IMG/VR virus record: IMGVR_UViG_3300023035_000005
Span: 92,708 to 156,707 of that record
DNA length: 64,000 nt
Reading direction: 5' to 3' (one strand)
Origin: a virus
Shown here: piece by piece, positions 1 to 64,000 of the stretch
How positions within the stretch are numbered: the stretch's first letter is position 1
How the letters are laid out: each line of letters begins with the position of its first letter
Program-made: the position numbers and the translations under genes
Notes under the pieces: generated by a model
What the model saw: only the letters and a program-made list of their open reading frames with translations
Told to the model about the DNA's origin: nothing
Databases searched by the model: none

Positions 1-6
1 CTCTTC

Positions 7-79
7 ACTCAGCTAAAAAAAAGAACACAAAAACAACCGCAGCATGTTCTGTCATAAATCCACTAACTAATTCAGATTC
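7..79 (-). CDS. nad1: nad1 exon 3, followed by another intron from about position 6
   Basis: [24 protein letters not shown]+T. Confidence 0.9.
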
Positions 80-3000
80 CTGTTGTGGTTTAACAGAGGG
101 TGGCTCCTCCGAAGGAAGGAAAGCTCCCTCTGAAGATTATGTGAATTAGGAAAATTCAATTGATATAGAGGTGACGATAATTATTAAAATCTTTTTAATA
201 ATTATGTCGACTAGACATAAGAGAGTGTTGGATTTGATTACGCGTCATAATTTATTTAGTTATAGGTTTAAAATAATAAAGATTTTTGTATATAAGCTCA
301 GAATTTAAATATTTACCTACTGTAACTTTATAAATACTTAAATGTTTAGCTAATTCTACATTGTTTTTAAATTTTAAAATTAAATTACCATTTAAATCAA
401 ATATTCCTACTCCTAAGTTATATTTATTTTTATTTTCACTCATTATAGCCTTGGTATTCTCGGTATGACTTTTACCATACATAGGATTTTTACTACCTGG
501 TTTACTGATTTTTAATTTAGATTCCTCAGTATGTTTATAACCCAAATTATTATGGGCGATAAGACTAAAATTATATAAAGTATTGAAATCAAATTTTGAT
601 ATATAACTAGTTTCTAGTTCAGTTAATGATTTATGACTTATAATTTTACTTTCATATGTAAAATACTCATAAATATATAATTTAAACTTATCTATACCAT
701 ACTTGACAAAGGCTTTTTGCATGGCTACATTTGAATTATTTTTATACTTTAAATGTTCATTAATTCTAATAAAAAAGTCTTTAGCACTACCAATGTATTG
801 CTTATTATTAATAGTGTTTACCAAAGAATAAATACCACCTTTTCCCTTTAATATATCCTTATATGATTTTATACCATCTTTGTCGAGCTTCGCACTAAAT
901 CTAGAATTAAAATCGGCTTAGGCCCAGGATAAGAACCTAAATGTGAAGGAGAATTAGAAGAATAATATTTACGACTATAAATTAAAGAGTTATCTAAAAG
1001 AGTTAAAGGTAAAATACCCCTACGCATATAACTAAATGAATTCTCAAATTTTACTAACCTAGATTTCACACAATTAAAAAAAACAAAAATGGGGGGGATA
1101 TAAAACCCCTATATGCTGGTAGGAAAAGGGACATAAAACTATATTTAATTTTGTATTGGTTTAAACCGATAAATTTTATTATATATCAGACCCGAATTTA
1201 AATACTTACCTACTGTAACCTTAGAAATACCTAAATGTTTAGCTAACTCTACATTATTATTAAACTTCAAAATTAAGTTATCATCTAAATCATAAATTCC
1301 TACACCTAAAGGATATTTATTCTTCTTTTCACTCATAATCGCTTTAGTAGCTTCACGATGTTTTATACCAAACATCGGATTTAACTCACCAGGTTTACTA
1401 ATTAAAGCTAAGGCTTCTTCAGTATGAGTTTTACCAAACATAGGATGATTATTTTTATCCTTATAATAACGAAAATAAGATAAACAATAAGAAGATTAAA
1501 CTTTAGAACACCTAGCCACCGAACATGGTCAAACCTCACTCGCACTCACTCTTTCATTTACAAAAATATTCAAAATAACTTACCGTAGGGGTCTCCGAGA
1601 TAACTTAAACTCAACTTTATTTGAGTCAAACACGGTTACTCCTTTGTTCAACTTAGCATTTATAGTTTGCGGTGCAATTTTAAAGTAATCAGCGCAGGAT
1701 TGGGAATCCTTAAATATTCTAAATTTTTCTGATACCTGAGAGGATAAGCAAGCTCGCGAAGCAGGAACAACCTCTTCAGCTAAAATATAGAAAAGCTGTC
1801 GTTTAACTAGCGAACCGCCTGTTAAAGAATTTATTCGTAAGCCATCTTGATTTATTACATATATATCCTTCATATTTATTACTTCATTCACCAGGTTCGA
1901 AGATATTCCCCTAATCTCCTCCCCTCCGGGAGATACGAAAGTATCGCTGCTTTCTATATGTTTAAATGAAGATAAACGGTAGTTATTCATTCTTCTACTC
2001 ACCTTAATTATTAACTCTTTACCTAATTTTGTTAGATGTTTTCCTTTATAAATTAAAGAAGCAATAAACACTCAATCTAAGAAATCTTTATATTTTTTTG
2101 AAGCAAAACTAAGGTCAGATAGAAAGGGTATAAGTGTATCCACTATATAACTTAAGTGGTTAATATGGAATTGAACCACGAGTTTACCTTTAGTTGTGCA
2201 TTTACCCTTATCATAAATAGAAGTTCTTTGACTAATTATTTCTAGATATTGAGAAGATGCTTTTAATTTTACATCCTCTATCCCATAAGAATCTAAAAAT
2301 TCTTTAATCGCATGAACTAAAGGGGCTTGAACAAAAGTAAGCCCAAGGCTGAAGGAAATACTTATATCTTTTGTATCGACAAGTGAGAAACAACCCTCTC
2401 CCTCCAGAAATCCTAAGAATCAGTAAGGAGTTATTCTTATTGTATGAGTAGAAGGCATTACAAAATCCACTCTTTTACTATTCATCTGACCTTTTAAGTC
2501 AGTTATTAACTTTAATTTTTCAGACATAGATAAAGATTTGTTAAATTTTATAGCAACTGCTTCTTTAAATCCCAAGTACTCTAAGTACTTTGTACCATTT
2601 AAAGGGAATTTATCAAACATAGGTATTAAAATATTTTTGATATCGTTAATCCTCTTCACATTCAGATGAACAACCTTTTTAGATATATAAATACTACCAC
2701 AATTCAATCTATTTTTTATAAACTCTAAAACACCAGTGTCATCAATATGAACCCCAATAGTTAATATAAAACTAATAGTATTTCCTTTAGAAATATCTAT
2801 CAAAAAACATCCCTCACCATCTACAAAACCTACAAATCATTCTAAAAATTCAGATTCCGTCATATCTCTAAATCTAACTTTAATATTGCTTAAATTTGAT
2901 GTATTTTTTAAAATAAGTTCATCTTGGTCACTACGAGACAGCGCAGAACTACCTTTTGTACTAAATATAAATCCTTTATTTTCCATTTTTTGTATAAATT

Positions 3001-6000
3001 TTTAATTACCTCCGTAGAGGATAGGGTTTTGTAAAAATCCATTCCATTTTACAAAACCTAACTCAGGTTAGGTTTTGTAAAAATCCATTTTACAAAACCT
3101 AACTCAGGTTCGCACTGAGTATTCGGAGGTTGAAGCTCCATGTTTTACCTGTAAACTATACTCTTAAAAAAGCATAAGATGTACTCAATTCATCGCAACA
3201 GCTGTGTGTTTCTATAAAAAAAAGTACATCACTATAAACTTTTGGTGACAAACACCAAGGAGTAGAATGGCACGGATAAGTATTAAGGTGTATAATTGAA
3301 AGAGGAGGGAAGAGAGTGGGCGAATTCAACCATCTTTAATTTGGCTTCTTCTGTATGTTTATAACCTAAAGAGCTTGTAGCTGTAGCTTTAAAATTCTAA
3401 AGATTATCAAAATTAAATCTCTTAATATAACTAGTCTCTAGATCAGTTAAAGCTTGATGACTTATAATTTTACTTTCATATGTGAAATATTCAAATATAC
3501 AAAATTTCAATTTATCTAAGCCATACTTAGCAAATGCTTTTTGCAAAGCCAGATTAGACTTCTTATTTTCCAAATGTTCATTAAGTCTTAAATAAAAATC
3601 TTTGGCGCTTCCTATATATTGATTGCCGTTTACTGTATTTATAAAAGAATAAATACCTCCTTTGTCTTTTAAGAATATTCTATAAGATTTAATACTATCT
3701 TTATCATTTAGATTATTAATAGTTAAAACTGGAAGAGGTAAATCAGATGATTGTAAATCAGAATTTGAAGTAGAATAATATCTATCACTAGCTTTCGTAC
3801 CAACTTTTCATCTAGATATTGTATAAAGATAACCACAGTTTGTAAGAACTAAAGGGTTCGCACCAATGGTAGAAACGCTACTATAGTTCAGCATATATGA
3901 TCCCATTTTTTATTAGTTGGCATTTACAAGCCAATTTGGACTATACCTTATCTAATATAAATACTTATATTAAATGATCACGTCTAGTCTCTGAAGGGTT
4001 TAACATTATATGTTAACTTCCCTGCTGATTGTCCTATTCTCTAATTAGGGTTTTCCAGCAATTTGTGATCTTTAATGAGACCAAATCTTATTAGTAGCCT
4101 CTGCTAAATCAATATCTATACTATCTAAGCATTCACCTTAGGTTTTCCAACTTGTCTTAACTAAAATATAGCTAAGGTTGTTCAAGGGATAGCAAGGTTG
4201 TAAATAATAGAGTATGAACATTCAATAGTTACATACTACAAACATATTTAGCTGTACTACCTTGCTTTCCCTCTTTTCTGCGAAGTAAACCACACAGAAA
4301 ATTTTATTTGGTGTATTTATTCATAATACTTTGAATATTTTTAAGATTATTAAATTGTTCTTCAGTCCATTTCCTCCGAAGGCGAAGATTTGCTTTTAAT
4401 TATATCAGCTGCTTTAACAAAAGATACGAAATCGGATTGTTTAGCGCTTTGAAGAGGATATTTTAGGAAAAAAGGTATAATTATATTATTCAAGATCTCG
4501 AAATTATTTAACTTCAAATCGACAGCATCGTTGTTTCTTTTTTTAACACTACCGCAACCTAAATAAGTTACTATTCTTTCCATTAGCAAAGTATCTCGGG
4601 AATGCTGAGTTATTTGAAAATGTAATCAAACCTTATAACTACTAGATAACTCAGGAGCCAGAGTGGACCTTTTCTCTACAGTAATAATATTAAAGCTACC
4701 TTCCCCATCTACGAATCCTACTACCCATTCAGGATGTATTTCTCTTTCCGGTACTTCTGGTCTCGGTTCGGGAACAAGATTTGGATATAATTCCTTCAAT
4801 TCTTCAGATATCCCTTTATTCAAATAATATCTAAGATTAAGAATCTTCATGAACCCTTGTTCACTTAAAGAGGGTTCCTCTTTAATAATTAATATAATTT
4901 GTCTAAATAATTCGAAGTCAGCATATTTTTTAGTTAATAAAGGATATGCAAGGAAATGAGGTATAACTTTCTCAAGTATATCACTTAGTTTACTAATAAT
5001 TAGCTTAGCGAAATTTTTATCGAAACTTATTACCCCTACGCCTCCAAAATACTCCTTAATACGATATAAAATATCTAAATCACGGGAATTCAATTTAATT
5101 TGAAAAACAGGTTGTAATTTTCAACCTAACCTGTATGCTTTGACTTTCGAAATTTTTATCACGAAGGATCCCTCACCATCAGTGAAACCTGTAATTCACT
5201 CAGGGTGAAGTAAAACCTTATTATGGGAATTTGTGGAACTATAGTGTCTTCTGGCTGCTGGTAATTTTCCCGCCCGTTCATTAAGTACGGGTTGCAATCC
5301 GTAAAAGAAACAAATTAAATCTCTAATAATATTCAAAATATAATTACAAATGTATATTAACATAAACATTGTAATTTTAATAACTTTAGCTGTAATATAG
5401 TTGCTAGCGAGGGCTGTGGATTTGTGACGATTAGCCTCTGCAAGATCGAAGGGCGGCCGATTAGTTTCTGCAATAGAACCTATAAAAAATATTATAAATA
5501 TAGGTAATAAAGGTAATATAAATCAAACAGCTCTTTGTGATTCTACATTTACAGTTAGATTTAAACTACCTGTTAACATAATTACTAATAATAAAGCTGA
5601 ACTTAATATTAGTTCATAACTAATTAACTGAGCAGTACTTCTAAGTGAACCTAAAAAAGCATATTTACTATTAGCACTTCCAGATTTGTTATTTTAATAC
5701 ATTTAATATTAATCCCGCACCTCGCGGTGCGGCTCAGACTAGGTTATGATCTATCTAATTTTTGTAGAATAGACCCCGAATACTCGTGGCAGCAAATTTA
5801 TATCTGCTAGTCGTTGAACGTTCCTCGCTGAGCGTGGTTTCGCTTCAAGTTGACTTAATATAATAAGTTATTCTTGAAATTCAATCGGTTTATTCTTAAT
5901 TACTCTCGCAATTAAGGGGCTTATCTTTTTATTTATTTAATGTGTACGCAACATGTATACGAAGAAGTGGCCACCTACAAGAAAAAAAAATACATTTTTT

Positions 6001-8337
6001 TTTCTTTTACTAGGTTATGCATCCGTAAAGGTGCGTAACTAAAATACTGAATTAGTATAATCACATTAAACCCCAATATTACATACTAAACTCTTTATAT
6101 GGATTAAGTACTCTGTTCCTTGTTTTTTTTTGTTAATAAAAAAAAACAAAAATGAAAAACCAGAATATTAATCTATATATCTATCTCTCAATATATCTAT
6201 TTTATCTATCTATTAAAACACCTCTCTGAAAAATTGCGTAGCTTGCAACTTCAAGAAAATATATCTATGTATGTACCGAAGTATAGGAGATCACCATAAT
6301 TAGTAAATCCATCAATACTTAGTTACAGATTTACCCTTTCTTAATTTTATCTTTGAACTCAGAGCTCATTTCTTTAGTTAGAAAGTAGACAGTAAGCTTA
6401 ACTTTTCTTAAGGCTACAGGTTTACTACTGTCTAAATTTCGATAGATAGTTGATTTATCTATACCTATATAGCTAACAGTAGATAAAATGGAGTCAAAAG
6501 GGCAATTGTTTATTAATTCTAGAGTATTAGCATCATAAACGTAAACTTTCGTGTTATAATTACGACTATTCGCTATTATCGGTCTTGCAGCAAGTAATTC
6601 TTTGCTTAATGACGCATCCAACTTTTTCTTGAAGAAATAAACTAACATATCACCTCGTTTAGTAGCTTTATTACTATTTAAATTACGAACAATTGTTCGA
6701 GAATCGACGCCAAAATAATTTGCAGTATCTAAAAGTGAATCGAAAGGCGCATTATTTATTAATTCTAGAGTATTAGCATCATAAGCGTAAACTGGTATTT
6801 TTAGACCTAGTTGCAAATCTCCAACCTTAGCTTTAAGAGTTTGAATTTCTTTGACACTTAGAGGTACTGAATATACATAAATAGCCTTCGATCCTGCAGT
6901 TCTTCCTTTGTCTAGAACTAAATCTAGAGTTGCTCTAGGTATTCCTAAAGCTTTAGCTGCTTGAGCTTTTGAAGCGAAAGGACTACCTATTAATAATTCT
7001 AAAGTAATAGCATCATACGCTCAAACTGGAGTCCTAACAACTCGATTCAATAGACCCTTAGGTGTGAGTTTTTTTGATTCTTCGTACATTAAGTTAAAAT
7101 CAGTAATAGGGTAATTAAAGAACAATTTACCTCTGTAAGGTATAGATGTGTTTTTATATCTACCTATCCCGGAAATAGGGTAAGATAAAGATCGGCTTGC
7201 CTCATTACTGCTCTTATATATAGTTGCTTGAGGATTTATACCTTTTTCTGTACATTCGTAAACATAAACGAGAGTATCTCTAGAGTCTAATACCTTATTA
7301 GTTTCTCTAAGATCCTTAAGTTTTAATAATAAGGTTTGTTTAATTACGCCTTCAGTTATTGATGAAGAGAAAACAGAATTAAGTATAGGTATATACTTTT
7401 GTAAGTAATAAGTTTCCCTTTCACCTAATTTAGCTAAAGGGCAGACCTCTAGGATGTGAATACTAAAATGCTCTATCCCTATTAGCCGTACGAAAAGATG
7501 GAATTTACTGGGGGATTCTGCTTTTGAGTGTTCAAATAATCTTTTTTTAAATAGATTTGTTCTCCCTATGTAATAAATATCAGGGTAATATTTGTACTCT
7601 ATAAGGTAAATTCCAAATTTGGAACCTCATTCTTTAAGGAATTTTGCTTTCAGTACCTTATCTGTATAGTTTAAACAAGAGCCCTTTATTAAGTCCCGAT
7701 CGAAAGGTATAACTGGAGCAATTCTATCTTTTAAAAGATCTTTGATATACTCGATATTCTTATTACTCTTATCCATATTACTATTATTTTGATAAGTGTG
7801 AAGAAAACATCTAGATATATTAAGATATTCTGAAGAATATTTGTTGTATCCTACTGATCTTTTGGTTAAGATAGATATAGGCTTAGATATACTAGAGAAA
7901 AAGTATTGAGTATTTTTAGTTTGTAAAATATTGGCTGGAAATAAAAACCCAGCTAATAGAATTCCGTAAGTGGCTAAAGATGATACGGCCAACATATATA
8001 ATATACCTAAATTAAAATCATTAATAGCTAAACCTGGTCCATAAGGAATAACACCATACCCTAATAAAGCAAAAATTAATGTTATAACAGGCCCTAAGAA
8101 AAACAGTACTATGTTAGCTTGTGTTGGGGCTACATATTCTTTTAATAGAAGTTTTAGAGCATCTGCAAATGCTTGAAGAAGTCCAAAATAACCTATATGA
8201 TTGGGACCTAATCTTCTTTGCATACTAGCCATCGTTTTTCTTTCTGCTACAGTCACATAGGCTACACTCAGTAGGGCAGGAACAATAACCAACAACACTT
8301 CAAGAATAGATATTAAAGTTGGAGGTAGATAATACAT
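7..8337 (-). CDS. nad1: NADH dehydrogenase subunit 1, spliced, continues beyond window start; exons 8337-7947, 5680-5433, 79-7
   Basis: Joined exons read MYYLPPTL...[16 protein letters not shown]...GILLAG|[23 protein letters not shown]...[12 protein letters not shown]|[24 protein letters not shown]; exons end in T and introns end in G. Confidence 0.95.
252..1069 (-). pseudogene. GIY-YIG homing endonuclease, frameshifted near 870
   Basis: [27 protein letters not shown], then NUMOD-like C-terminus. Confidence 0.8.
1145..1475 (-). pseudogene. displaced C-terminal half of the GIY-YIG ORF that begins near 3860
   Basis: ..[27 protein letters not shown] continues the [12 protein letters not shown] end of the 3325-3860 fragment. 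Confidence 0.75.
1580..2986 (-). CDS. LAGLIDADG homing endonuclease with own ATG, inserted in a GIY-YIG ORF
   Basis: Code-4 ORF with [10 protein letters not shown] and [10 protein letters not shown] motifs. Confidence 0.85.
3101..3165 (-). pseudogene. trnW: tRNA-Trp(UCA)-like element lacking the 3' acceptor strand
   Basis: AAGAGTATAGTTTACAGGTAAAAC A TGGAG CTTCAAC CTCCG AATA CTCAG TGCGAAC CTGAG. Confidence 0.7.
3325..3860 (-). pseudogene. GIY-YIG endonuclease N-terminal half with internal TAG
   Basis: [29 protein letters not shown]; TAG near 3397; start approximate. Confidence 0.78.
4350..5432 (-). CDS. LAGLIDADG endonuclease in frame with nad1 exon 2; extreme C-terminus frameshifted
   Basis: [10 protein letters not shown] and [10 protein letters not shown] motifs. 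Confidence 0.85.
5433..5680 (-). CDS. nad1: nad1 exon 2
   Basis: (W)[17 protein letters not shown]...PFDLAEA. Confidence 0.93.
5681..7946 (-). mobile_element. group I intron, nad1 intron 1
   Basis: Core at about 5700-5900 (TTCAACGACTAG..TAGTCT, P9 CCGCACCGCGAGGTGCGG); terminal G at 5681. Confidence 0.85.
6331..7946 (-). CDS. GIY-YIG endonuclease in frame with nad1 exon 1, with repeated C-terminal modules
   Basis: [14 protein letters not shown]; three VxAYDAxTLELIxxxPFxS-like repeats. Confidence 0.8.
7947..8337 (-). CDS. nad1: nad1 exon 1
   Basis: ATG to ...LLAG + T; conserved ND1 N-terminus. Confidence 0.95.
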
Positions 8338-8499
8338 TTTTTCAGTTTATATTTGAATTAATCCTTTCTACATAAAAAATATAAAAATTAAATTAAAAAT
8401 TAAGAGTAACAATAATTTGAGTTAATTACTTATTAGGTATATCTTACTCTACTTTTAAATTAATAAAAAATAGTGTTACTAATAAAACAAGAGCTTGCT

Positions 8500-8860
8500 A
8501 ATCCTGGCTTACTGCCTTATCCTCCACCTGGCAGGCTTCGCTGCAGAAGTCTGGGAGGCAGGAAGCCAGAAAAAGTAAACATACAAAACATCAGAGGGTC
8601 ACTAATTATTTTTTAGCCCTAGGCCTCTGGTGTAAAGCGTCAGCGCCACCAAGTTTCAGTCGTCGAAGACGACGCCCTCCTACGTAGTCAGGCAACTAAT
8701 AAAAAAAATACGTTTTTTTATAAGGCCCAGGACTCCCTCCTGCCTGCCTCCTACGAAGGAAGGCAGGAGTCCTGACTACGTAGGCAGCAGGATGGACTTC
8801 CTCCTGCCTGCCGTAGGAGGAAGGAGGAAGGAGCCAGCTTCGCCAGCTTCGCCAGCGTAG
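8500..8860. repeat. cluster of GC-rich dispersed palindromic elements
   Basis: Units such as CCTACGTAGTCAGG, CCTCCTGCCTGCC and GGAGGAAGG recur genome-wide. Confidence 0.8.
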
Positions 8861-8961
8861 GTTAAAATTAATTAAAATTAATTAAATTAATTTTTTCAAT
8901 TTATATTTGAATTAACCCTTTCTACATAAAAAATAAAATGACTAGTCAGTCCTTCGGAGGC

Positions 8962-9032
8962 ATTCCCATTTTAGAGTCGAACTAAAATCATAATATTTTA
9001 AATATTCTACTCTACCGTTGAGCTAATGAGAA
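8962..9032 (-). tRNA. tRNA with trnR(UCU)-type body but UAA anticodon; possibly a pseudogene
   Basis: TTCTCAT TA GCTC AACGGTA GAGT A GAATA TTTAAAA TATTA TGAT TTTAG TTCGACT CTAAA ATGGGAA T. Confidence 0.7.
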
Positions 9033-9175
9033 TTTGTGTTAATAACACAAAAGGAATACCTGAGTAATGAGAGTACATAAGCAAATAATATTTTTTGGCT
9101 GCTCCTCCTTCGTAGGAGGAAGGAGGAGAAGTCAGGGGGGAAGCAAGCTCCTAAATTAGACTATAATTTAACTAA

Positions 9176-10800
<1,625 letters not shown>

Positions 10801-10989
10801 AATCTTCTTCTATAAGAGCTACTCTTTCATCGTTTGCTCCTACGAAGTCAGGCATAAAAAAAAGCTACTTTTTTTATGCTGCCTTTAAAGAATTTGTTTG
10901 TTTTTTTTTGTTTTTTTTATTAATAGTAGAAAAATTTAACTGTTTACTTGTTGTTTTACAAAACAATAATTAAAAGAGTCGGGTAGTGC

Positions 10990-11300
10990 TGGCTGACTTC
11001 GTAGCACTGACTAAGTATGGACTGACTTCGTAGGAGCCGAAAATAAATATATTTTCTTCCGAAGGACTACGTAGTCAGGACTCCTCCTTGGCCTGCCACT
11101 GCCTCCTACGAAGTCAGTCCTTCCGTAGGAGGAAGGAGGAGGCAGTCCTTCCGTAGGAGGAAGGACTGCCATACTTCGTTAGGAGAAGTGGGCAAGCGCA
11201 GCAGGCTCCAGCCTCCTACGAAGTCAGGACTGGCTAATAAAAAATATATTTTTTTATAAGCCCTTCGTAGGAGGAGTAGTCAGGCAGCTACTTTTTTTTA
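10990..11300. repeat. GC-rich element cluster
   Basis: CCTACGAAGTCAG, CCATACTTCGTTAGG and GTCCTTCCGTAGGAGG units. Confidence 0.8.
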
Positions 11301-11335
11301 TTTTATTTCATGAGCCCGCCTTCGGACGGCGCGCC

Positions 11336-47195
<35,860 letters not shown>

Positions 47196-47294
47196 AAATA
47201 TTCTTCATTTATAATAAGTACGAGTTTATTATAATTTCATAAATTTTAATTTATGGTTATAAAAAGAAACTAGATAATTATACGAATATTTTAT

Positions 47295-47365
47295 AGAATT
47301 ATGGAGGAATTGAACCTCAAACTTAAGATCTGCAATCAAAGTGTAGACCAACTACATCATAATTC
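47295..47365 (-). tRNA. trnC: tRNA-Cys(GCA)
   Basis: GAATTAT acceptor pairs with ATAATTC; TTGCAGA loop; GGTTCAATTCC T-arm. Confidence 0.85.
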
Positions 47366-48419
47366 TTATATCTTTTTACATTGTCACTAATAATTTTTAA
47401 TAATAAAATTACTGCTGCTGACTTCTCCTCCTTCCTGCCTCCTACGGCAGGAGGACTGCCTCCTGCCGTAGGAGGCAGGAGTAGGCAGGATGGCAGGGCA
47501 GGAGGAGGAATTTAATCCTATACTTCCAGCGCTGTTTTAAGTCGCAGATTTCAATTAAAGTATAGCTTTTAACAGGGTCTGAACCCATGTACCTTCAACT
47601 GTCTCGTTTTTCCCTACACTCTATTAAAGGAACTTATAAACCTTTTAATAGAGGAGATGCAGCAATTAAATAGTTAATGATTAATTAAATATAATAATCA
47701 ATCATAATGCTTAATCGGCTCCTCTTATAACTTTAAATACTAACTCATCAATTCATTACATTGATGATCGGTTTAACTACGCATAAATTGCTTGCATCTA
47801 AAGTTGTTCTCAGATTCTACACCTTACCATAAGACCTACTCGGGGGTGGGTGAGCTTTTACCTCAGTTCTCGCCTGCCATACTTCGTCAGGAGGAGTCCT
47901 TTTAGCTAAACAAATGGCTATCTTGGGCATAAGTATCATATTAATTTTATTAGATTAACTAAATAACTCTACATCAACAATAAAATTTATAAATAAATAG
48001 ATAGTTATAATTATCTATTTCTACCTATCATAAATAGATAAATATAATTCCCTGCGAAGCACCCCCCCCCCCCCCCTCCCCCTAACGAAACAAGAAAGCC
48101 CAGCTCGCTCTAGCGAGCGGAGGGCTTTTTTGTTTTTAATCACTAATAGGTTTATAAAATTATACCTAGAATTCCTCTCATTTCATCTTACAACGGTTAG
48201 CATATTCTTTATAGGTTAACCTAATCCACCGCCTGCTCGTCACAGACTGCGTCCATGATTGTGCGTGTTTACTCCTATTTTTATAGAGTACCACTTATCC
48301 TTTATAGGTCTATTATTCTCACCAGGTGGATAGGACTTATCCTATATAGGTCAACTTAACCCACCGCTTGGTTGGGGCTTCGCACACACGCTGCTTGGTT
48401 GGGGCTTCGCACACACGCT

Positions 48420-48560
48420 GCTGCCTTCCGTAGGACTGACTTCTCCTGCCTCCTCCTGCCGTAGGATGGCAGTCCTTCCTGCCTCCTACGGCAGGAGGAC
48501 TGCCTCCTACGAAGTCAGTCCTTCCGTAGGAGGAAGGAGGAGGAAGGATGGCAGGAGGAG
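48420..48560. repeat. GC-rich element cluster
   Basis: Same units as the 10990-11300 and 12780-12930 clusters. Confidence 0.8.
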
Positions 48561-48663
48561 AAAAGATGTATAAATAAATTGAAATTTATTACTTTAATAA
48601 ATATACATTTATTATAAACGAAGGACGTCTATGTTTAGATCTATAGTTCAGGATCAAGCATAT

Positions 48664-48734
48664 AAGTGTGTATAAGACTTGAACTTATGCAATAGTAGCC
48701 GTAGTACTATATTCTACCATTAAATTAACACACT
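48664..48734 (-). tRNA. trnR: tRNA-Arg(ACG)
   Basis: AGTGTGT/ACACACT acceptor; TAGTA CTACGGC TACTA anticodon arm; TAAGTTCAAGTCTTA T-arm. Confidence 0.88.
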
Positions 48735-48922
48735 TTATCTTTAATTTTATATAAAATTAAAGATAAAAAAAAGGGACTAACTCGCTATTAAGAGCGGATC
48801 CTTCGGAGCCACCCATAAGCATCATAAATAGGGGATGAACTGTTAGAAGTAATCAGGATATATACTATAAAAAAAAAAAATATATAAGCAATTTATGAGC
48901 TTGCGCCTTAAAAGATACACAG

Positions 48923-49705
48923 TTAATCACCTCCATCCGCCTCAGATATATCAGGCATCTCACAACTTTGTTTCTCTAAAACATAATCTAATGGTGAAGA
49001 ATTACCTCCTACATTTTCATTTGAGGTACCTTGATTTGAAGAACCTTGACCTGAAGAACCTTCACCTGAAGAACCTTCATTTTTTTCAGTTTTAACCCTT
49101 TTACTATTAGGTTCATCCTTTGCTTCATCCGAAGAAAGTCTTCTTTTACTATCAGAAACAGAACCTGGATCATTTCCTCCTGTTTCTGTAGGATGTACAG
49201 ATTCGCTTTTAGTACCAGTAAAAGTATAATGACGGGCAGATCCTAAAGAACTCAGAGTATCACTACTACCAAATCTCCCTTCGCCTCGTCTGCTTCGAAA
49301 TTCTACCCTAAGCTCATCAAAACGCTCAATAAAAATATCATGGGTACGCTGCACAGAGGAAGGTGAGTCAGGACCACCGTCATCAGGATCACGTACCATA
49401 TTTTTGACAGAACTAGCATATTCACGAATATACTCATCCGGTACTTCTCTAACAGGAGCATCAGTCATACCATGCATCCCTTGTTCTCAATAAGAACGGT
49501 TAGAGTCTGTCGCATAACCAGACTCAGAAGAACTTCGACTTTCCGACTCAGAAGAATTTCGACTTTCTGACTCATTATGATTAGAGTTACCTTCATCAGA
49601 ATTCTGTGTGCCATCATTATTTAATAGATAACTACTTGTGGAAAATGGTTTTGCAAAAACTCTAGGAATAATTAATGAATTAGTTTTCTTCCGTAGGACT
49701 GCCAT
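48923..49705 (-). CDS. hypothetical Ser/Asp/Glu-rich protein, 260 aa in code 4
   Basis: Two supplied ORFs join through TGA=Trp. Confidence 0.6.
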
Positions 49706-49821
49706 ACTTCTGGCGTAGCACAGAAGGCAGGAGAAGTGGGCCAGCGGAGCGCGTAAATATTTTTCTCCTCCTGGCTGCTAACGAAGTATGGCAGCACTCC
49801 TACGAAGTCAGGCAAACGTGT

Positions 49822-50209
49822 TTAGAACGTTTTTTTTTCTAAAGATAGATCGACTAATGTATTTTCTAATATACTAAGTAAAGGAACTATTATTACAAAA
49901 TATGCAAAATATAAAACTGTACTTATTTGTCCAAATTCTATAAAAGGAGATTCGACATGTTTAGCTCCTAAGCTCATTAACACTAAGAAGTTCGCTACAA
50001 AAATATAGAAAGCTATTTTACCTAAAGGTCTAAATTGTAATCCTTTGGATCTACCTAAATCAGTTATAGGTAATAACATTATAGCTAATATCGCACTGAA
50101 CATAGCAATTACTCCTAAAAGTTTATTAGGAATAGATCTTAATATAGCATAAAAGGGTAGTAGGTACCATTCAGGTACTATTGCAGGTGGTGTTTGCATA
50201 GGATTTGCC
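49822..50209 (-). CDS. cob: cob terminal exon
   Basis: PEWY motif through to TAA. Confidence 0.95.
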
Positions 50210-53200
50210 CAGATCGAATTAGTCTGACATGATGTTATTCCTTCTAGCACCCTGACTCTCAAGCTTATTTCTTAGTTAAGGGTACTCATAAGTAAAGAAA
50301 AACCAGTATTTTATCTTCCTTGCGTACTCGTAGTTAGCCTAAAAATTTTGGTTAATTCAATCTGAAATAATTTTATCTCTATATTGCACAGCAGCTGCTA
50401 AAGCTTTATCTTGACCGTCTCAAGTTGAACACATAAATGCCTTATTAGACTTCGGTAATTTCAAAGTAGAAGGGAAACGTACTTGTCAACCTCGAACTTT
50501 GCGGTCCGACGTATATATAAAAGAAATATAGTATTCTCCCTCATCCCTACGAGCAGAAGCTGCTTTTAATCAATCCTCGATACGATCCATTCAAACTTCT
50601 TTATCTGTGAAACGTTTATTAGTATTTGCGTATATTTTATTAACAAGCGCTCTTAAACCAAAATAAGTGTGATGGCCTCCTGACTTAACCAACCGCTCTA
50701 CTCAAACTAATAAATTAAAACTATCACTTTTTCCGTACAAGAAATGTGAAGAATTTTTCAACAAAGGAAATAGAGAATTAAATACATTATTAATTCCTTT
50801 AACTATTAAAGTGCACGTAGTAGCACTTTTCTCCAAAGAAGTTTTAATATTAAGTGCGTTTAAAGTGTCAGTCATTATTTCCATAATATATTTATTAGAT
50901 TCAGTATTAGATTGTACTATATTAAATAAAGGACAAATAACCACAGTGCTATTTTTCTCTTTCCATTCGAGTTTCAAATGTAAAGAACCATCACCTAAAA
51001 AGAATCCCAGTATAAATAAGAAAGAAGGTTTTATAGCATTATCTTTATAAGAAACCTTGGGTAATTCTTTCAATAAAGCCGGATCTAATTCTAAAGAAAG
51101 TAATTTCTCTTCTAAACTTACTTTATAATGAGAGGAATAACCAGTTAAAGAATAAACAAGGCTTACTAAATGAACTTTAGACATATTATCCGAAGTCTGT
51201 TTGATGTGATTTTTTAAAGCATAAATTTTATTTAGTTTAAGTATAGCACGGTATTTTTCACCATATAGCGTAGTGAAATATGGAACAAACACAGAAAAGA
51301 AAGTATCTCAACCGGACAATCTATAAGCGATAACAAATTTACCCAAACTATTTAAAGTTATACTAAAAGTCCCTTTGTTACATAAAGCTTTGTTTAATCT
51401 AATAAAAAATTTGACACTTTCTATCGAAAACAATTGAGTTGCCGTGCAAAGAGGATAAAAATTTAACCCAGATCTAAAAATACCACCAATATACCCTTCC
51501 GCTTGCCAGAAACCGTTGGCAAGTAAACAAAATTCTTTATCTGAACCACCTTCTGATGGATCCGAATAGTTTTTTAGGGTCAAAAATAAACTTTTAACTT
51601 CAGAAAGAGTCATTAATTTATTACCTACTTTTCCTTTAACGGTAGATTTAATATCGTTTTCCGGTTCAGTTAGGTGAGATTTATCTTGATCACTAGAAGA
51701 TATAATACTTTCAGTCTTTAAGTAAGTATAGAAAGTAGCTAAATAACAGATATGCCTGACTAAGGCCTTCTCCCTAAATAAGTTTAAACCTATCCATTTA
51801 ACGGAACCTTCTCGTAAAAGAACTTCCTGCATCCTTTCAGATGGGGCTTGACTATATCTTAAGCTTGCGCCAACCTACATTTAGTCGATGAACTGCACAC
51901 CATTTATTATTGGTGCTTGGCTGCGGATTACCCATTTATCTATATTCATAACTATTAGCCCCCATTCATCCATCCACCCATCCATCCATCCATCCATCCT
52001 TCCTAACAAAGTTAAGGATGGAAGGAAGGAAGGACGATAAGTTTTATGAAAAGCTTTAGTAGCCATCACATAAATAATCAATTTCGATTTTACCATACCC
52101 CGAGTCATTACCTGGGCCATAAGATGTATTACTACTCCTACTTGGTTGAGATTGCTTTAGGGACTTCCCGCAATTTGAAGGTTTAATAGCCAGAAGTTCA
52201 TTCTGACAATAACTAAGACTCCTTAATTATATAATTATCACTATCTCCAAGATAATTAGGCATAAAGAATACAAATAAACTTAATACAAATATAAATATA
52301 AATATAGTTATTAAATCTTTAAATAAGAAATAAGGGGCAAAAGGTAATCTGTCATAATTACCTGATACACCTAAAGGATTACTTGCGTAACAAATTCGAC
52401 TGTACATTAAGCATTCTATAAAGAATACCCACCGGCGACCCAGTCTGTAGCGACCATATTTTATACAAAGTAAGGATTAATATGCCCGACGGTCTTGTAT
52501 TAATATTCGGTGCTTCTCTCTCAGCCCTGATATATTTTAACTCCATCCTAAGCGACTAAGAGAGATATTAATATTTTAACCGTTTTCACCAGCATTGCCA
52601 AAATATAAGATGGCGAAGATCCTATAATTTAAGTCTCCTGTCGGAGACTTAGAGATAAATATTTATCTCACGACTACTTATATATATTACAATCCTAATT
52701 TGTAGCGCATACTAGGAATTATGTAAGGTACAACTAATTCTTTTAATAATGGCATAGATTCTAGTTTAATACATAATTGATAATTATTTTTATTTTTACG
52801 TATCGTGCTTTTTATATTAAATCTAGTTTCTAAAGCTAATGATAATAACATTACCTCTTCTTGTGTAAAACAATTCGTATGAAGTCTAACCCTGAATCTG
52901 TGAAAACTACCACTCTCACAAATCCAAATGGCTAAACCTAGAGGTGTTAATAATTCAGCTATATTTTTTGGTACTCTTTTTTGCTTATTATGACTATAAA
53001 ACAATTTTCATAGCCATATTAAACTTCTATAACTATACGTATCAAAACGGTAGCCTATATACTGCAATTTATCACCCTCTTTAAAAAAAAGAGGTAAGTT
53101 ATTAGTACAATAACCCCTTTTATTAAAAAATTCGTATAACCAAAAGATATAATCCTTATGTGCTTCAGATTGTTTAAATCTAAATCTAACACCTCCACTT

Positions 53201-56200
53201 TTTTCCCGCTCAAATAAGCAACCGCCTAGTAATAAACCTACCGACAAAGAGATCACATCATGGTTATGCGGACCTATTCTTTTAGAAGGTTTAAAATTAG
53301 GCAATATAAAAGCTAGCTTTATTACTTTATTAGAAAGTTGTCTTCTCGCGATCAAGGGTAGTCTAAGTATACACCGAGCATTATCGTGATTAGAAGTGGA
53401 GGATAGTTGGATTGATGTAGATTTTATATATTTAAATTTAGGGCCAAGTATAAGTTTTTCCTTTTTATGACTCTTTACTCTCATTTATCACTTTCTTTAT
53501 TAATAATTCTTTATTACCTACTCTTACGGGTTGATTTTTACCTAACCTTGTGGTAACTGTACGTGGAGCTAAGCCTAAAAATTTAGCGCATTCAGATATA
53601 GAATCAAATGTATTAAAGACTAAACCATTTTTTTCTAGGAGTTCTACTTTAATATTACCGCTTCCTGTGTAATATTTATTTAAAGACTTGATGAATACTC
53701 TTCCATCCTCTTTTATCTCCAGATTAGAAGGTCCTCCTAATAATCTTACAATATCCAATTGAAGGGCATCCTTTTGGGCTTGACTCATTCTGGATTTGTT
53801 ACTTGATAATCTATTAAGATTCATTTGACTAAAAATAAGATTTATAACTCTAACTCCTTCTTCAACATAGTGAAGACCTAATTTTTTAAGTTCTAAGATA
53901 GTTTTTCAGTCTTTATAGTCTTTTTCTTTTTTAGAATGTCAAGTTAAAGAATCAAAGAAAGGTATTAGCACATTAGTTATATAGTCAACACGACTGATAA
54001 ATAAAGAATTTATATCCTCAATGCTACTACGAATTCTTTTATCTGATGATATAGATACCGCATGGCTGTGGTTACGTCAAATACGGCTTACACCTAAATT
54101 AATAAAGAAATCTTGTATAGCTTTCATTAAATCTGAATTATGCTTTTGAGTCAATGAAAAAGTTAAAGGGAAATTATTATTTTTTTGAACGGAAAAGCTA
54201 CCTTCCCCCTCTACAAATCCTAAAACTCAATAAGGAGTTATACGTAATTGATGAGATTTAGGCATAGTAAATTCAGTTCTCAAGCTATTCATTCCAATTT
54301 TTATCTGAGATATTAATTCTATGGTTGAAGGCAATTTTGATTTAGATGACACATATAATTCAAAGGCTTTTTTGTGCGGAGCGTCTAAATAATTAAGATA
54401 TTTGGTAGAATTAAGTGTAAATTTATCAAAAATCTCCAATAATATAGAAAGATCTTTATGTTTACTTACACGGAAATTTGCAATTTTACCAGAAGTATCT
54501 ACTTTACCTACTCCTAAATTTTTTTGAATTAAAAGTAAGACTTCTAGGTCATCAATATGTAAACCAATTTTAAACTCAAACTCATAACCAGATTCTTTAA
54601 CTTTTTTAATAAAGAAAGAAGATTCCGCGTCAGCAAATCCTACGAATCATTCCTTAAAATCATTTAAACTACTCCCTACTAGTGTACATTGTCTTCTGGC
54701 AAGTAGACAAGGTTTATTTATGGCAGAAGAAGTACAACTATAACTACGAACACTTACATTCGTGTGAATAAATTTAATACTACGACTTCTACAAAATTTT
54801 ACGGCTGTGTAAGCTAAAGAAACACGAGATAGCACACTAGTTTGGATAGCAGTGAAAAAGTCAAATATGTTTAACCAGACAATAATAATAATAGTAGTTA
54901 AATCTATAAAGAGTAAGTAAAGAGCATAAAAAGGTAACATTAGGTAACAAATAAAGATACCTTTTCTAAACCCCGCTTGATCATGGAGTGCTATTAAATG
55001 CATTAAAACTAAAGCAGCTAATACAAACGGTAATACAAAATGTAATGCGAAAAATCTATTTAAAGTAGCGTTATTAACACTGCATATGTGTTGATAGTCT
55101 CCATAATTTTAATCAATTATTCTCACTATTCGCAATAAATTTCTTTATTGATCGGACTATATCTTGATCTAAATTATAAATACATAATTAGTAGTTTGAA
55201 GGTATTTTTATTTTTTTATTATATCTATCTATTGTTCTTAATTCTTTTAACCACAATAAATATTGTAATTTTTTGTTACCAAGTAATTTAACAGGTGCAA
55301 ATTTAAGAAATTTTATAACATTCTCTATCGATCTAACACCTGTTACTTTTAATTTATAACAATTAAACTTATCACAATGGATAGCAGTAGTAAAAGAAAG
55401 ATATCTAGCTATAGCAGATAATAAAATTTCCGCATCTTTTTGAGAAACATCAAAGCTAGCTACTAAATAATCTTCATCTTTTTTTAGTTTATATATACTA
55501 AAACAACCCTCAGCTTCTATAAATCCTATTAACCAAGATGAAAAGTAAGGAGCATTTATTATTGATTGAATATCATTCAAAGATTCTGTACCTCTAGTAT
55601 AAGGAGGTAACTCTTCATATTTAATAATATTAGAGGTTAAACAATCTCTAAATCTTAAATAATCATATTGTTTATTAGAAAACATAGGATATTTATCAAA
55701 AATAGGCAAAATAAATTCTTTTAAATGGTTTTTATTTCTTATTCTTAATGAAACCATTTCTATTTCTCCTCTATTTCTAAAGCTAATCTCTCCTACTCCT
55801 AATAAACTTTTGATTTTATATATTAATTGAACATCTTTTTTAGATAATTCAATCCCTACTTCATATAATAAATAAATACCTTTTTTAGTTATAGAAAAAT
55901 AACCATCACCTTCAAATAAACCTACTATGTAAGCATACGTTAAAAAATAAATTCTTAGACCTTTATTATCGAGATTCTCATTCTTCTTAAAAGAATTATA
56001 AAAAGTTGTACGTAATTTTAGATTATTTTTCCACATCTCTTCCCATATTCATATTCTTCTTAATCTTTATAATTTGAGCTAACCCTTCTTTGGTTTTATG
56101 TAAATCCTTATTAACAATTTCTTGAATTTTTACAAAATCCTCAAAGTCTAGCTTTTTAGCTCCTATTAATTCTCCTTTAAGTATATTTATTAAATTATTT

Positions 56201-59200
56201 ATTTCAGACCTTCTAGTAATTGTTAAATTAACCATAGAATTTCTTTCATAAATTTTTCCTCAACCTAAAAATTCTTGTATCTTTAACATTAAACCCGAAT
56301 CCCTACTATGTTGAGGAAGAGAAAAACTAAGAGTAACTGCAAAACCTATTAAATGTGTAACATTTTTTCGAACTAAACATATAAAAGTACCCTCAGCTTC
56401 TATAAATCCTATTAATCACTTTTTATTAATAGCCCCCCTGCAGACGGCGACTTCCGTAGACAGCGGAGTCGAATAAACATTTACTTCAGGTCTTTGTACA
56501 GGTGTAATATCAAACTCTTTTTTAAGAATTTCATTTAAACCATTATTCATAGAAGCTTTATAAGCTAATATTTCTTTTAAACCCTCAATTTTTAAATGTT
56601 TACCTTGATTCATTAAATTTACAACTTCTTTAAATAACAGATAATCAGCTCTTTTTTTCGTTAAAAGAGGGTAATTCTCAAAATGAGGTATAATATTGTT
56701 TGTAATATCTTTAAGGGATCTTACTGTATAAATCACAGATCTATTTCCTATTTTATTATTTTTAATTTGAAGTGTACCAACTTGAAAATAATTTTTAATC
56801 TGCTCTAACAATAAATAATCTTTAATATGAAGATGTATGGAAAAAATAGGAACAACTACGTACCCTGCTTTATAATTATTATTTTTTAAAATAGAAATAA
56901 TAAAAGAAGATTCTCCATCAGAGAATCCCGTAATATAATAAGGATCTAGAATTAATTCTAGACCTCCTGCGTTTAGTCTCTGAGAGGCTTCGATAGTGGA
57001 AAGACTTCTAACCCCTGCCGATTGTCCCCGTGCCAGTGGGGTAGGGGCCCCACAGGTTTCACCCCCCCTGGGGGGGGAAACTATTACAATTTTCACGTAA
57101 ACAGTTAAAAAAATTAAAAATAAAACGTATGTAACTACTATTATAGGGGATATTCCAGCATTAAGCAGGATTTTTAATACCACGTCACCGTGATATGGTC
57201 CTAAGTGTTTAAAACCTCCTCAAATGACCGTTTAATTTTGTATAATTTTTAATATATACTTATATCCTTTCAAATATATTTAGACTATGTCTTAAATTTT
57301 ATTAAATGCGCTGTATATAGCTAACATTATAAAATCTAGGGGTTATCGTGTTGAGCTTATTGCTGGTTTAACTCACTCATTAGTCGTTGAACGCCCTTAA
57401 TTCATTTTAATAAACCGAATTAAGTTCCGCTACAAATAATCTAATAACCCGGAAGTCTAATTATGTTATTAAATGTTTTTGTAATTTTCCCCTTTTGCCT
57501 CTAAATAATAATTTTATTATATTTAAGGAGCCCATTTTACAGTTTAGGGTAATATAATTTACTATAACGTATAGAATTTTGTAAATTATTTAATCATTTT
57601 ATATATTCAATATATTTTAACCCTACTAATTTTCATATACTACCCTCCGGACGTCCTAGCACAGGGCCAGTCCTGGGCGTCCGAAGGAGGCTGATATTAT
57701 TTTCTAAAGACCTTTATTTCATAGCGTCCTTTATAAGGTTTAGTGTAATTTTTACTTAATTTAAGTTTCTCATATTTAAGAATTTTATCAGCATAACTTC
57801 CTATACCTTCGGCAGCTTTTCTTATTGAACTATATTCCGTGAAAACCTTAGTTTCTAAGTCAAGGACGGTTACTTTCATACTCTTCTTTTTGGCTAAAAC
57901 ATTTTTATTTAAATTTGCCAAATGCTCCTTTAATATAGCTCTAGTAGCCTCGCTATGTTTAACTCCTATTCTGGCAGCTTTTATTTTAGCTTTAACACTT
58001 TCTGAAAGAACACGTCCAGTTAAAGTTGCTCTAATTTTAGCTTTAGTCTCTTCTAAAACTGCAAAACCAGCTCGGGATCCGGCTATTTTTAATATATTAT
58101 ATTCTGGTTTTAAATAATCAAGATAAAATTGTTCTCTTTCAATAACATTTTCACTATTACAATATTCTAGTATCTCTAACCTGAATTCAGAGTATCCATA
58201 TTTAATTATAGATTTATAAATTATACTACGTTTAGCCTGACTTTCTATAAATCTTAAAGAATAATAGCTATAAAGACGTCGTCCTAAATCTAAACTAGAG
58301 CCAATATACATTTTCCCCGATTTATTGTGTACCCATCTATAAACTCCTGATTTTTTTCTATTGTTTTTAATTGCAATTTTTTTATTTTCAGAAGCGTTAT
58401 CATAAATAACTACTGGGGTTACATTAAAGCTAGAATTCGAAATACCTGGACATAATCCCTCCCCCGAACTGTAACATCGTAATTGAAAAATATTATTTAA
58501 TACTATGCTTTTTAATACTATGCTCTTTAATGCTAGGCTTTTTTTACATGTGCTTCAGTATTTCATGTTTTTTTTTAGTTTATCTACCTTCGTAAAGGAT
58601 AACTCTTGCGAGTGGACTCAGAGTCGAACTGAGTACTTGGAGGGTGAAGCCCCCTATTTTTCCCATTAGACTTTAAATTATACTCTTAAAAAAGCATATA
58701 TAAAGTTATTGATATACCTAATTCGAGGCGAGTAGTGCCTCATAAAACGCAAAACCTGTTTTATCTTCAAAAAAGAAATTAAGTACACCACTATTAATTT
58801 TTAGCAGAGTATCCTTCTAATAGATGTAAGCCTGAAAAAAGACCTGAAAAAAGAGAGCAATCATATTTTTAACTTTTTGTTTTACGATCAGTTTCAACCT
58901 TAAATCTAAAATTAAAGCCTCAAAGAACTAAATCTATATTATTTGAGGCACAAGCTTTAACTGCATACGTAGAATAGCGTTTAACTTTTTACACGTCTAG
59001 CCTTTTCACGTTTAATCTTTTCTTGTTGTTTTAAGATTCGCTTAAGATAATAAAAACCCTCCCTTTTAGACATAATTTTTCGAAAATCTTTTTTTACTCT
59101 TTTATAAGTAAGAGGGTTATCTTTGACAAACTGAACAACACCGGGATATAGTGAAGGACACAAAAATCCTATGAGTCAATCTTTTAAGGAAAAATTTAAA

Positions 59201-62090
59201 GGATGTAAGCCTTCAAAAGAAAAGAAATTTATAACTGTTTGTACATCAGATTTAGAACTAACCCAAAACTGATTGAAACTATTAGTAGTGTCTATTTTTC
59301 TATTAGTTTTAAACACTAGTTTGAATGCTTCAAACAAATTTGTATGTATTCTTTGTTTTAATTGAAAACAACCATCATTATTACTTTTAATAAAGAAAGA
59401 ACCCTCTGAGCATGAAAATCCTACGATTCAATTTTTCAAAAAATGTAATAATGTGTATCCATTTGCATCTTCAGGTAATTCAAATATATTTTCAATATTA
59501 TCTTTTGAAGGTAAATCATCAAACACTTTTATATCATTTTTTAGTATATGCATAGCTAGGTTAAATTGATTAATTCTAGTTTCAGTTAAAAAGAAGATAT
59601 TATTATGTATTAATAAAGGAAATAATACTTCCTGTAATTCAGTTCTATTTATTACTAATTTACAACTTGGACTTCTTATATCTTTATATACATTTAACTT
59701 ACCTAACTTTAGAGTAGAATGGATATATTCTAAAGTTGAAATATCTTCAGAATGTAAAGAAATAACTAATTTCATTGTTATGAATCCTTTAGTTGTTTTA
59801 GTTATTTGAATATAACCATCACCATCTATTAACCCTACTAAAAAAGCTAAAAAAGAACTAGGTATAGTAACATAATCTTTCTTATCTAATATTTTATTCA
59901 TTTTCTTTAAAGCGTTTTTATGAACATTACCTATTGTAGGTAATATTGAATATAATAAAACCATACTAATACCCAAAACTGTAAATTTTATTGACTCAAC
60001 TATATCTTGTCCAATTCATGGAATAGCACTAATAAGGTTTGTAATACAAAAATAACCTATCATAATTAAGTGGTTGTTTTAAATGAACGTGTTCAATTTG
60101 AGTTAAGAGTTTGTATCTTTATTTCAAAGAAGAGTAGACTTTTATTCTTTTTATATACTCAAACATAGTTTTATACCGGTTATGTATCTATGTGTATTCT
60201 ATTTCTACTACTAAGTATCCACATCCCCTGCTTGGTTCACTATGAAATAAGGGGAAAGGATACGAACCACTAACCTATACTTTTGTGCGAAGCAGGCGTA
60301 GCTGTAAATAGAATAAAACGATAAAAATAAAGATTATTCACCTTTTAATTCATAATTTCTACCGTAATTCATACCAGATTTCAAAGTTAAAACTTTATCT
60401 CACCCTTCTTGAGTTAGGTGGGCTTTGTCTTTAATTAAGAAAGCAGCTTTAACAAAATCTAGATAATTTAAATTTTTATCCCCGTATAAAGGATATTTTT
60501 GAAAAAATGGAATAATAATATTAAATATATCCTCAAATTTTGATACAACTACTACTTTACAATTTATATTACTAGTAACCAATGTCCCACAACCTAAACT
60601 ATAAAGGATTAAATTTAAAAGTTCTTTATCCTTTTCATGCTGAGAGATTTTAAATTTTAATTTTACGGTTTGCCCTAATTTTGACCCGAGGTGTTTTTGT
60701 GTATGTATCATAAAAGATCCTTCAGCTTCTGTAAAACCTGCAATTCAATGAGGATTTAAAGATTTAGGTAATAGATTCTCAAAATTTGAAGTTGAAACTG
60801 GTTTAATGTTAGGGAAACTTTCCGCTAACACTTCCGTCAACCCATTACGCATAGCTGCTTTGATAGATAAAATTTCGTAAAAACCTTTATCCTTAAGATG
60901 CTCTTTTTTGTTCATAATTAGAGCTACTTTTTTAAAAAATTCATAATCTTCAGATTTTTTGGATAACAAAGGATATTTATCAAAAAATGGTATTAAAGTA
61001 TTAACTATTTGGGGTAAAGATGAAACAATGTATGAGCAAGAATTATTTTTGCTCTCATAGATACCTCCTACTCTTCCTAAAACTTCTCTTATTTTGCTCA
61101 ATAACTCCTTGTCCTTAGAGTGTAAATGAATTTGAAAATTAAGGCTGATAACTCAACCTAATTTCATTCTTTTATCTCTTCTAAAAAAAACAGAAAAGCA
61201 CCCCTCTCCGTCTACAAATCCTGTGACAAAATAAGGATTTATGGTTAAGGGTATTTCCTTCTGTTCCATATTCGCTTTTTGGGTAGATATTCTAACATGA
61301 AAGTCTCTTACACCAAATAAAGTAATACATTTGACCACTTTACACAGTAAATATTTCAGATGTATACTAGGTTGAAGGCGAGGTAAAATCTTACTTAAAT
61401 AATAAGTGTGAGCACTCCTCCTTCAGAGGGAAGAAACCAAAATAAGAAGTAAATAGATTCTAAATACAAACTCAAAACCCGACACTTCCTCTTTTTCGTT
61501 CTTTCTTGTTCTAATTAAAAAATTAGACTCTGCGTCACAAAGACCTACGAATCATTCTATAAATTTTGTATCTAAAGATAACTCTGGTAATTCTTCATTG
61601 ACACCAGATGATAAAACATTAATCTCATTAGTTACACTATTGTCTGCGCAAGCGACCTTAGATTTGTAAAAGGTAGCTACAAAGTAATAATATAAATCTA
61701 AATAAATTTGAGAGTAATATAATAATATTGGTGATATTAAAAAAGTAATACATTAAACCTTTGTTTCTAACAACCCAGTATGAAGAATTTATTAACCTAA
61801 AATAAGGTTTATGCTTACGAACAATACTGAAATATTTACTGATATTAAAAAAGGAAGGAGGCGCGACTCTCCTTTCACTAAATTTATTTAATGGATTGGA
61901 CTATATCTTCATTTTCTTAACCCACATAACAAGTGTATTATTATGTAAAAAAAGTTCAATGTACCACGTATAGTCTCTGAGGGTTTTAACATACTATGTT
62001 AACTTCCCTGCTGATTGTCTTATAATCATAAGAGTTTCCAGCAATTAGTGGTATTTTTCTACAGCTATTACTTCGCTGTTTAACCGTAGC
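49822..62090 (-). CDS. cob: apocytochrome b, 5' part beyond window end; exons 62090-62083, 60046-59994, 57227-57212, 55082-54970, 52385-52226, 50209-49822
   Basis: ATV|[17 protein letters not shown]|FIWGGF|[20 protein letters not shown]|SSNPLG..GDSDNYI|[26 protein letters not shown]. Confidence 0.95.
50339..51832 (-). CDS. atypical LAGLIDADG endonuclease with AP2-like C-terminus, in intron cob-779 (intron 50210-52225)
   Basis: [10 protein letters not shown] and [10 protein letters not shown]; open in code 4 to TAG at 50339. Confidence 0.75.
52226..52385 (-). CDS. cob: cob exon
   Basis: [35 protein letters not shown]. Confidence 0.95.
52687..53484 (-). CDS. LAGLIDADG_2 endonuclease with degenerate motifs, in intron cob-619
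   Basis: [38 protein letters not shown]. Confidence 0.75.
53465..54969 (-). CDS. LAGLIDADG endonuclease in intron cob-619 (intron 52386-54969)
   Basis: [10 protein letters not shown] and [10 protein letters not shown]; [13 protein letters not shown]-terminal module. Confidence 0.82.
54970..55082 (-). CDS. cob: cob exon
   Basis: [37 protein letters not shown]. Confidence 0.95.
55188..56036 (-). CDS. LAGLIDADG endonuclease in intron cob-506
   Basis: [10 protein letters not shown] and [10 protein letters not shown]. Confidence 0.88.
   Translation of the reverse strand: MWKNNLKLRTTFYNSFKKNENLDNKGLRIYFLTYAYIVGLFEGDGYFSITKKGIYLLYEVGIELSKKDVQLIYKIKSLLGVGEISFRNRGEIEMVSLRIRNKNHLKEFILPIFDKYPMFSNKQYDYLRFRDCLTSNIIKYEELPPYTRGTESLNDIQSIINAPYFSSWLIGFIEAEGCFSIYKLKKDEDYLVASFDVSQKDAEILLSAIARYLSFTTAIHCDKFNCYKLKVTGVRSIENVIKFLKFAPVKLLGNKKLQYLLWLKELRTIDRYNKKIKIPSNY
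56023..57211 (-). CDS. second LAGLIDADG endonuclease in intron cob-506 (intron 55083-57211), in frame with the exon
   Basis: [10 protein letters not shown] and [10 protein letters not shown]. Confidence 0.85.
57212..57227 (-). CDS. cob: cob exon (16 nt)
   Basis: (F)IWGGF. Confidence 0.9.
57697..58566 (-). CDS. GIY-YIG endonuclease with own ATG, inserted into the LAGLIDADG ORF of intron cob-490
   Basis: [19 protein letters not shown]. Confidence 0.87.
58610..58687 (-). pseudogene. trnW: tRNA-Trp(UCA)-like element, degenerate
   Basis: AAGAGTATAATTT..GGGG CTTCACC CTCC AAGTA CTCAG TTCGACT CTGAG; 3' acceptor strand mismatched. Confidence 0.62.
58981..59993 (-). CDS. LAGLIDADG endonuclease in intron cob-490 (intron 57228-59993); native C-terminus displaced to 57537-57629
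   Basis: [10 protein letters not shown] and [10 protein letters not shown]. Confidence 0.85.
59994..60046 (-). CDS. cob: cob exon
   Basis: [17 protein letters not shown]. Confidence 0.93.
60334..61338 (-). CDS. LAGLIDADG endonuclease in intron cob-437 (intron 60047-62082)
   Basis: [10 protein letters not shown] and [10 protein letters not shown]; a further remnant ([10 protein letters not shown]) near 61400-61600. Confidence 0.85.
62083..62090 (-). CDS. cob: cob 8-nt micro-exon GCTACGGT
   Basis: Encodes AT(V); downstream guide GTAATAGCTGTAG pairs with both flanks. Confidence 0.85.
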
Positions 62091-62641
62091 CAAGTTTTTA
62101 ATTAACTTATTCTGGCCGATATTAGCCCTAAATGTTTAAAATAAGCAAACCCTGTACTTTATAAGTAAAACATATAAAGCCTTGTGTCTCTTTATTTAAT
62201 CAAAATTTCCCTTTTTACTTCTTAACTCTTTATCTGTGTATAATGAGAGTAGTCTTTAAAGAATATACTCAATTACATATAAATCCGTTACCTTTTATTT
62301 TCATTATACCTATTGTTAATAACAAAGGCGACAAGAATCCTAGAAAAAAAAGATTAAAAATAATTCTAAAAATAAAGAAAAAAAACTCCGACTGTACATT
62401 AAGCATCATTTCAGACACCCACCAGTGGACCAGTCTGTAGCGATATTTTACTCTACCGACGGTCTTTATACTAAACAAATATATTTGACCGTTTTCACTA
62501 GTGTCGCTGCAATTTTGTAAAAAAATATAAATAAGATAAGAAATATATAAAATGTAATAGATAAATAAACTAATTAATAAAGATAATAATATATAAATGA
62601 AACTATAAACTAGTAGATTGCGACGGTAATTTGAGATATAA

Positions 62642-63562
62642 TTATCTTCTTCGTATCTCTGCTATAACTTTATTTAAATAAGTTGTATTATCAGCTCATA
62701 AAGGTCTATAGTTGGCTCTATGTCAAATCAAAATTTCATTAGCTTTGGTACTTTCACTTGTATTTGCTCTATGTAGTTCATCTTGACTCATATTTCCCAT
62801 AGTCACAAACATTGGCCTACGTGTAATACCATACCCCGGAGGCGACATAATACCTGAAGTTTTTTGTATAAATACTCTAGCCTCATCTCTACTGAATAAG
62901 TCAATTATATTCACTCTACGTCTAAGAATTTTATCCGTGGCCTTAACTTCATCTAATTTACGAAGTATATTATTAGTTATAATAATGACTTCTCGTCCTT
63001 CAAAAGGAGAAGGACTACCATCTGCTTCTCTTTTAATAGAAGGAGAACGACTACCATCTGATTCTACCTTTATAGAAGGAGAACGACTACCATCTGATTC
63101 TGCTTTTATAGAAGGAGAACGACTACCATCTGATTCTACCTTTATAGAAGGAGAAGTCACAATAACGACTTCTCGTCCTTCAAAAGGAGAAGGAGAACGA
63201 CTACCATCATCCATATATACTCGAAAAAATCCGCCGATTCAATTAGTTATTTCCTTTTTATAAAATAAAATAAAAGATATAACATTATTAATTAATTCAG
63301 GATTATAACTAAGTATTATTAATAATAACGGCCATACAATAGGAAACACTAAGTGAAAAATAACAGATGTAATGAATATTATAGATAACTTATTAATGGA
63401 AATATTGCCCTTTTTGAATAAAACTATTAGTAATGTTATATTAACTGAAATAAAGCTAGATATAAATATTGCTATTATATAAAAATCCGGTCCTAGTTTA
63501 CCGAATATAATAAAAAATGGTAATTTTAAAGCAAAATAGCAAAATAGCCCTAGGGCTAACAA
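62642..63562 (-). CDS. hypothetical intron ORF: hydrophobic N-terminus and 12-aa tandem repeats
   Basis: Open in code 4; SPSIKxESDGSR repeats; no endonuclease motif seen. Confidence 0.55.
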
Positions 63563-63884
63563 TTTAAGTGTCTTGCATTCCCTTCACGTTTCCTCTTACG
63601 GCAGGAAGATGGACTCTATCTTCATCATATAATAAACTACCTGGGTGGCTAGCTTCGCTAAACCAATGGGGTAGGGGGGAGAAACTAAAAGAAAGCACGA
63701 GCTTTCCTGACTTCGTAGGAGCCCCCAAAACAGATTTTTAATAAAATATGAGTAACACGTATAGTCTCTGAGGATCCTACTTATAATATAGTTTATTATT
63801 TTGGTTTCCTGCGGATTGTCCATTTTGTTTTCACAAATCTTAAAGATTTTTACCGTTCCCCTGGGGCCCTGGAGGGGGCCCCCT

Positions 63885-64000
63885 CCAGGGCCAGGGCCAG
63901 GGCCAGGGCCAGGGCCAGGGCCAGGGCCAGGGCCAGGGCCAGGGCCAGGGCCAGGGCCAGGGCCAGGGCCAGGGCCAGGGCCAGGGCCAGGGCCAGGGCC
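63885..64000. repeat. (CCAGGG)n hexamer array running off the window end
   Basis: About 19 perfect copies visible. Confidence 0.97.

Follow-up and report, generated by a model that had tools for sequence, protein, structure and literature searches.

Free-standing, intron-less endonuclease genes of fungal mitochondria enter coding regions and bring with them a replacement gene end, as in rps3 and other genes. Plant mitochondrial t-elements are tRNA-like processing signals for RNase P and RNase Z that mimic the acceptor/T-arm part of a tRNA; both enzymes read the acceptor stem together with the T arm. Chimeric ORFs of plant cytoplasmic male sterility (CMS) acquire 5' regions from atp or cox genes through recombination, and GIR1, a catalytic lariat-capping ribozyme, precedes the endonuclease genes of twin-ribozyme introns in the nucleus.

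The two endonuclease genes considered here lie in a window of 64,000 nucleotides (the whole stretch of DNA that was analysed) from a fungal mitochondrial genome and are free-standing, intron-less cassettes with their own start, unfused to an exon (Table 1). They resemble free-standing homing endonuclease genes in having their own ATG and, as seen for cassette 1, no ribozyme core and a precise presence/absence site, and the insert in one relative (L023) is flanked by a classic duplicated cob C-terminus; however, the duplicated DNA in front of them is the region for 5' expression of an unrelated gene (trnW and the nad6 5'-UTR) rather than a displaced gene end, and this copy sits directly before the start codon and is common to LAGLIDADG and GIY-YIG cassettes. 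As with tRNA punctuation and t-elements, a tRNA-derived element lies just 5' of an mRNA, and the 3' end of the genuine trnW would set the nad6 5'-UTR; unlike t-elements, the copies retain the anticodon and T hairpins and have lost the acceptor stem. The arrangement recalls CMS ORFs in that a non-essential ORF would be expressed once recombination has placed it downstream of the 5' signals that belong to an essential mitochondrial gene, but the organisms are different, a chimeric coding part is not seen, and the module travels with mobile nuclease cassettes. Like GIR1, it places a structured RNA module, putatively serving expression, before an intron-borne endonuclease ORF, but the system is mitochondrial and nothing suggests catalysis. 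In the literature searched, no earlier account was found of a fungal endonuclease gene whose leader is a pseudo-tRNA or resembles a tRNA.

Table 1. Positions in the window of the two endonuclease cassettes, their leaders, and the host ORF of the first.
Feature	Position	Strand	Remarks
Cassette 1	1468..3323	-	1856 bp; leader, LAGLIDADG ORF, and 112-nt trailer; splits the nad1-intron GIY-YIG ORF
LAGLIDADG endonuclease ORF P0001	1580..2986	-	468 aa; NUMOD1-like tail at the C-terminus
Host GIY-YIG ORF in nad1 intron, N-terminal part	3324..3909	-	In-frame TAG at 3399-3397
Host GIY-YIG ORF in nad1 intron, C-terminal part	1145..1467	-	
Upstream box of copy 1, CAAAAGTTTATAGTGATGTAC, promoter-like	3224..3244	-	GATGTAC pairs with GTACATC at 3184-3178
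Spacer of copy 1, TTATGCTTTTTT	3166..3177	-	11/12 positions match ATATGCTTTTTT, which separates trnS from trnW in genuine loci
Pseudo-trnW(UCA), copy 1	3102..3165	-	5' acceptor strand present, as are the D, anticodon, and T arms; lacks a 3' acceptor strand that pairs
Duplicated small inverted repeat TAGGTTTTGTAAAATGG..CAAAACCTA	3025..3101	-	Occupies the expected place of the 3' acceptor strand
nad6-type 5'-UTR hairpin CCTC-UACG-GAGG, copy 1	3009..3020	-	ATG 22 nt downstream
Upstream box of copy 2, AAAAATTAATAGTGGTGTAC	58783..58803	-	
Spacer ATATGCTTTTTT and pseudo-trnW(UCA), copy 2	58610..58699	-	8-nt D-loop insertion; 3' acceptor strand mutated to TCCACTC
nad6-type 5'-UTR hairpin CCTT-UACG-AAGG, copy 2	58587..58598	-	ATG 20 nt downstream
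GIY-YIG endonuclease ORF P0002	57697..58566	-	289 aa; behind the cob-intron LAGLIDADG ORF (60078-58981)

A sequence-only reading of this DNA had described an insertion that splits a GIY-YIG ORF, the one in the nad1 intron, and this is borne out by contigs of runs X5 and X2. Because these contigs pass straight from 1467 to 3324 and leave out 1856 nt, the cassette is a real presence/absence insertion; the join restores an 18-residue reading of the split ORF, which sets the limits of the insertion given in Table 1. The X5 empty-site contig has a depth of 170 and 3 mismatches. This test applies to the copy 1 cassette and uses Logan contigs, the best run containing 0.17 of the words sampled from the window; the contig with the join is from an RNA library, and the type of X2, RNA or DNA, was guessed. 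A contig of run X1, also from an RNA library, covers 1242-3254, which is not proof of transcription. A group I or group II intron as the insertion was ruled out by the absence of an Rfam match to either core in 1468-3323, by the 3' end of the cassette being T and not the terminal G, and by the empty site in X2. P0001 belongs to LAGLIDADG_1 (Pfam, E 9e-30) and P0002 to GIY-YIG (Pfam, E 1e-7), in agreement with the earlier claim that one leader precedes two endonuclease families whose ORFs each have their own ATG.

The window contains just two copies of the leader by blastn, 76% identical along 83 nt (E 2e-12). Two occurrences of the motif TAAGAGTATA..TTCAMCCYY were counted, compared with 0 in 100 shuffles. 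The shared homology extends from a box, AAAARTTWATAGTGRTGTAC, at the upstream limit to CCTYTACGRAGGTA immediately 5' of each ATG. The trnW(UCA)-like element that had been placed about 115 nt before the ATG at 2986 was recovered in copy 1 by the Rfam tRNA model, which matches 3102-3159 on the minus strand with 30.7 bits (gathering score 29), the element ending at 3102; copy 1 is without an acceptor stem, because the alignment is limited to model positions 7-64. Its anticodon loop is CUUCAAC on a paired stem, giving the anticodon UCA, and 3/7 acceptor pairs are present. One 46-nt copy of the inverted repeat is missing in X1 and X3 contigs, where 3023 is joined to 3070, and the repeat is present once in L002. 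The copy 2 element (58687-58610) has no Rfam match at E<=10; it has the anticodon loop CUUCACC on a paired stem, again with anticodon UCA, and 4/7 acceptor pairs. The T arm is present in both copies.

The source of the leader is found in relatives. A pattern scan of metagenomes returned 32 loci, mostly genuine fungal trnW genes, and in the five loci L012, L021, L035, L040, and L043 the order is trnS(gcu), ATATGCTTTTTT, trnW, 5-10 nt, the hairpin TAT CCTTTACGAAGG TA, 21-23 nt, and the ATG of nad6. The genuine trnW genes score 58-60 bits where scored, with an intact acceptor, and the nad6 of the genuine loci has 87% identity to that of Nemania diffusa. Published Xylariales mitogenomes have a tRNA cluster between rns and nad6 (PMC6140425, PMC11404375). 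X5 contigs aligned to 3102-3176 continue into trnS on one side and into ACTCTTG..TATCCTTTACGAAGG on the other, where the genuine junction is seen again. The endonuclease leaders have 82-97% identity to the genuine junction (copy 1 has 87% to trnW plus spacer) and copy, in order, the spacer ATATGCTTTTTT, trnW(UCA), the short 5'-UTR of nad6 (hairpin CCUY-UACG-RAGG), about 20 nt rich in A, and the start codon. The leaders are ectopic, collinear copies of the trnW-nad6 junction native to Xylariales-type mitogenomes, the junction being read in relatives, with nad6 outside the window. Derivation of the element from trnW(UCA) is supported, and the alternative suggestion that the element is a scar came nearer the truth than the processing model did; it is not the scar of a homing site in trnW, however, but a collinear copy that takes in trnW and the 5'-UTR of nad6 as far as the start codon. 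The same LAGLIDADG+HTH family is native to the neighborhood of trnS-trnW-nad6 in a Xylariales-type mitogenome, since in L043 such genes, with 31-37% identity to P0001, flank these three genes. Elsewhere in the window, no exact match to the nad6-type hairpin was found; a one-mismatch match at 6020-6031 is probably due to chance. A MAFFT alignment hinted at trnS(gcu) as the source of the upstream box and stem, but this candidate was rejected when an nhmmer profile of the upstream parts of the endonuclease leaders found nothing on trnS.

The leader precedes the nad1 LAGLIDADG gene in the window and in L002 and L003, and the cob GIY-YIG gene in the window, L004-L009, and L023; L023 has it in front of a third cassette as well, whose LAGLIDADG of 473 aa lies in the 3' end of cob. 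The cassettes insert into coding DNA, namely the ORF of another endonuclease in nad1 and cob, and the 3' end of cob itself in a relative. L032 has a pseudo-trnW before nad6, with trnW positions 1 to about 65, a divergent 3' acceptor strand, the hairpin, and an ATG about 45 nt further on; this duplicate has the same architecture as the leaders, but it stands before nad6 and not before selfish nucleases in nad1 or cob introns.

The elements of the leader have not been retained equally. Seven acceptor pairs of seven are present in five genuine trnW genes, versus 3-5/7 in seven pseudo copies, and the damage varies, with point changes in copy 2 and unrelated hairpin inserts or a replaced strand elsewhere. 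The T and anticodon arms are retained in seven pseudo copies, and the anticodon stems are maintained by compensatory changes, including in L004 and L006. The UACG hairpin of the UTR is intact in 14/14 distinct copies, with a compensatory switch between C4-G9 and U4-A9 whose intermediates are absent, and it lies 13-24 nt from the assigned ATG, or 19-24 nt without L002, which has a second ATG about 22 nt away.

These patterns bear on the proposal that the trnW mimic is working punctuation, RNase P and RNase Z cutting at its borders and freeing the endonuclease mRNA from the intron. It would be in keeping with the retained T and anticodon arms, with scores of 39 bits for L002 and 34.7 bits for L009 over the full Rfam model, and with the genuine locus, where a cut at the 3' end of trnW would leave precisely the short 5'-UTR of nad6. 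Punctuation by tRNAs does take place in the mitochondria of filamentous fungi, according to the passages of PMC8979003 that cite Breitenberger 1985 and Burger 1985. Release by these enzymes is nevertheless poorly supported, because acceptor pairing is lost in every endonuclease-linked copy. Moreover, copy 2, both L023 leaders (L023a/b), and L032 score too low for Rfam to report them, and ARAGORN recognises neither these nor copy 1; L004 and L006 have lost the D and T arms yet keep the leader; L001 lacks the tRNA part and hairpin, and L010 the whole leader. Cleavage within the intron would break the nad1 or cob precursor as well. Working punctuation is therefore judged improbable.

Another explanation is pure hitch-hiking, in which the leader is a functionless flank from a former home at trnW-nad6 and the copies are similar only through recombination. 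LAGLIDADG relatives do adjoin trnS-trnW-nad6 (L043, L039), the leader is missing in some orthologues, as noted, and small inverted repeats are freely gained and lost inside it (contigs; PMC6140425). There are also signs of conversion: the L032 copy and the leader of the GIY-YIG gene in L023 (L023a) share 100% identity across 80 nt, and the L002 copy shares 97% with genuine trnW even though the L002 ORF is 25% diverged from that in the window. In the W1/L002 pair the leader modules have 90-95% identity versus 74.6% for the ORF; among the GIY-YIG orthologues, however, the ORF has 81-90%, the leader modules 72-95%, and the upstream sequence 61-69%, so that conservation of the leader does not exceed that of the ORF. 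Predicted folding energies do not surpass those of shuffled sequence (z -1.5 to +1.3) and are uninformative. As far as these comparisons of sequence go, conservation of the leader may stem from gene conversion and not from selection. Decay is uneven, however: the UTR and anticodon hairpins survive with compensatory changes, while the intervening sequence can no longer be aligned and acceptor pairing has gone. The spacing between hairpin and ATG stays similar, the leader stops at the ORF start codon in 3/3 cassette types and two nuclease families, and conversion from the genuine gene should restore the acceptor strand too, which it never does. A purely passive origin of the similarity is thus rather unlikely, if less so than punctuation.

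The upstream box is common to all endonuclease leaders, and in L012 and L021 the same motif occurs some 50 nt 5' of rnl. Promoter consensuses have been published for Sordariomycete mitochondria, and the box fits that of N. crassa, in the form quoted in PMC8979003, TTAG(A/T)RR(G/T)(G/C)N(A/T), at 10-11/11 positions (copy 1, 10/11). The box is not enriched in the window, where the three exact matches are the two leaders and one site inside a cox1-intron ORF, and none was found before nad1 or cox1 in the window. This putative promoter may add a transcription signal to the leader.

The reading that probably explains these observations best, drawn from comparative sequence evidence, is that intron-less endonuclease cassettes captured host expression signals. 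The junction would have been acquired by recombination beside trnS-trnW-nad6, where the LAGLIDADG+HTH relatives reside, and the leader then handed between cassettes and partly homogenised via gene conversion. The cassettes would exploit the nad6-type translation start context of hairpin, spacing, and ATG, so that a free-standing ORF could be translated independently of the frame at its landing site, and the upstream box may contribute a promoter. The pseudo-tRNA is not a canonical RNase P/Z site, because the acceptor stem is always broken; the tRNA part would have been disarmed, possibly because the nad1 or cob precursor would not survive cleavage at that point. A stronger and more speculative form of this, which we consider doubtful, is that the whole leader is a portable expression cassette composed of a promoter, a disarmed tRNA-Trp with its anticodon hairpin, and a translation signal from the nad6 5'-UTR, the anticodon hairpin being retained as a protein-binding or structural element. 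If it were true, LAGLIDADG and GIY-YIG genes would be transcribed and translated alone wherever they land, even inside other endonuclease genes, and a portable module would be exchanged between nuclease families.

In two nuclease families and three cassette types, one leader is traceable, nucleotide by nucleotide, to a host tRNA and 5'-UTR. This explains a class of tRNA-like matches within introns, which annotation pipelines might list as additional tRNA genes. The UACG hairpin, some 20 nt 5' of the nad6 ATG, is a candidate signal for mitochondrial translation or stability, and the upstream box is a possible promoter motif of Xylariales. The leaders would be an example of selfish genes capturing, and then trading, the expression signals of their host.

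The window belongs to a fungal mitochondrial genome, translated with code 4, and its minus strand carries, in order, cob, cox1, a tRNA, and nad1. The endonuclease reading frames of the nad1 and cob regions are listed below.

Endonuclease reading frames of the nad1 and cob regions
Feature	Position	Strand	Remark
GIY-YIG ORF of the nad1 region, N-terminal part	3909-3324	-	about 1.86 kb apart from the C-terminal part
GIY-YIG ORF of the nad1 region, C-terminal part	1467-1145	-	
LAGLIDADG ORF (468 aa) between the two GIY-YIG parts	2986-1580	-	Pfam E 9e-30
GIY-YIG ORF of cob (289 aa)	58566-57697	-	downstream of an intron LAGLIDADG ORF

The sequence-only reading held that a trnW(UCA)-like element is shared by the leaders of the nad1 LAGLIDADG gene (copy 1) and the cob GIY-YIG gene (copy 2), and this was borne out by a partial Rfam match and by the homology of the two copies. 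Copy 1 matches the Rfam tRNA model at 3102-3159 of the minus strand with 30.7 bits (gathering score 29), in an alignment limited to model positions 7-64, and its loop CUUCAAC gives the anticodon UCA. ARAGORN did not call this element, and the copy 2 element (58687-58610) had no Rfam match. The copies are nevertheless homologous (76% over 83 nt, E 2e-12), the homology reaching upstream to the box AAAARTTWATAGTGRTGTAC and downstream to CCTYTACGRAGGTA, approximately 20 nt before each ATG; a search of the window found exactly these two copies. The variable regions of both copies (3116-3120 and 58631-58635, minus strand) share an A in place of a T, with AATACTCAG and AGTACTCAG compared to AATTCTCAG in genuine genes. 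The change gives UACUC, the complement of GAGUA in the 5' acceptor strand, and this pairing is included in the predicted fold of copy 1; it may reflect exchange between the copies, or chance.

Metagenome contigs were scanned with the pattern TAAGAGTATA-N(8-32)-TTCAMCC-N(7-9)-CTCAGT, which gave 32 loci. Most of them are genuine fungal trnW(UCA) genes whose acceptor stem is intact. Five loci (L012, L021, L035, L040, and L043) share the order trnS(gcu), ATATGCTTTTTT, trnW, 5-10 nt, TAT CCTTTACGAAGG TA, 21-23 A-rich nt, and the ATG of nad6; these trnW genes reach 58-60 bits where scored, and the nad6 is 87% identical to that of Nemania diffusa. In published Xylariales mitogenomes, the main tRNA cluster is located between rns and nad6 (PMC6140425, PMC11404375). 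The endonuclease leaders parallel this junction part by part (spacer, trnW, hairpin, A-rich spacer, and ATG), with 82-97% identity over the spacer and tRNA, and by the same comparison are nearer to the genuine junction than to one another. Contigs from a wood-decay metatranscriptome (X5) that match the pseudo-tRNA extend one way into the 3' end of trnS and the other way into ACTCTTG-TGAGTTAT-CCTTTACGAAGG, and are the genuine trnW-nad6 junction of a close relative. The gene table of the Monilinia laxa mitogenome has the block trnK-trnG-trnD-trnS-trnW twice, one copy ending immediately before nad2 (PMC7424523), so the S-W end of the tRNA cluster has been duplicated before genes in other fungal orders as well.

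Public-run contigs were aligned to window positions 1000-9000. An X5 contig links 1467 to 3324 with 3 mismatches across 337 nt, and a contig of another run (X2) makes the same join. The joined sequence reads as a GIY-YIG linker with no interruption, which places the insert at 1468-3323 (1856 bp). No group I or group II core was found in it with Rfam, and its final base is not G. This cassette is a real insertion without an intron, and the same LAGLIDADG gene occupies the same site in the relatives L002/L003, from an NCBI assembly, and L001, which is a TARA contig. The GIY-YIG ORF that it splits has an in-frame TAG at 3397-3399 (minus strand) and appears degenerate even when the insertion is not counted.

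In the cob intron, the LAGLIDADG motif FS(F)EGLHPL is present inside the ORF and again as a remnant just before the leader box (58820-58860 and 59215-59235, minus strand), a doubling that suggests two successive insertions at this site. The stretch of approximately 45 nt that immediately precedes the nad1 ATG (TTTTTTATGTAGAAAGGATTAATTCAAATATAAA..) is also doubled (8330-8377 and 8885-8935, minus strand). One copy closely follows the tRNA at 8962-9032 and the other is just before nad1, with about 500 bp of GC-rich repeats between them; the nad1 5' leader therefore seems to have received an insertion that duplicated its flank. The window ends in a long (GGNCCN)n microsatellite with an open (GP)n frame (63596-64000).

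The leader is found before endonuclease genes in several relatives: before the nad1 LAGLIDADG in L002/L003 (tRNA part 39 bits), and before the cob GIY-YIG in L009 (Hypoxylon sp., 34.7 bits), L004/L005, L006-L008, and L023. L023 has it also before a third cassette, a 473-aa LAGLIDADG+HTH gene inserted in the 3' end of cob (4399-7396). A complete cob C-terminus precedes this gene, and a diverged duplicate of the C-terminus comes after it, a textbook case of an intron-less endonuclease replacing a gene end. In L032, the same pseudo-trnW lies ahead of nad6, and over 80 nt it shares 100% identity with the GIY-YIG leader of L023. L001 retains the box alone, and L010 is without the leader. Two LAGLIDADG+HTH genes of the same family as the window's LAGLIDADG (31-37% identity) occur at 153-4800 of L043, a 129-kb Xylariales-type contig, one in the trnD-trnS spacer and the other directly downstream of nad6; the first is also present in L039 (2458-5160). 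Since these members flank trnS-trnW-nad6 in L043, with one in L039, the family resides beside the donor locus. L039 itself has a genuine trnW and hairpin, then an unknown frameshifted ORF region in place of nad6.

All seven acceptor pairs are present in five genuine copies, while seven pseudo copies have 3-5 of the 7. The damage varies by lineage: copy 2 has point changes (TCCACTC for TACTCTT), and the acceptor is broken by unrelated hairpin inserts in copy 1 and L002, both leaders of L023, and L032. These inserts resemble small inverted repeats of Annulohypoxylon (PMC6140425). One 46-nt insert copy of copy 1 is missing from two runs. The anticodon stem is paired in every copy, with compensatory changes, and persists in L004 and L006, which have neither D nor T arms; T stems are unbroken wherever they exist. 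Each of the 14 distinct copies has an intact UTR hairpin, either CCUC-UACG-GAGG or CCUU-UACG-AAGG, and none is intermediate between the two. The hairpin lies 13-24 nt upstream of the assigned ATG (19-24 nt in all except L002). RNase P and RNase Z recognize the acceptor/T-arm helix. The earlier proposal that these enzymes cut the tRNA mimic to release the endonuclease mRNA finds little support, because the part that both need is exactly the part lost. What is kept and lost would be consistent with ORFs in need of independent translation having captured the translation start context of nad6, and also with a duplicate tRNA that may be tolerated inside an intron only once it is uncuttable. Several observations oppose a functional reading of the leader: there are signs of conversion (the L032/L023 identity and the leader-to-genuine identities), the leader is missing or reduced in some orthologues (L001, L010), its conservation in the GIY-YIG set is no better than that of the ORF, and folding energies are uninformative.

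Boxes similar to AAAARTTTATAGTGATGTAC are common to all endonuclease leaders, and the genuine trnS-trnW spacer has no such box. Derivation of the box from trnS was tested and is unsupported. The same motif lies approximately 50 nt upstream of rnl in L012 and L021, and it agrees at 10-11 of 11 positions with the Neurospora crassa promoter consensus quoted in PMC8979003. In the window, the box was not found before nad1 or cox1. The tRNA ahead of cox1 (47295-47365) has, about 12 nt upstream of it, a box-like AAAAATTATTAGTGACAATGTA (47377-47398, minus strand) that is similar to the leader box and the published consensus. A promoter role for the box is a possible lead rather than a finding.

Intron-less endonuclease cassettes with duplicated host gene ends, tRNA punctuation, and duplicate tRNA pseudogenes are all already known. 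The literature searched gave no account of two endonuclease families with a common leader copied from a host tRNA and 5'-UTR.

Follow-up and report, generated by a model that had tools for sequence, protein, structure and literature searches.

The nad1 gene on the minus strand of the 64,000-nt window (the whole stretch of DNA analyzed here) has very probably been colonized by a mobile LAGLIDADG cassette, which settled at the 5′ edge of a group I intron with a single ribozyme core and left the ancestral 5′ splice site behind as a relic. The locus is a fungal mitochondrial nad1, translated with code 4, and the intron is the widespread group I intron at nad1 position 636; a cluster look-up gave one homolog with an organism name, from Juglanconis (Diaporthales); together with the cox1-nad1 gene order, we take the presence of this nad1-636 intron to be consistent with Pezizomycotina. 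On the explanation proposed here, the cassette would consist of a substitute for the last 15 nt of exon 2, an in-frame open reading frame (ORF), and a 239-nt tail, and it would lie upstream of the original exon end, which would survive as a 15-nt relic in front of the internal guide sequence. Production of Nad1 would then depend on pairing between the guide GGUCUC (4082-4077) and the distal GAGGCU (5438-5433), 1.35 kb away, with the ORF sitting in an enlarged P1 loop. The endonuclease could be translated from the unspliced precursor, fused to the N-terminal part of Nad1, and splicing at the relic would yield a message terminating in the fusion ORF, from which Nad1 could not be made. At the level of sequence, the anatomy of the locus, its single core, its ancestral state, the polymorphism of the ORF, and the pairing of the distal end with the guide are established by the comparisons described below. 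The parts of the locus, in the order in which they would be transcribed, are these:

5433..5680, minus strand: nad1 exon 2, placed by its Pfam NADHdh match and the ORF listing
5447-5433, minus strand: distal exon end and predicted 5′ splice site, GATCTTGCAGAGGCT, the last 15 nt of exon 2
5432-4350, minus strand: putative LAGLIDADG homing-endonuclease ORF of 360 codons and a stop, continuing the frame of exon 2
4111..4349, minus strand: tail of the ORF cassette, 239 nt, non-coding, delimited by alignment of the ORF-bearing lineages
4096..4110, minus strand: proximal copy or relic exon end, GATTTAGCAGAGGCT (GAT TTA GCA GAG GCT), at the position held by the real exon 2 in ORF-less loci
4077..4088, minus strand: internal guide sequence, AGATTTGGTCTC, with the P10 half AGAUUU at 4088-4083 and the P1 half GGUCUC at 4082-4077
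3917..4102, minus strand: group I ribozyme core, P1-P9 (Rfam RF00028)
80..3916, minus strand: long 3′ remainder of the intron; its last base is the terminal G (80)
1..79, minus strand: start of nad1 exon 3, GAA TCT GAA TTA..., with GAATCT at 79-74

Exon 2 ends in the codons ACT AAT CGG CCG CCC TTC GAT CTT GCA GAG GCT, with its last base at 5433, and the intron from exon 2 to exon 3 is 5353 nt long, with its terminal G at 80; 7 nt separate the relic from the guide. An earlier note on this DNA had placed the exon 2 end at 5433 and a second copy at 4110-4096, directly before a guide at 4088-4077, and all of these coordinates check on the minus strand. When the exon-end 15-mer was searched for with up to two mismatches on both strands of the 64-kb window, only 5447-5433 and 4110-4096 were returned, two matches where 0.12 is expected by chance, a number reached in 0 of 100 shuffles. 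Within 1-8400, the nad1 strand has GAGGCT at two places, 5438-5433 and 4101-4096 (0.63 expected), and nowhere else. The sole point in favor of a chance repeat or an assembly artefact is the short length of the repeat, and this reading can be practically dismissed: the copies exceed the chance expectation, the second is placed exactly before the guide, and the arrangement is kept in independent assemblies and in 13 lineages in which the LAGLIDADG ORF is present (11 distinct tabulated exon ends plus L091 and L093, L-numbers denoting related public loci or lineages; counts over this set are uncorrected for shared ancestry). The same layout recurs, identical, in three other public assemblies (L088-L090), and it is therefore no artefact of assembly.

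The ribozyme core was located by an RF00028 match at 4102-3917 (65.1 bits against a gathering score of 50, E 4.3e-15, model positions 1-253), whose P1 starts at the proximal copy; another RF00028 core, at 5964-5715, is part of intron 1. Present in the intron are the group I features of a catalytic core P3-P9, a P1 with U·G, a P10, and a terminal G, the last found in 69 of 69 related introns. One guide had been proposed to serve both the exon end and exon 3, and both pairings hold up: GAGGCU pairs with GGUCUC over 6 bp with U·G at the cleavage site, the hexamer being the same at both copies, and GAAUCU of exon 3 pairs with AGAUUU over 6 bp to form P10. The assignment of P10 is supported by covariation between guide and exon 3 across 69 related loci, in which guide TGATTT goes with exon 3 GAATCA and guide TGACTT with GAGTCA. 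A separate core within 4111-5432 had been set beforehand as a refutation of the insertion proposal; more permissive Rfam scans of 4103-5440 and 1-3920 returned no further group I core at E ≤ 10, leaving a single resident ribozyme. The same scans bear on the reading of the locus as a twintron, with 5432-4111 a separate tandem or nested intron that has its own ribozyme. The length of this block and its order, an ORF followed by ~240 nt of non-coding sequence, do resemble an ORF-bearing intron, but only one core lies between 5432 and 80, excision of 5432-4111 would leave DLAEA twice in Nad1, no upstream U or terminal G lies where a frame-preserving alternative would need it, and the entire block is missing from ORF-less sisters, all of which makes a twintron highly improbable.

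The ancestral state of a one-core intron of this kind can be read from relatives in which the ORF is absent. A pattern search spanning the splice site, the guide, and the start of P3 identified 68 public metagenome loci, and in ~55 of these the real exon 2 (..AETNRAPFDLAEA, always GAGGCT) adjoins A..GATTTGGTCTC directly, with no LAGLIDADG ORF. Exon 2 of the ORF-less contigs reads ..NRAPFDLAEA before the guide, the P1 hairpin of the ORF-less nad1-636 intron has loop lengths of 7-35 nt, and the junction of the L038 type is ..TTTGATTTAGCTGAGGCT|ACTAAT... Because the real exon 2 adjoins the guide in these loci, the proximal copy of the window is, by sequence comparison, the ancestral exon end and 5′ splice site. 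Core identity between ORF-bearing loci and their ORF-less sisters ranges from 88 to 95% (89% for the window and L038, 94% for L001 and L038, and 95% for L005 and L045), and every ORF-bearing core is nearer to an ORF-less sister than to any ORF-bearing relative. Presence of the ORF is therefore polymorphic among close relatives, as expected of a mobile ORF, and pairwise comparison with the ORF-less sisters places the right-hand boundary of the insert at the relic. Two loci considered as carriers of long exon pseudo-copies, L016 and L069, in fact contain a corrupted nad1 exon 2 adjoining the intron and have no ORF insertion.

The ORF at 5432-4350 matches Pfam PF00961 (E 2.7e-56) over two domains, with both ..GF.DGEGSF motifs intact, an acidic residue ending each LAGLIDADG motif, and the frame open, and is predicted to be a mobile double-motif endonuclease gene with putative cleavage activity. 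Its protein has 593 homologs, many of them fused to NADHdh, and the homologs' contigs share the order found in the window: distal exon end, ORF, tail, relic, guide, and core. Judged from these contigs, the same layout is present in many related fungi. Among near-identical introns the ORF is present in some and absent from others, and substitutions in the exon are associated with it. The stretch of GC-shifted codons before the distal site is 27 nt long; a leucine codon of the form CTN is found in 8 of 11 ORF-bearing exon-end haplotypes versus 3 of 22 ORF-less ones (p = 0.0014), and the 21 nt before GAGGCT contain on average 12.5 G+C bases with the ORF and 9.9 without it. An exon end of the GC type also occurs in three ORF-less loci (L042, L062, and L063), where it may be a footprint of ORF loss or represent the donor type. 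The earlier note had proposed that a homing endonuclease gene brought a recoded exon end with it and uses the resident ribozyme. The own copy of the exon end, the single core, and GC codons that track the ORF bear this proposal out, but one of its arguments, that RPPF is unusual and a product of recoding, does not survive: RPPF is shared by the ORF-less relatives L037, L075, and L060 and is therefore a lineage trait. The tail of the cassette (4111..4349) contains a conserved block, TGCTTAGATAGTATA, that includes the strand UAGUAUAG at 4123-4116. This block was also considered as a decayed piece of exon 2 and rejected, its identity of ~52% with gaps being indistinguishable from chance in AT-rich sequence.

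If the cassette supplied a substitute exon end, the distal site should be the one from which Nad1 is made. The distal GAGGCT is intact in 13 of 13 ORF-bearing lineages; intron-less relatives read GAA GCA or GAA GCT at the same point. A seventh P1 pair, between exon position −7 and the base after GGUCUC, is of Watson-Crick type in 30 of 41 haplotypes versus 38% expected (permutation p < 1e-4, phylogeny not corrected for), and at the distal site itself the −7 base forms a Watson-Crick pair with the guide in 10 of 13 ORF-bearing haplotypes, the pairs being of the types A-U, C-G, and U-A. In a consensus fold of 10 ORF-bearing lineages (RNAalifold), the outer helix joins the distal exon end to the guide, with seven of its eight pairs formed in 10 of 10 lineages and the covarying −7 pair in 7 of 10. 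Retention of the distal GAGGCT together with covariation of its −7 base with the guide argues that the distal site is productive, and it is the predicted productive 5′ splice site of the locus, in line with the earlier claim that distal splicing yields Nad1. Contigs from four sequencing runs represent assembled relatives, 90-99% identical to the window, whose depth is given per contig and does not rank isoforms. They contain the exon 1/exon 2 joint 7947|5680, the joint 79|5433 (X2), and, with an AT-type RPPFDLAEA exon end, the joint 79|5460 (X4). The latter two joints may come from intron-less alleles. The joints listed for these contigs include no 79|4096, which, coming from relatives only, carries no weight either way for the organism of the window.

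The state of the relic differs among the 13 ORF-bearing lineages:

Hexamer intact, GAGGCU: the window, L091, L001, L003, L021, L055, and L047
CAGGCU (G-to-C) together with a 6-nt deletion: L005 and L018
GAGGCC, the cleavage-site U replaced by C: L081-87
Relic lost: L076-80, L007, and L093

The relic is intact in 7 of the 13 lineages and mutated at critical positions or lost in the other 6. One of the seven, L047, carries its hexamer inside an 11-bp hairpin formed with the loop after it, and its relic bears the ATG codon of its own host. In all seven lineages the relic could have been kept through recent homing into ORF-less alleles; alternatively, the hexamer, kept in 7 of 13 despite decaying flanks, could reflect selection and not recent origin or refreshment by homing. 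In the window, the hairpin between relic and guide is formed in the local minimum free energy (MFE) fold, and no hairpin upstream of the relic that sequesters it was found there, the fold pairing the relic with the guide instead. On paper the relic of the window is able to form the same 6-bp P1 and is a plausible competing site.

These observations bear on the functional half of the earlier note, in which the two sites form a maintained alternative-splicing switch: proximal splicing would keep the exon-fused ORF in the mRNA, and the relic would be kept for that. The 6-bp P1 is identical at both sites, the proximal P1 forms locally as a hairpin in the MFE fold, and GAGGCU is kept in seven lineages while the upstream part of the relic decays. 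In Podospora nad1-i4, moreover, RT-PCR reportedly detected use of a relic 5′ site, which we count in favor of a switch. We nevertheless regard a maintained switch as rather unlikely. The fused ORF is translatable from the unspliced precursor, and proximal splicing is therefore not needed for its expression. The cleavage position has changed from U to C in L081-87 and a G to C in L005 and L018, the relic is lost from L076-80, L007, and L093 and locked in the 11-bp local hairpin in L047, and ORFs are still open in several lineages whose relic is mutated, lost, or locked; retention of the hexamer can also be explained by homing into ORF-less alleles, as the host ATG codon of L047 illustrates. No correlation was found between the state of the relic and the integrity of the ORF. 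Since the relic is mutated or lost in 6 of 13 lineages, a relic fits better than a maintained switch, and we infer that the proximal copy is probably a decaying by-product of the insertion. The evolutionary part of the insertion reading is thus supported on the sequence evidence, and an alternative-splicing function is not favored.

Two further segments of the cassette bear on how the distal exon end might be brought to the guide:

5404..5415, minus strand: guide-like segment AGCCCUCGCUAG within the linker of the ORF; it complements the relic better than it does the distal exon end
5393..5400, minus strand: CUAUAUUA, 5′ strand of a possible helix closing the ORF loop, with its partner UAGUAUAG at 4123-4116 (RNAalifold)

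Located 16-28 nt past the distal site, the guide-like segment (5415-5404) outscores every other stretch of the 1.3 kb as a duplex partner for the relic, at −12.0 kcal/mol where the median is −6.2, and in L001, L003, and L021 the top score falls at the same position. Its pairing with the relic is stronger by 2-7 kcal/mol than its pairing with the recoded distal end. In the consensus fold of 10 ORF-bearing lineages, the helix between 5400-5393 and 4123-4116 is paired in 9-10 of 10 lineages at seven of its eight pairs, the outermost pair forming in 7 of 10, and it hardly covaries. In L091, L001, L021, and L076 no control window is as good as the combined long-range duplex; in the window it is weak, beating 145 of 157 control windows, with 12 of 157 as good. 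Folding offers a lead only, that segments 5415-5393 and 4123-4096 may help to bring the distal site to the guide and to mask the relic.

It is just as possible that the guide-like segment descends from the guide of a P1 hairpin that was duplicated, and has since decayed. In this variant of the origin of the cassette, the whole hairpin (exon end, loop, and guide) was duplicated and 5415-5404 is what is left of the donor guide. A segment complementary to GC.GAGGCU does lie 16-24 nt past the distal site, within the normal distance for a P1 loop, in the window, L091, L003, L021, L005, L092, and L093, and the distal side of L005 repeats the first 13 nt of the intron (CUUUGGCGGGUUA against CUUGGUCUCGUUA). 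However, the segment is in coding sequence, where it encodes the motif x-L-A-x and protein constraint may explain it, the register is shifted in L001, and the segment is absent from L055, L047, and L081, so that duplication of P1 is a tentative possibility, somewhat doubtful at present. Decidedly less likely is that the four strands (distal end, 5415-5404, relic, and guide) act as a structural switch governing how much Nad1 mRNA is made relative to endonuclease mRNA. Were this true, two local hairpins would lead to proximal splicing, a nested pairing of distal end with guide and of guide-like segment with relic would lead to productive splicing, and lineages that lose the masking partner would need to disable the relic by mutation.

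Insertion of a cassette that carries its own substitute for the exon end has counterparts in other fungal genes. In Allomyces atp6, in work attributed to Paquin et al. in 1994, an endonuclease gene in the coding end is said to carry a replacement copy of the end it displaced, and an endonuclease gene in the coding end of Ophiostoma rps3 reportedly also carries a replacement copy, according to work attributed to Sethuraman et al. in 2009. Both resemble the window in the in-frame fusion of endonuclease and host protein and in a host end that is present twice, one copy having altered codons. They differ in that they concern the 3′ end of a gene, where no splicing is required; the duplicated end in the window is also a ribozyme substrate, and there are therefore two candidate splice sites. 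A layout with a relic splice site was reportedly described in Podospora nad1 in the 1990s. In Podospora anserina nad1-i4, presence of the ORF reportedly goes with clusters of substitutions in the exon next to it, according to work attributed to Sellem; in its two-ORF ('biorfic') form, studied by Sellem and Belcour, this group I intron reportedly has four splicing pathways, two of them through an alternative 5′ site interpreted as left over from the ancestral form with one ORF. In the window, likewise, substitutions clustered in the exon correlate with the ORF, a relic 5′ site is present, and a GIY-YIG ORF follows downstream; comparing by description only, the window differs in having a much larger intron (5353 nt) with further nested insertions. 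If this account of Podospora is right, the window would be a further and more elaborate example of the Podospora nad1-i4 type of arrangement.

In the passages of the literature bearing on this comparison, Podospora nad1-i4 is described as having one or two ORFs, of which the optional one transfers into the ORF-less or one-ORF form with ~292 bp downstream of its stop (PMC4964425); on alternative splicing in group I introns, Edgell et al. (2011, PMC3073962) refer to Sellem and Belcour (1994, 1997). As far as the first of these passages goes, the optional exon-fused ORF of the window, with its 239-nt non-coding tail, is alike. The Physarum polycephalum intron PpLSU3 (I-PpoI; Ruoff, Johansen and Vogt 1992) is described, in the passage concerned, as having a distal alternative 5′ site, possibly linked to expression of the intron protein (PMC10136302). 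Like the intron of the window, PpLSU3 is of the mobile group I type, harbors an endonuclease gene, and has two 5′ sites that share one guide, but it is a nuclear rDNA IC1 intron whose distal site skips 63 nt of exon, whereas the distal site of the window is the predicted productive one and the proximal site a probable leftover. Core creep, a proposed gradual extension of an ORF through intron sequence in work on exon-fused intron ORFs (Edgell et al. 2011, PMC3073962; Mukhopadhyay and Hausner 2021, PMC8393795), also differs from the history proposed for the window, in which the fusion would have arrived with a cassette bearing its own copy of the exon end.

In such a history, an endonuclease gene colonizes the edge of a ribozyme by supplying a copy of the exon end, and the original splice site becomes a decoy. 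The 13 ORF-bearing lineages would then constitute a natural series of decoy states (intact, mutated at the cleavage base, locked in a hairpin, and deleted) that is useful for studying the choice of group I introns among rival 5′ sites and the cost of a decoy. There is also a consequence for annotation: the Rfam match begins at the relic, and a ribozyme-anchored annotation therefore puts the nad1 exon boundary 1.3 kb too far downstream. The long 3′ part of the intron holds further ORFs. A GIY-YIG ORF is formed there by 3906-3397 and 1441-1145, the two pieces being separated by an insertion of 1856 nt (1468-3323) in which a second LAGLIDADG ORF and a tRNA-like element are located. Both this insertion and 81-1123 are absent from the assembled contigs of relatives, and a second GIY-YIG ORF of the intron lies at 824-252.

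The GC-shifted, "recoded" exon end CCGTTCGATCTCGCAGAGGCT|ATGATTTGGTCTC, otherwise associated with the presence of an ORF, was also found in the ORF-less nad1-636 introns of three related loci, L042, L062, and L063 (splice sites at about 4604, 2279, and 5673, respectively, in the oriented loci). These exon ends may represent the donor type, or they may be footprints left when the two exon-end copies recombined and the ORF was lost. In the related locus L007 (3222-5940), two tandem LAGLIDADG cassettes separate the distal site from the guide, which reads GGCCUC, not GGUCUC. The relic, the ancestral exon end retained ahead of the guide, also varies among relatives. In L081-L087 it lies about 35 nt ahead of the guide and reads GAGGCC, with C in place of the cleavage-site U, a substitution that strengthens the relic-guide helix and removes the U.G wobble. 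In L047 (3360-3400), the relic AUGGAUUAGUG-AGGCU and the loop sequence that follows it, CACUAAUUCAU, constitute a perfect 11-bp hairpin, and this relic also contains the host-specific ATG codon of PMDLAEA.

The 3′ part of the window intron contains the following features, in window coordinates:

3906-3397 and 1441-1145, downstream GIY-YIG ORF, in two pieces separated by the insertion
1468-3323, insertion of 1856 nt interrupting that ORF
3159-3102, tRNA-like element inside the insertion (Rfam tRNA, 30.7 bits)
2986-1580, second LAGLIDADG ORF, inside the insertion
824-252, second GIY-YIG ORF, within region 81-1123

Position 1467 is joined directly to 3324 in contigs assembled from two sequencing runs of relatives (X2 and X3) at ~99% identity to the window, and close relatives therefore lack the 1856-nt insertion. 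Contigs from two further runs, X1 and X4, join 80 to 1124 through a short A-rich stretch (18 nt in X1 and 16 nt in X4) in place of window 81-1123, which suggests that this region is a further optional module at the 3′ end of the intron.

Contig L088, from 10248 on, extends the window past position 1. There exon 3 reads for 25 residues and then leaves frame, and about 1.1 kb beyond the frame loss lies a LAGLIDADG ORF; together, these sequence features indicate that nad1 contains at least one further intron downstream of the window edge.

L089 and L090 are identical to the window across 8337-4000. Past window position 4000, within the ribozyme core, both differ sharply from it up to the contig end (compared over window 3999-3804), and this break marks either a boundary left by recombination or a branch in the assembly.

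Follow-up and report, generated by a model that had tools for sequence, protein, structure and literature searches.

An optional GIY-YIG open reading frame (ORF) reportedly lies inside a LAGLIDADG ORF in a cob intron of Podospora curvicolla, where its insertion is said to fuse the LAGLIDADG and GIY-YIG frames. Copies of host-gene segments travel with mobile ORF elements, examples being that at atp6 of Allomyces macrogynus and the mORFs of Glomus. Plant mitochondria contain t-elements, whose tRNA-like structure directs RNase P and RNase Z to cut at mRNA ends. Complex introns of the Ophiostomatales bear 'secondary invader' endonuclease genes and show core creep; cob-490 is an often occupied and complex site, expression of internal ORFs is a recognised problem, and the routes described for it are in-frame fusion and alternative splicing (PMC12308204).

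The locus described here, in the 64,000-nt stretch of DNA that was analysed (the window), is a variant on this nested-endonuclease theme, and its added element is a borrowed trnW-nad6 leader (Table 1). As in P. curvicolla, a mobile GIY-YIG gene sits in the LAGLIDADG gene that resides in a group I intron of cytochrome b and is optional between alleles, but the copy in the window is unfused and has its own ATG behind the captured leader, whereas the P. curvicolla frame is reportedly fused, like that of homologue P0009. The locus resembles the Allomyces and Glomus elements in that a free-standing endonuclease gene travels with duplicated host mitochondrial DNA. There, however, the duplicate encodes a C-terminus by which the invaded gene is repaired, and here it is the non-coding tRNA and 5' UTR of another gene, placed ahead of the endonuclease. 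A tRNA-derived sequence adjoins the mRNA start, as with t-elements, but those retain an acceptor/T-arm helix and the copy studied here has no acceptor helix. Extra endonuclease genes likewise enter resident intron ORFs in the Ophiostomatales, although none of the routes given there uses a leader borrowed from a host gene and bearing a tRNA relic (PMC12308204). In the literature searched, endonuclease genes with a trnW/nad6 leader were not described.

Table 1. Features of the cob-intron cassette (copy 2) and of its sister leader in nad1 (copy 1); positions are those of the window.
Feature	Position	Strand	Evidence
Host cob-intron LAGLIDADG ORF, native part	59197..60063	(-)	ORF list; Pfam PF00961; L035 DNA identity 97.1% down to 59197
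Inserted block, 1,567 nt	57630..59196	(-)	Not in L035; TTA at either joint
Foreign tail, 71 codons + stop, now end of host LAGLIDADG ORF	58981..59196	(-)	Common to P0121 (78%) and P0177 (63%)
Diverged copy of uninterrupted target site, GGCTTACATCTATTAGAAGGATAC	58809..58832	(-)	19/24 identical to L035 GGCTTACATCCTTTAGTAGGGTTA, direct count on the two sequences
Upstream leader module, begins AAAAATTAATAGTGGTGTAC, common with nad1 cassette	58700..58802	(-)	Alignment with copy 1
Spacer, 12 nt, ATATGCTTTTTT	58688..58699	(-)	Identical to spacer before real trnW (blastn, L012 and L023)
Decayed trnW(UCA) copy	58610..58687	(-)	Alignment to true trnW
nad6 5'-UTR hairpin CCUU-UACG-AAGG	58587..58598	(-)	Identical in 4 true trnW loci
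GIY-YIG homing endonuclease gene, 289 codons	57697..58566	(-)	ORF; PF01541; 659 homologues
GC-rich palindromic insertion, 48 nt, cassette 3' spacer	57643..57690	(-)	Missing from otherwise collinear L001
Displaced native C-terminus, host LAGLIDADG (LVGLKYIEY...YPKL*)	57537..57629	(-)	C-termini of intact homologues; L035 DNA 95.8%
Sister leader, copy 1, ahead of LAGLIDADG invader in nad1 intron	2984..3179	(-)	

The host LAGLIDADG ORF starts in frame with cob exon residues, and its native part stops at ..FSFEGLHPL. Three intact homologues (P0122, P0134 and P0140, 95-97% identical) continue from ..FSFEGLHPL with V or I and the native C-terminus; the window ORF (60063-58981, minus strand) departs from them after FEGLHPL. 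Positions 60100-59197 of the window match positions 1364-2268 of an empty-site allele, L035 (97.1%), and positions 57629-57300 match its positions 2266-2598 (95.8%), the empty site itself reading GGCTTACATCCTTTAGTAGGGTT. This alignment fixes both joints and places the insert at 59196-57630. A reading made earlier from the letters of the window alone (the sequence-only reading) had placed the break of the host gene after FEGLHPL, its native end downstream, and between them an insert of 1.57 kb that supplies a new tail and carries a trnW(UCA)-like element ahead of the GIY-YIG ATG. The intact homologues and L035 agree with the first two of these, the L035 joints bear out the insert, and the nested anatomy, the coordinates and the trnW descent of the element were right as well.

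The block consists of the new tail, a pseudo-target copy, the leader, the GIY-YIG gene and a 3' spacer. The tail was not found in ordinary LAGLIDADG homologues by homologue comparison, and a Pfam search assigned its 71 residues to no family. The target-site copy also lies upstream of the leader in L001, L004, L029 and L030. The nested ORF has a GIY-YIG domain at residues 73-157 (32.3 bits against a Pfam cut-off of 22.6) and a weak NUMOD1 match of 18.1 bits, under the Pfam cut-off. The same GIY-YIG cassette, at the same site and with the same 3' joint, was present in L001, L004 and L030 (Hypoxylon sp.), while L010 has the same insertion site with another 5' arrangement, its GIY-YIG gene standing directly 3' of the LAGLIDADG ORF. 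An empty-site allele at 97% identity and recurrence at one site mark this as an optional, mobile cassette.

Where the leader comes from was evident from a pattern scan of metagenome contigs, which recovered four fungal mitochondrial loci where trnW(UCA), intact in three and degenerate in L020, is followed by the same hairpin; 13 of the 17 matches fell by chance in unrelated DNA of higher G+C, and a scan of viral contigs gave no match. The ORF after trnW and hairpin is nad6 in L012 (PF00499, E 3e-31), and the downstream ORFs of L020 and L023 have the same nad6 N-terminus. With these metagenome loci as surrogates for the host's own trnW-nad6 locus, the copy 2 leader aligned by blastn to L023 and L012 at 79-82% identity over 130-139 nt (E 2e-27), collinear from spacer to ATG: the 12-nt spacer, trnW, a short spacer, the hairpin, an AT-rich stretch and the ATG. 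The copy 1 leader matched the true loci at 88% over 75 nt (E 9e-20). The endonuclease ATG occupies the position of the nad6 ATG in all six leaders, and hairpin and ATG are separated by 21-23 nt at all four true loci, by 18-22 nt across the six cassette leaders and by 20 nt in copy 2; for L032 this spacing is taken to its second ATG, an earlier one standing at 13 nt. We regard it as established that the leader is a captured fungal mitochondrial trnW-nad6 junction. The tRNA-like element is no free-standing tRNA mimic; it is the middle of a longer copied block that runs from spacer through trnW and the nad6 5' UTR to the ATG. No true trnW or nad6 was found in the window, and the leader donor need not be the present host.

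Some parts of the leader vary and others are common to all. The hairpin reads CCUC-UACG-GAGG in copy 1, L032, L001 and L004, where both partners of the loop-closing pair have changed, from U-A to C-G. Every leader retains the UTR hairpin of nad6 and its spacing from the ATG, together with the 5' block and a hairpin resembling the anticodon arm, and the spacer together with the 5' acceptor strand folds into a hairpin of 8-9 bp in all of them. The upstream module is also present in L001, L004, L030 and L032 and had no match in the true trnS-trnW loci. In L027 the same leader precedes ORFs other than nad6, for which Pfam returned no family. The 5' block was considered as a promoter, and the yeast and Neurospora promoter consensus gave no convincing match. 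The UTR hairpin has 4 bp and a folding energy indistinguishable from that of shuffled sequence, and the folding energy of the tRNA-like segment was likewise no better than that of shuffles; thermodynamics was therefore not used as evidence.

The nad1 cassette mirrors copy 2 with the nuclease families reversed, as had been proposed and as Pfam and the ORFs confirm: a GIY-YIG host gene is split into 3906-3397 and 1441-1145 by a LAGLIDADG invader at 2986-1580. The trnW-like segments of the two copies align at 76% over 83 nt (E 4e-12, in the 64-kb window). No third trnW-like copy was found in the window, and the loci compared yielded no leader copies beyond the known ones. Leader and ORF behave as a portable unit, since an unrelated LAGLIDADG invader, in nad1, also has this leader ahead of it; the LAGLIDADG cassette with this leader was found at two different sites within its host gene.

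The tRNA-like segment of copy 2 (58687-58610) is laid out as AAGAGUA, UA, a D region with an 8-nt insertion in its loop, GGGGG-CUUCACC-CUCC, CUCAG-UUCGACU-CUGAG and UCCACUC. It has retained the 5' acceptor strand, the UCA anticodon, the anticodon arm and the T arm, with position 37 changed from A to C. Three of the seven positions of the 3' acceptor strand are substituted; AAGAGUA and UCCACUC pair at 4 of 7 positions, non-contiguously, and the MFE fold contains no acceptor helix. The Rfam tRNA model (RF00005, gathering score 29 bits) had no match at E<=10 in the 501 nt from 58400 to 58900, and ARAGORN called nothing at default, -ps80 or -ps60. In copy 1 a palindrome, duplicated in tandem, has taken the place of the 3' acceptor strand; a palindrome likewise stands there in L032. 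Rfam scores descend from 58-60 bits for true trnW through 39 for L032, 34.7 for L030 and 30.7 for copy 1 (model positions 7-64) to no match for copy 2, L001 and L004. ARAGORN agrees with this series and made no default call on copy 1. The nearly intact L030 retains the acceptor helix through G.U pairs and is called tRNA-Trp by ARAGORN, and copy 1, copy 2, L030 and L032 all have an intact T arm. The Logan contig L029 ends inside the tRNA-like body, as expected of a repeat.

These comparisons divide what the sequence-only reading had said of the tRNA-like element. Retention of the T stem and TCA anticodon with loss of the 3' acceptor strand holds in both copies, and the two copies do align significantly; the cloverleaf as a whole, in contrast, decays without constraint, and it is not kept across the cassette relatives, L030 being nearly intact and the others altered or devoid of a T arm. 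A specific inactivation of the 3' acceptor strand was also entertained and dropped: L030 keeps its G.U-paired acceptor, and ordinary decay fits equally well.

We favour, with moderate confidence, the reading that the 1,567-nt block is a free-standing, mobile GIY-YIG cassette lodged in the 3' end of the LAGLIDADG gene that a cob group I intron harbours, with a captured nad6 translation leader whose trnW is a decaying passenger. Capture of the trnW-nad6 junction would have put the nad6 5' UTR ahead of the endonuclease ATG, and the nad6 leader would make that ATG recognisable as a start for the mitochondrial translation system; trnW would have arrived in the same capture and then decayed. Unlike the host ORF, the nested gene is not readable by run-through from the cob exon, from which we infer that it uses the nad6 leader and that this leader may drive endonuclease translation. 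Most likely the tRNA-like element came along as a relic with the borrowed start signal and does not work as a site of tRNA processing.

The ORF start is held at the nad6 ATG position in six of six leaders, and none of them has lost the UTR hairpin, which shows a two-sided change. Both observations sit poorly with the idea that a functionless trnW-nad6 piece was copied by chance, through illegitimate insertion or repair, and that its conserved parts are simply too young to have decayed. Such filler would fit the many leader insertions and deletions (8 nt in the D loop of copy 2, the palindromes, about 80 nt in L001) and the copy 2/L030 pair, in which the leader (87-89%) is no better conserved than the ORF (90% nucleotide identity). 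It would also fit the relatives for which the leader appears to be dispensable, namely L010, L031, which lacks the trnW/nad6 part, and in-frame LAGLIDADG-GIY-YIG fusions such as P0009. These relatives and the copy 2/L030 comparison also weigh against the favoured reading, as do the shortness and shuffle-like folding energy of the UTR hairpin and the ORFs other than nad6 in L027. Against filler, two unrelated nuclease families have this leader, starting at one and the same left boundary, and in the LAGLIDADG pair of copy 1 and L032 it persists although the proteins are only 57% identical, with 95% identity from hairpin to ATG against 78% for the ORF. The anticodon-like hairpin, moreover, carries two-sided changes at three of its five pairs. 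We consider chance copying unlikely, while granting it a real minority share.

The relic could also be a re-used module rather than neutral junk, in which three small hairpins would be retained because they act in cis on the expression or stability of nested endonuclease mRNAs: the one formed by the spacer and 5' acceptor strand, that of the anticodon arm, whose UUCA loop is invariant, and the UACG hairpin. The acceptor helix would then be kept broken, sparing the host intron RNA from cutting, and the anticodon-like arm might be the binding site of a trnW-specific factor. This elaboration strikes us as improbable.

The sequence-only reading had called the element a tRNA-Trp-like leader. Taken as a tRNA-punctuation or processing signal, it would be cut by RNase P and/or RNase Z, and the GIY-YIG mRNA would thereby leave the intron RNA with its 5' end defined. 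The element does descend from a real trnW, 3' cleavage of which presumably makes the 5' end of the nad6 mRNA, and the T arm persists as described. Because the acceptor helix of L030 survives and ARAGORN calls it a tRNA, young cassettes may indeed have been processed as tRNA. Both enzymes, however, require an acceptor helix, which in their substrates is 7 bp long and stacks on the T arm; copy 2 has no such helix and fails both tRNA detectors at their most permissive settings used here. Palindromes have replaced the 3' acceptor in copy 1 and L032, L001 and L004 have lost the T arm with their ORFs intact, and a cut within the intron before splicing would be likely to sever the cob pre-mRNA. The trnW of copy 2 appears disabled and decaying, RNase P or RNase Z cleavage of it is not expected, and we hold punctuation to be quite improbable.

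Least probable of all, and to us very doubtful, is ongoing gene conversion, in which a resident trnW-nad6 locus repeatedly overwrites the tRNA-like part and preserves it without any function in the cassette. In its favour, the L032 tRNA body differs from true trnW at only two D-loop positions despite 57% protein identity with copy 1, copy 2 and L030 share the CCUU/AAGG hairpin state of the true loci when L001, a 90%-identical sister of copy 2, has CCUC/GAGG, and the L029 break is repeat-like, but conversion should tend to restore the 3' acceptor strand too, because homology extends on both sides, and that strand is never restored.

The captured leader has several consequences. For annotation, it accounts for spurious partial trnW matches within introns, and the series of leaders offers a clean case of the decay of a tRNA gene once it is copied out of context. 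The UACG hairpin about 20 nt 5' of the ATG becomes a candidate translation or stability signal of nad6. How endonucleases nested in intron ORFs are translated is a practical question in fungal mitochondria, with in-frame fusion and alternative splicing as the recognised routes; a portable nad6 leader, found with two unrelated nuclease families and in several species, would be a third.

The window is fungal mitochondrial DNA using genetic code 4, with cob, cox1 and nad1 in that order on the minus strand and many group I introns. Its host likely belongs to the Xylariales, since the GIY-YIG gene within the cob intron has its closest named relative in Hypoxylon sp. CO27-5. The sequence-only reading held that the LAGLIDADG host gene of this intron is broken at FEGLHPL and that its native end lies displaced downstream, which intact homologues and an empty-site allele bear out. 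Coverage of the host ORF is only ~80% in almost all of its 120 best homologues; close intact homologues (95–97% identity) terminate in ..FSFEGLHPL[V/I] plus 28 protein letters, and the host ORF departs from them after FEGLHPL to continue with 71 foreign codons. L035, a contig from a close relative, carries the uninterrupted gene and aligns end to end with window 60100-59197 (97.1%) and 57629-57300 (95.8%) with a TTA overlap, so that the insert spans 59196-57630 (1,567 nt). The nad1 cassette is indeed its mirror image with the nuclease families reversed, a GIY-YIG host gene being split by a LAGLIDADG gene.

Coordinates of the features in the window and in related loci
Feature	Position	Strand	Remarks
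Host cob-intron LAGLIDADG ORF	60063-58981	-	cob exon residues at start; PF00961
Replacement tail of host ORF	58981-59196	-	71 codons
Displaced native end of host gene	57629-57537		in frame
GIY-YIG gene inside insert	58566-57697	-	289 codons; PF01541
GC-rich imperfect palindrome CCTCCTTCGGACG...CGTCCGGAGGG	57643-57690	-	48 nt; between GIY-YIG stop and native tail
Diverged copy of uninterrupted target site	58809-58832	-	19/24 identical to empty allele; just upstream of leader
nad1 cassette: split GIY-YIG host gene	3906-3397 + 1441-1145		
nad1 cassette: interrupting LAGLIDADG gene	2986-1580		
Copy 1 tandem duplication	3026-3105	-	46-nt unit: 3' strand of T stem + palindrome TAGGTTTTGTAAAATGGATTTTTACAAAACCTA
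LAGLIDADG cassette insertion-site regions	L032:2150-2260 + 3829-4060; L031:2380-2500; window 3340-3400		
R-x-[YF]-Y/S-S-[ST] motif	58465-58480	-	numerous further intron ORFs have it, among them window 4350-5579, L020 ORF, P0078

The replacement tail matched no Pfam family; it is kept at the protein level in two homologous proteins, P0121 (78%, whole protein) and P0177 (63%). The GC-rich palindrome is missing in the otherwise collinear relative L001 and is thus a small GC-cluster-type insertion in its own right. The tabulated motif (RCYSS, RRHYSST, KKFYST, KRFYST) recurs in intron ORFs that are unrelated to one another, ~30–130 residues ahead of their nuclease domains, and may be a shared processing site. 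In Podospora curvicolla, as in the window, a mobile GIY-YIG ORF reportedly lies within the LAGLIDADG ORF of a cob intron. Fused LAGLIDADG-GIY-YIG ORFs exist as well among relatives of the cassettes. Nested or secondary-invader endonuclease genes and in-frame fusions have already been described (PMC12308204); the literature searched did not describe nested endonuclease genes with a trnW/nad6 leader.

Ahead of the nested GIY-YIG gene (copy 2), 58687-58610 on the minus strand does show the trnW(UCA) pattern noted earlier, and the alignment then proposed, with the sister leader in the nad1 cassette (copy 1), is significant (76% over 83 nt, E 4e-12 within the window). There is no third copy within the window. 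A weak full-length tRNA at 47295-47365 (minus strand; Rfam, 29.7 bits) was not reported by ARAGORN. Both leaders carry the block TATCCTYTACGRAGGTA just ahead of the ATG. Their origin was sought by one pattern scan of metagenome contigs for AAGAGTATA-N70-100-CCTYTACGRAGG, in which 4 of 17 matches were AT-rich fungal mitochondrial loci (L012, L020, L023 and L027, hereafter the true loci). The trnW(UCA) is intact in L012, L023 and L027 (ARAGORN and Rfam, 58–60 bits). A nad6 ORF (PF00499, E 3e-31) starts 23 nt past the hairpin in L012, and the same nad6 N-terminus, intron-interrupted, stands at the ORF start in L020 and L023. Copy 2 aligns with the true loci at 79–82% over 130–139 nt (E 2e-27), from the 12-nt spacer ATATGCTTTTTT before trnW through the tRNA, the spacer GAGTTAT and the hairpin CCTTTACGAAGG to the ATG. 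With this alignment the origin of the element is settled, as the middle portion of a trnW–nad6 junction that was captured; the donor was not necessarily this host's own locus. Copy 1 matches the true loci (88% over 75 nt, E 9e-20) as far as the end of the T stem, where its 3' acceptor strand has given way to a palindromic insert duplicated in tandem, and is homologous again from the hairpin on. In the related cassette L032, the palindrome occupies the same place in single copy. At L027:5046-6624, nad6 is absent behind the intact trnW with the same leader and hairpin; three ORFs (54, 133 and 290 codons) lie there instead, which had no Pfam match and may represent a further cargo of this leader. 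In L020, the trnW ahead of nad6 (326-400) is itself degenerate: its anticodon loop is 8 nt long and its acceptor has two mismatches; ARAGORN at default settings did not detect it and Rfam gave no tRNA match at E<=1.

Compared with the true trnW, copy 2 has an unaltered 5' acceptor strand and T stem, a D loop enlarged by 8 nt, G for A30 (pairing retained as G.U), C for A37, and a 3' acceptor strand changed from TACTCTT to TCCACTC. The Rfam tRNA model passed its threshold on copy 1 (30.7 bits, acceptor stem excluded) and did not match copy 2 even at E<=10; ARAGORN detected neither. The predicted fold of copy 2 comprises an anticodon-like hairpin, a T hairpin and a new ACUC-GCAA-GAGU hairpin, the acceptor helix being absent. 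RNase P and RNase Z both require the acceptor/T-arm helix, so neither would be expected to cleave copy 2, and a role of the element as a processing signal is unlikely for this copy. Among GIY-YIG cassettes at the same cob site, L030 from Hypoxylon sp. (76% protein identity) has a near-complete tRNA with a G.U-paired acceptor (34.7 bits, ARAGORN tRNA-Trp), and L001 (90%) and L004 (74%) lack the T arm. The LAGLIDADG cassettes L032-34 (57% protein identity to copy 1) keep a tRNA body almost identical to the true trnW (39 bits) but have the same palindrome where the 3' acceptor strand would stand. L031, a LAGLIDADG cassette (65% protein identity), is without the trnW/nad6 part, and L010, whose GIY-YIG gene occupies the same cob site, is without the leader. 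Given this range from near-complete (L030) to absent (L031, L010), the cloverleaf is a decay series that relatives with intact ORFs can dispense with.

Conserved features were counted in six cassette leaders (copy 1, L032, copy 2, L030, L001 and L004). All six have the hairpin with a UACG loop closed by U-A or C-G, placed 18–22 nt from the ATG, a distance that is 21–23 nt in the true loci. Likewise universal is the 5' block CUUUUU(U)AAGAGUAUA, which is predicted to fold, as at the true loci, into an 8–9 bp hairpin. All six leaders also share an anticodon-like hairpin whose loop contains UUCA, with two-sided changes at three of its five pairs; its covariation score of 0.533 (0.274 in shuffles) was reached by 6/500 shuffles. 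This covariation is only suggestive, because there are just six distinct rows and deletions in L001 and L004 cause part of the change. Whether the leader is better conserved than its ORF depends on the pair: the hairpin-to-ATG stretch is 95% identical in the LAGLIDADG pair (ORF 78%), whereas the GIY-YIG pair has leaders 87–89% identical and ORFs 90% identical.

The diverged target-site copy just upstream of the copy 2 leader covers the point of insertion. Such copies also occur at L001:1-25 and L004 ~2285-2310 and ahead of the leaders in L030 and L029, and in L032 the leader is preceded by a comparable copy of that cassette's own host flank (KAFANYDLSQFKFCT), likewise diverged and repeated in tandem. 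These copies suggest that the cassettes bring old flank sequence along. For the LAGLIDADG cassette that shares this leader, the break in the host GIY-YIG gene follows KLKFCI in L032 but KLKM(VE) in both the window and L031.

Read-through from the cob exon upstream could serve the host LAGLIDADG ORF, and the nested GIY-YIG gene, lying beyond the host stop codon, would require its own start. The GIY-YIG start occupies the exact nad6 start position behind the copied leader. Most economically, the leader would supply the initiation context, and perhaps also mRNA stability, with the trnW part a passenger of its capture. We hold, with moderate confidence, that this borrowing of a nad6 leader is the best supported explanation. 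The leader, including ~100 nt farther upstream, is common to two unrelated nuclease families, and the LAGLIDADG cassette occupies two sites in its host gene, separated by ~50 codons; on this evidence, the mobile unit is the leader together with its ORF.
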